A stretch of 63,092 nucleotides of DNA, the filler included, from Atractiella rhizophila (lineage: Eukaryota), in the NCBI GenBank assembly GCA_021432655.1. It is 13 parts of 12 records of this genome, joined end to end, with 100 filler letters (N's around TTAATTAATTAA, not from the genome) between each part and the next. Parts side by side here need not be neighbours in the genome. Positions count along the whole stretch, not along the records: positions 48,327 to 53,992 come from MU272357.1; 12 more parts are not named here. The stretch is one strand, 5' to 3'. The position numbers were made by a program, and so were the translations under genes. The notes under the pieces were generated by a model. The model saw only the letters and a program-made list of their open reading frames with translations. It was not told the DNA's origin and did no database searches. Every line of letters starts with the position of its first letter. The first letter of the stretch is position 1. This document shows positions 1 to 63,092 of this stretch, in pieces.

Positions 1-360
1 CTGGCCGCTGTCTTTCCAGAGTTTTATACGACAGAGGAAGTAGACGCGTTACACAGCCTGTTGGACGAAGAATGGGCTGCGAAGTGCCGCTTCTTTGGAG
101 AGAGGAATGGGAAGCCATACCGACATCGCTTTAAGTGGCAATGCAGAGCTGGTCAGTTTGAATCGATTCGATGGGCGGGTTCTCCTTTACATGACCGTTT
201 TGGTCTCTCTCCATGGTGGGCTGGTGGTATCATCTTTGGACTATTGAATGAAATGCCTCGAGAGTACATCGAGCACACTGGCGCTTATATGGAGGTTAAA
301 GCGGTGGTCAATAATATGAATGGAGTGGAAACGATCCCGAAGATAACTGGACAGCGATGA
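1..360 (+). CDS. 3' end of a hypothetical protein (5' truncated)
   Basis: Frame open from position 1 to TGA at 360. No family recognised. Confidence 0.3.
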   Translation: MAAVFPEFYTTEEVDALHSLLDEEWAAKCRFFGERNGKPYRHRFKWQCRAGQFESIRWAGSPLHDRFGLSPWWAGGIIFGLLNEMPREYIEHTGAYMEVKAVVNNMNGVETIPKITGQR

Positions 361-1187
361 TGACGTATCTGTTGAAAATGGAAAGACACTGTTTATAAAA
401 CTTTTTCAACTTGGCAAAAAATGTGCGGATTCCGGTCGTTCAACTATTCCGTACCCATTACTCAGCCCACAGGAAGGCAATATTGTCGATTGGTGCCATG
501 GGGACGACAAGGTGAGTTAATTCAGTCAAAACGAAGGGGCGACAATCTGAGGCACTTTGAAGAAAGCAGCGGACTAAATAAGGCCAATGCAAGTTCATGG
601 CAGCTTGCCGACAACCGAGATATGAGAGAATCGCTTCTCATACTCCAAAGGAAAAGCACACCAATGTTCCTCTGCTTCCCCTTGAGACACCCTTCCATGC
701 AATTCCTGCTTCCAATCCGTCCATCGATTATGATATACCGCTGGTCTCCTCAACAGAATGCACTCCTCCCCAGCCTTCCAATCTGACAATATTTCCTGTG
801 AATGTTCTGATGTTCATTGTGTTCAGAGGGTTCGAATTTGAAAATTTTGGCACTTCTTGACTTAACAGTGACTCTGGTTGACTGCTCGTTCCGACAGATA
901 AATTAATGATGGGATTCGGAATGGCTTGCCAACAAACACACTATGGCTGTACTCACGTTCTAATGGGAAGAGGAGTGTGTTCATTTAAACATTGTAAAGA
1001 TGACACATAATGGCTCAAGTCACCTCATTGGAAGTCGCCTCGTCGGAAACTCAAATTGTGTTACTGTAAAGTCATTTAAAAAATCAAAGATCGCCTCCTT
1101 TTCCAGGTCATGAAAGTGGCATCCAACATCCAATTTCAAACAAAGCAGAAAACTATTTAACACACCAATGTCGCTCTGAATTTGTCT

Positions 1188-3826
1188 CTACAGTTTGCTC
1201 TTGACTAACTCCAGTGGCTCATAGTTAGCGTTGTAGAGGTGATCCGGTACGCTATCGACCGATCGAGCTCCAATGTTACGCGTATCGATCATGTCAGGCA
1301 CGAGCTCCTCAATGTTCCTAGCTCCAATGAGCCTCATGCTGTCAAACATCGTTAGATGAATCTTTTGGAGTTGAGGGGCGCACTTCATCTCCATTTCGTC
1401 CTTCAGGATCTGTATAGCCCTTTCCACTCCTTGATGTCCGTATGCACTATATGCATAAAGGAATGGCCTTCCAATGCCAACGGCCTTAGCACCCAAAGCG
1501 ACGGCCTTGAGAATATCACCAGCTCTTCGAACACCGCCATCGACACTGCCCCTTTTCAGATTAAACCACTGATAGGAACGAAAGCAACGCACTAAATCTC
1601 AAAATCTGGTTTGTCTAGTCCTCGACGCTTAAGCTCACGCTTCACTTCAACAAGAATCTCGATTCCGCTCCTTGCGAAATCAAGTTGACGACCTCCGTGG
1701 TTCGAGAGGACGACTCCTTGAAGCCCCATCTCGGCAGCCAGGACTGCGTCCTATTCCAGCACCAGAGTCAGCGAAAGATGAAGTGCGGAAGGAAACTGAA
1801 GATAACGAGCCTCCCAACATTGTACTCCTTTCAGGATGAGCGGCATCTTCGTAATGCTCTTGAACCATTTCATGTCTTTCCAACTGAGCCCTGGGTCGAT
1901 GAATGACGATATCGCCCGCGCGGCGCCTTGGCTTCTATCGACACTCGAATCTCCCTATACCATATCATCGGTTGAGTATACATAATGAGAGAGGTGTAAC
2001 GTGGGAGGAAAGAACAAACCTGCTGGACCTGCGACCCCACATCTTCGAACTTCATCCTCATATCTTTCGCCCTCCTTCCCAGCTGTGGTGCATCAACGGT
2101 GATGAAGAGACCCTTGATGCCTCTCTTCTCCGCGTGCCTGTCATCGACAAGATAAGCTGTGAGTTGAGGGAAAAAGACAAAAATAAGGAGGCTGTGACGC
2201 GAAACTCACCTCACAATCCGTTCCGTCACACTGCGATCCTTATTCACATAAAGCTGGAACCATTGGTTCTGACCCGGCTGAGCAGTGTCCACAATCTCGT
2301 CGAAAGAGCACGAAGCGAGTGTCGGAATCTAATAAATACACCGCGTGACCCAAGTTTCTCCAGAAAAAATGAGAAAGGGGATGGGAGGACAAACCATCTG
2401 AATGACTCCATGCGTATGCGCCGCTCGAGTCAGGTTCTTCTCCCCCTCTGGATGACCTAGCTTTCCGAGAGCGGTGGCAGTTATGTACATGGGCATGGAG
2501 GATTTGCATCCGAGTAACTGGCCGAGAATCAGTAATCGGACGAACGTAAAGCAAAAGGAGGGGAGACAGACTGTGGTGCTGAAATCTACATTCGTTACGT
2601 CCCGTAAGATTCGTGGGCGAAACCAGAGACGTTGGTATGCCGAATGATTCTCTCTCATCGTTATCTACAGCACAGGCAGAGGAGATATAAGCCTCGTAAT
2701 TCATAACTCGAAGAATAAACGGTAAATAAGAATACAATACCTCATCGTCCGAGCCAGAAGAGTAATAAGCCCACGCCGCGGGCGCCATCACCGTCTTCGC
2801 CAGATTCTCAAAGTCGTACAAATTCAAACAAAGCTCCAGAGGTGGGAGGTTCTTCTTCCGCTCCTCCCGCTCCTTCTCATCCGACGAGACTTCCTTTGGA
2901 GTCTTCCGGAGGACTTCGAGGGAGGTTTTCGAGAGCGGACCGAGGTGTTTCTCTTTCGGCAGGAACCTGCGTATTGGGTTTTAGAGGGAGGAAAGGAGGG
3001 ATGGAAGCAGTACTTGTCTAATGTATCTGGAGGATGGATGGGGTCGAAAGGCTCTGTTGCATCCTTCCCAGCATACTTGAGGATGATAGCTTGTCCACCT
3101 GGGTGCTCTGCAACCCAAGTCAAACATCAGTATGAGTCGTGATTAGATGAAAGTAATAAATAAGAGAGAAGAAGGCAAACAAAAAGAACAACGAGATGCT
3201 ACCATGCCTATAGCTCTAAAGTTACTTCTACGCTTGAGCTTGAGTGCGATGTACTGTAATATTTCATGCAGCACATGCCAAGAATTCTATGAGTGCCGAG
3301 TCTGACGGCAAGCAGCGTCATCTGTCCAACGAGGAGGAAGATACACAGAAAGTGTAGCCATACGTTCATTGAGAAATTCTCAGCGTTCCTGCTTACCATT
3401 AAGAATATGTAGAAATTATGGTCGCTCCGTTTCGCAGAAAGACCACGAATGAATGTGCATATTCAGCGCTTTTTGTTCCTGCTCTCATCCAGGGAGGAGA
3501 CTAGACATTAGAAAGTCAAAGGGGCTCTAATACGATACAAATTCAAGGAAATGTAGCAGCTGGGCATGATCAGTTAGTTGTTTACAAGTAATGACGTTGT
3601 GATTTATGCACACAATGTCAGCAAACTCCGAATTTATCGGTAACAAGAGGATAAAGTAAACAGTAAAAACAAAAAGTGTTTGCAGCAAAAAAGAGAACGA
3701 TAACTCACCAGGCAAGAACTCAGTAACATCATAAACCTTTCCATGGAGAACAACCCAACAACTCTCCTTGGACGCGTGCTTCGCGACCTCCTCCAGCTCC
3801 AAGAGTTTTCCAGGGTTATCAGCCAT
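1188..3826 (-). CDS. CYB2: Flavocytochrome b2 / L-lactate dehydrogenase-like (cytochrome b5 domain + FMN alpha-hydroxy acid dehydrogenase), multi-exon, C-terminal SKL
   Basis: b5 motif [97 protein letters not shown]; ends LVKSKL*. Exons are flanked by GT..AG. Confidence 0.93.
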
Positions 3827-4688
3827 GTTTCTATGCGTCAGAGCGATGGACTCTGAAGGGATATGGAAAGGGGAAGCTGGAGATAATATAGCAAGATAGA
3901 CGCGCTGGAAGCAAAAGTTGGGGTCGGGTATTACACATTTGATTCATCGGCATCTTCCTTTCCAGGACTTATCATGATCCCACTCCTGCCGACGGCATCT
4001 CAACTCGATCTTCTCTTCCTCTTCTTATTGTCCCTTTCATCTCCTTCTTCCCCTTCTTCCTTTTCCTCTTCGTCTGCCAGCGATGTCTGCCACACTCACC
4101 TCCCCTGCGTCTCCCACTGAGAGCCCATGTCTCGTTAACTGCGATGTTGTGACAACCACTTCGACAACTGCGCCGGCAGAAGTGACAACTGGATCGGGGA
4201 ATGGATGGCCGGATGGAGCGAATCGACTGGGAGCTGTTACGTGAGTTCATTCTCTCGCTTCTCGCGCCATTATCCGTAGAGGTCAGAGAGGGATTTTCCC
4301 TGCATTGGGTCATTTGGTGCCGCGTCCATTGTTGCGCAAGTTGTTCTTTGAAGACGTCATGTCTGTTGTTCTATTACTGGAGCACGAGGGATAATTGTGA
4401 CATTTCCTGAAGTGCTATCTTCAAGACTACACTCTAGAGACCGGAGTAAGAGGGCTGCGAGAGGGGACGATAAGTGAGCCATTACCGCTGCCGTCTCTCG
4501 GGACAGCCCAGCCTCAGACCGTATTCAATGCAATGCTTAATGAGTGAAGTACGCTCCCGCTTTTATGGCATGGCAAACGAGTGCATATTCATAGCGCCTA
4601 CAGACCGAATATCTTATATAACCGTTATACCCTTGTTGCTTTTGCTTTCCTCTTCCATTCCCACTCCCCCCCGGCTACTGTAGAAGCT

Positions 4689-5873
4689 ATGTCTGGCATT
4701 CCCACTTTCCCTTCCTCGCCAGAAGGCTTTCCTTGCCTCATAAATTGTATTGTCAGCGCTCCAACGTCATCGTCTACGACGGCAGCGGCTCAAGAGACTG
4801 CTGGGAATGGAAACGATGGGAGCCCGAGTGGGCCAGCAGCCGTTACGTATGTGTATTGCTTACCTTTCACGAAGTACATGTAGGGGAGAAGTTCTTCCCT
4901 TGGTGCTTAATGCTAGTGTCACTGTTATGCTTGTCCTTCCAGAGTATTGATCATATTTACCACAATTGTCATTTCTTTTCCTTTTCCTTTTCCTCAACTA
5001 TTGTCATGGAAGGAATGGAGCGAGAGAAAGAGTGGCCCGATCCAAAGTTCCGTCGGCTCTCCAGCTCTTTTTCGGGGAGCCCAGCCTTGGAGTGGTCAGC
5101 GTGTGCTCGCGCGAGGTTTGCCGCCTACAGACTTTGGTCTCTTGTCCTGCCTGTCCAGTCATCCATACCCACCTTCTCAGCTGTTACGTTTGGGTTGGGA
5201 ACGGTATCTTCTCCCCGGCTGTCGGTTTGATGATCGTGCCAAGTGGAAAGAGGAGCAGGCTTAGCATTCCTGCCGGCCTAGGCCGCATGTGACTTTTCTC
5301 CTTTTTTTTGCTGGGCAAGCTCCTTCATACGGCTTTACATCCCTATGTCGGGAACCGACCGACGCCTGGGGAAAGAGAGCCGTAGGGAGATACGGACCTT
5401 CCAGCAAGCAGTGAAACCAGTTCACTGATGTAATGATTTCATTAGTTCATGATTTTGGCGGTTTGCACCTCCCTAGTCTCTCTCATCACCAGCAATAGAT
5501 ACTGACAATATGTTCTTCAACAGGTATTACAGCGCCATAGCGTTCGTATCCATTCCTCCCTTCACCTACCTCCTAACCAACATCTGTGCACAGACTAGCA
5601 ATCGTTCTTCTCATCTGCGTCGCCATCTTTTCCCGCTTCCTCTACACCCGTCGCCTCCGAAAAGCCTACGCACAGCGAGCAGCCCAAAACTCTGTCCTCC
5701 ATGCAAGGGAACTTGAAGACCAACGAAGACGAGGAGAAGCCGATGGGCTCCCCGGCTACTACGAGCCCTCTGGTCCAGCTCCGTTACCTGTTCAACCTAC
5801 GATCGATCAGCTGAGCGGCGGACGGAACGAAGTGTCGTGGCTGCCTGCGTGGATGAGAGGCGTGGGAGGGGGA
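4689..5873 (+). CDS. Small single-pass membrane protein (S/T-rich N-terminus, TM helix, LPxY motif), 3' truncated by linker
   Basis: ATG at 4689; GTATGT donor at 4847; later exon LAIVLLICVAIFSRFLYTRRLRK (TM plus basic stop-transfer) and LPGYYEP. Confidence 0.55.
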
Positions 5874-5973
5874 NNNNNNNNNNNNNNNNNNNNNNNNNNN
5901 NNNNNNNNNNNNNNNNNTTAATTAATTAANNNNNNNNNNNNNNNNNNNNNNNNNNNNNNNNNNNNNNNNNNNN
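5874..5973. other. Artificial scaffold-joining linker (44N-TTAATTAATTAA-44N). Repeated at 11827, 17766, 23658, 29502, 35337, 36678, 42454, 48227, 53993, 59728 and 61377.
   Basis: Identical 100-nt cassettes with stops in all six frames. The intervening segments mostly decrease in length (5853, 5839, 5792, 5744, 5735 ... 5635), as expected for size-sorted scaffolds. Confidence 0.97.
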
Positions 5974-8359
5974 TTCTTCCTCAGTCTGTTCTGCCCAAAG
6001 TTCCTGCCATGCTTGCTGAGTACACATTTCTCCATCATGCTCATTGCTAAAACCAGGATTATCTTCTGGCGGTGATGCAGAAAATACCATCTCATGCATC
6101 AGCTGCTGTAATGAAGGTGGGAGAGGATTTGTCCAAACTCGCCGTGCTTGAAGAGAAGCGTGATGTGATGTTGGTAAGGTAAAATCAATGTCATCTGGTC
6201 CAAGAATAAATGGTGTCTGAGATTGGCATTCAGCATTATTCAGATTTGCTGGCTGTGCAAACAAGCGATTTGGACGATATATTGGCTCAAATTGAAGTCT
6301 TAGAGTTGAAGGAGAAGCGTTTGTGGCAGGCTCAGAAGCATCAGAAGTAGAGATAAGATGAGCATTGTTCCGGTGCTGGTTTGAATTGGCATGCCGTAAG
6401 CAGNNNNNNNNNNNNNNNNNNNNNNNNNNNNNNNNNNNNNNNNNNNNNNNNNNNNNNNNNNNNNNNNNNNNNNNNNNNNNNNNNNNNNNNNNNNNNNNNN
6501 TTTCCTCCCTTACATTTTGCAATGATTGATTGAGGTTTCCTTCTTCAAATCGCAATTAGCATCAGTCTCCTTTTAACTTTCGAGCTATCAGTTTACGAGA
6601 ATCCTGTTATCACACATGCCTGAAGGGCACACAACATTTGTAGCCGAATCAATCAAATGAAGTTACCTCCTCTTTCCAGTATCTTTCTCAAGATTATGTC
6701 CATCCAAGCTTCTATGATACACAGGTCAAATCCATAGGAACAAAGTCTGCATTTGAGCTTCATGCTTTTCACCCTTCACCTTTCCAATTGTGGACGAATG
6801 CTTCGAGTTCTTGACCCAACTTCTGCCATCCACAAATCATAGAGTTCTGTTATCTATCATTTCCGAGGGTCCGGTGCAAGGCGATCCCAGCCTGAATACG
6901 AGAGTGAAATGTAATTGTGATGTTGGGCTGAACCTCCATAGCACTGAAGTACTTCTCAGAGGTAAGCATGGCATGGACAAAGTGTTAAGAACAAGAAAGG
7001 TGAACCAAGATGACAATCGCCATCCAACATCGTCTGTGCTGCGCAAATACTCACCACTTTTGCTGCTGCTCACTTCTCTGCCTCACCAAATCCGGCTAAA
7101 TTCAAGATTGCTACGGACCAGTTGAAACAACTAGGATCATACCGCAAAGAACTTGTTCTCAGCTGGCAAAAAAATGGGTAAGTAGACAGTTCCTGTCACT
7201 TCCATGTCAGGTTTTGGCTGCTGAAAACGTATGTGAACCCTTACTCATTTATCATAATCGTCGTCTCATCTACAATAGTATCATCTTGATATCTCGAATA
7301 TTATACTTTAAGCCACTACTTTATCGAATACCCAAACCGCCTGCAATAATCGTCAACCTTCTTCTCACTTCTTCACCTTAGCTGACAACCCTTCGGATCA
7401 TAGAATCGCTGGGATATGACACAGCTTGCTGTTCACGAACTTACGCCCGTTATTCACGTTATGGGGCATTACCCCAACAGGAGTTGTTTCCCTATTATTA
7501 CTTGGACGAGTTCCTTTGTCTCTACAACATGTTTAAGGAATATCGTCATCCATCTAACGACAAACTTCCATTACCCAGTTGCCTCACATAACGTATTTTT
7601 GACAGAACTCGAAGCTCTTGGCATCCAACTTCAAAACCTCATCTTCTTTAATTTTGAATACATTGGGAGTTTGGCATGGTTTACGATACTCTATGAATTG
7701 CATTGTCTTCATCTTTACCTCTGGGAAGGGGGAGAAGGCATTGCCGTACTGGAACCTCTTCCTCAAGATGTTAATGACGTTTGGGAATTTCAAAGCTATC
7801 TGCTCACTTTCGAGAGCGAATCAGGAGTTGTCCCGATTCCACAGCAAATGAGTCGAGGCTCTTGGTGTATACAACTTACAACGCAGGCTAACAAGCCTTA
7901 CATATCTAGATTACCACCAGAACTGTTGCATTCCGTCTTGTCGATCTGTTTCGAAGGTGAGAAGGGGACCTACCAGAATCGAAGCTTTGCGATGCCTCAT
8001 CTACAGATCAAGGATTCGATCGAAGAGATGCAGCATAGACAAGACCTAACCAACTAGTTTACAGCGAATCAAGCTGGGAACTTACACAAAAACTCGCATC
8101 TCAGAGACAGAAATGATACTTCTCTCAATGCTTGTAAGTTACGACTGACAAGCAAATGTCAGTGATAACGAGAACCTAGCGCCGAATTTGTCAAAGTTCA
8201 CATTGAACTAGAAAGTCAACGGAAGAAAGTGATAATCAAGCCAATGACAGATCCAGCATCGAACAAGCGCAAGCGCGCTCCACCACACAGAAAAAGTGAA
8301 CCAACATGATGAAGATAGAAAAACCTTTCATGATGGGATGCACCGCATCAGGAGCTTCT

Positions 8360-9110
8360 TACCTTAACGAAGCTCTAACATGTGGAACGATTCACGTACG
8401 CCATAGGCCCATCGCAGTATGAAACTGATCAAACTGCGAGGTTGGGATGAACAACAAAGCCAGCCAGTTTGTATCATGCTCGAAGACCGTTCATACCTTG
8501 AAACAACACTCATCCATTGAAAGCGAGACGACGAAATCTCCACCAAGACCATCCAAGCATACTAAACCGCAAGCCGACCTCAAATTCTTGCTGCTGTTGG
8601 AACTAAAGGGTGAAAGGCAACACGGCATGTGCTTACTCAGAGGAACGCGAATTGAGTAGAGCCAATGACATTAAGCTCAAATCCACAACACGCTCAGGCA
8701 GGCAGAATGGTGTCACTGTTCTTGAACATTCATCAACCCTGAAGGTCAGTCTATAGCCGCAACAGGATATTTGATATTACACCATCCTGTCTATTGCAGA
8801 ACCAATGAAAGACACTGTATGGCACAATATACCCAACTGTAGAGAGGAGACGAAGGACAAGAAGCTATAAACCGCCGACCGAAGCACGTCATGAAACAGC
8901 CAGCTTACAAACGAAAACCACCACTTCTTCGGCTGCCAGCAGCATGCCTGCCACATCGAACACACAGGAATGTCAAATTAGATTCATGAAACAAGTCGAC
9001 GGGAGTCGTCCGGAAGCACACACGAAACGGAGTAACTACATCGAACTCGTGGTCCAGGAGGAAATAGATGAACCGACAAAAGAAGCCAAAACCGGGAATC
9101 TCTGATTCAC
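8360..9110 (+). mobile_element. Degenerate Ty1/copia integrase-region relic
   Basis: Frame-broken remnants in the expected order: QNGV (~8703, cf. PQQNGVAER), HFFGC (~8921, cf. LRVFGC), KLDS (~8975, cf. KLDPRS). Confidence 0.4.
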
Positions 9111-9864
9111 ACTCCTAACGAGGAGCTCCCCCGGATCACACACATACCGGCAGATTCCAGCAGTTTGGACTACTAGGGTGCCTTTTCTTGATCGCTGAGA
9201 TCTACGTTTTAAAAAATTACAAGGCCGAGAAGTACAGAAGAAAAGTAACGAACCTTGCAGTTAGGTTTGTCACATAAATTGCAAACATGTTCTCCTAACT
9301 TGTAGTAGTCGCCTTTGTTGCACCCAGATTGGAGCTGATGGAAGAAGGAAATATGTTGTGGGCCCCCTTCAGTACTAATTTTCCTGCATTCATGAGAGTC
9401 CGTGGCAAGGCCTTTCCCCCGTATTTGTGCAATGTTCCACTAGAGCAGCAGACGTTGTAATAATGACTGCTAGGTACATAACGGACACATCTACTGACCG
9501 GCTTTGAGGAGGATCGAAAGGAAGAATCATTTGTGGTACACTTAGTGATCGACTGTCCCGCAGCCTGAAGCAACTTCAACCTTCCTCCCTAACTTCACGA
9601 ATGTGACATCCAGGACACGCCCTGTGCTCATGCCGGAAGTGATGCATGATTCGCTCATTGCTCGTGACCCAAAATGTGATTTAGGATTTCTTGGTGAATG
9701 CGTTGGCAGGCTGCCATCGTATGAAGTATGTCGGCCATCTGTCTACGTCGATTGAATCCAGGCCTATTCCGAAACATTGGAAGATGCTAACCAGTCTTCC
9801 ATTTCCTCGAAAGAACAATCATCCTCTCTGACCCTCTTCCTCGTGAGGGTTTGTGAGGATCAGG

Positions 9865-9900
9865 GAAGGAGTGAGAAGGAGTGAGAAGGAGTGAGAAGGA
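9865..9900. repeat. Tandem repeat (GAAGGAGTGA)x3.6
   Basis: Directly visible. Confidence 0.85.
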
Positions 9901-10605
9901 TTCCGAAAAGCCAACGACTTTTGAGGAGGACCTGGGGCTTGGTAGTGCTCAGATTCCCCCCTTGAATTATGAAAGGACGGCCTCGGAATGGCGCCTGTAG
10001 AACCGATAAAGGTTCTATGAGCCCAATCGTTGGAGGTGGAAAGTTGGAGGTTCGTTATGGTAGTCTTCAGAGCCTAAAGGGCATCGAAGGACGAGATTTT
10101 TCATCAAAGTCTTCCTTGTATTCGCAGAAGGCCATTGCGTCGAACAGTTTGATCCTCCGAAGCCGACCCCTCTATGTTGATGAGACTTCCTTGCTTCCTT
10201 TTCGAAATTGTACATTTACCGCTCTCCCATTAGACAAAGCGGGCTAGAAGAGAATAGGAAGGACGGGGAGAGATCTGACAATTGTCCACGTAGACCATCC
10301 TGAAATCTTGAGGCACGACGGCAGTCGTGGTGGAAGCGGTGCGACGAACTGTTTGGGATGGGCATACAGTGTCGAACGTGACAAATCTGGTTTGAGACGA
10401 AGCGACGTTCTTGATATTCTCGGTACGAAACAAAACAACCAACTTGAGGAGAGTAGCTGTTCAGTCTTAGTACCTCAAAAAAAATCAAAATATTTGAGGT
10501 GTCGAACCTGCTGAATGACACTGGTCTTGAATATTTGAATTACGATTGCCAGTGCTGCGCAAAGTCAGTACCCCAAGTAAACTCTGTTGACCAAAACTTT
10601 GGACC

Positions 10606-11826
10606 ATGTCAGACCACGAATCTCTACTGCAGAAGCCTAGGCCATGCTATGGATCCCTTCTGCGCACGGACTCACCGTCTAGCTCTTTTAAAGATGTCAA
10701 GGGGAAAGGTCGAATGTTGGAGGACGACTTGGAGGGCATGAAAGCCTCTCTCGTCCATCGTATCAAGGCCATCCCGACTGGCGCCAAGCTGCTCCAGAGC
10801 TTTCCTGCACTTCTGCTAATAGTGCCAGTTGACAATGCCGAGCTGTCGAGGGCCTGCCAACGGATCCTCAACAATCGGTTTGGAGAACCGAAGCCCCTAG
10901 AAATGGGGGACTCAAATGATGCCTTGGAAGAAAAGACAGCTCTCGTTTTGGCCGCCTTGCTTTCTCTCGTCAGGGACATCTACGAGACTCCCATTCAGTC
11001 GAAACGCAGCGCAGATGTCGTGCGGTATCTTAGGCGGAAGAAAGACGAAGAGGAATTCGGTGCGTTTCCTTTTCCGCAATTAGACGAGTCTCACAACCAT
11101 TCGCCTTTGTCGGATAGTTGGGAAGCTGCTAGAGTGCGCGAAAGACGTGCTCGACCTCGCCTGCGATCAAGAAGAGGGAGAAGAAGAGCTTGGATTGCTT
11201 ATGAATCCATCAGGTCTGCTTTCTCCGGCTAGCGTGTCATCTGACCGATGTATGCAGTGCTGGATAACCTCATCCTGCTTTCGTCCTCCCGGCTCATTCA
11301 CCCCTCTCTCGTACCGCTGCTCTCCCATCCACTCCTTCTCACACTCTCCCATATCCGCTGGTCCCCTTCGACACTCTATTCACCTAGGCACCTACATCGC
11401 CTGTCCCTCCTATGGAATCTTCTTTTTCTGCTCCTCACGCTCTACCTCGCCATGTTCTCGGAATACAAACATCAACACCATCCTAATCCTTTCGTATGGT
11501 ATTATGAGGAAGAAGAGGAAGGTCACCGTCACGCTGAAACCGCAGGTAGAGCGATTATGTGGTGGGCAGTGTGGGTGCCCAGCGTGCTAGGATACACGAT
11601 TAGCGTCCTCAAAGTACTTTACCGTGGCCCTCTCTCATATCCACACATTCGCCCCCTCCCGCCCGGCTCCCTTCCTCCTCTACTGGGACACTCCATGCTC
11701 TTCCTCTCCCTCATTCTTCGCCTCACTTTCCCCTTGCACCTCTCTTCCTTCCTCGCCTACATATCATACGTCCTTCTCTGCTATTCCCTCCCCCTCCTCT
11801 TCTCCTCAGCCTTTCTCCTCCCCTCC
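10606..11826 (+). CDS. Multi-pass membrane protein, TRP/Yvc1-like cation channel, multi-exon, 3' truncated
   Basis: Spliced reading gives VLDNLILLSS..LLSHPLL..IRWSP..SPRHLHRLSLLWNLLFLLL followed by several TM helices. This resembles the pre-S1 region of fungal TRP channels (FLSHPLVQ..IWSG..VPRY). Confidence 0.45.
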
Positions 11827-11926
11827 NNNNNNNNNNNNNNNNNNNNNNNNNNNNNNNNNNNNNNNNNNNNTTAATTAATTAANNNNNNNNNNNNNNNNNN
11901 NNNNNNNNNNNNNNNNNNNNNNNNNN

Positions 11927-12434
11927 TGGACTTGGCGATGCATTAGAAGATGGTCGAGATGCTGCAGATGTTGGGAAGCGGACCATTCTACCATCGTCAC
12001 ACACAGGAAGTCCCCGCCAGACGAACCAGTAATTCCAAGATGCTATGGCGATTGTTGGGAACCGAGGTTTACCTGCTCTCTTCACAACTTTCACTTGCAA
12101 TCCATGGTGGCCAGAAATCATAGAAGCTCTACTTCCTAGGCAAACAGCTGCCGATCGACCAGACTTAGTCTCTAGAGTTTTCAACACAAAGGTGAAGGCT
12201 TACATGCAGGACATCAAGAATAACTCAATCTTTAGATGGTCGGTCAGCTTCGTCTGGGTGATTGAATTTCAGAAACCTGGTCTCCTCCATGCTCACATGC
12301 TCATCATCCTCAATCCTGAATATACCATCAGGGATGTCGAGGCGATCGCCGCATAGTGTCTGCGAAATTGCCAGACAAGGATACAGAGCCTGAATTGTTT
12401 GAGTCTACAATCATATGCTTCATGGACCCTGTGA
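11927..12434 (+). mobile_element. Helitron Rep (HUH endonuclease) fragment, pseudogenised
   Basis: ILPSSHTGSPR, FQDAMAIV, LFTTFTCNPWWPEI, DRPDLVSRVF, VIEFQKPGLLHAHMLI, MLHGPC. Contains stops and frameshifts. Confidence 0.92.
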
Positions 12435-15400
12435 TCTTCAAATCAGAGAGGTACAGCATAAAGAAGGCTCTAGACTGGTTGCAAAGACTATTACAGGGGA
12501 TGAATACATCCTGCAAACTTTTGAACAATGCAGAAGGGAGCTGAGGAGAGAAGAAATGGTATGGGAGTTGCTAGAGGATGCATGCAAATGGATCGATGAT
12601 GCATATGCACCACCACATGTGATGCTGCAGTCAGGACCCACACTGTATCAGGAGTTGGAAGTATTGACAGAAGAGTTTAGCAGAGGCGATCAAGAGATAG
12701 AAAAGAAAGTCCATCTTGGCCCCTCTAATCCAGACTTCCAACATGTTCGGCAGCATATATCCTGTACCCTACACATCAAATCTAAGTTCTCAGCCCTCCT
12801 CACCGATTTCCAGATAGAACCACTAGTAGTTCTGAAATTTATCAACTCCTTCCACCGGACCATTTGAACTTGGCTCGAAGGTCTCAGAACAGTAAGCGAG
12901 ATAGTGGAGAGGGAGCAGACACTTACGAAGGTAACATTGGCGCCAGACTTGAGGCATGCACCGAGGGAGAAGGAACAGAAGATAAAAGAGAAGGAGGAGA
13001 AGATTAGAGAGAGAGAGAGAGGAGTTCTTTGCGTCATTAAAAGAACAGACCACCGTTTAAACAACCGATCCCACAACAGAACTTCGCTTTTGCCCAACCA
13101 CGAGTCAACCCCCCTTTTCAACATTGCTCGCTCACAAATCCTCAAACAGTCAGTGAACGTCGATTGGCATCACCCCTCATCCCACCTAAAGTTGAACATG
13201 GAGCGTGGAAAACATTCCTCATGAGTGAACAACAGGCTTACAACATAGTGTTCAACCAGTTCGTCAGCAAAGGGATTGCCGCTTCCCCACTAAACCCATT
13301 TCCCCTTTCGCCTGAAACCCTCCCTGCCGATTCCAATGATTACAACATCTGTGGAATGGAATGAGGAGGTAGAAGTCATCGCTGTGCAGCACCACCAGTC
13401 CCACAACTCGAAAAGCAATTCTGGTGGAGCTGTAGGAACCAGAAGTTCTTCCTCGTACAGGATGCCAACAAAATATCAGTGGAGTGGGAAGGGGATAAGG
13501 AAGCAGAAAGTGAGGTGAAGGAAAGATGGTAATGCACATTCATATCAAGAGAAGTGGAGAAGGGATTGGAGTCAAGAACAATGAAAAAAGGCAAGTACCC
13601 AACTCCTGCATCAGCAAGCAGTCTGCTCATCACATCCCACATCCAGAACCTTTGGGGAGAGATGATGAGTCGGTGGAACATCCTTATGTTTCAGAGAAAA
13701 AAGGGAAAGCTTGTCACTACTACGAAGAATGAAATTGCCAAACCATCCTCCTTTGAAAAAGCAAGGATCATACCTTGACTGGCCGAGAGAGATTTTAGAG
13801 AGGTTAGAAAGGAGAGGCATCAAAAAATTCCTAGAATCAGTCCCCTCTAGCGACTCAGGTCCCGTTGACTCTCAAACAGCGGGCAAAACCTGGGGGGAAG
13901 GTGCAGGCTCTTGCCTAAGCCTCGTAAGAGCATGCCCTCCCCAACCTGGACTGGGTTGGATATGAATGATCCTGAGATCCCTTTAGAACTGGATGCTGAC
14001 GAAGAATAATCCTCCTTGTCCTCAACACCCTCAATGTCTGATCGTGAAATCTCGCCCCTGCACATCCCATCTGAGATGCAATCCCCTCCTCTGTGGGAAA
14101 GGAGGGGGAATACAAAGACTCTTTCAACAGCGCCAGATCCAATACCCAAACAGGCCCCAAACCGAACACAGGACACCCAATCATAGCTTACAGCCATTGC
14201 GGACAGATATGACTGAGCCACACACAGCAGATACAACGATAGTGCCAGAGGAGCAGAGAACCAGTCCACCTCCATAGTCAAGCGCCATGGCACCCCCACT
14301 CGCTTCAAGCTCAGACTCAACAGAGACTCCAATCATCAATATACGATAATGCACACGATTCAACCAACTACCTCCTTGTATATATCTGTCTTTTTGAATA
14401 CAATCTGTAAATTGACTGGAAACAAGGAAACATCAAACTTGATCGTTATCCTACCAACTACGGCATCAACCAAACAAAACTGGATAGTATAGAGGCCAAA
14501 GAAATACGAAAGGAATGGATCAACGCTCAGCTACCCCCTTGGCTTGATACAGGTTTCCAGCCCCTTCAAGCCAATCTTGAAGCAGTTCTATCTCGAGCTG
14601 CCATTCCAACTGCAACAGCTGAAGCGATTGATCCTTCTCCATCTGACCTCATCAAGACAATCTACAAACACAGGATAGAGTGTGAGTGTGACCTGAAAAG
14701 CAACATGTATTTGAAACCCTTACCAGTATGTATTTTGGTTTCCCTTGGCCTCTATCCTGACAAACAATCAAGTCTTTTGTTAGGCCTCGATGCAAACCTC
14801 AAGGTCGCCAAGAAGGCAACCGTTTACACTACTGTGAAGGAGGCTGGTAGTCGGTAGTCATCAAAAAGTACAAGTTACAAATATTTTTGATGGAAGATTG
14901 TTGACAATGGTAAATAAGGACCAGGAACTTGTGGGATATGCAAGTTATAAGGTTGTTTTCATCTGTAAATTCTAAATTCAAGCCTAATAATAAGACTCCA
15001 GGAATTTCTTGTTGGAAACTCACCACTTGAGATGGGTCCACCACTTGAAGGTCATGCTCAATGTGCATGGTTACCTGGAGTCGATTTCGAAGGGAGTGGG
15101 GAGCCACACATCGACCTCTACTGTCAACATAGAAACAGTGTCCTTCTCTATGTGCCCAGACTCTGGATTGGACAGGATCTAGCTCATCTCGAAATGCATG
15201 TCTTTGAATTCCTCATACAAATCCAGCACAAGCAGATTTTGTCATGGTATTTCAAGAGGCAATCTTGAAGAAGAAGGCAGACTTGAAAAGTGGGGTTGCT
15301 GTTATTCAGTTAAAGAGAGAGCTTGGAGCTGCTTATGAAAGTTGAAGACAAGTTCCAGAAGAATCTTGATCTTTGGAACAAGTGCTACACCACATTCAAG

Positions 15401-16000
15401 CTTCAAAAGGGTCACATTGTGAAGGGATGCCTTATTCAAAAGCATCAGCAGCTCCCATTTATGTCATCAAATAATGAAAAGTGGCATAATGCAGCTTGCG
15501 AGCCTGGATCAGCTTCTTCTCTTACAACTGTTCTAGTGTCCTTCCCGATATCTTCTTACACAAGAACCTCCTTGTCAAAATTAGGACTGCTCTCAGCCAG
15601 CTGACTCAGCATCACGAGCATTTGGAAGAAGGTTTTTGAGGCTGGTACTCACCACATCTTTCTTATGGATCGGAATCTTCACCTGGAAGAAATCTTATAT
15701 TCTTTCCGCCTAAACCATTGGACTTTTTTTCGAAGCACGAGTTTGGATTGGTTAAGTGTGAAAGCAGTATGTTTTCTGTACTTGCTACTGGGAGTAGTAT
15801 ATTTATTGATATTCCATGATTTTAGATTTACAGGAGTTGACCTTGATTGCTATAAAGGGAAGCGAAAGGAGCTCCTCCAAACTCTGAACAAACCAGATGA
15901 TATCAAACACCCCGAAGTAATTGTATGGCTGTCATGAATAGAGTGGTTGTTGTTATGAATGGTAAGCTATAGCGGTTCTGAAGATGGGGGTGGGATGTGA
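12435..16000. mobile_element. Degenerate, CpG-poor repeat-derived region (possibly includes KDZ/CxC-type transposon remnants near 15000-15800)
   Basis: Many short broken ORFs and visible CpG depletion. VFEAG..YSFRLNH only weakly resembles CxC-transposase motifs. Confidence 0.3.
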
Positions 16001-17865
16001 GTGAGAGATTGTGGATGTATATTAGCTTTCATTCTATGGATTGGAGGACAATCGTGAAGGAACTTGAGGATACCCCTTCAATTTGGGCAATCCCCTCAAC
16101 AGCGAGGCAGATGTTGATGTGGCGAGTTTCTCTCTAACTCCATCCTCTCCGCACTGGAGGCGTCCACCCCCAAGGCGAAATTGTCTAAGTTTTCAAAGAG
16201 GTGGTGGGATCAAGATCTCAGAGATCTTTGTGCTAGAGCTAGTAGACGGAGAAATAGTGTCAGAGTTTGGCACCATTTTAAGCTGCATTCGTGCCACTGT
16301 CATTTGTGGCTCTAGTTTTCTTTCCCCTTTACAGTTTCTCTCATTTTGCCGAGTTCCTTAAGGTATACAAAGCTCATTATAACTTCATTGTAATTCATTC
16401 CTTTAGACCCTTGGAATCAACAAATAGGTTCCAGAAGACCAAGTCGGACAAGGACTATGCTGTATGGCAAAGTGCTCTCCAACAATTCCGTCTGGCAGTA
16501 GCATCGTGAAAGCAATCGCAATGGAAGAGTTTCCTAGCAGATCTATGGTGCAGGACGCCTAGTCCGGGCCTAAAATATGCAGCATGACTCATAGTGCTGC
16601 TGAGGTCCAAAACTTTTTTGCCGATCTTTTTGTATCAAATTTGGTGAATACTGAGTTAAGAAAACTGCCCATTATAAACATGTTACTCAAAGGCAAGGTG
16701 TTCACAAAGCATGCAGAACTTGCGACAAAGTTTTGTCTCAAGGTTGCGAAAAGTGTTTCAGAGCCGATACCCAACTGCTGGAAACCGGTTGTAGTCGAAA
16801 TTTACTCGGCTATATATGGGCCGAACCCGGCTATCAGCAATTTGCAAGCAAGTTACATCTTTCCGAAATGTCCAGAATTTGACTTGAAAGTGCTCAGCAG
16901 GATATCAAGCATCAACATTCTATCTTATAGTTTGCATCTTATAGGCCTCAATAAGCTATCTGTAAGATGAATAGTGTATTAGAGCTTTTCTCACTGCTGA
17001 CTTTTTGTTGTATATTTTAGGTTGGGACTAGGTGTCCTGCACCATAGATGAGCAGATGCTATGGACTGCATCATCATATGCCAAGCACGAGAACCTTGAA
17101 AGACTAGAGAATGATATGAATTTCGGTATTCGCGGGTACCCATACACGAGTACCTGCATCCGACAAGTATACGAACTACCTTTGGCAGCTGAATTAGATT
17201 TACGAGTACCTAACGGACGAGTATGTACCTTTTCTGTAAGGTATACAATGGTTGTAGCACCCAAAGCTGCGCCGAAGGGTGTACAGAACAGATAGAAACA
17301 AGCCGAATGCCGCGCACCGTGCCACCACCGGCTGCCAAGAATAGCCCAGACGTTTTGAAACCCAGGGCGGCCAGGGGTGGCGACACAGAGAGTCAACTGT
17401 AATGCGGTGGGAACGGAAGGCAGAGGCTTCGTGCTTCTGCATCTAAAAACCAAGTGTTCTCTCCTTGATTCTTCCCTCCATTTTCTCTTCAACCAAGCTT
17501 CAACAGGGTCAATTCCAGCTCACACCACCTCTCCTCTCACCCACAGCCCTCCACTTTGCAATCACAAACAACTCCGGTCATTCCAGGAGCAGCAGATTCC
17601 TGTCCAATCCTTCGCAACAACGCGTCAGCTTACCTTGCCTTTCGACGCGACAAGAACGTGCTGAGTCTTACAGAGTAATATGGCACCTTCGCACAAAGTA
17701 AGTCTTTACATTCTTGATGATAAAAAGGGGTGGGGAGTGTGACTTTTTTTGCAAAAGGCTTTACANNNNNNNNNNNNNNNNNNNNNNNNNNNNNNNNNNN
17801 NNNNNNNNNTTAATTAATTAANNNNNNNNNNNNNNNNNNNNNNNNNNNNNNNNNNNNNNNNNNNN

Positions 17866-19137
17866 GGAGAGCGTGCGGGAGAGGTTGGAGCGGTTGGGAA
17901 TCACCGGCAATGGTCATGAGGGTCAAAGAGGTATGAGAGGGAAAGGTGCAGGTGCGGGACGAGAGTACGAGTATCATGGCTCGATGCGTCCCTTTGCTTC
18001 ATCATCGACAGCTTCCACTTCCGCCTCTGATCAGCGACAACGACAACGTCAACGTCAAGGACAAGCATCTCCTTCTCCGCCTTCTACTCCCAAAGCGTCC
18101 CAATCTCATACTAAAGCTCGAAGATCAACAGAGGAGGAAGCAGAGGATGGGGAAGAGGAGTATGATCCCCTCGAACTCGAGGGAGACTCGGAGCGCGCCA
18201 AAAGGTTGAGGACGCTTAAAGCGGAGCGTGACGCTCTCAGGAAGCTCAACTTGGTGGTGGAGGGGTTGTTGGATGGATTTAGGACCTTGAAAGCGAACTT
18301 GGATGTGCGTCTTTTCTCCTCTCTCGTGAGGGTGAGGATATTGCAGGCTGGGCGTGCAACGCGACTTTGCTCTAGACGACGCGCATGCGTGAAGTGAGAA
18401 GAGCGAGATATTCTCTGCATGGGTTGTGCTGACTCTCGATGCATATCCAATGTCTATGTTGATACGTATACTGATACTTACTGAACACAGAACTTCCCAC
18501 GTGCCATCCAAACTTCCCACGACCTCCTCGACCTCTACTCCACCCATCTCCGCTCATCAGGCCAGAATGTCGATCTGATAGAGAGCGGATGGGAAGGCAC
18601 AGGTGCCGTAAGTCCTTACATCTATCCCATCTCTTCCTCTCTCCTTTCGCTCCTTCCCTTCACAAATTCAGATATATAAAGTTGACAAATCCACCGCGGC
18701 ATAGGACGAACGCCTGGCGCGAGAGCAAGAAGAAGAAGCCATCCGGGAACGAGACCGAGAGCGCGAACGCGAGCGGGAGAAGGAGCGAGAAAAAGAGCGA
18801 GAGAAGGACGAGGCGCGACGTCGCGCGGAGGAGTCAGCTTCCTCTTCCTCCTCCTCGCGCGCTCGCGGTCGCGGAACAAGAGGGGCACGCGCACCCCTTT
18901 TCCCTAGAGGCTCGAGGATATCCCCTCCCGGTAGCGTCGCACACTCTAGTGTGGGTACTGGTGCACGACAAGCTGGAGTGGGAACGGGGAGCACTGGTCC
19001 TGCAGTAAGGGGAACGGCTAGTGTGACCGGCGTTAGGGGACAGAGAGGCTTGAGGAGTAGAGTCGTCACGCGCCCACCGGGAGGGAGCGCGCGGTAGTGG
19101 CGCTGATGTTCTTATAGAGGAGGCTAGATCGTTTTGA
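17866..19137 (+). CDS. DUO1: DASH/Dam1 complex subunit Duo1 (5' truncated, multi-exon)
   Basis: LKAERDALRKLNLVVEGLLDGFRTLKANLD spliced to NFPRAIQTSHDLLDLYSTHLRSSGQNVDLIESGWEGT (Duo1 domain ending in WxG), then an E/R coiled coil and a basic G/R-rich tail. Confidence 0.8.
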
Positions 19138-20056
19138 GGTTGGCTGCATGTTGTCGTTTCAGTTTGCATAAAACGAATGTGAGGAATGTATTATGCTATT
19201 TAGATGCGAGGCGTAGGTTACAAGGCAAGTGTGAGAGTTGATTTATGACATTAGAGAGGGCCAATTTACAATACGGAACCAATACGGAGCACTTGGCTTT
19301 AGATGAAGATCATGGGAGGAGGAGTTGGAAGTTTGCTCACGAACAAAAGTTCGCCATGTCATGTGCACTGCACTTGAGGACTTTCTTGACACCTTTGGGA
19401 TCTCGACGTTGGGCCTCGAGAAATTCGATGTACGGGACAGTGAGTCTGCTCAACAACATAGGCTTTGTTCTCACAGGAGGACATTAAGGATGTGATTCCC
19501 AATGTCATCAGTTTGAAAGTAGACGCTACAACTATCTTTCTCCCTGCACTAACAAGAGGAACTTGCCTTTGGCTCGCGTATCATTGCAACTTTGAATTCA
19601 TTCTATGTTCATCGCTGCAACATTTACTTTTCTTTCCGTCCCACAAGCACAAGCGTAAAATGTTGGTAGGTAGGAACGAAGTCAATTGCACAAACAGCTC
19701 TTTCAATGAAAAACACGATTCTTCCAAACCAAAGGGTCAGAGCTTTTCCTCGTACTCACTAACGTAACAAGGAAAGTTGGCGTCGAGTACGTTCCTCAGC
19801 TCTCAAAGAGCTCCAGACTTTACCTCCTCCTTCCCGAGAGAAGGGAGAGGGCGTTCTAGCGCTTCTTTGAGGGTAAGACAACCGCCAGCAGCTTCATCAT
19901 GCTTTTTTGATTTTGGAAGAATCGAATTTTGCAGATGATGATGATGCAAGCTTTTATAGGCACACATCATCAACCCCCACAAAAATATGGGCGAAGTGTC
20001 AGCGCGCACCGCACCTTCAAAAGACAGAAACGAAAGGTAAAAAGGACAAAAGGTGA

Positions 20057-20134
20057 TGACGAGAGTGGGATTCGAACCCACGCCCGAAGACTGCGGCCTT
20101 AACACAGCGCCTTAGACCACTCGGCCATCTCGCC
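20057..20134 (-). tRNA. tRNA-Leu(AAG), intronless
   Basis: GGCGAGATGGCCGAGTGGTCTAAGGCG-CTGTG-TTAAGGC-CGCAG-TCTTCGGGC-GTGGGTTCGAATCCCAC-TCTCGTCA. A and B boxes present, with a downstream T-tract. Confidence 0.96.
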
Positions 20135-20262
20135 ATTTGATGAGAGGCGGTCCCGCTCTTAGTTTGTTAACTTTGCGCAAGTCAAGGGAAGCTTTCCAAA
20201 GCTGAGGTCGTCTACTCGAACCCCGACCAAACGAAGGAGGGCAGCAAGGGGCAGGCGGGGAT

Positions 20263-20558
20263 GGGGGAAGGGGCAGAGGGGGGAGGAGGGAGAGGAGGGA
20301 GGAGGAGGGAGAGGAGGGAGAGGGGGAGAGAGGAGAGGAGGAGAGGAGGGAGAGAGGAGGGAGAGAGGAGGGAGAGGAGGGAGAGGAGGGAGAGAGGAGA
20401 GGAGGGAGAGGAGGGAGAGGGAGGGAGAGGAGGGAGAGGAGGAGAGGAGGGAGAGGAGGAGAGAGGGAGAGGAGGGAGAGGAGGGAGAGGAGGGAGAGAG
20501 GGAGAGGAGGGAGAGGAGGGAGAGGAGGGAGAGGAGGGAGATGAAGAGGGAAGAGGGG
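20263..20558 (+). repeat. Polypurine (GGAGAGGAG-type) low-complexity tandem tract
   Basis: About 295 nt almost exclusively G/A. Confidence 0.95.
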
Positions 20559-20823
20559 ATAGTGAATAAGAGCCCATTTTCAATGAGGTGGGTGCCTAAA
20601 CTACTGTCATGAAGAAATGGTTGTTCTCCAACATGTCACATTTTACACGTTCTTTGTCGCTGTGTGACGCTTTGTTTCATGTCATCTAACTGATGTTTGT
20701 GTACGTGTTGATATGACATTGATATCAAGATACCTTTCAATGAATTCCCACTTGTATTACGAGATCTAATGATGGTTTGACCAACCCTTCAATCAACAAC
20801 CAAACTACAAAGCTACAAAGTTG

Positions 20824-22040
20824 CTACAAGCAAGCCGAACCTCTCTCCTTGAACCATTGCCAACCTCCCCCGTGCCCAGAATTGTCAATCAACTCGATAG
20901 GAACTTTCTCCAGTTCTTCTTGCATTTGCTTGGGGTTGGGATATTGGAGAAAGTGTTCAAAATCGATGAGTTTTATTCCAGGACGCTCAGACAAGACGAC
21001 AAAGTTATTTCGATTCACATCCCCATGTAATAGTCCCAATGCATGTAACTTCTTCAGAATCGCTTGACAAGCATCAAGATCTTCGATGGAAGCAGCATGT
21101 CCCACCAATTTCTCCAACAGAAATCCAATAACACGACCGTCCTCGTGAATTGTCAGGTTTGCATCTTACGCAAATCGGCGCCCGTTCGCCGGATTGCGTC
21201 TCCTATCGTCCGTTTGCGTTCCCTGCGAATCGGCACCCGTTCGCCCATTTGCCCATTTGCACCTACATCACCACTTAGCCCAATTGTGCCTATCCTCCTC
21301 TTATTAACTCCGCATAATCCCACTGTCACTTCCCCTTTTAGTTCTCTTACATGTTTCATCTGCTCTCCTCTATGCTCTGTGGCAGTGTTATTCCGCTTGT
21401 ATATATAGATCAGAGAGTAGTGGAGGTGATCTTAGAGTATCCTCTTAGGTTTATCTCTACTACAGGTTAGTCTTCATGTCATATCATGCACTTAGGTTTA
21501 TCTCCACTACAGACGCATCGCCTATCGGCGACCGCACATAGTGTCAGCCCTAACATGAATATGTGCAATAAATCGTGGTATAAATTCGCAACCCTCCAAC
21601 AACTGATATGCTCGAGTTTCCTGCTCCACCTCAAGTATCTCCCATTCAAAATGAGCAAATTTCGCAATGTAGGTCGTTGAATCCAAGACAACTTTGGAAA
21701 CCAATGTTGTAAGCTGCTTAACCCTTTTCAAGGAAATGCAATGAACCATTTTATGATGCCATGGGAGAATACCGGTGAGTTGCTTGTTCGATGTGACGAC
21801 GTTCAAATTCCTAGTGGATTGATCTCGTGAGATGTCCGCGATGTTCCATTCTTTGTCAATAGGAAGAGATGGCAGAGATTGAATCAGCCATGAAAGCATC
21901 GCTCTGTCAAAGGTTCGAGGTTGAATTGTGAGATATTTGATTTTTTGTCCAATCTGGACGTGGTATTCACTGGCAATAGTTGGGTCTTCAACACCGTCGC
22001 CATCAATGTCCGTCGCCAAGATGGAGAGCTGATTATCCAT
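20824..22040 (-). pseudogene. Intronless protein-kinase-like gene (fungal family often labelled 'alpha-galactosidase A'), disrupted by a solo LTR
   Basis: IAKFAHFEWEI..EQETRAY..PRFIAHIH|EDGRVIGFLLE..LHALGLLHGDVNRNNF..LIDFE. Removing the insert plus one TSD copy restores a 268-aa ORF. Confidence 0.85.
21151..21555. mobile_element. Solo LTR (405 bp)
   Basis: TGTCAGG...CCTAACA termini; 5-bp TSD TGAAT at 21146-21150 and 21556-21560; internal TATATATA; partial second copy at 35161-35336. Confidence 0.92.
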
Positions 22041-24566
22041 GACTGCCTTCTATACCACATATAAAATCAATTCAAAACCAAAATCAAAATGTCAAAGAAA
22101 TCAATACCTGAGAATCTGAAGATGCTGGAGTACGATGGTCGCAGCTCGAAACAACACTACAAAGGCAGACTAAGACTAAATACTAAGATGTACTGACCTC
22201 GCTTAAATCTTGGGCGTTTCCATGAATCAGAAGTTCATGCAACGCTCATGTCTTTGAATACTTGATAAAGGCACATTTACGGAAAATTTGGGCCAAAAGT
22301 TTGCTCAATGTGGGAGACCCAGTCAATATTGACTGGAGTGGCCTTGGATTGTGGGACATGAGGCAGTCTCGTAAGTATTTGTTGTTGCTCATTGTAAGGA
22401 TCTTGGGGTCAATGTAAACATTGTAAAGCGCGTAGCCACCAACGATGTCTTCCACTTCTACACCTACCTCACCCATTCACTCACCAGCACTCCCCCGCTC
22501 GTCCACACTCTTCCCTCCTTCCGTTTCATAGAAGACAAAATTATCAAAGACCTTTTTCGTCTCTTAGACCTATCTTGAATCGCATACACGTCTTTCTCTC
22601 GTCTATTTCGCATCGATCTTAAATTTGGACCAGCATATGCAACAGGCGATTCCTTGACTTGCAGGCCCGCAAATTGCGTGGAGTGACTGGAGGCATGTTT
22701 GGAAGTGTGTTTGGGAGAGTCTTTGGATGAGATGTTGATTCGAAAAGAGGGGTGGGAGCGGTGGCAGTGGAACAGGAAGAGAAAAAGATTATGTGTGTAG
22801 TTAATGAAGGGTATTTGGAGGGATGGAGCATGGAGAAAGAGGGAAGGGAAAGTATGGTTATGGATCATCCGTTGAAGAAACCAGTGGCAGAGTTTTTGAT
22901 GAGGAATGTGGGTGTGCCAGAACAAGAAAGTCTTGCTGCACAAGTTATAGATGTTTCGTTTTCAAGATTTGATTTTTTTCTCTTTGATTTATTTCATCTC
23001 AGGAAATAATCAGCGATTTTTCTACGGTTCGAAACCGCTTGTATTCCTTGTCGAGTATCACCACCCCTCCGTAGTGCCTAACCTCCTCTCCTATCTCCTC
23101 CTCCTCGCCTCTCCAACCCTCAACTCATTCACTCCCCTCACTCTCACGTGCACACTCCTCCTCTCTCACACCTCCACTCCCCTCGTCTCGCGTCCACCCA
23201 AGCTCTACAAATCCGGCCCCTCTGCCTTCATTCTCTTCAGCTCTGCAGTCACATTTCTCAGTCTCTCTCTGGGCGTAGACTACGAAGAGGTTGTCTTATT
23301 GAAGAAGACTCCACGTGGGATATTAGGCTGTGGACCAGGTGTGAAGAGGACGAGTGAAGGATGGGGTGTGACGGTTGTGACGGGAAAAAGTGGGGTGTTG
23401 GAGATTAGCGTAAATGATCAAGCTGCGAGAGGAGGAAGGAAGGGTATGAAGATGAGACAAGCGTTAGAAACGAGCGGTTTATTTTGGAGAGAGGGAAGAA
23501 AATCCGTTGGATTTTGGTGTTAGTGGAAGATGGACAGATGAGGTTGAAAGCCATGCAATGGCAATTAGTAAAGAGGTATTGATGAATAGTAAGTGGAATT
23601 GAATTCGAAGAGTGAGTGTGTTGATGAAATGGACTAGCGTCAAGTAGATTGTCAAAGNNNNNNNNNNNNNNNNNNNNNNNNNNNNNNNNNNNNNNNNNNN
23701 NTTAATTAATTAANNNNNNNNNNNNNNNNNNNNNNNNNNNNNNNNNNNNNNNNNNNNAGAAAAAATGATTACCCCTTCGCTCGCAGATTCTGGTCTTTGT
23801 GACGGGCAGAGCTTCTCATTCGGACGAATAGCAGGAACATGGTGGTGCGTCTGACGCGAAAGTTTTGCCCTTTTGTTCATTCTACTGCTTTGAAGTGACC
23901 ACTGTCAAACGCTCGAAAATAGTGTGGCAGCATTGACTTACGAATTCTGGTCATGCATCCCCTTGGTTCTTGTTCTGAACAAATTCGTTTCGTTGACGGT
24001 AGCTAGTAGCTGCAGAACAGACAAGTAAATTGGACCGTCAATGTAATTTGGCAGGGTCCGTTCCATCTGAGCCTGAGTTGTCTCTTTTAACTTGAAAGTG
24101 ATACGCATCCACATCACATAAAGCATCATGTCTTGTTCACATTTTGTCCCCGCTGTTGCACTTTGTCGCAATCATAATGTTCAGGGAAGCGTGGCTGTGC
24201 TTTCCGCTATGTTCGACACATGGCCAAACGCGAAAAAACAAATCGTCTCCTTCGACTAAGACCACTCTTCTGTTGCTCGAGCGGTACAACGTCAATTCCT
24301 GATCTGTGAAGTGGAGCTAGGGAGACCTTTTGAGTTTGACTTGTATCATGCATGTTACCAGTCCACGAGGAACAAGGAGTGGCTTACAGAGCACACGAAA
24401 CAGCACATGCACACAGAAAGCAAGCATCATGTCGGTCTGCAGTACGAAGCTCCAAGCGAGGAGTGATCGAATCATCACAAATTGCTTAAATCAACCTTTT
24501 CAACCTCTCACTCAGTTTATCCTTCAAGGAATGATGGATACACGACCATGTTCTACTGGTGATGAA

Positions 24567-26835
24567 TCAATAACCATTCTCCCTTCCTACACACATTTGG
24601 CATCCAAAAACGCTATCCGGGTCCAGCGTTCCCTTCAACTCGAGCAAACGAGGATAATTATCTCCCCAAAAAATATTCGGGTACTGAGGATCGAAAGGAT
24701 CAGCTTAGAACAAATTCCATTGTCAGCTTCATGAGCGATTTAAGAAAGTGGAACAATAGACGAACCTTCGTTAACATAGCTCCCGGTGCCCTTCGAAAAC
24801 TTCTGATCAAGCTCCTGAACTTGCGATCTGACGCTATTCACTGAAGCATCGATAGTAGACTGAGAGGCGAGACCGGGGACCCATCCTGTGTTAGCGACTA
24901 CGAAATGCCAGAGGGGCTCGTTGGCGCGCCAGGAGGGATGGATAGATGTTGCGTCCGCGGCGACTTCTTGGACAGCGCCGGATGCCACCTATTGTATAAT
25001 CCGCATCGGATCAGTTTCGATGGGACGGCAAGAGAAGGGAAGGGAGGGAAGCGGATGAGATGGCGTGGCGCACAAGGTTGATGGATGATGCGGTGAGCGA
25101 GAGCGTGTAGTCTGCCAACGAGTCTGGTTCGTCTGAGAAGGCGCTATTGGGTACCAGTCGGCTTCCGATGATGCCAGCTGTCCATCAAGCAATCAGTCAA
25201 GCAAACAAGCGATCGCCAATCAAATATCCTTCTCGACGAAAGAACAAGCAATGAAGACGCACCCATCCCCGCAGACGTTCCCGGATTATCCCTATAATAG
25301 TCGATGAACGATTGAGTCTTGACCCCAAGTGTAAAATTAGCGATTCCAGGAAAGTTAGTCAAGTTGAGGGCAGAGAGCAAGTTGTCGTAATCTCCATCGG
25401 ACGGGTCTACCTTCAGCACCTTGACGGTGCTGTACAGACTGAGAGTGACACGAATCGCTGGGGCGAAACCTTGATTGGCAAGGGAAGCGAAGGCTTTGTA
25501 GAGGTAGGAGAGGATTCCTTTGGTGGGAATGAACGTTATTTCGCCGCTGAGGACGGTTGCGGCGGGATGGGTTTGGTACACTACCTGGATCATATCATTT
25601 TCATCAGTTGATTTTCTTTGGAGAAGGGAGGGGAGTACGGAAGTGACAACTCCGAAAGTGGAGCCTCCTCCTCCTACAATGATTCGCTTTTCAGTATCCG
25701 ACCCTCGTCACCAACTGAAGCGTACCTCTGAGCGCCTACTCGTCCGCCACTTTGTCAGGCGAATCTTTCATTCAACTGAAGGAGGAGAGAAGGAGGAGCG
25801 CACCCAGAACAAGTCCTGATTCGTGTAAGCATTAGCGACCACCACGTTCCCAGATGCAGTCACAACCTGCATCTCGAGCACATTATCGATCGCCAGTCCA
25901 TACTTTGGGCCGAGAATGGAGTGTCCACCACCCTGGAGGAATCCACCTGCGGCGCACACCTGCTCGAAACGAAACGAAACGAAAACGACATGAGTTGGGT
26001 TGAGGGACTTGGAGGCATAGATGCACGCACGGTGTGTGCCATGCCGGCTACCACTTGCAAGCCTTTGGCAGCGGCGGCCTCGTATATATCTTCAATCACG
26101 ACTCCGGCACCTATGCGGACTGCACTGAGCCCACCCGTCCCGGAAGGCGCGTTGGCGGGTGTGAAGGAGTCGATCCATTCCATGCCTAGCCATAACAAGC
26201 ATCATGGCCAGCCGTCAGACTCCAAATTTAACGACTTGTCGAGAGGGAAGAGGTACCTTGGATGTAATGTGTCCAAATGCTCAACGCGCCGTCACCAGAA
26301 ATCCGACCTAACAAGTCGTGCCCCGAACACTTGATCCTCAACCTGAGATCGTTCGCCGCCGCAAACTTGACGGCCTCCTGAACTTGGGGTACAGAGCTCG
26401 CGTTCACGCTGTAATATGGAGTGAGACCTTTCTCGCATTTAATAGTTGGGAGGGAAGCGAGGTAGCAGGAGGAGTTGCCGGTCTCCCAGTAGCTGTTGAA
26501 GTAGCCTTGGGGGAGCTGTCTCTCGTTCTCAGCTACAAACTACGGCTACTGAACGGGGATGGAATGCCATAACGACATACCGTGAGCTTGTAGTCCATGT
26601 CGCTGTTTTTAGTCGTCCTTTCCCAGCAGCCTGAGATGGAGTAGCCAGTGTTGGTGTGGCATGGCGCAGCGTAGGGTAGAGTGCGAAGTAGAGCGCCGCT
26701 GAGGGTTGAATTGAAGGAGTCCCAGGTGGAAGAAGAGGGCCAGCAGGAGGAGGATGGGTCGGTACAGTATGTTTTGGCTTGTGAAAAGGAGGAAAAGGAA
26801 AGGAGAGCAAGGAGTGGGAGGAATACGATCCCCAT
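24567..26835 (-). CDS. Secreted FAD-linked oxidoreductase (berberine-bridge / isoamyl alcohol oxidase-like), multi-exon
   Basis: Signal peptide; [89 protein letters not shown]. Confidence 0.9.
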
Positions 26836-27884
26836 CTTTGTGTTCAGTTAAACAACTTGAAAAGTAACAAATGGAAAGAGGAACTTGAACACTTCAAAGC
26901 TTTCAAGTTCTTGAGCGTTGCGAACTTCACAGCCTGCCTCGACTCCATCCTGCACTGTCCCCGGCACTGTTCCATGACGAGATCCCATCCTGCTCCTTGT
27001 ACGAGTAGTATGTGTACACAGTACTCGTTTTGAAATGACAACAGTGTTTGAAATGAAATATCTTATCCACAACAACAACAGATTTTGATCAATTCTTCCG
27101 TTTCTCCGGTCAACATTTGCCTGACCTTCCCCCGCACGTTCAAGAATATTACTCAAATCTAGGACCCGGAACCGCAAGTTGAAGTCCTATTCAAGTGTGG
27201 GATCATCTGTGCTGACATTCGAGATCGCCCCAATATTCGTTCGTCCTACACATCGGGCACCCCGTTCCCTGAAGCTAATCGTCCATTCACTCTGACAGGT
27301 GTGAGAATTTCGTTAGGTTTTCTAGAAATTCTGGAAGCCTTCTCTTCCATTCATCTATTTCCACATCTCTGCGGTGTTCAGTCCACTCTGAGCAGCTGGC
27401 CCATTCCTCCTTTCGAGCCGCATGCACGGACTACTTGCTTTTGTTTACCGTCTGAGCAGAGTCCCTTTGTCCAACTGAGCACGAGGTGTGCGTCTGCACG
27501 ATCAAAAGCCATAGAATGAGCGTTCCAACGCTGCAAAGGACAAAGGAGAGTGATATCAAAGTCGGGGAACGCTCCAACCTACGCTCAAGGTTTTGGATGC
27601 TCCTCCAAACCTTTGTCATACGACCTTGCGCTGGCGCCAGAACTTTGGTTTGTTTGGCGCAATCAGCGCTCGTTCGAATGAAGAAGCATGCGTGAACTCT
27701 GAACTCAACTTGAATCTGTCAGAATGAAATGAAGGGGATGGTTCCCTTTGGTGCCAATAAAAGGCCCATGCATGCCATGGGATGTCGAGAGGCGAAGTTT
27801 CACGCTCACGGCTAGCTGCATGTCTATACCATCTAGCGCAATGGGTCGAGAGACAACATTCAATAAAGCGCCTTCGTCAGTGTG

Positions 27885-29135
27885 ATGTCTTATCCTAATA
27901 TTATTGAGCGTGCTGACAGAAGCCTTAGTGCCGCTCACAAATCACTATCCTCTCCTTCCTCGGCTACCCAACCCTTAACAGGGCTGAAATCCGCATCCTC
28001 TTCTAGTACGGCCGCCATTATCAGTCGTCACAAGCAGAGGAGAAGACCTAAAGATCCGAATCTAGCGCTCACTCTCCCTAACTCCTTCTTCCTCTTCAAG
28101 AGAGACTATCAGGAGATACTCCGACAGGAAGTCTCCAAGCGATGTCCTGGACAGGTACCTCATATGCGAGACATCAATTTAGAAGCGAAAAAATTGTGGG
28201 ATGCGGCTGGAGATGAGTTCAAGGATATTTATCGACAAATTTGGAGGAAGAACAAGGAGGAACGGATCGCTATGACTGGGTATATGAATGCTCAGCAGTG
28301 GAGGAAAGAGCACGGGAATACGCCTCATCCGGTACGTTCCTTCTCCTCTCTCTCCGTGATCGGAGGCACTCACAATACTGTAAAGTCGTCCACTCGGAGA
28401 GGGAATGTATCGCGTCGTCAAAGAAACAATAACTCGACCCGTCTCGACCATGCCGTTCCGGAAACTCCATTCGCTGCTGAATCCCCGTCTTCCTTTCCCC
28501 CACCCCTACCGTCTCCAACTGACCCTCTCTTTGCTTCTGTCTACCCCCCTTGGATCGCTCCCCCTGCCTACTCTCTTCCTTCTACATCTCCACACCCTAG
28601 CCCCGACTCCTACTTTATCCCCTCACCTGGCGCGTCTCCAGAGGTTTCTAACGCCGAAATCAGCCCGGAATCTCTGCACCATTCATCAACAACCTTGGGT
28701 TATGCGACAACACTTGACAAGCCGTTCTCTGAGGACTCTCCTCCCGGATACACGGTAGGCTGGGGCATCAACAACCGTGACGGATATTCGCAGGCACCGG
28801 CTTTGGAACAAGATTCAAACGCATACTTCAGCTCAAACGAATCGTGTTTTCCACCCAACCAATTCTTGGAGCCTCTGGATGTGGACATGCGTTATCCTTT
28901 TCAGAGCGACCTTTCGTCCACGTTGTCTTACTCCCACGAAACGGCGGCGATCACAGCTTGCCAGAATGAAGAGGACAATTCACAAGACCTCATAACTACA
29001 CAGAGGTCGAACAGCCCACCTCCTTGGCTTGTTGAGAGGCAATGGATTGATACTTCGAATCCTGATTTGTCGTCGGCCCTTCAAGAGTATGAGGAAACTA
29101 AAGATGTGCTCTCATCCATGTACCTCAGTTATTGA
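27885..29135 (+). CDS. HMG-box transcription factor (MATA-HMG/SOX-like box plus P/S-rich tail)
   Basis: PNSFFLFKRDY...INLEAKKLWDAAGDEFKDIYRQIWRKNKEE..GY. Confidence 0.8.
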   Translation: MSYPNIIERADRSLSAAHKSLSSPSSATQPLTGLKSASSSSTAAIISRHKQRRRPKDPNLALTLPNSFFLFKRDYQEILRQEVSKRCPGQVPHMRDINLEAKKLWDAAGDEFKDIYRQIWRKNKEERIAMTGYMNAQQWRKEHGNTPHPVRSFSSLSVIGGTHNTVKSSTRRGNVSRRQRNNNSTRLDHAVPETPFAAESPSSFPPPLPSPTDPLFASVYPPWIAPPAYSLPSTSPHPSPDSYFIPSPGASPEVSNAEISPESLHHSSTTLGYATTLDKPFSEDSPPGYTVGWGINNRDGYSQAPALEQDSNAYFSSNESCFPPNQFLEPLDVDMRYPFQSDLSSTLSYSHETAAITACQNEEDNSQDLITTQRSNSPPPWLVERQWIDTSNPDLSSALQEYEETKDVLSSMYLSY

Positions 29136-29601
29136 TGTCCATTTCGCGTGTGCAATCGCCAATAAGTTCCTCATATTCTTGTTTCTTATTTCTTTGATTG
29201 TTGTCATCAGTCGTATTCAAATCCAAATTATTGTTTTTATTCCGAGCATCTGCTTGAAGCTGTAAATTGAATCTGATTGCCTTGCAAGTTTGTTCTTGTC
29301 ATTCTTACTCTTGTTTTCTTCCTCCTTGTGTTTTAGTCTTCACTCCCCTGTAAACAAGGGTCAAGGAATTGCAACTTGTGAGTTCTCCATCATTGTTTAC
29401 AATAATTGGGCTCACGAATGTACCCCTACAGGTTTGCAGGGACAGATCTCAAGTGAACATCGTCAAATCGTCAGTCTTCATTTCGAATTTTGGGTGCAAT
29501 ANNNNNNNNNNNNNNNNNNNNNNNNNNNNNNNNNNNNNNNNNNNNTTAATTAATTAANNNNNNNNNNNNNNNNNNNNNNNNNNNNNNNNNNNNNNNNNNN
29601 N

Positions 29602-32600
29602 CGTCTAACATGGACTCAAACTTCTTATCCCTTAACGTCGGACTGGTGTAATCCCTCGCCCATTTCGGATCATTCTCTACCTTCTCCATCAACCCCATCC
29701 ATGGCGGGATCGATTGAACCTTCAGGAGGTCAAGGAAGAACGAATTCCGGATTTTGGCTTCGGATCTAGCATCGCTAATAGCTCGTTTCTTGGTTCGCCA
29801 TTTATTCCACCATTCCTTCCGGTCTTCTCCCACAACTTGCCTCATATTGACGAAATTGAGGAGGTCGAATATTTCCGATTGCTTATATAGAGCCCTGTAT
29901 TGCATCTTTGGGACATTGATTCTCTCACGACATGTCCCAAGTTTCGCCATCAAATCCCAATCACTCTCTGTCACGAGAGCCTTCAGGATAGTATTGGCAG
30001 CCGCATCATTTTTGATAGACGGTCATCTTAGAGGTAAATGAGGTTGCATTCTCCTTCAAACCGCCGATCGCGAAAGTAGGAAGGTCTGGTTTAGATGTAC
30101 CTCCACTCTCTTCCTCAAGAACAACCTCCCTAAAACCACTCCCCACCGCCAAGCGAATAAACTCTTCATACCAAGATTTCCAGTTCCCTCCCTCCAGCTT
30201 CTACCACTCCAAAGACTCATCAAGTTTTGCGCCGTTGTCGCGGTCGCCGCCTTTCCTTTCTCGTGGTCCAAGATAAGATCCGGAGTCTGACTGGACATTT
30301 GATTCGGTTTCCTGCTCAGGAAAAGGGGTTGGAGCTGGCGATGGGGGCAGAGATATTAGCGTTTTCAAAAAAAATTTTCCTCAACCTGCACTCACTACCA
30401 TGTGGATCTGCTTATCCCTGGTGGTAAGCACCTGGGGAGAGCAGGTCATTGACCGTTCGTACGTACACCCGTGTGCGGTGATCATAACACACTAGATACC
30501 CTCACAACAAGTTAGGTGTAAATGATAGCATGATAACCCATGATTAACCATCATTCATATCAGTCCTTAGTCAGGTTGACGCCTCCTCTTCTTTGATTCA
30601 GCTGGAGGAAAACTACACCAACATTCCCATCACCCTTCTGCCGTTTAATTACAATCAGTCATTCAGTTAATAGCATTACTGTCCCACCAGAATCCATCGT
30701 CCACGTCCCGTGCATCTTCTTCTCTTATGATCGACGGTCGGCAGGCTGTGCCAGTCCCGGACACTCGTCTGACAGGACGAACTGGGCCGGGAAGCCATGC
30801 CAACTTCAATCTCAAAAGGTGTGACTCACCAAGGCGACACTTTTATTTAACCGCAGGGGGTCTGAGCTATGTCGCAGAGGCACACAATATTGTTTCTTCA
30901 CCTTACTGGATCCGACAGGTCTTACTAAGTGTTTGGAGATGGCAAGGTGCTTTTAAACCACATTTACCCCTTTTTTTCGGCTCTGCACATCCAATGGACT
31001 CAATCAAGCTGCCAATTCAAGTCTCGACGAGGAAGGAAAGAGGCAAGGAACTTGAGTGGTTCCAGTTCTGAGGGAGAGTAGGGCAGACCGTCCATACGTC
31101 TCCTTGAACAGTAAGTCTTTTCCTTGGATTTGTACATATAACGGTTACGGAAGTAGGATCCATTTGAACCTTCAACTGCTGGTGAACCTTGCCGTCAAAG
31201 ACTTGTGATGAGGCACAATTTGCAATCCTGAGTGTACCCAGCTGCTCCTATGCGTCTAGGGAGTGGATTACAGTCAGCCTCTATGTATATTCCTGGAGGA
31301 GTATCCGATCTATCACCTTCAGGGCTTGCGAAAGGAGCTTCTAAGTTGTCAATTGGAGGTCCATGCATGAGGGGATTAAATTCGAATAGTTTACTATGAA
31401 AGTTTAGGATATTTGCCACCTGCCTTACTTCATAACACTGTGTAACCTCAAAATTAATGATTGCAAGTTTTCTGTTCAAGCGAAGTTGGTAGGAAAACAG
31501 GTTGTAAAGACCCAGTGTGCACCCTGAAAGAGTGAATAATATCCCTGCGGGGCTGCGATCGGACACACAACCTTTGAATGTTTCGTGCATATCTGAGTTA
31601 CCGGTGACCAAAGATACACTGGCACCAGCATGGGCATTTCAATCGGAGGCGTTTAAGTGACAAATACGATAGATTCAGGGATAGGTTTACACCCACTGAT
31701 CGAATAGGAAAGTGTTTCCTGTAGTTTCCAATTGAAATTGTGCAGCTGTAGGAGGATTGCAGATCATTTGACATTAACTGAATTGCAAGAGGAGAAAGAT
31801 AGATGATCTTAAGGAAGTCTGTTTCTCCGTTAGTCCTTTTCAAATTGCAAACTACGCTTTCTACACCTTCATGATTACTTCATGAGACCTTACGAGCTCT
31901 TTGCTCAGCACTGGAAGATCTATCCATCCTTGATTTCCTAGCTTTTGCTCTTGCGTCTGACAAACCACATGTCCTGACTTTCCCTCATGCTCTCGAACTC
32001 CGCCTTCACTAATTGATCACAACAGTAATAACTCCGGTGCATCTATCACATTTTCCCCTTTCTTTCCTTCTATGGTCTACGGAACTAACACTTGCACATT
32101 TGCCTGTCCAACCCTGCGAACAGTCCTCATGCCATTATTGGCTGCCACGCTCCTTCTCAGCTGTACTTCAAGGAGACACATTTTCTGTTAACGCACCCTC
32201 TCCACTGATCTAAGGTGGAAGTAGGTTCTGACTGACTAGGTGATTGGGGAGCATGCATCCTCCACAGCAAAAGATGTAGATCAAGAAACCACCAGTGATG
32301 CCGAAATGGATTGAAAAGGCCTACCGTGTGTGGATAATCGTACAGAGGGCCATAATGCTCTTGAAAATGAGGAAGTAAATTTTGAAGGCATGGATCAGTT
32401 CTGGACTACGAGAATGTGTGATTTTGTTTACAGTACATCTCTCCAGTGTTCTGGGATCGAGATCGCTTCTTCGTAGGTAACCCTTGGATGTCTGAAAAAT
32501 GAGTAATAAGCCACTATTAGGCGCTCGATACACTCAGGCAACACCGCTGCAAAGCAGTATTCTAACGTGTTATCTCCATCACCACAACCTCACTTGAGTA

Positions 32601-33350
32601 TCGCGGTGGTTGTTTGTTGAAAATTTGGCTGTTGGTATGGCTCCGAAGTCGATGAGGTCGTATCTGTTCGTTGGGCCTTTGACTGACCTTCTTGATGCAA
32701 TGCAGAGGGTTTAGTACCACTGATCCCCAGTTTGACGTTGAAATATATGTGAAGAAATTCAGTCGCAGGTGTTCCATCCGTTTTAAAGTGTCCACATGCT
32801 GTCGTGACTAGAGGAGAACCGCCTGAATTACCTCGATTAAGCATGGGCAAGCTTCCTGGTCTTCAAACAAAGGCACTACCTTTTCACCCTTTAAGAATTT
32901 CGAAAGCTCTTCTTGCTGCTGCTTCTCAGTCGGTCGTTGCAGAAATGGAGTCAAGATGGGAGATTCGTCTAGGGTTAGGAAGGTTGAGCTTATCACAACA
33001 CGTCTGAGCGATAGTGGTTTAGCATATCTTCGGTATCGGATATTCTGCACAGCGAGGAGACAGAAAGGGATGAAAAGAATGATTATTGGGCCCAGAATGG
33101 GAATATGAAACAGCTCGTCCTCTTGGAAACCCTGACTTTGTCCGTTAATATCGTCCCCTTTTGAGGCTGGGGATGTCTTACTAAGATACCCTTCAATCTT
33201 AGTCCAAATCCACGGATTTTGCTTCGGTGTTGTGCACAAAGGTAAGGATACAAAGGACGGGATAGATGGACTCGAAATCGTACACCAATTTGTGACAATG
33301 TTTGAGATAGCTCGCAACTACCTGTGATTAGCTTCGACAGCAAGCAGGAG
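29602..33350. other. Fragmented ORF-like / degenerate repeat region, unassigned
   Basis: Broken minus-strand ORFs with no recognised family, next to LTR-element debris. Confidence 0.25.
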
Positions 33351-33399
33351 AGTGAGCAAGCACACCTTAGGGAAGTTGAGTGAAATTGGATGATACCGG

Positions 33400-35150
33400 C
33401 TCTTCCATGCTATTAAGTGGAAATGAGAGCCAGTCTAGATTTTCACAAAGCTAGATGCTTGTCAGGGTTTTGCTTATGGAGCATGACTCACATTCTGAAA
33501 TATGTGGCAAATGGTCTAGAAGATTCTGTCAGGCATGTGGTAAATAGAGCTAATGGTGGAATATGCTGGAAATTCTGGAACTTGTGGCTGTCTGTGTATA
33601 AATATCCCTACCAATGGATTGAGATATCCAGATTGGTTCTCTTAGAATATCCACTCTACTTGGCAGCCCCCTACTCAATAGCTTGAGAGTGTCAGCCCTA
33701 ACGTCCTTGTTGAACCTGATCAAAGTCGATGGAAAGGCAGCAGATGTACATGGTGATGTAAGGACTGACATTTGGTGGGATGGGGACAGATGTAATGAAG
33801 GTGTATCACGGGCATCTAGAGCCACTGAAGAAATCTTCTTCCCTCCTTGCTTGGCTAAAGGCTTGTTTTTCCACATGTTCTCCTTCTCTGTTTTTTGGCT
33901 GCCTGCTCTGCCTTCTTCTGCACTCTTTCTTCCTTCCTTCTCTCGCCATCTACATCCTTCTCCTCAGCTTCCTTCTCATTTGTCTGCAGCTGGCAGGCAG
34001 CATCAAGTATGCTGAAAGCTCTGATGAGAAAAGCAGGTCCTGTCTTGGTTGTGAATCAGATTTCTTTGGCATCTGCTTGGCAAAAAACTGTGAGTGGCTG
34101 CTTAGGGTAGAAGTCATACAGATTCATAGGAGTGTGCAGGGAGATGGATGTGGTACTGTAGGCAGAGTTAGGAGGAATTGAGGATATCATCTAAATGTAT
34201 GTAGAGGTTGAAGCTGATAGGTATATTGATGATAGTGTCTGTTGGATGTCAGATGTGGACTTGAGTAATTGGATGATAGGAAATTGTCAAAGTATGGAGG
34301 GAGGATTTAGTATATGGTTGAGAGGTTGAGAATCGATAAGCAGAAAGCCTGAATTGATGCTATCAGGTTCATCAAGTTGAAGGTCTCATAATCCTCTGTA
34401 TCCAATAGTGCAGATTCATCCAAGCTAAAAAGGTCTTACAGCACAGAATTGGGAAGCTGTGTATATGTTGACATTTGGAATCTGGCACAGAGTAGTCTAT
34501 TCTCCGAAATTAAAACACTTGGTGCTGCTCAGTAGCCTTACAGAGTGTCAGCCCTAACAGATATGCCCGTTCCCTCCCATTGCCAAACAATACAGCGCAG
34601 AATGCACAGCACAATCTCAATAATTGTTCAAAAACCTATAGAAGCAAATGCAACTTACTATTCTTCTTATAGGTTGTTTATTCCTTTAAATAGGCCAATT
34701 GTTCAAGAGTTTAAGGAGAGTACAAACCTGTGGGACTGCCTGGGGCTTGATGGAAGACAAGGAACTTCTCAGTTTCATGTCTTCATCGATGGTAAGAAGG
34801 TTAATGTTGAGCAGACAATCCTGATGCATTCTTCACCAACTAGATTGAAATTCCTGCGATACCACCGACCACTCCTAATTTTAATAATGGAGACTCAGAT
34901 ACATTGTGCCTAGTGCTGACCCAATTTTTTAAGAATATGGGGAATGTTATTGTCAGTGTTTCCGGCCCTATCCTCATCACTAGCAGTGAAGGGACATCCC
35001 AGGAGTAGAACAATGGTGATGTCCTGGCCAACAATGATCGAGCTCTGTATCGCTTTATCTCCCCAGTTTTTTCCCTCCGCTGAGATCTAATTGTTCCCAT
35101 CTGGTCATCTGTTGCTGTGAGATGCATTACGGTTTTCATTGGATCCACCT
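33400..35150. mobile_element. Ty1/copia reverse-transcriptase relics and LTR-end fragments
   Basis: Minus strand KTGEIKRYRAR (~35075-35040, cf. GEIxRYKARLVA); plus strand DFHKAR..GF (~33440); LTR-end motif AGTGTCAGCCCTAAC at ~33688 and ~34544; CpG-poor. Confidence 0.55.
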
Positions 35151-35160
35151 AAGGCAGAAA

Positions 35161-35336
35161 AATTGTGCCTATCCTCCTCTTATTAACTCCACATAATCCC
35201 ACTGTCACTTCCCCTTTTAGTTCTCTTACATGTTTCATCTACTCTCCTCTACGCTTTGTGGCAGTGTTATTCCGCTTGTATATATAGATCAGAGAGTAGT
35301 GGAGGTGACCTTAGAGTATTCTCTTAGGTTTATCTC
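35161..35336 (+). mobile_element. Partial copy of the LTR at 21151-21555
   Basis: Ungapped alignment to 21282-21457 with 6 mismatches in 176 nt. Confidence 0.92.
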
Positions 35337-35436
35337 NNNNNNNNNNNNNNNNNNNNNNNNNNNNNNNNNNNNNNNNNNNNTTAATTAATTAANNNNNNNN
35401 NNNNNNNNNNNNNNNNNNNNNNNNNNNNNNNNNNNN

Positions 35437-36677
35437 TCTACCATTCGGCCCAGCTTTTCCAAATTCTTCTCAGCTGCCCACTTGGAAAAGATGGCACGAT
35501 CTAGGTGCGCGTACACAGTTAGGTGAGAGGAAGAGGGATGGCCGTGGATGAAGAGGGAGAGGACTTCTGGAAGTTCTTCAGCCTGGCAAAGGAGTGCGGA
35601 GAGGGAGGGAGGATGTATGTAAGTTAAAGATAGGGAAGGTTTGAAGTGCTCCTTCGTTCTAACACGGGCATATTTACCATAACTTCTCAGAGATGAGCTT
35701 CGGGAAGAACGCACCTGCCAACAAGCTGCAATTTCCGTTTGGAAGTCCATACTCCTCTATCACCGGTGCAATACCATCCTTCCCAGCTCCTTGCATTGAC
35801 TTCTCCAGTACTCTCCGAAATCTCCACTTGCACACAATCCGCGACTCTGTCGTTCAGGCTGATGACACCTCCAACCCCAGCAACGCAAAAAACGTCCCAA
35901 GTCTGCACGCTAAGCAGGACAGCGAGCATTTCCCTTGTCTCCTTCTTCAAAGGCGAGGAGGAAGATATCACATGTTTGAGATGAGAGCCAGTGAGAGAGG
36001 CAAAGTGAGAGAAGAGGAGAGTGTCCCAAATGACTGAATGTGGTGCTTGAGAAGGAGAGGAGTGGAGAAGAGAGAGTTTCTGGCAGATGGCAGTTTGTAA
36101 AATGTCGGGCGTCGATGCAATAAGCGAGGTCGGGGGATGCTGTTGCAACCTATCCCATCGCGTTGCGGTCAGCAAGACACGAAATTAAATGCGAAAATAA
36201 CCGACTTGTCGACCAATCCATCTAACACTCCACCAATCGTAGCCAGAACAGTCGGTTTCGCGCTTTCCAGATCTTCAAGCAGCTCTCCGGCGTGAATTGA
36301 GAGATTGGAGAGGGCAATGGAAGAGCCGGTATACATGGCGAAGAGAAGAATGTGTCTCGTCCAAAAGTGCCAGAGCGGGAGAGGGACGAGGTAAGATTGA
36401 GATGGAGATAGGGGGAGAAAGTGACCAGCGGCAGAGAATGTGTGTAACGACGCTATGGAGGCAGCTATCTGCCGATGCGTTAACTCGACCGCTCTCAGAG
36501 CTGATTGATTTTAACAGTAAGTGGTTGCAGCCAACGAAGGAGAAGGGAGGAGTCACCTTGCCCATCCTCTGCACACGTGAACGCAACTTCAGCAACCTCC
36601 TCCGCTCCTGGTTTTTCCACCTCTCCAATCTTCTCCCCAGAGTTCAGAGCCCAATTCCTGCCCAATCGTTCCACTTC
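35437..36677 (-). CDS. Divergent long-chain acyl-CoA synthetase-like (AMP-binding) gene fragment
   Basis: IWDTLLF..LTGSHLKHVISSSSPL; GEVNAR..EGWYCTGDRGVW...LQLVGR; YIHP..LFIHG. Introns present; both ends truncated. Confidence 0.6.
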
Positions 36678-37929
36678 NNNNNNNNNNNNNNNNNNNNNNN
36701 NNNNNNNNNNNNNNNNNNNNNTTAATTAATTAANNNNNNNNNNNNNNNNNNNNNNNNNNNNNNNNNNNNNNNNNNNNCTTCGAGTATTTCTGCGCATTCT
36801 CTTATTGTCGGAGCATGAGATTGGGATTATTCAGTGTTTTCAGGAGAAAGGCTTATCTCAGCATTCATGGGGGGAAAGGAGATGGAGGTGAAGACTGGGT
36901 ATAGACAATGTATGCTGTTTTCAATTCTCATTACGAGTCCGCATATTGCTCGATGGGTGAAGAATGTTCTATCACATGCTTTTAGCCATCTTCGAAGCAG
37001 CGTTTTTACAAACAATGAAGGGAGAGTGGTGGTAGAGAAGCCTTTCATCTAAAGGACCGCGTAATGTAATAATGCAGTAGTCACCACCCGTCGTGATACA
37101 TTTTTCGCAACGGATCATGCACTATTCGCCATCACCTTTAGCAAAACGACTGTCGTAAATTATGCAATACGTTAGATCTGGAGAGCTTGAGCGGCTCAGC
37201 TCTGGGATGAGAAGGAGAAGAAAGAAGATATGACTAAGTCGCCAGTGAAAGCTGTTCTCCCGCGCCAAGGCCCTTCACTAGATTAGAAAGCCTACCCCTT
37301 GTCTGTTTGATGAAAGAGAAGCCAGCATTTACATGCTTGGGTTGTTTCATACTCGTCAAGAAAACCATGACACATGAGGCAGCGGAGTGCTGAAAGGTGC
37401 AATGTCCCAATGAAGTCATGGCATTTATCATTTATGATCCGCCAATGAGGCGAGAATTGCTTCCCAAGCTGCCTACCCACACATCGCATGCCATCAGCCT
37501 TGTTCAGCAACTTACAGCTGTGCGGTTCCAAAGACAGGCGAGGAGGAAAGATTCAGGAAGAACTGCAACTTGAAGAACATGAGCCCGTTAAGGCGAAAAC
37601 TCCAACGACACCTTTGGGCATCGACAAACCTTTTAGCTTCAATACCTCATGCTCAGGCTCTTGGTTACCTTGTCTGTTTATACGGGGCGATTGTCTGAAA
37701 GATGGCAAGAAGTGCAGAAAGAACAGAAAGAATTGATTGTTCCCGTTCGGCCTCCACCTGTCTACCACCCGTCGCCTTGATGGATGGAGTTCAAAGGCGA
37801 AGACTGGCTTTCGGGGCTCCCTGCTTACCCAGTACATATAAAGCTTCCCTCGTCGTCCTAATCAGACATCAGACTCGTATCAGACCGAACAATAACTCAT
37901 ATAGCCAGCTGTAACAGTTCGACACGAAA

Positions 37930-39070
37930 ATGGTAGCATCATCGAACCAAGCTGCTCCTCTAGTAATTGTAGCAGGAATAACAGGTCAACAAGGTGGATC
38001 CGTCGCAGACGCCCTCATCGGCTCTCCAGATCGTTATAGGATCAGAGGCTTGACGAGGGATGCGGGAAAAGAGAGTGCGAGGAAGTGGGTGGAAAAAGGA
38101 GTTGACGTGAAGGAGGTAAATATCGTTGTTGGAAATGAGGAGGCCGTCAAGGCTGCCCTCCATGGTGCCGACTATGTATTCGTGAGTTTGGTCTGTGGTG
38201 TTTGTGATGAAAGAGATGTCCAACGTTTCAGGTAGTTCGTCACACAATTTTGGGAGCATGTTGACTTGGCCAAGGTCCGTCTTTACATTTGCTCCATTAA
38301 TGCACCCCTGAATTGACGGATGAGACAGGAAGTTGCAGAGTCGAAAATGGTCGTCGACATCGCCCGGTCTCTCCCCACGCTCAAACTCTTTATCTGGTCC
38401 GGTCTCCCCTCCACCTCCGGCGCTTCCCAAGGCAAATACACCCGCGCCATCCACTTCGAGGGCAAGGCTCAAGTCACCTCTTACCTGCAAGAAACCGGCT
38501 GTCCTTTCATCGACGTTCAAGCCGGATGGTACATGCAAAACTTTCTCAGTGTCCTCAAGCCGTCTCCAGAAGGTCAAATTATGTTGCCTTTGGACCCGCA
38601 CGTGAAGCTGCCAGCCATCGATATCCGCGATTATGGACTTTGGGTGTTGGCCGGGATCGAGGGGAAGATCGAGAAAGGGAAGTCGGTGCAAGTCTTTGGG
38701 GAAGAGATTACTTTAGCTGAGTTGGTGAGGGAGATAGAGGACGGTGTGTCCCCTTTCTATCAGGTCGTGACACATGTCCTGATCGGAATCATCAGTGACG
38801 GGGAAGCCGACAACGTATCAAAAAGTCGCGGCGAAGGATCTCCCTTTGATGAAGGGTGTACCGGAGTTCCTGATAGGAGTGTTCCATGATAACTATTCCT
38901 CCTGGGAAGAGTTTGGATGTTCGCATTTCCTCTTCCATCACGTGTTAGTTGCTAATTCACATCCCTGCGCAGATTTTGGGACATGGGTGTTAGAAATCCC
39001 AACTTATTTGAAGAGGAAGCCGAAGACCTGGAAAGAGTTTGCTGTTGAGAACAAGGACTTATTTTACTAG
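37930..39070 (+). CDS. NmrA-like NAD(P)-binding protein, multi-exon
   Basis: VIVAGITGQQGGSVADAL..IRGLTRD; FIWSGLP..HFEGKAQV; AGWYMQNF; IDIRDYG; PKTWKEF. Confidence 0.9.
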
Positions 39071-39416
39071 GCTAGTTAGCTGAATAGTGATTGACGTGCA
39101 CCAAAATCGAGCATTGGTGCTCGATAACATGCAACTGCAATAACCACGGTGCAGCGAACATCTACCTTCAGCTTCATCCGCTCCATAACTAGCTCATCAG
39201 AAAAAAAGGGATCGAAGTGTGTGATATCCCAGGCTGTTGAACCTTCAAGTTTAGAACGTTCAGACAAGTTGTCAAGTTGTCAACTTTGCACCTGACATAT
39301 GCGGCGATGACAAAACATTTGATGGCCACAAACAAGGACACCACTTCTCAAAATACACTAAGCAACTTGAGCCTTTGGAGGCTGAAACCTGTCCACCGCG
39401 ACGGGTATAGCCAGCC

Positions 39417-41857
39417 ATGTCGCTGATTTCGTATGACCCAAGGTCTTTGCTGGAGACGCACAACGCGAAAGGGAAGGAAGTCGCGAGCCTCCTTGACTCT
39501 ATAGATCTGAAGGATGGACCCATAACCCGAAGGACAGTGATTGGAGGTGACAAGCATTACTCAAAACAGGATCTAAGGGCAATGAAGCGTGTCGACAGTT
39601 TGTTAGAATTACGTGAAGGTGTGAACAAAGGTACTTTGCCCTACAGTTTCTTGCTTCTTCCTTCCTTTGCTAATGCTCACTTCAAAGGTGTTTTTATTTT
39701 TCTTCAGGTCAATTCTTCTGCATTCCGCACAGTAGCCATCCACTTCGTGGCTGTGGATCAACAAGGGAATGTAGCACCAGTCCATCTCCTCCACCTCCCT
39801 CGGTCGTCTCTTCGTCCGTTAGAGCACCTCGTTCCATTCCATGCCGTGTTCGGTCTGTGTTCACTTTGAGCAAAACTGGGACAATCGGTTGACCCTTGTG
39901 GAGCAGTACTTCAGGAGCCATACGTCCGCCAAACTCAAGACGGCTTCATCTTGCGTGTCGAATCTCCTACCGATATCGTCTGGTCTCCTTCGTTCGACCA
40001 CTTTAGTCTCACTCCGTCTTTTTACACCGCACTTTTTGCAGGGTTGAGTTTCACCATCCCAAATGATAAACTTGCGGGCAATGAATGGAAGAAACGCGGA
40101 AACATTCATTACCAAAAGAAGGAGTTCCACTCCGCTATGTCTTGCTACAGTCGAGGAATAGCATGCTCCGGCAACCTCGGGAGCGAGAAATCATTGCTTC
40201 GTCTCAATCGCGCAGCAACGCTACTTGTGCTCGACTTCCCTGGTGCTGCCCTCCGCGACCTTTCTCTTATCGAAGTATCTGCTTTAGGAACGGGACCGCA
40301 CATGAAATATCTTGTGCGCAAAGCGACAGCCCTCTACAACATTGGCGCATTCCAAGCTTCCTTCGACCTATCTACGTCTATCCTTAAGGAGTTTGCTTCG
40401 CTAAAAGAAGCGCAAGATATTCTCGATCGTTCGGGAAAGCGCCTAGAAGAAACTAGAGGTCATTTCAATTTTGCAGAGATGTATCATCACCCTCCGTACA
40501 ATGGAGATGTAGCGCCATTCATTGGACCTATAGTGTTACGCAAAACACCTTCAAGCGGACGCGGCCTTTTTGCTACTAGACAGATTCGAGCTGGCGAAGT
40601 GCTTCTGGTATCTGCTCCACTAGCCAGTGTTCATGTTGGAAATGCAGAGAAAGAACTTGTTGTCGGTGCAAATTCCGAGACGGCCATGCTAGCGTCACAC
40701 GCACAAGTAGAACTTGCTGCTAGGTTAGTAGAGAGGATGGAAGATAATCCATATGTTCACTGGATGGTCGAACAGTTGTGGCCGGGACCTCATAAGGCTA
40801 AACTGTCAGGTTGGCAAGCGGAGGAGTTTGATTTGAGGCAGGTCACAGAACGACATCTACGTGGCGAGACGTTTGGGAAATCCATGACAGGCATTGACGT
40901 TGCTCTTGTCGAATCTGCTATCACTTTCAACGTCTTTCGTCCCGAAACGATCACCCAGCAAAGGGCCCCTGACGCAGCTGAGACAAATGCTTATGCGCCA
41001 GCAGCTCTGTATTTCTATTCGTCATTCATGAATTCAGCTTGCCTTGTTAGTTGTTTTCCTTTTCATACCGAGTATTGATTTAGGAATGTTGAAGGGAAAC
41101 GCACTTTACTCTTTCATCGGCGATGTTTGGATTCTGCGGGCTAGTCGCTCGATTGCGGAGGGAGAAGAAGTGATGGATACGTATATCGACCCGTGCAGGA
41201 GATTAGAAGACAGAGAAGAGGTCGCCAGTAAGCATGGCTTCGTTTGCCGATGTGAACTGTGTGTTTGGGATCGAATGGACGGTGTGCAAGAGCGAAAGAA
41301 GAGGTACGCTAAAATTATTTTAGAACGCTATTTGATGCCGCGTTGGTTGTACAGGGCCGATCTTATGTCCAACCTCTCTCGGGGTCTGTCGTTGAAACGT
41401 CTAGTTCAGCTTCGTGAAAAACTGTTGGGCACATATCACCTTTCCTGTTCACCGCTCTCGACGACAAATTGGGGACCAAGAACAATTTTACCCGATGTAT
41501 ACACCGTTGACAGAATTATTGCTGACCTATACCGACAAGCAGGAGACATATCAGCTGCCATTGGGTTTCTGGAAAAGAGTCTGGAAGATTTGGGGCTCCC
41601 TGTGTCACGACGGAAGGAAATGGGGGCCATCACCAATCAGTGGATAGCGAGAATACGTGTAGTGGACGTGATCTTGGTAGCCTTGGAACTGGGGAGCCTT
41701 TCTGATATGTCTGGAAAGAAAGATGATTATCTGTACGTGTCCTCGCAACACAATAATCGCTACTGATGAGGAGCATAGGTTTTATCTTGGTTTAGCCAAA
41801 CTAATTGACGAGCAAGCATTTGGACCGGGTCTACCGATCTCAAGACACGCAATTTGA
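39417..41857 (+). CDS. TPR + SET domain protein (SMYD-like fungal family), multi-exon
   Basis: RVESPTDI; WKKRGNIHY (TPR); GRGLFATRQIRAGEVLL; FMNSACL|GNA..IGD..RASRSIAEGEEVMDTY; HGFVCRCELC (post-SET). Confidence 0.88.
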
Positions 41858-42553
41858 CATTTGAAATGATGTTTGTGCAGTGGAAATGTCCTTGTTTAAG
41901 TTCCTTTATTTCGCTTGTTGTGATGCTCCGATGTAAGATGTTCAGGAGTCGGCGTGTTCCATGTTCTCCGTAGAGCTACCAAGTGGTTTCTATCCTCAAG
42001 ATCTGTATAACAAACATCCATTGAATTCAGAACTACACTGAAAGTTGGAAATGACATTGGACTTCCAACTTGATCATATCCTCACACAGTCGAACGCCTT
42101 GATTCTCCTTTGCGCTTCTAACAATTTCTTCTGCAGATCGTTCAGCTTGACACGCTCCCTTTCATGAGCTGGGTTGTCCTCCAACATTTGCACGATCTCC
42201 TGTTTGACAGTGTCGTTCATGGAATCAAAGGAAAATTTCTTCAGCAAGGCTTCATGGATCGACTGTGCCAGCGGCCGGAGGAATTTTTGATCGATTGCGA
42301 GAGCGAAGTTGTCGATAATTCTCTATTTCATAGATTGAGCAGAATCTATTGATGGAACTAACTCACTTTGTACGCAATCTAAAAGTTTTTCAGAGCGCGC
42401 AGACAAATAGTTAGAGTAAGCACTTACTTTCCAGTAGGCCAGAACGTCAGCCANNNNNNNNNNNNNNNNNNNNNNNNNNNNNNNNNNNNNNNNNNNNTTA
42501 ATTAATTAANNNNNNNNNNNNNNNNNNNNNNNNNNNNNNNNNNNNNNNNNNNN

Positions 42554-43686
42554 GACAAACGGACATGAAAGCAGTGATACCTTTGCTTCCCTTCTCTGGC
42601 TCTGTTTTTGCATAAACTATAAGAGTAGAAGCATCCGGCCCATTCGTGATCCTATTCGCCATCCAGCCATTTAAGCTACATAGAATGCAGGGGATAAAGT
42701 CGACTCACCAGAACTTATTCCCGTTGAGGATGTACCGATCCCCTTTCTTCTCGGCCTTGAGCTTCATCCCAACGACGTCCGATCCAGCTCCAGGTTCAGA
42801 CATAGCAAGTGATCCAACCTTCCTCCCGGCTATGAGGTCCGGCAGATACTTCTCCTTCTGCTCCTTCGTGCCGTGGCGATGGAGTTGGTTCACGCAGAGG
42901 TTGGAGTGGGCACCGTAGGAAAGAGCGATGGACCCTGAGTATGTGGAAAGCTGCAAAGTTCATTAACATTTGTATCGTGGGGAATGACCAATGGGCAAGT
43001 GGCAGCCAACAAATTATAGCATGGACTAGGACTCATGGTAGCAGGACGAACCTCTTGACGTACGTTCTCCAAACGAGGAAGGAGCGTCCATCACAAAAAC
43101 TCTTAACTTTTCATGTTTGAAAAGATGTTAAAGTTGGTTGTTGACTTGAGACAATAGAAGATGTCAGCCCATTGTGGGTAATTACACCTTCTTCTCAATT
43201 AATGTTTCCATTACTTTTGAATGATATGGAAGTTTAATGAAAAGAAGCTGGCAAGATAATATGAAGTTTCATGAAATAATAAATGGAATCTTTGTAGTAA
43301 AGTAAGAACACGCACCACCTCCATAATAACAGTATGACCCCAATATCCACCCTCCAAACCACCGTATTCCTCTTTCGCGGTAGGACCCAGGATTCCTAAA
43401 TCCCCCATCTTCTTCCAAAGATGATTTGGGAACGCGTTACTTCGATCCACCTCAGCTGCAATCGGTTTGATTTCCTTCTCCGCCCAAGCAGTGACGGTCT
43501 CTCGTAGCTATCAACACACTCATCAGCGCGACGGCTTCCTCGTACTTGAAAAAAGAGAACGACCTCTTGGACCTCGGGCGGAAGTTGATGAAGTGAGGGA
43601 AGGTAGGTTGTGCTGAACTGCCGCCTTTTACAAAGCCCTTGCACAGCGCGTGCAGGCGTAATTAGGCGAAGACTCGGGCGTAGCAT
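42554..43686 (-). CDS. IVD: Mitochondrial isovaleryl-CoA dehydrogenase, 5' part (3' truncated)
   Basis: Presequence; [66 protein letters not shown]. Confidence 0.93.
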
Positions 43687-44272
43687 TTCGTCGTGCTGGG
43701 GAGGATCTGAAGCTTTAAGCTCAAAGAAGTATCCTGGAGGTCCTCGTCGTTCAAGTGAGAGAGGAGAGGAAGGAGCGGGAAGCCGCGAACTTTGGTTTCC
43801 GTTTCGACCTCGCTGACTATCCCTCACTATACCCGTAAAGTCGGGACTAGGTGTTAACGAAACAAAGGCTGCCACTGCAATTGCAAACAGGGCAGGTTTG
43901 CTTGATTGAAAGGGTTGATGTTTACGGGTGAGATCATCGATCAGTACAATCGGTTTGAGCAGTTACGGTGACGGCATCACCATATCCAGTGTGCTAGGTT
44001 CTCGCCTTTTGAGAGGCAGCCAGCAAACATTTCGGGACTTCACACCATCTCCACATTTATCCTCCCTGCAAGAACGTTTACACGCCTTTCCAGTGGCCAG
44101 AAAAACATAAGCATAAGCACATAATCCAGCAGAAGAGATCTTCCACCAGCTTCCAGAATCCAGCTTCGGTTCGACACGCCGTCTGACTCTGCTCACTTCT
44201 CCACTTATAACATTTCAGAACAGTTCTTGCAGTTCTCCATCAGTATCAGCGTCTACGACAGTGACCTTCAGC

Positions 44273-45656
44273 ATGTCCGAAACAACCAACAAGGGCAAGA
44301 GTCAAGTGGTGATCGTGGGAGGAGGGATCATGGGTGTTTGTTCCGCTTACTACCTCCTCCATGCCCAACCTCAAGCTGAAGTTGAAGTAACACTCATCGA
44401 AGAGTCCTATATCGCAGCAGGAGCTTCTGGGAAGGTCCGTTTCTTCTTTTCATCTTCTACCCTTACTCACAGGCTGCAACCGCAAGGCTGGCGGTTTCTT
44501 GGCCTCTGATTGGATCTCTCCTCCCACCGCAGACCTAGGAACCCTTTCCTACAAGCTGCATCAGGAGTTGGCTCTCGAACACGGAGGGGCTGAAAAATGG
44601 GGATATCGGGGGATAAACACCTACGGCGTCACCCTTGATCCAACCCAGACATCTCCCTCTTCTGTCTCACGAGCATGGGAACCCGAAAAGAACGTCGTCT
44701 TCTCCTCTGTTCGCGCCACGCCTTCTCCCATCGTGCAAGAACAGATCGAATCTTGGCTCGACACTCAGGCTATTCAGAGCGTTTCGATCTTAGGCACGGA
44801 CCAGACCACTGCCCAAGTGGATCCTCTCCTCTTCACGAGGGAACTGTTTCGCCTGTCTAGGGAGAAAGGTCTGAAGTATCTGAAGGGGGAGCCGGTGCGA
44901 GTGGAGATGGACTATCAGACACGAGAATTGGAGAATGTCACGATTCGACGGACGGAATCAGCAAATGCGGATGATGGAATGGAGGAGAACGATCCCATCT
45001 TCCTTCCCGACAATCCCTCCTCAGAGCCTACTCGGACTATCAGAGCGAACAAACTCGTGATAGCGGCTGGCCCATGGACCTCACACGTCCTCCAGAAACT
45101 TGGCATCTTTCCGCCAACCACTACTCTCACGCTACCCATCATTCCCCTGCCTGGGCATTCCCTCATCCTCCGCCCTCTGTCATCAACTCCCCTACCTGCC
45201 AGCGCGATCTACGCTTCCGTCAAAGGCGCACAAGCCGGGGAATATCCTCCTTGCCCTGAAACCTTCAACAGGCCAGATGGAACGGTTTATCTGGCAGGAG
45301 CGAACGGAGGAGTTCCAGTCCCCGCCTCAGTCTCAGATTCGCACCTCTTACATGACCGCAAGCGCTTCGATGAGCTCCTGCGCAGTGCGAAGCTCATCTC
45401 CTCCCATTTGGACGTGGATGCTGGCAGATGCGAAGTCATAAAGGAACAGCTGTGCTTTCGCCCTCTTACTCCGGATGGACATTCGATCCTTGGAGAGATT
45501 GTCAAGGATGTCTTGGTCTGTACTGGCGCTGGACCTTGGGGCATCACGCTCGGTCCAGGGATGGGGAAAGTGGTTGCTGAAATGATATTGGGAAAGGAGA
45601 GGAGTGCGGATATCGAGGGATTGGGAGTCGAGAGGTGGTTGAATAAACCGCGGTGA
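44273..45656 (+). CDS. FAD-dependent oxidoreductase, DAO family (TDA3/YHR009C-like)
   Basis: VIVGGGIMG; AAGASGK|AGGFLA; TAQVDP; AAGPWT; QLCFRP; GAGPWGITLGPGMG. One intron. Confidence 0.9.
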
Positions 45657-45773
45657 ATATAGCTTTATTTGTACAGCGTTTGCTCTTTGTATTCAACTGT
45701 GGGCTAAAATTACCGGGAATGTGTATTTGTCTTGCAAATCCGGCACGAAAGAAACGAGTGTGTATATGACTGA

Positions 45774-47337
45774 TTACTCAGTCTTTTTCTCCGTTGTGAC
45801 TGGCGGTCGTTTGAAGCCGTCCATCGCCTTATCAGCATTGGTGAACTGTGCACTCTCCTCAGCCTCTTCTTCCTTCAAAGCAAGTAAAATGAAACGTACC
45901 CAACGTGCCGCATCCCTCAACCAACTAGGCAAGCCTCTCTCCAACCAAGCAAAACCAGTATAGAACGGGACATAAATCTCTCTGCTCTCACAGCAGTCCA
46001 AGACCTGTATGACCTCCTTCGCAACGTTATGAGGCTCGACAATTGGGCAGAAGAAGGAGGCGAGGCCTGGTGCGATGCGGATGGAGGAGAACATCCGTGT
46101 GCGCACTTGACCTGGACATAAGAGGGAGAGGTGGACGTTCCGTAGGTTTTTGGTCGAGGGACTGTTCTTGAGTTCGGCAGTGAGGGAATCGTGCAGCCCT
46201 AACAAAGCAGCCTTGGAGGCACAGTAATCACCTATCATTTACAGGTCAGTGATGACAAGAGTGAGAGCAGGTAATGACCCACTTAGTTGGGAAACTCCTA
46301 TGTGCCCAAGTACAGAGGAGACGGTCACCTTTACCACCCAGACCAATCAGAATGGAAACCAAAAATAGAAGAAGAGGAGTCGAACAATGTGACCGTGATC
46401 GCTCTTGATCATGGCAGGGAGGAAAGCTTTGATAGTCCAAAAGTGGGCGAGCACGTTGACGTCGAAGGTCCTACATCACAAATCCAAATGGTCCATCAGC
46501 AATGAGCCCCAAGGGAGGGAATGAGAGAACATTACTTTTTGATTTCGTTTTCTGAGAGGTCTAGCAAAGACTTTCCTTGCACTACGCCTGCGTTGTTGAT
46601 GAGGATAGTTGGATCGCCTAGCTTTAGCCCATTCGTCAGATAACATCAAGGGAGGGGAGGGAAAATGAAACATACTTCCTTCCTGATTTCTTCAGCCACT
46701 CGATCCACCTCCTCTTTCTTCCCGATATCACACTTGAAGAAATAGACGTCGTCTACGAGGCTGCGTCAGCACTTTACACAAGAGAATCAAGTCGAATGGT
46801 GGAGGCACACCATAATTGTCAATATAGTCAGGCTCTTCAACATCCAGGACAACAACGACGACATGCCGAACCGCAAGCGTCTCCGCTATGATCCGTCCAA
46901 TCCCATTCGCTCCTCCGGTGACGACGACGACCTCCGTCTCCCAGTCTGTCTTCCTGAAATGGGTCAGACCCACCATCCCGAATCGCCAGGAACGGTTAGC
47001 GTAGACGATGTGTGACCATCGGAAGAGGAGGAGGACAACAGTGCTGAACACATATACGCAGGAGTAAAAGAAGACGTTGGTGTTCGTTCCAAAACCCTTT
47101 CCAAAGGTTGAATGTAAGCATATTTCCACGCGGGACGGTGAAGGAGACGAACCTGTGTCATGTAAACTACCGGTACCCACATCGCAAAAGCTGGATTGAG
47201 AATGGACAATTCGGCCACCTTGATGAAGAGGTCGATGTCTGCCAAAGGCTCAAAAAGGACATCAGGTTTTGAGAACGAAACTCACCAAAATGGTCCCATA
47301 TGGCCGTAGGCTCTCTGTTCATTGGTATTTCAGCCAT
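45774..47337 (-). CDS. Membrane-anchored short-chain dehydrogenase/reductase (retinol/17-beta-HSD-like), multi-exon
   Basis: [48 protein letters not shown]. Confidence 0.9.
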
Positions 47338-47562
47338 TTTAAATGAATTCCAGCGAAAGCTCGTCCAGCAAGCACAAAGCGCAAAAAGAAATCGTGGTCG
47401 TTCGAAATGCACGTGCCCGAGAATACGTAAACCGCGCCAAATATTTGGGGACAATCAATCCCAAACTCTCGCCCGCACGAAAACCAAACGACCAAGTCCT
47501 CCAAATTTCTAGCTGACTTTTTCTCTCGCCAGCTTGCTTGGTCGCCCTCGCATGCGCTTGCG

Positions 47563-48226
47563 ATGACCTCCATCTTGACACCGTCGGCTTCTCGCCTGCG
47601 ATTGCCAGGCTCCAAAACGCCAAGGATCAGCGTACCGTCTGCCCTACGCGCTCCGTCCACTCTCACGAGCAAAGGAGCACCCACCAACGCCTCTGCGAAC
47701 ACAGTCCGCACGCAACCAAGGGCAGTGTCGAATCCGAACGCGGTCAGTGGCACGATAGAAGAGGAAAAAGAGGGATTGAGCGATGATGATTTCGAGTTTG
47801 TCGAACGTACTGTAGCTAGGGACTTGTTGGGGACAGAGAGGAAGAAGAAAGTACAGGTACGCGAACTTACCTTTAGGAAGAAAGAGAAGGAAAAAGATAA
47901 GACTGTTCCCAACTCTGCAACCACAAAAACAATGGTTGGAGGTCTTGTCCCAAGAAAAACGATTGGAGGAGGACTCATGCCCCCTCCGTCTCCTGGAAGT
48001 GGAAATGGGGCGAACAAGAAGCCATTCTTATCCACTTCCAAGCCTCCTCCATCCCCAACTCCATCAGCAGCGTCCACATCTGCATCTCCACAGAGCAGCA
48101 TAGTCCCTCCCACTCCCACTCCAATGGCATCTGGCCTCCGTCCCCCTCGGACGTTGCACAAGCGCAACTCTGCAGAACTGCTCCGTCGTCCGCAACAGCC
48201 AACTCACGCGCCTGATAACTTGATAC
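47563..48226 (+). CDS. S/P/T-rich low-complexity protein, 5' fragment, divergent from the SDR gene
   Basis: ORF of more than 220 codons from an ATG, running into the linker. Confidence 0.55.
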
Positions 48227-48326
48227 NNNNNNNNNNNNNNNNNNNNNNNNNNNNNNNNNNNNNNNNNNNNTTAATTAATTAANNNNNNNNNNNNNNNNNN
48301 NNNNNNNNNNNNNNNNNNNNNNNNNN

Positions 48327-50082
48327 ACAGCTTCTCATGCCGGAAAGGAGGAGGATTTGGTTCGCTACTTACAAATGGCCCGCAAGACTCTTCGTGAACC
48401 CAAGATTGACACTGAGCTCGCCGTCGCTTTCGCCAAGACCGACCGCCTGCACGACATGGAGGAGTTCTTGAACTACACGAACGTCGTTGATCAGCTCGCT
48501 GCCGGAGAACAGGTTTTCGAGGCTGGTCTCTACGAGGCTGCTAAGATTCTTTTCTCTAGCATTTCGAACTATGCTCGTTTGGCAACGACTCTCATCTATC
48601 TCGGGGAAAATCAAGCTGCAGTCGATGCGGCAAGGAAAGCTGGCAACACCCAGGTGTGGAAACAGGTCAATGCTGCTTGTATCGACAAGAAAGAGTTCCG
48701 TCTTGCTCAAATTTGTGGTCTGAACCTCATCGTTCACGCTGAGGAGCTACCGGTTTGTTTTCCATTTCATAAATCCAACTTTTCTGATATTTGAACGCAG
48801 GCTCTTATCTCGCTTTACGAAAAACGCGGACACTCCGACGAGCTCATTTCTATGATGGAGGCAGGTCTGGGTTTGGAGAGGGCTCACATGGGAATGTTCA
48901 CCGAGCTCTCGGTTGTATGTCCTTTGACTCTTCCTTCCTGCTGAGTTTTCCTCACAACTTTAAACAGCTCTATGCCAAGTACAAATCGGACCGTATGATG
49001 GAGCACCTTAAGTTGTTCTGGTCTCGAATCAACATCCCCAAGGTCCTCAAAGCTGCCGAGAAGGCTCATCTCTGGCCTGAGCTCGTCTTCCTCTACATCA
49101 AGTACGATGGTATGTTTTTGCTCGTCCCTTCACATATTTTCACAAGACTGATGTCTTTTTGATGCTCAGAGTTCGACAATGCTGCTCTTGCGATGATGGA
49201 GCACTCCGCCGATGGCTGGGAGCACAACCAGTTTAAGGATGTGATCGTCAAGGTCGCGAATATCGAGATTTGTTACAAATCCCTCACGTTTTACCTTCAA
49301 GAACAACCGACGCTCCTCACTGATCTTCTTACCGTCCTCATCAACCGGCTAGATCATACAAGGACGGTCAACATGTTCAGACGGACGGATAATTTGCCAC
49401 TCATCAAGCCTTACCTTATCGCTGTCCAATCCGTACGTGTTCTTCGCATTCTTGATCTGGACCACACGCTAACTCAGGATCGACACAGAAAAACATTCCC
49501 AGTGTCAACGCTGCACTTCATGAGATTCTGATTGAAGAGGAGGATTATAAGACGTTACGCGATAGTATTGATGCCTATGACGCTTATGAGGCTCTCGAGC
49601 TTGCATCGCGGTTAGAGAGACACGAGCTATTGGAGTTCAGGAGGCTGGCTGCTCACCTTTACAAGGTCCACTCTCTTTTCCTTGGTACTTGAAATATTCT
49701 GACGTGCTGGTCCCGTCCAGAAAAACGCTCGATGGGAGCTGTCAATTTCTCTCTCAAAGCAGGACAAGCTCTTCAAGGACGCAATGGAGACCGCCGCCGA
49801 ATCCAACTCTACCGAAGTTGCGGAGGACCTATTGAGCTATTTCGTGGACATCGGATCGAAGGAGTGTTTCGCTGCCTTGCTTTTCATCTGCTACGACCTT
49901 CTCCGGAGGGATGTGGTGGAAGAGTTCTCGTGGCGCCATGCTCTTACGGATTACATCATGCCTTACCGGTTGCAAGTCATGAGGGAACAGCAGACTCAGG
50001 TATGATAGTCTTCTTGTGCTGAGCGGCAGGCACTGACCGCTATGCAGATGGCATCGCTTGAGGAGCAGGTTAAAAAGCTGAC
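48327..50082 (+). CDS. CHC1: Clathrin heavy chain, C-terminal portion, multi-exon
   Basis: [80 protein letters not shown]. Confidence 0.98.
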
Positions 50083-50866
50083 NNNNNNNNNNNNNNNNNN
50101 NNNNNNNNNNNNNNNNNNNNNNNNNNNNNNNNNNNNNNNNNNNNNNNNNNNNNNNNNNNNNNNNNNNNNNNNNNNNNNNNNNNNNNNNNNNNNNNNNNNN
50201 NNNNNNNNNNNNNNNNNNNNNNNNNNNNNNNNNNNNNNNNNNNNNNNNNNNNNNNNNNNNNNNNNNNNNNNNNNNNNNNNNNNNNNNNNNNNNNNNNNNN
50301 NNNNNNNNNNNNNNNNNNNNNNNNNNNNNNNNNNNNNNNNNNNNNNNNNNNNNNNNNNNNNNNNNNNNNNNNNNNNNNNNNNNNNNNNNNNNNNNNNNNN
50401 NNNNNNNNNNNNNNNNNNNNNNNNNNNNNNNNNNNNNNNNNNNNNNNNNNNNNNNNNNNNNNNNNNNNNNNNNNNNNNNNNNNNNNNNNNNNNNNNNNNN
50501 NNNNNNNNNNNNNNNNNNNNNNNNNNNNNNNNNNNNNNNNNNNNNNNNNNNNNNNNNNNNNNNNNNNNNNNNNNNNNNNNNNNNNNNNNNNNNNNNNNNN
50601 NNNNNNNNNNNNNNNNNNNNNNNNNNNNNNNNNNNNNNNNNNNNNNNNNNNNNNNNNNNNNNNNNNNNNNNNNNNNNNNNNNNNNNNNNNNNNNNNNNNN
50701 NNNNNNNNNNNNNNNNNNNNNNNNNNNNNNNNNNNNNNNNNNNNNNNNNNNNNNNNNNNNNNNNNNNNNNNNNNNNNNNNNNNNNNNNNNNNNNNNNNNN
50801 NNNNNNNNNNNNNNNNNNNNNNNNNNNNNNNNNNNNNNNNNNNNNNNNNNNNNNNNNNNNNNNNNN

Positions 50867-52420
50867 ACGCGCATGACTAGCCTAACTCGGGTCCCTGTTC
50901 CCGGGCGGTCAAGCTCAGCTTGTGTTTTGCTTATCTCAAGGTTTCCCTAGGTTTTCTACGTCCCGCTAGCTGGCGCTGCGATTACCTTTTCTTCACTAAC
51001 CGCCTCACCTCTCGTTCCTAGTAAGTCCTCTGGAGGAGTTTGGCTGTAGTAGGGACTATTTCGTGTAGCGGGCGTACCCAAACCCTACAGACGCGCTTAC
51101 TTACAGGCTTGCCATTTGTACGCGAAAGTTAGAGGGAGGCGGACCACGTTATATTACTTGTTTACAATCAGGGCAGAACTGACCAAAACGTAACAAAGAT
51201 TCGTAGCTTGGTGAAGCCTCCTTCGGCAGCCATTACATACAAGAACCGACCAGTTAATACTGGAAACGGCTTATAGCGCTTGGTTACAAGCGACCATGTA
51301 CTACTCGCGGTGTTCCGGGTCCAGTCGTCTTTTCGATCATGGCTTTTGCTTCCGTGCTGTGTCTCTACGAGCTTACGTAGGCAGTCCCTTGTAAGGAGAT
51401 TGCTTACGGAACTTAGTCTGGTGAAGTTGAAGGGAGCCGAAACCTTGTGTCACACGGACACTAGGGCGTGGACTGTTCGCAAAGTTCAAGCGCTTCGTGT
51501 TACTCCTCGCATTTTCGGCAAGAGGTCGGGGCTAACTTAACAAGTAATAGTTGTAACCGCTTTATCGTTCCGCATGAATTAATCGTAGCAGGCTGACGCG
51601 TTGTCCCAAACGGCACGCGCCCGTTCATTAGGGGACTCGGATTCAAACAGCACTACTGTATAATATAGCTTAATAGAGTAACTCTCCGCGCGCACTTCAC
51701 ACTTCGGCTCTGGTAGTGCAACGGCAAAATCGCTTCGTTATTCGTTGCTGTTCTCTTATTCCTGGAGAGGCCGATCGCCTTCTTGAACCCCTCCACCCTC
51801 CGTAGGTTAGTGCGGTCAATTTTAGAGCCCACCAAGTCACCAAGTCGCCTTGTATTACGCTTCTATCTTTACAGAAAGGAGGGACTCGACGTTTACGTCC
51901 GTCGACTTCGCCCTTCTTACTAAACTACTTGTGTAAATCCATTGCAAAGTATAAAAGCAGACCGAGGTGGCCGTGTTCCTTACCACTCTCCTCCGTGTGG
52001 AAAGTATACCCTATGGTGTTAATCGAGAGTACGGAAGAAATAGGAAGGACAGTGAAGAGATGGTAGGGAGGTCGGAGAGTTAAGTGGAGTCTTGAGTTGA
52101 CGAGGAGTGGGGGTGAGACCAAACGAACTTAGTTCTAGTAAGCGACGGGCCCCGATGCACAGACGGTAGGGGAGGAGGGTACTCGTTTGAGGTTCAGGAG
52201 GCCGCTTATTGACTGTACTCTTTGATTACTCGCTGGACAGATCGAGCGAACCATAAATGAAGGTGCTTAACCATCTCGTGCTACTTCTAGTGTCGCTTCT
52301 TAGGCTCTCGTAAGCGCTACAACCAGTCTCAAGACAGGCTTTCATAAAAGAGCAGGTCGTGGCTCTGCTTTTCCTCTTACTCCCTACTACTCTTTTTCCC
52401 TTCTACTTTCACTGTCTTTA
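50867..52420. other. Segment reversed but not complemented
   Basis: TA/AT bias is inverted (hand count over 51001-51240: 20 TA vs 8 AT). Reading backwards gives a recognisable gene and intron-like signals. Confidence 0.85.
52224..52346. other. OST4: OST4-like oligosaccharyltransferase subunit exon, legible only when the + strand is read backwards (52346->52224, no complementation)
   Basis: Backwards codons give ILSDRTLTNIANALGFFAVIFIVLYQFVEVNTKRARQVAH*, matching the OST4 pattern (I.D..L...AN.LG.....L(I/V)VLYH(F/Y)V.VN). Confidence 0.8.
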
Positions 52421-52426
52421 GCCATA

Positions 52427-53992
52427 ATGAAGACCTGTGCAACATTTCTTGCGCTTGCTCTCCCATTCGCAGCGCATGCGGCCTTGAGCGATGCGGGTTC
52501 GTATTTTGCCTTTCGAGTATAACGTCGACCCATGGATATTGTCCAGATGTCGCCTCCGTCTTCCCTAATTCACGAAACGACCTCACGTCGTTAACCAGCG
52601 CAACTGTTCGATTTAGGCAGTACACTGCTTCCTTTGTAGCAAACACGTCGCACGTTCTTAGTGAGCAGTTTCATTTAATCATTACTGAGATCCTGAACTG
52701 AACTGAATGGCGTTCAGTCACCCTGAATAAGACGGACGCGACGAGGGATCGAGTAGGATGGATGGGTCATGGCATCGGTGCGTCTTAGACGATTCCGCGT
52801 GAAAACCCCATTTCTGATGTGGAGACAGGAACTGGAATGAGCAATGGAGATTTGTATGCTATTTGGCCCAATGATGACGACACCTGGACGATTTCACATC
52901 GTCAACCAGCCCAACACGTCCTTCCATCTGTAATAACTTCTTCCGTGGGCTTGTACAGCGTGGTCCCTTCGCTGTCGACCAATTCAACCTCTGGGACTTC
53001 TTGGACCGCCGTCTCTTTCATTCGTCCCCTTTCTTTCGCAAATGTCGCAAGCTACGGTACAACTTCCCAGCACGTTACGATTGCGAGAGAGGCTGGTCAG
53101 AATCTTCTCTACACGTATGGATCACAGAATCCTGGGTCAAGCGGAGATCTCGTTGAACACGTCGATCAAGGAACGGCATCAGCTGATTTGTCCAAGGCCT
53201 ATGTCCCTGAATCCTCTGGAAACGGAAGTGGAGGTGGATCTGGTGGATCCGGCGGTTCTGGAGGATCTGGAGGGTCTGGCAATGGCGGTGGCAGTAACGA
53301 ACCTCAAGTTGTCACAGCTGGCTGGACTCGCCACAACAAGCTGATAGTATCTCATGGTCCGTCGCTTCTTTCCCTGTAGAGATTTCCCTCGAACTCACAA
53401 CTGGCCCAGCTGTTTTTGGAGGCGTGGCTTTCATGATAATCTCTCCAGCAGCCATTCTGTTTGGACGATACTTCAGGTCTCATAAGTGGCTGCCCATCCA
53501 TCGAGCCCTTCAGATCCTTACAGCCATTTTCGTAATCATTGCTTTTGCGTTAGCCGAAGTAGCTACTGGTTCTGATAAGAAACATACACATCACGTGAGT
53601 TTGCATCGCCTCACCACTCAATATTAGAACTAAGACTCTGAGCAGAAAATTGGTTATGCCATTTTCGTCATTACGCTGTTGCAAGGCATCATCGGTCTAG
53701 TTGCGCACCACATCAAATCACCGCCTGGTTCGAATCGCAGTCCCCTTCGTTGGGTGCATGTCTTCGTTGGTATCGTTCTGACCGGCTTAGGTTATTCTCA
53801 AGTGCGAACTGGAATGGAGGAATGGGAGAATGAGGGCTCAGAAGGCATGACAGCTCCGAAAGGTGTTGAAATCGTCTTCTATGTTCTTTTGGGTGTTGAG
53901 GTAGCTGCTTATCTCATCGGCATCTTTCTCTCCCCTCGAACTTTCCTTGGGAGAGCACCAAGGACTGTTGAGCAGAAGCATGAGATGGAGCA
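52427..53992 (+). CDS. Signal peptide + CDH-type cytochrome/DOMON domain + G/S linker + cytochrome b561 ferric-reductase-like domain, 3' truncated
   Basis: MKTCATFLALAL; VGWMGHGI|GTGMSNGDLYAIWPN..TISHR; LIVSH..ISPAAILFGRY..WLPIH; HTHH; RWVHVFVG. Confidence 0.88.
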
Positions 53993-54092
53993 NNNNNNNN
54001 NNNNNNNNNNNNNNNNNNNNNNNNNNNNNNNNNNNNTTAATTAATTAANNNNNNNNNNNNNNNNNNNNNNNNNNNNNNNNNNNNNNNNNNNN

Positions 54093-54719
54093 ACCGACAT
54101 TCCTCCTCCTGTTTCGACGGTTATTACCCCTGTGACGCCAAGCTCGAGTGGTGGAGGAACAAATGGGAATGGCGGAGGAAACCATCAGGAGGTGCATCAA
54201 GCTGCAATGGTCATGAATCAATGGCAATATAGTACGGCGGGACCTTCGAGTTCAGCCATGCGAGGGGAAGGGGGAGGAGAAGGCGGGGGTCATTTCAACG
54301 CTTCATACGCCGGGCCTTCCAGTTCCACACGTTCAGAAGCAGCCCACCCCCGTCATCATACCGCCTACTATCCTCCTGACGCCGCCGGCCCGAGCCATCC
54401 TCAACCTCTTCACCATCAACCGAAACAACAATATCTCCCCGAATTTGCAGAGCTGCGCACCCTTTACTCCCCATCCTCCGTTCGCGATGATCCTCCTCTC
54501 GACCCTTTCATCGTCCAGCAAGCCTACGATGCCGTCCGCCCACAAGCTACGACACAAAAACCGGTTCATTCCACTGATTTACCAGTGTTGAAACAAGAAA
54601 CGGACACGTCAATGAACGGCCTCCCTCCTAACGCTGCGGCGAACAGAGAGAGGGATTCGGATGACGAGGATATTTCGGTGGATCAACACCTCCAATCCAA
54701 TGACGAACCTTCCAATTAA
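54093..54719 (+). CDS. Low-complexity hypothetical protein fragment (5' truncated)
   Basis: About 200-codon open frame rich in G/S/P/H/Q. No domain recognised. Confidence 0.4.
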   Translation, partial: TDIPPPVSTVITPVTPSSSGGGTNGNGGGNHQEVHQAAMVMNQWQYSTAGPSSSAMRGEGGGEGGGHFNASYAGPSSSTRSEAAHPRHHTAYYPPDAAGPSHPQPLHHQPKQQYLPEFAELRTLYSPSSVRDDPPLDPFIVQQAYDAVRPQATTQKPVHSTDLPVLKQETDTSMNGLPPNAAANRERDSDDEDISVDQHLQSNDEPSN

Positions 54720-55303
54720 CCCATCTGTGTCGAATATAACGAACCGACTAGCAACTGATTCATGCCTCACAATCTCTTCCCATTCTTGTTCGGCGTCTCC
54801 TTCGATTTTTTTTGCTTTTCTGCAGGATGGGGATTGTCATGACTTGTGACGGTTTGTCTTCTCCCCGCATTGCAAATTTACATATTGATAATACGACTAG
54901 ATGCTTCAAATGTGATATACCGGAACCTCAGTCAGCACTCTCCCCTCCCTCCCGCTGTTTGCGGAGCCTCCACCTCTTCTTTCAGTCCTTATCAGTGTTC
55001 GCGCTTTCTCTTCCTACGTGATATTCTTTCCTGCGTTTCTCACACGCTACCTGTCTTTGTATCTGATTATGTCGAAAGACCACTCCCATACTTCTCAATC
55101 TTTTCAGTTCAAGAAATTACCGAAGGCGCCGTTGTCAGCCAGATATTTGCTTTTATCGTCTGTGAAAAAGGACTCATTGACATTGTTCCAACATTTCAGA
55201 ATCAACTGGGTGCGGCGGAATAAACAAGTTTGATTGAGCATTGCCTCAGTATAACTGTCGGGGCAGCAAATCAAAGCTCCACCCTCGCAAATGACTTCTG
55301 GTT

Positions 55304-56233
55304 CTAAATTTCCCCATGAGTAAGAGATCGTACTAGCGAAGGAGACTTGAAGCGACGCACTATCTCATCCCATTTGGTCGCCAGTTTATGTATCTCAGGC
55401 ACCTCGATTCCCTCTCCCTCCGCTTCCCACTGCCCAGAGTAGGCGGCCATCAACAATCCCTTTGCGAGGACATCCGCCCTTATCTCGAAATCACTAATGA
55501 AAGGCTTCGCAAGAGTCGTCACCGTCTTTTTCAGCTTTTCAGTAAGGGTGTAACTGGAGAATGGGAGGTAGGGAAAGATGGTTGGTGGACGAAAGGGGAA
55601 GATGGAGAGTCCTGTGGAGCTGATGGCATGGAGAGATTTCTCCGTGCGGCCCTGGATGAGCTGGTTGTTAGCCCATCCAATGGTTGGACTAAGGGGAAAA
55701 GAAAATGCAGACTTTGATCTTCTCATACTTTATGCGTGTATTTTCGTCCGGCTTCGCCCCTTGAGCGCTCACAAAGACAAAGTTGAACTTCTGAGCACGG
55801 TTCTCCGCCAGACTCGAAAAGTATCTCGCAGCCTCGACAGCGTAATCGTGTGTCGCTGTGACATATTCTTCATTCGATATACCATTGCTTGAGGGTCCAA
55901 GTGCCCAGATACAGGCGTCGTGGTCCTGGAGCGCGGGATTAAGCGAAGGCGGATATGTGAGAAAGTCAGAGTGCAGGATGACCTAATTCCTTTCTCAGCC
56001 AGGTGCCAACGAGAAGGTGTGACAAATGTTTACGTTCAGCTTTGGAGAAGAAACTTCGACGGCTCGCAGACCATCGATTGGTCGCCTGGATAGTACGGTG
56101 ACTTGAGTGACCAGACTAGAGAGTAGAGCTTGTCGCAACACCTCCGACTGGTCAGGTCTGGTAAGAAGGGAGAATTGGACGTATCTACCTCACTTCCAGT
56201 GAGCCCAGTAGCTCCAGTTATGATGAGCTTCAT
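55304..56233 (-). CDS. Atypical SDR / NAD(P)-binding Rossmann protein, multi-exon (3' end approximate)
   Basis: MKLIITGATGLTGSE|VLRQAL..VTVLSRRP; HSDFLTYP; HDACIWALG; FVFVSAQGA; GRTEKSL. Confidence 0.85.
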
Positions 56234-57644
56234 GATTCTCAAGATATTTTGTCTCCGAGTCCTCAGAGCAGGGTCGTTCAGATGTGGAGCCTTATAATGG
56301 GACCAACAGCAGGAATCGGCATCTTCTAAGACCTCGGTCACTCATCTCATCAATTGTTCAATAAGGTATGTGATTTCAGCAGAATAGCCAGAGTGCATGT
56401 TGTCATCCTGACCTTTTGCGAGACATGGAGCCAGAAAGAGACGAGCGAAGGGAAAAATGTTCTCACGCCTTGGTGGTTTTGGTTGACCGGCACCAACAAT
56501 GCGCGGACGATGTTGAACGCGACCGTATTACTGTAACTCTTACAAAAAGAGCACTCGATCAGTGAATCCTGAAAGCTATCCATGATGGCTTCTCTGACGC
56601 GGAGCCCATACTACGGCCGTACAATAAACACCCATCCTTTCAATCCGAAGTCAAAACCAATCAAAACAATCTCAATCGCTATCTGAATATCTGTACAACA
56701 ACCAACTTGAAGGCACAGTCTATGCAGCAACTGTTTTACGAACAGAGGGAGTTGACTTGAACTTGAAGACACTGGGCAGAGCATCGCGCTCTGACACAGA
56801 GCAGACCAAATTGTTTTAGCACGATCTGAATCCAGGCAACTTTGCTTTGGCATTATGATCTGAGGAGCGTCAACTCATCCTCATCCTAATCCAAAACCTT
56901 TGCAAGTTGGTTGTGCAGCTCCTTGCCATTCATTGGCGTTCGAACAAACTGCCGGGCGGCAGAAATTTTGTTGCACCAACCGAGAACCGCGAACAACGAG
57001 GTGAATATGTAACGATGTAGCGCATAGCGTTACACCAAAGCAGGAAGACAGAGGAACCCACAGGATTTAGTCTCTGGTGAGTTTTCGTCAGACTGAAAGA
57101 GTTGGGGATTTCTGTGGAGATCGAACAATGAGGGAAAGGAGGTGTAGAGAGAAGAGATGATTATACCTATAGAACCGCTATTCCGAGCTTTACAGCAACT
57201 GCTGTATGTAGCAAGGCGGATAGAAAGCCGCACCGTATATGATACGGTGCATGATCTTCTGTTTTCGCTTTTTCTTCCCGTTGAGAACTTGATCTGAAGA
57301 AGTGCTGACTTTGACCTTAGGATACTGCCTTTCTGGTCAACCGTTGACTGAGGTCGAATGCTCGGATTCTAAGGCCGGTGACGGTGTGGTGACGTTCATA
57401 AGCAATGCAGTGGTGACAGGATAAATCCCAAAGTTGTGAGTTTTGTCTCGTAGGACTTTCGGAAAGTTAGGAGGACAAATGGACGAGTGAGAAGATAGTT
57501 TGGAGGGTTTGACTGGATGTAGGAGAGAGGCACAGTATTGCATTATTTGGCGCTCTTTCAGGGCAAATATGCAAAGGTATCACCTGCATAACCTGATTCC
57601 TACATAACACCTGACAGTACCGTGAGCTGTGAGCTGTAAGCAAG

Positions 57645-59727
57645 ATGTCGCTCAACTTGTGCGTGCTCGAGGGCTACCTGGACTCGCTCTGCGACTCGCT
57701 CCTGGACACCATCGACAGGCTGTCGCTGCCGCACGTGCTGGAGATCCCGACCGCGGGTCTGATCCGCGTAATCCCCGGCGAGACAGTCGCATCTCCCTCC
57801 CAACACTCGCCCTCCCTCGCCCCTGCCCCTCAGCCTGAAACGACCACGTCTGCCCCGCCACCAGCCATCACTCACACTCACACTGCTACCAGCCACGCCC
57901 GCTCGTTATCGCTCCTATCCACCATATCCTCCACCATGTCACAACCCTCCCGCCCATCGACCCCGACCCTCCTCCAGCTCGTCACCTCGCCCTTCACCGC
58001 GCTCTCCCTCTCCGCCGCCGACGACTCCCATCCCAAAGGAACCGCGGCGAGCGCATCCTCCGCCGTCTCGCCCGCCACGCTCCTGCTCATAGCCAAATCA
58101 GCCTCGATCTCAGACACGCTCAAGCTCCAGTCGCTCGGTGACATCCTCCGCCGCTCCGCCTCCACCGGCAACGCATCCATCGTCGAGGTCCTCGTCTCCA
58201 CCCGGCCGGGGGGGTCGAGGAGGAACTCGAGGTACACGTCTATGAACCCTGCGAGTAGACCGCCCACGCCTGGGTACGAGGGGTATGAGGTCGTGAGAGA
58301 CTATTTGGATGTGAGAGAGGAAAAGGACCCCGAGACGGGATCCACACCGTTGATTTTGGCGACCGCTTTTGGACAGGGCGACTGTGTGAGAGTGCTGGTG
58401 GAGAGCGGGGCGGATGTTGGAGGCAGAGATGCTGGTGAGTTCATCTGTTTCTGATTTGGTCTACTTTTGGTCTACTTGTGTTGGTTCGCTGTGTGTGCGA
58501 TATGCTCCTGCTTTCGTAGAGTTACCTTTTGCGGTTTTGGGAAATGGTTGAAAGATCGGCAATATGCATAACGCTACACATTGCTCTGACTGCGTCATCC
58601 TCATACTTCTCGACAGCTGTTGCTTTGTCTTTGCTAACAGAAGACCATGTCATGCAATCTTGCTGCTGTAGCTTTAGTCCATGAATGACGATCAGTGGAT
58701 CGTAGGGACGAAGTACAGCAAGTTTCGCAGTTGGTCGCTTGTCTAATAGACAGGAAGAGCTGATGACGAAAGGTGAAAGAGGTGGTGCTCTTTACGCTTA
58801 CAGTAGCGTTTCGATGATTATCTAACACACATTTCTTATTTTGTCGAAGAAGGAGGTCATGTCCAAATTGAGTAAGAGATGAATGAAACAGCGAGTGGTT
58901 CCTTCATTCGATCATATCAACATCAATAACGTTGGCCATTCTGGGCGTGCTGCATTTCTCCATTTCTGTTAAGAGGTGGGTAAGTAAAAATGGGCTGTGA
59001 CGGATGTTCACGTTGTAGATTCCTGAATGTGCGCCTGCTGCTCTACGCATGAACTACATGGGAACAGAGTGAACCTCCGCTTTGTGTAACTCGCACCGTT
59101 TTGATACCCTCAAGAAGGAGTGGCTGAATAAAGCAGGGTTCTTAGTTCCAACAAGCGGATGCTGTCGTTTTTCTTCCCAACCTTGCCCTGATGACTATTT
59201 TTGAGACTGTTGCAACACTGAGCACTTCTTGTTTGCGATATGAAGCCGTCATTGATATTCATGCTGATCAAAGACTTGGAGAGCAGCTGGATGGACTGCA
59301 CTTCATTGGGCAGTACAAACAAACAACCTGCCGCTCGCTTCCTACCTCCTAAACCATCGTGCCGATCCCACCGTGCGATCCATCAAAGGACTCACTCCGT
59401 TCGACGTCGCACGCAAGGACGACGAGGGAGACGACATCCGAGAAGTCCTTCGAGCAGCGGAAGAAGCGCGAGAGGATAACGCGGAGCGCGAGGAGGACGA
59501 AAGGTCCGTATCTGGCGAAGGATCGGTGGACGGGAAGACGAAATCCGGCGATTCGATGTCCATCCGATCGTCGCGTTCCTCCGTCAGCCTCCTGTACAGT
59601 GGGACGAGGAGGGCGGAGGAGGAGGCGAAGGAGAAGCAGCGGGAGAAGCAGCGCCGGCTGGAGATGGCGGAGGAAAGCGCGCGATGGTTGGGTGTCGATC
59701 TCGGCGTGTTGACGATGAGCGGCGGAG
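57645..59727 (+). CDS. Ankyrin-repeat protein, 5' part (3' truncated)
   Basis: GSTPLILATAFGQGDCVRVLVESGADV..DA|AGWTALHWAVQTNNLPLASYLLNHRAD..GLTPFDVA. 852-nt intron at 58435-59286. Confidence 0.88.
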
Positions 59728-59827
59728 NNNNNNNNNNNNNNNNNNNNNNNNNNNNNNNNNNNNNNNNNNNNTTAATTAATTAANNNNNNNNNNNNNNNNN
59801 NNNNNNNNNNNNNNNNNNNNNNNNNNN

Positions 59828-61376
59828 ACCATGGTCCGACAGGATAGAGTGACAAGGCACCTTTCGATGTACAACATTTGATTTTCTGCGGGCTTCGCTT
59901 TGATAAATGGGAACGAGGACGAGGACGGCGCAGGAGGGGGACGGAAAGAAAGGGCAAGGTATAGGGTGAGAGTTTCGGATGTACGGCCAAGCAGTGGGGG
60001 CGATGGTTGAGAAAGCTTTTTCGGACTCGTTAATCTTGGTTTGGAATAGAGAAAGAGAAAGGGGCGAACTTCAGTACGTAGTATTCCTAATGGCCGCGAA
60101 AGCTTGCTGCTTCTCAGATCATACTCTTTCTCCCACGTTCTCCATTCCCCGCCATGACGAAACACAGATTTGAGCATTGTATTCGTCCTCAGCATTAGCT
60201 TTCCGCCGATTCCTACATCCAATGTCAATCATTATGTCTGTAACAAGACCAAAAGTTCGAAAGGAACGACGTACCTTCGTTCTCTATCCTCCTCCCAAAC
60301 TGCACAAAATCCTGTTCCTGCTCTCCATCATCCAGCGTAGGATACAAAGGCATAACATCTCTGTTCCTCGGCTCTAACATCCCAACATCGACCAATCGTA
60401 TCAGTTTCATCAACCCCGCAGAAAAATGGATGAACATACCGCACTCAAAAACAGTTCTGCAGACTACCGTCCTCCTCGTACTCCTCAAACAACCATGTTC
60501 ATCCCTCTCCTCCCTCGTGTTCGCAGACTCGTCAAAACCAGGCAACCTCTCTTCTTCCTCCGAATCTTCTTCCCCTCCCGAAGATAATAGGGAAGAAGGG
60601 GAAGCGGGAGAGTCGGGAGAAGCAGACGGATTGGATGTATGATTCGATGTGCCCAAGTCCAAGACGGCTTCGACGATGTATTCGACTAAGGCGTCGTCTC
60701 CTCCTTTGAAAGAAGGAGGAGGGGAGCGCCATCCGAATAGGATATCGGGTTGCCGGATGGCTCCTGTTCCATGATATATCCAACATTGTTAACCTCCTGA
60801 TAATAAACAAAAGCTGTCGTAAAAAATCTAAGACATAAAGCAAGCTCTAGATATCCATCGGCTCAACTGGATTGAACTTGATTCTTTTCGTTAAGAAATC
60901 CCATTGAAGAGACACCGTCATCTACAACAGTGGACATCTTCATTCCATAAAAGCAGCATACAACGCGTCACGACGCGAAATCGAAAGAATCGAACAAGCA
61001 TGAACAAAGCATGAACAGAAAAGGCAAAAAGAGTCACTAGTACGCACCCTGAATTCCTCCAGCCCACTCTTCCACATGAGCTCTCCCAGGAATCTCAAAA
61101 GCGATCGGCCACTCCCTCTCGGTCTCTCCCTCCTCCAACAAAACGACCTCCTCATCACCATACGCCTGAGTGGTAGCATCGAACACCACACCATGTCTAA
61201 CGAGGTAGGAGCGAAACCAATCGTGTTTGATCGTCCTCACCGGCCGGGGTCTTGCGCGCTTGGATTTGGGGCCGGAGGGAGGTAAGGTGGTTTCCATACT
61301 TGCGTGCCGGAAGAGGGAACGGGATTCGTAGAAGACGCGGAAGGAGAGGGAGTGCGCTGTGATTCTCGGTAGTGTT
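59828..61376 (-). CDS. Internal fragment of a hypothetical protein (weak arrestin-N-like resemblance)
   Basis: Minus-strand exon-like frames (LSFRVFYESRS; REWPIAFEIP; LPSSF) with splice-like signals. Confidence 0.35.
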
Positions 61377-62817
61377 NNNNNNNNNNNNNNNNNNNNNNNN
61401 NNNNNNNNNNNNNNNNNNNNTTAATTAATTAANNNNNNNNNNNNNNNNNNNNNNNNNNNNNNNNNNNNNNNNNNNNCGTCGTTCGAGGAAGTCGGACAAT
61501 CTGAAAACGATCGAAGAATAATGCGGGCCGGCGGGAATATGTATGGGGTATTTGGGTTTCGGTGTTTTGTGAAACTTGAAGCTGTCAATATGACCATCCA
61601 TTGAGAAAGGTCTGGGAGAGGCAGGGGAGAGAGGTAATGAACCGAGTAACTAGACTGGAGCAAAGAGGGATTTCTACGGCATTGGAGTTTTCTTCCCGGA
61701 AGCGGTGCGACAGTTTCCCTGACGTTACCAGTTTATCAGTGTACAGCTTAGCGCTTCCCTCTAGGTGTGGATGCTGCTTTGATTCACTCATTTCTCGTCT
61801 TTGTCAATGCGGCGAACGCCTATGCTTGCGCTGTTGATGTACTTCGAAGTCATTGCCCGTAGCAGGACGTTTTGCTTTCCAGGAGGATAAGGATTGATCG
61901 TCGCGTGATCCTGAAGTTGATATATGATATGTTGAAGCTAAATCTTCTTCTTTCAATGTGGAAAGAATCCTTGTTCGACTGGCGCCTATGATGTCACACT
62001 TCATGTCGTTAAGACTTCCCAAGATGAATAAGGAGGAAAGAACAAGAACGCCTCCTGGAAATGCTCCTGGAGTGTCTTTGGAGTTGATGTTATGGCTATT
62101 GGATAACCAATTTGCTACTCGTCTAATCACCATCCTCCTGCCCCTATGAGATAGAAGAAGAATATAGGGGAGTGCTGACAATGATAACGTCCCTGAACGG
62201 ATAAGATTGAATGGGAGTTAAGAATCATACCTCGACGACTCATTATAAACCAAAGTCTCTCTTATCTTGAAACTTTATGATAGGCCCTATCTACCTCTTC
62301 GTAAAAAAACAAGTTCGGCTGACTTGAAGGCAAACGTGACCTTGTATCATGTCCTGTATATGAGCTCCACACTTTCGTTTGATCAAGCAAGTCCGTTTGG
62401 CCGAAGGAGGCATGGACACACGTCCCCTAGATCGGCAAGCTCCACTAATACTTGTTCCTCCTCATTTCAGACGTAGGCCTCTTATCGTCGACGACCCGAC
62501 GTTGTCGCCGACTTATGGCCGAATGTGTATGTTTTAACGCCTATGCCTGCCTGTGCCTCCTCCATTGGCATCGGCGAGGCCGCACCTCCACCGCATCTCT
62601 CTCAGAGTGAATGCACCTGCAATAGGAAGTGGAGTTGGATTCTCTAATGAAGCTGAAAGTGGAGTGCAGAAAGGGCTATAAAATCGGATGGTCCTGCCCT
62701 TGAAAGAAGCAACTCAAATACGAATCTCAGAAGACAGTCACCGAGCGTTATCGAAAAAACTCACATTTGTACGCCTCCCACTTCCCAAAAAAGAAAGCTG
62801 ACAATGATTACAAGACC

Positions 62818-63092
62818 ATGTCCCCCTCCATCACGATCAGCAACGGCTTGAAAAGCACAACTGTGGGCAAGCTAGGCTATGGTCTTATGAATTTGTGAGT
62901 TCCTCCCTCACATTTAAGCTTTACTAAACCCACGATTAGCACCTGGAAGCCTGTTACTATCTCAGACGAACGTGCCTTTCCAGCGATCAAAGCAGCAATT
63001 GATTCTGGTTCAACCTTTATCAACGCTGGCGAGTTCTACAATCGCCCCGAAGAACCGGGAGCCAATCTCAAGCTTCTCGCGCGCTTTTTCAA
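62818..63092 (+). CDS. Aldo-keto reductase, pyridoxal reductase type, 5' end
   Basis: VGKLGYGLMNL|TWKP..SDERAFPAIKAAIDSGSTFINAGEFY..NLKLLARFF; TATAAA at ~62677. Confidence 0.88.

Follow-up and report, generated by a model that had tools for sequence, protein, structure and literature searches.

A 1476-base block stored backwards and uncomplemented beside a scaffold gap in a genome record of Atractiella rhizophila

A misoriented contig, in its ordinary form, is a reverse complement: it keeps the TA/AT ratio and the other strand-symmetric dinucleotide classes of the DNA, and read mapping to it still works. Sequences that are plainly reversed, i.e., written in the opposite letter order without complementing, serve in regulatory genomics as deliberate null or control designs. 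To our knowledge, polymerases and recombination give reverse complements, and no templated process gives a plain reversal. Our search of the literature found no paper on assembly errors that were reversed but uncomplemented, which does not show that none exists. Here we describe a block of 1476 bases in a genome record of Atractiella rhizophila whose letters run backwards without being complemented. The block is an artefact and not a biological feature, and no new mechanism is involved.

The window, by which we mean the whole stretch of DNA that was analyzed (63,092 bases), consists of 13 pieces and 12 copies of a 100-base linker, and is no single natural molecule (Table 1). Each linker is made of 44 N, the 12-mer TTAATTAATTAA and another 44 N, and the 12-mer carries stops in all six frames. 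The lengths of the pieces drop steadily from 5853 to 5635 bases, with the exception of two pieces of 1241 and 1549 bases and of the two that are truncated at the ends of the window. Since unplaced scaffolds have here been strung into a pseudomolecule, adjoining pieces are not necessarily neighbors in the genome. A contig separator with TTAATTAATTAA between N runs, intended for pseudomolecules of unfinished genomes, is described in PMC539331, and the same 12-mer flanked by N runs joins the pieces here; the separator is a documented and harmless convention that accounts for the linkers, not for the reversed block. The block lies in the scaffold at 48327-53992, which is composed of contig A (48327-50082), a gap of 784 N (50083-50866) and contig B (50867-53992). 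The sole other internal gap in the window, at 6404-6500, holds 97 N.

Two further features of composition were seen in other parts of the window. Over most of its length CG is about as frequent as GC, and strong CpG depletion was observed at 13501-16000 and 33501-35336, with 1-9 CG vs 16-27 GC per 500 bases; these two CpG-poor regions could be old repeats or mutated transposon sequence. At 20001-20500, AG+CT plus GA+TC made up 227 of about 499 dinucleotides and TA and AT occurred 6 times each, a long purine/pyrimidine tract of the GA/CT type.

Table 1. Positions of the reversed block and of the landmarks around it, counted along the window.
Feature	Positions	Strand	Basis or remark
Block of 1476 bases, letter order reversed, uncomplemented	50867-52342	.	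composition and left ends of public contigs
OST4-like open frame, 38 codons and stop, one hydrophobic helix	52224-52340, read right to left	.	flipped translation
Contig A, C-terminal exons of the clathrin heavy chain gene, truncated by the gap	48327-50082	+	PF00637; normal dinucleotide ratios
Scaffold gap, 784 N	50083-50866	.	N run in sequence
CT-rich tract, leader or promoter-proximal, of the following gene	52343-52426	+	X1 (52343-52672) and X3 (52343-52496), 0 differences
CDH-cyt/DOMON-type and cytochrome b561 gene, overruns the scaffold end	52427-53992	+	spliced contigs, Pfam
Exons of the DOMON/cytochrome b561 gene (about)	52427-52495, 52546-52660, 52718-52776, 52828-53355, 53409-53594, 53646-53992	+	
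Introns of the DOMON/cytochrome b561 gene, GT..AG, 50-57 bases	52496-52545, 52661-52717, 52777-52827, 53356-53408, 53595-53645		X3, X4, X8
Linker N44-TTAATTAATTAA-N44	48227-48326	.	divides the scaffold of the block from the preceding one
Linker N44-TTAATTAATTAA-N44	53993-54092	.	right end of the scaffold
Identical linkers, first six of 12	5874-5973, 11827-11926, 17766-17865, 23658-23757, 29502-29601, 35337-35436		
Identical linkers, last six of 12	36678-36777, 42454-42553, 48227-48326, 53993-54092, 59728-59827, 61377-61476		

Plain reversal swaps TA with AT, CA+TG with AC+GT, and AG+CT with GA+TC. Since reverse complementing leaves these three dinucleotide classes unchanged, their ratios provide a test for reversal that is independent of strand. 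In the block, the ratio of TA to AT was 101:51, compared with 2447:3790 in the rest of the window (Fisher p 3.7e-11), the ratio of CA+TG to AC+GT was 145:205 compared with 8181:6397 (p 5.8e-08), and that of AG+CT to GA+TC was 223:181 compared with 8238:9169 (p 0.0018). Thus, inversion was seen in all three informative classes of dinucleotides that are sensitive to reversal and symmetric between strands. An earlier note on this DNA had drawn attention to an excess of TA over AT in this region, opposite to the flanking DNA; its counts were exact (TA 20 vs AT 8 in 51001-51240, and 5 vs 0 in 52361-52420), and the excess in the block does run against the rest of the window. When the block was set against 229 windows of the same length, its log2 TA/AT was +0.99 and the background was -0.64 (sd 0.19, maximum -0.18), giving a z of 8.6.

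We also scored the DNA as given versus reversed using a strand-symmetric 5-mer model that was trained on the window minus the block. The block scored -50.0, whereas the background of 229 same-length windows scored +39.5 (sd 9.9, minimum +16.2; z -9.1). All 200-base sub-windows from 50801 to 52301 were negative, compared with a background of +5.4 (sd 3.7). In the whole 63-kb window, the top reversed-like segment scored 55.6 and the runner-up 7.1; the block is the single reversed segment of its kind there. A biological inversion was considered and rejected: it would keep both the strand-symmetric composition and the coding content in six frames, and the block keeps neither.

The string as it is written in the record was then read for coding content. 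The interval 50867-52420 holds 14 stop-to-stop frames of at least 50 aa, with no usable ATG-started length. A Pfam scan of the 10 longest (58-93 aa) yielded no match at the curated cut-off (0/10), and a single one of these frames gave a weak match below the cut-off, to DUF7708 (18 bits vs 25). The view in the earlier note that no recognizable gene is present as written is in agreement with these scans, and it is unlikely that a public gene model is based on such frames. The longest frames were 136 aa in the flipped reading and 93 aa as given; neither length stands out from shuffled sequence, in which the longest frame averaged 111 aa and reached 203 aa, and both are uninformative.

We consider it very probable that 50867-52342 is ordinary genomic DNA stored in reversed letter order, uncomplemented, that it is flipped in place in the organism, and that the reversal has its origin in software. 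The chief alternative is that the original public assembly is free of the reversal, which would have been added later, when scaffolds were strung together or reformatted, or as a deliberate scrambled control. The window has visibly been post-processed, with its 12 N44-TTAATTAATTAA-N44 linkers and the roughly descending size of its pieces, and regulatory genomics makes use of plainly reversed sequences as designed controls. However, the left end of the block coincides with the first base past the 784-N gap, so that its boundary is an assembly landmark; for a random edit, the probability of starting at the edge of the gap is about 1 in 63,000, whereas gap-filling or joining does so naturally. 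Moreover, the 5-mer reversal score showed no reversed-like flank at any of the 12 linker junctions, nor at the gap 6404-6500, the flanks of which scored normally at +20.2 and +14.7. We therefore regard a later edit as unlikely, and favor a reversal that arose by computation at the gap.

Public sequence data were used to locate the right end of the block. Twenty public runs share sequence with 50867-53992, of which six are root metatranscriptomes; the best one contains 0.42 of its words and none contains half or more. Four of the runs (X1, X3, X4 and X8), from four different organisms, were aligned to this interval in the form of contigs. In X1 (organism A, probably DNA), a contig of 1519 letters (record 1) matched 52343-52672 over 330 letters with 0 differences, and its remaining 1189 letters continued leftwards, unlike the window. 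In X3 (organism B, spliced contigs), a contig of 650 letters (record 9) matched 52343-52496 with 0 differences and was spliced at the first intron. The contigs of the other two runs stop short of the breakpoint, that of X4 starting at 52459 and that of X8 ending at 52428.

The 30 letters to the left of 52343 were the same in X1 and X3 (two of the four aligned runs), and they were the exact reverse of 50867-50896. The chance of such an identity over 30 letters is negligible. To the right, starting with 52343, the public contigs agree with the stored sequence, which makes 52342 the last base of the block and places the breakpoint exactly between 52342 and 52343. The right boundary of 52420 proposed earlier must be moved 78 bases to the left. 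These data also show the flipped string to be present in the organism, directly at the junction, where the left flank in the contigs was compared over 30 letters; for the other 1446 bases, we infer an unbroken reversal from the composition and from the open frame at the opposite end of the block. Depth was zero over 50867-52336 in all four aligned runs, with cover from 52337 on, and among the contigs listed none spans 52342/52343 in the stored order; the zero depth is compatible with a reversal, but in contig data missing cover proves nothing, and we give it no weight.

The same letters bear on how the block should be turned. If it were complemented in place, the small gene described below would be encoded by the minus strand and transcribed divergently from the DOMON gene, and the dinucleotide statistics would be the same as those of a reversal, so that composition cannot separate the two. 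But since the loose letters before 52343 are the reverse of the far end of the block (50867-50896), and not the complement of 52313-52342, the block is to be flipped in place; complementing in place is refuted at the junction, and we give it practically no weight. The suggestion in the earlier note of an in-silico plain reversal, to be undone by flipping the segment where it stands, was borne out by these letters in X1 and X3. That the string as given is physically real in the sequenced strain, as an unusual sequence or a strain-specific rearrangement, is hardly credible: any string can in principle be DNA, but this reading has no positive support, templated processes yield no plain reversal, the flipped form was found at the junction in two runs (X1 and X3), and the k-mers of the block as given are, from one end to the other, those of DNA read backwards.

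Two observations were made on the ends of the contigs. The contig from X3 continues for about 488 letters to the left of 52343, reaching about 570 before the ATG, and this extension is either a long leader of the DOMON/cytochrome b561 gene or the product of overlapping transcripts of two genes. The contig from X8 terminates at 52428 in 23 loose letters which, we presume, resemble a sequencing adapter, and this may be where a cDNA ended, at the start codon.

With the breakpoint in place, the CT-rich tract at 52343-52426 falls outside the block. The earlier note had counted this tract as part of the reversed segment, an assignment that is contradicted by the contigs from X1 and X3, which show it in its natural orientation; the tract indeed stands just before the ATG of the DOMON gene, as it is stored, and not ahead of the OST4-like exon, where a flip with the boundary of the note would put it. 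The tract has a TA:AT ratio of 7:2, and its excess of TA, including the 5:0 in 52361-52420, arises by chance from the composition of a natural leader rich in CT.

We next describe the block in its flipped form. Contig B then opens in frame, with 38 codons followed by a stop (stored positions 52340 down to 52224), and contains a 19-residue stretch with a mean Kyte-Doolittle value of 2.19. A frame that is open at the edge of the contig, with a stop after 38 codons and a hydrophobic stretch, was found in the flipped reading only. OST4 is the mini-subunit of oligosaccharyltransferase, of about 36 residues and with a single membrane helix. We take the 38-codon frame to be a candidate for this small subunit, by a likeness that lies in the 38 codons and stop at the start of the flipped block and in the 19-residue hydrophobic stretch. 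It differs from OST4 in that the frame, being open to the contig edge, has no start codon within the block. The 784-N gap would take up the start codon, the first codons and the promoter of the small gene, as well as the end of the clathrin gene. The approximately 1.36 kb after the stop of the small gene are non-coding or without assignment in the flipped reading.

The block was compared with 31 metagenome loci (151,353 bases) whose products are related to the clathrin fragment at 42-80% identity. By blastn, neither the flipped nor the as-given block had a match in these loci. A tblastn search of the same loci with 45 flipped frames of at least 20 aa gave no significant match (best E 0.007), a result on a par with that of a control search with 49 as-given frames, likewise of at least 20 aa, which reached a best E of 0.024. 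Neither an OST4 look-alike nor synteny was found in the 31 loci, and an exact 26-base pattern from exon 1 of the DOMON gene had 0 matches in the metagenome contigs.

Smaller signals in the block were also counted. Patterns resembling an intron (donor, branch site and acceptor) numbered 0 in the flipped block and 1 in the block as given, so that the intron-like end which the earlier note had offered in support of the flip does not speak for it; the background rates of the pattern, 0.63 per kb as given vs 0.77 per kb reversed, have no power to separate the two readings. CCAAT occurred 3 times in the flipped block and 0 times as given, numbers that are too few to weigh.

The genes on either side of the block are stored normally. 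Contig A had TA 60 and AT 101, and Pfam domain PF00637 (Clathrin) was found in it twice, with 95.6 bits at 48327-48758 and 33.4 bits at 49721-50002 (cut-off 29.6). On the other side, the DOMON/cytochrome b561 gene starts with an ATG at 52427 and its first exon, judging from the translation, is signal-peptide-like. All five of its introns were seen spliced out in contigs of X3, X4 and X8. When single exons were scanned, PF16010 (CDH-cyt/DOMON-type) reached 25.1 bits (cut-off 27) and PF03188 (cytochrome b561) 23.7 bits (cut-off 23). The shortness of the introns, the clathrin gene and these domains are in keeping with a fungal origin.

In the organism, the base stored at 50867 directly adjoins 52343, as the contigs from X1 and X3 show, and the one stored at 52342 would come first after the gap. 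The corrected scaffold would then run from the 3' exons of the clathrin heavy chain gene through the gap to the last 38 codons of a tiny, OST4-like membrane protein with one helix, and on through about 1.36 kb to the DOMON/cytochrome b561 gene. The order put forward in the earlier note, CHC1, gap, OST4-like gene and DOMON gene, is supported by the in-place flip, with the amendment that the start of the OST4-like frame is placed in the gap.

Because a plain reversal is impossible for polymerases and recombination, the step that produced it was computational, and because the block spans from the edge of a gap to a point internal to a contig, it was presumably a step of gap extension or of contig joining. 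Most likely, the contig would have been extended leftwards into the gap, its new letters being collected outward and then prepended without being turned. A sub-contig in minus orientation that was complemented but left unreversed at joining would fit equally well. Both slips would leave a shortened gap, here of 784 N, with a backwards block alongside. It is possible, though we say so tentatively, that the fault is a systematic one of the software, and that further backwards blocks stand just after gaps elsewhere in this assembly, perhaps also in other assemblies from the same pipeline. If so, each block would hide real genes and feed nonsense to annotation and to sequence models, and a strand-symmetric reversal score would find the blocks in one pass.

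For users of the record, the consequences of the reversal are practical. The 1476 bases are unreadable to tools for alignment, gene finding and read mapping, and they conceal the 3' portion of a putative OST4-like gene, which is small and would probably be an essential one of a glycosylation complex, as well as the complete region upstream of the DOMON/cytochrome b561 gene. The value of the finding lies in a record to be corrected, a hidden gene end, and a simple statistic for quality control: classes of k-mers that are kept by reverse complementing and swapped by plain reversal flag such errors cheaply and without reference data.

Compared with known systems, the block is like a misoriented contig or a local inversion misassembly beside a gap, in that a gap-bounded block runs in the wrong direction and turning it restores gene order and reading frames. 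Unlike an ordinary misorientation, however, it is reversed only, its composition is inverted, it has no match in six frames, and neither of its strands is real sequence. With the designed reversed controls it shares an order of letters that is reversed without complementing, a base composition that is kept and signals that are destroyed. Such controls are deliberate constructs, whereas the block described here stands in a genome record, at the edge of a gap, with no marking as a control.

Follow-up and report, generated by a model that had tools for sequence, protein, structure and literature searches.

OST4 is a very small membrane subunit of the ER oligosaccharyltransferase. According to the sections of PMC3687696 on which we draw, Ost4p binds Stt3p and Ost3p/Ost6p via its helix and may scaffold their recruitment, its transmembrane span lies at about residues 10-28, and its loss impairs N-glycosylation, as is known for yeast and human. 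The closest described system for the other half of this report, which concerns assembly gaps, is that of long-read gap fillers such as PBJelly: in the parts of its descriptions used here, the sides of a gap can be flank-extended or "overfilled", with the overlap left unjoined (PMC3504050; PMC9635638), and 25 N's is the minimum gap definition (PMC3504050).

The stretch of DNA that we analysed ("the window") is 63,092 nucleotides of the fungus Atractiella rhizophila, taken from assembly GCA_021432655.1 (G000 in our coordinates). It consists of 13 short pieces joined by N44-linker-N44. (The two pieces that were searched have twins on larger contigs at 93-99% identity and may be split-out alleles or repeats.) The piece at 48327-53992, which is identical to scaffold C1178 of this assembly, has been reported to hide an OST4-like gene that can only be read backwards. 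We conclude, with a probability of roughly 0.96, that this is an ordinary clathrin heavy chain - OST4 - CDH-cytochrome/b561 locus in which 1476 bp next to a gap were written in mirror order, likely by a gap-filling step. OST4 looks hidden only because the letters of 1.5 kb beside the assembly gap stand in reverse order; as an intact OST4 copy is present elsewhere in the assembly, this is a data error and not new biology.

An OST4 signal in a right-to-left reading

When positions 52346 to 52224 are read from right to left without complementing, they give a 40-codon peptide followed by TAG, and in this the sequence-only reading was reproduced. (To our knowledge, no polymerase or cell uses this direction.) The plus, reverse-complement, and complement-only readings of 52224-52346 are stop-ridden or unrelated text. 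In particular, an OST4 in an ordinary six-frame reading of this interval was ruled out, as there are stops and OST4 is absent. We then used an HMM of 26 Ost4 relatives to score the stop-to-stop pieces (4016) that the 12 readings of the window yield. The mirror-read piece reached 68.4 bits (E = 5.4e-20) with the runner-up at 11.7 bits, from an HMM that is not fully independent because the relatives were found by using the intact copy on contig C296. The OST4 signal in the window is genuine and far beyond chance.

The first two residues of this peptide do not belong to OST4. Codon 1, together with the opening base of codon 2, comes from the normally oriented neighbour (52346-52343; that is, the four plus-strand bases at 52343..52346, given that the as-is match to C296 starts exactly at 52343), so that the two residues are a junction chimera. 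By alignment to C296, the window has the OST4 coding sequence from codon 2 (second base) through the TAG (52224..52342), readable only in mirror order. From residue 3 on, the window copy is identical to the OST4 of C296; overall, the two agree in 38 of 40 residues and in the stop (39 of 41 positions), and the true start is Met-Ile.

The mirror tract and its intact counterpart

The mirror-written tract spans 50867..52342 (1476 bp), and its true sequence is C296:11379->9900, on the minus strand of C296. As written, the tract has no match to C296 on either strand. Once it is turned round, 1467 of 1482 columns are identical, with 7 substitutions and 3 indels. Both flanks of the tract match C296 as they stand, and the join is exact (C296:9900/9899). 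Also, base 52343 truly adjoins the first base after the neighbouring gap of 784 N's (50083..50866), and the tract thus fits exactly once it is turned round. The gap corresponds to 774 bp of C296, which hold the 3' end of the clathrin gene, intergenic DNA, and the ATG of OST4. (The clathrin-OST4 interval of C296 also contains a 19-bp tandem duplication, at about 5625-5662 in the coordinates of L005, our extract of this locus; the contigs from sequencing runs X1 and X2 have one unit fewer.) C1178 duplicates the C296 locus almost identically and most likely represents the other allele.

Two ordinary sources of backward sequence were considered. A DNA inversion yields a reverse complement. A natural inversion is ruled out because the match requires reversal without complementing. 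A mirror repeat within the window is ruled out as well: none of the 20-mers of the turned-round tract occur on either strand of the window. The tract can also be seen without any reference. Our direction score, a Markov comparison of forward and reversed k-mers trained with one piece left out at a time, is negative in six consecutive 300-bp bins (50727-52526), and elsewhere in the window it is negative for at most one bin running. No mirror tract adjoins the window's remaining internal gap (97 N's, 6404-6500); both flanks of this gap match other contigs as written.

On C296, Pfam identifies the clathrin heavy chain, OST4, and the CDH-cytochrome/b561 gene in this order and in one direction. The window retains the 3' exons of clathrin (48327..50082, plus strand), which are 98.5% identical to C296:13905-12154 and score 95.7 bits against Pfam Clathrin; their introns are spliced in runs X3 and X10. 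On the other side of the tract, positions 52343-53992 match C296 as written at 99.3% identity and contain the gene for a protein with a CDH-cytochrome (DOMON-like) domain and cytochrome b561 (52427..53992, plus strand; start codon read from the sequence), which is cut by the scaffold end. It scores 26.7 bits for CDH-cyt, just below the cut-off of 27, and 23.8 bits for Cytochrom_B561. A second copy of the cytochrome gene alone lies at G000:C5:252789-254377 (76% identical), with neither clathrin nor OST4 in the 14 kb around it. Among 161 metagenome loci, the best 80 were examined, and none of them has clathrin or the CDH-cytochrome/b561 gene beside OST4; only 35 of these loci have more than 2 kb upstream, and the relatives are distant (42-69% identity). 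The positive control worked.

A Pfam Ost4 search of the assembly gave one match, on C296 (54 bits), which rules out a second OST4 paralogue. Thus, the statement that the gene is invisible to six-frame translation holds for the window copy; the C296 copy was found at once by a six-frame search. The search for another copy that had been suggested turned up this one intact gene.

Mirror tracts elsewhere in the assembly

We applied the direction score to 40 complete scaffolds between 5.9 and 8.5 kb long (every fifth scaffold from C970 to C1165; 283,780 bases, all from small scaffolds), and we flagged those with a score of -20 or lower. Seven were flagged: 6 of the 17 with gaps and 1 of the 23 without. 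All six flagged scaffolds with gaps match allelic contigs (93-99.9%) only when turned round. The tracts, each beside a gap and confirmed against allelic contigs, are at 743-3541 of L018 (C1000), 443-4032 and about 4270-5380 of L021 (C1030), about 3039-3829 of L022 (C1040), 1938-4192 of L026 (C1080), 4342-6308 of L038 (C1005), and 2075-3880 and 4352-4861 of L054 (C1165). The ungapped scaffold (L050, score -21) was rejected as a mirror tract and counted as a false positive because other contigs match it as written. Verified tracts are therefore in 6 of 17 gapped versus 0 of 23 ungapped scaffolds (P = 0.003, Fisher exact test; P = 0.03 if L050 is included as 1 of 23).

Every verified tract touches a gap, on its left or its right side, and with the tract in the window this makes seven of seven cases that touch an N gap. 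In the five tracts that were checked, the base at the gap edge truly adjoins the normal flank, to within 0-3 bp. Summed over five of the six scaffolds, the mirror tracts cover 12,927 of 262,358 non-N bases. The mirror fault is systematic in this assembly. Two larger contigs, C288 (about 50499-50868) and C121 (about 38505-40815), probably hold such tracts too, as each agrees, without being turned round, with a mirror tract and does so close to a 25-N gap of its own.

For users of these data, this means that about a third of the sampled small scaffolds with gaps carry mirror tracts. As mirror tracts are common by gaps, sequence there should be reversed before a missing gene, orphan DNA, or a hidden gene is called in this assembly. 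A k-mer direction score finds the tracts in seconds (7 of 40 flagged, 6 of them true).

How the fault may have arisen

We propose that a gap-filling or contig-extension step likely complemented a minus-strand fill without reversing it. Complementing without reversal would yield a tract of this kind on either side of a gap. Some features of the gaps resemble those described for PBJelly. Exactly 25 N's are present in 5 of 24 gaps in loci L018-L065; several of the tracts lie at 25-N gaps, and the two sides of the gap overlap once the tract is turned round. PBJelly writes 25 N's at overfilled gaps. We also compared error profiles. Indels occur at 3.6/kb in mirror tracts and at 5.1/kb in normal flanks (a set in which diverged repeats and fills in the correct orientation may be present). 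No long-read error signature is seen in the tracts, and as their indel rate is not above that of the flanks, the error profile does not point to a long-read fill.

We did not find a published account of such a complement-without-reversal fault in the literature; the sections considered of PMC8245031, PMC11659978, and PMC6191289 dealt with unrelated matters. It is conceivable, although we would wager somewhat against it, that the tracts come from an undocumented fault of this type in a gap filler with which other public draft genomes were also processed. If so, many records would contain kilobases of mirror DNA by gaps, in which real genes would escape any six-frame search and seem to have been lost. 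The mirror fault itself was observed in this one assembly.

Alternatively, the reversal could date from the handling of files after assembly, for instance by a database, rather than from the gap-filling step. This would sit well with the fact that a single copy of the assembly was compared (G000:C1178 is identical to the window scaffold) and that the error profile does not single out a long-read fill. We consider it unlikely, as the tracts end inside contigs, at points that are not marked in a FASTA file. Furthermore, each tract begins at the edge of a gap, and its join is exact or nearly so (0-3 bp), which requires knowledge of the contig ends before filling.

The start codon and the sequencing runs

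Of the 24 listed runs, four were compared, as contigs throughout and with the C296 version only. X1 and X2 are DNA runs of a single sample, from which the assembly itself may have been made. X10 is RNA on record, and X3 is spliced, its kind not being on record.

The sequence-only reading noted that the peptide lacks an in-frame ATG, and it suggested that the gene is truly cryptic, with the start codon on a coding micro-exon of its own that fell into the gap. Part of this stands: the ATG and the next base do fall inside the N gap of the window. But because the ATG falls there, no coding micro-exon is needed. On C296 the ATG is directly in frame, and so it is in X1 record 8, a contig that spans OST4, the gap span, and the end of clathrin; none of the 10 letters in which this contig differs touches the ATG. 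An ATG is at the same position in 73 of 80 metagenome relatives (the best 80 of 161), and 6 of the 80 have a two-residue extension. The pyrimidine tract and GACGAG that were taken for the end of an intron are the leader of the neighbouring plus-strand gene, read backwards. On the side of a micro-exon, one relative in the 80 (L135, just upstream of 5001) has an apparent intron end directly inside the start codon, so that the start codon appears to be split by an intron, and the micro-exon idea may hold there. In addition, C296 has a GT-AG-shaped stretch of 55 nt (L005:5446-5392, on the minus strand and within the span of the window's gap) whose end is 8 nt short of the ATG. Its place before the ATG would make this candidate a UTR intron, and none of the RNA joints listed corresponds to it. 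Overall, we view a cryptic gene with a lost coding micro-exon as very improbable, and we return to an ordinary OST4 gene next to a gap that was likely misfilled.

The 55-nt stretch is possibly a 5'-UTR intron accompanied by an upstream ORF, judging from its sequence; a 36-codon ORF at L005:5533-5423 overlaps it. X10 and X3 both skip about 55 nt past the OST4 stop, and the best GT-AG fit is a 54-nt 3'-UTR intron that begins 8 nt past the stop (L005:5252-5199; mirror-written at 52162..52215 in the window). Both runs carry the 5282 allele, which is inside the OST4 coding region. X10 covers the 3' part of the coding sequence, with almost no cover near the ATG, and contigs cannot reveal a start. 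An X3 contig (L005:3746-4387) reaches about 570 nt upstream of the start of the cytochrome gene, across the junction and in normal orientation; this could be a long leader or read-through.

The DNA runs also show how the mirror tract's own alleles are arranged. Normal orientation across the junction is seen in X1 record 6 and X2 record 18 (1519 bp), and the four letters in which they differ (L005:4158, 4336, 4382, and 4823) are alleles that the mirror tract has. A fifth, the window allele at L005:5282, is carried by X1 record 8. In total, 5 of the 7 substitutions in the tract are present in normally oriented DNA-run contigs. The remaining 2 substitutions and the 3 indels are absent from X1 and X2 among the differing letters listed; these could stem from filling errors or from further alleles. 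The rows listed for the runs against the C296 version include no loose end at the 52342/52343 junction, and the absence of reads that hold the mirror junction is shown indirectly. That the mirror tract is real in the living fungus, through some process in which a strand is copied backwards, might be suggested by its abutting the right-hand neighbour with no N between and by its 7 substitutions and 3 indels relative to C296, but we give this practically no credence given that 5 of those 7 substitutions occur in normal orientation in DNA-run contigs across the junction, that all 7 verified tracts adjoin an N gap, and that we know of no polymerase that writes a mirror copy.

The OST4 protein

The OST4 gene on C296 has an in-frame ATG and encodes 40 amino acids. 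The identification of OST4 is upheld: the protein scores 55.5 bits against Pfam Ost4 (PF10215; cut-off 25), covering profile positions 1-33 of 34, and it aligns from residue 1 and without gaps to the human OST4 chain 2lat_A (E = 0.0066). The match to yeast Ost4p is weak (E = 0.97). There is one hydrophobic helix (the best 19-residue Kyte-Doolittle mean is 2.19, from residue 10), and the length and single span fit the OST4 pattern (about 35-40 amino acids, with the transmembrane segment at about residues 10-28).

A HMMER search of 1.84 billion representatives found 29 relatives, of which 26 belong to Pfam Ost4 and are 50-66% identical to the C296 protein; we excluded the other three matches (P0002, P0003, and P0005), which are long and unrelated proteins, from our HMM. 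A word-index homologue search found nothing, although the HMMER search did find relatives. The exact 40-residue protein is absent from a collection of 15 billion proteins, which may be due either to annotation or to a filter on length. The prediction that annotation pipelines would miss this gene is borne out to that extent and only in part, and the absence is a reminder of how very small genes drop out.

The protein belongs to the OST4 family and is accordingly predicted to be a 40-residue, single-helix membrane subunit of the ER oligosaccharyltransferase. By homology, and following the sections of PMC3687696 cited above, we infer that it would pack against STT3 and help to recruit an OST3/OST6-type subunit, thereby stabilising N-glycosylation. 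As OST4 is a widespread eukaryotic subunit and the copy here is ordinary, the gene has little biological weight of its own.

Comparison with known systems

The tracts resemble the output of PBJelly in having extensions from contig ends, overlapping sides that are left unjoined, and 25-N gaps. They differ in being reversed without complementing, which is not described for PBJelly in the parts of its accounts cited here (PMC3504050; PMC9635638).

The protein shows no notable difference from known OST4/Ost4p (human PDB entries 2lat and 6s7o; yeast 1rkl and 6ezn). In human OST4, the hydrophobic residues Leu21 and Val23, in the half of the helix on the cytosolic side, mediate contacts with Stt3/Ost3; the A. 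rhizophila protein has Val at 23, and its residues 18-24 are all hydrophobic. It does not have the C-terminal KKXX, which the cited sections of PMC3687696 assign to vertebrates and Dictyostelium only. At the level of the gene, the differences from known OST4 are the 3'-UTR intron and, in the window, a copy that was mirror-written by an assembly fault.
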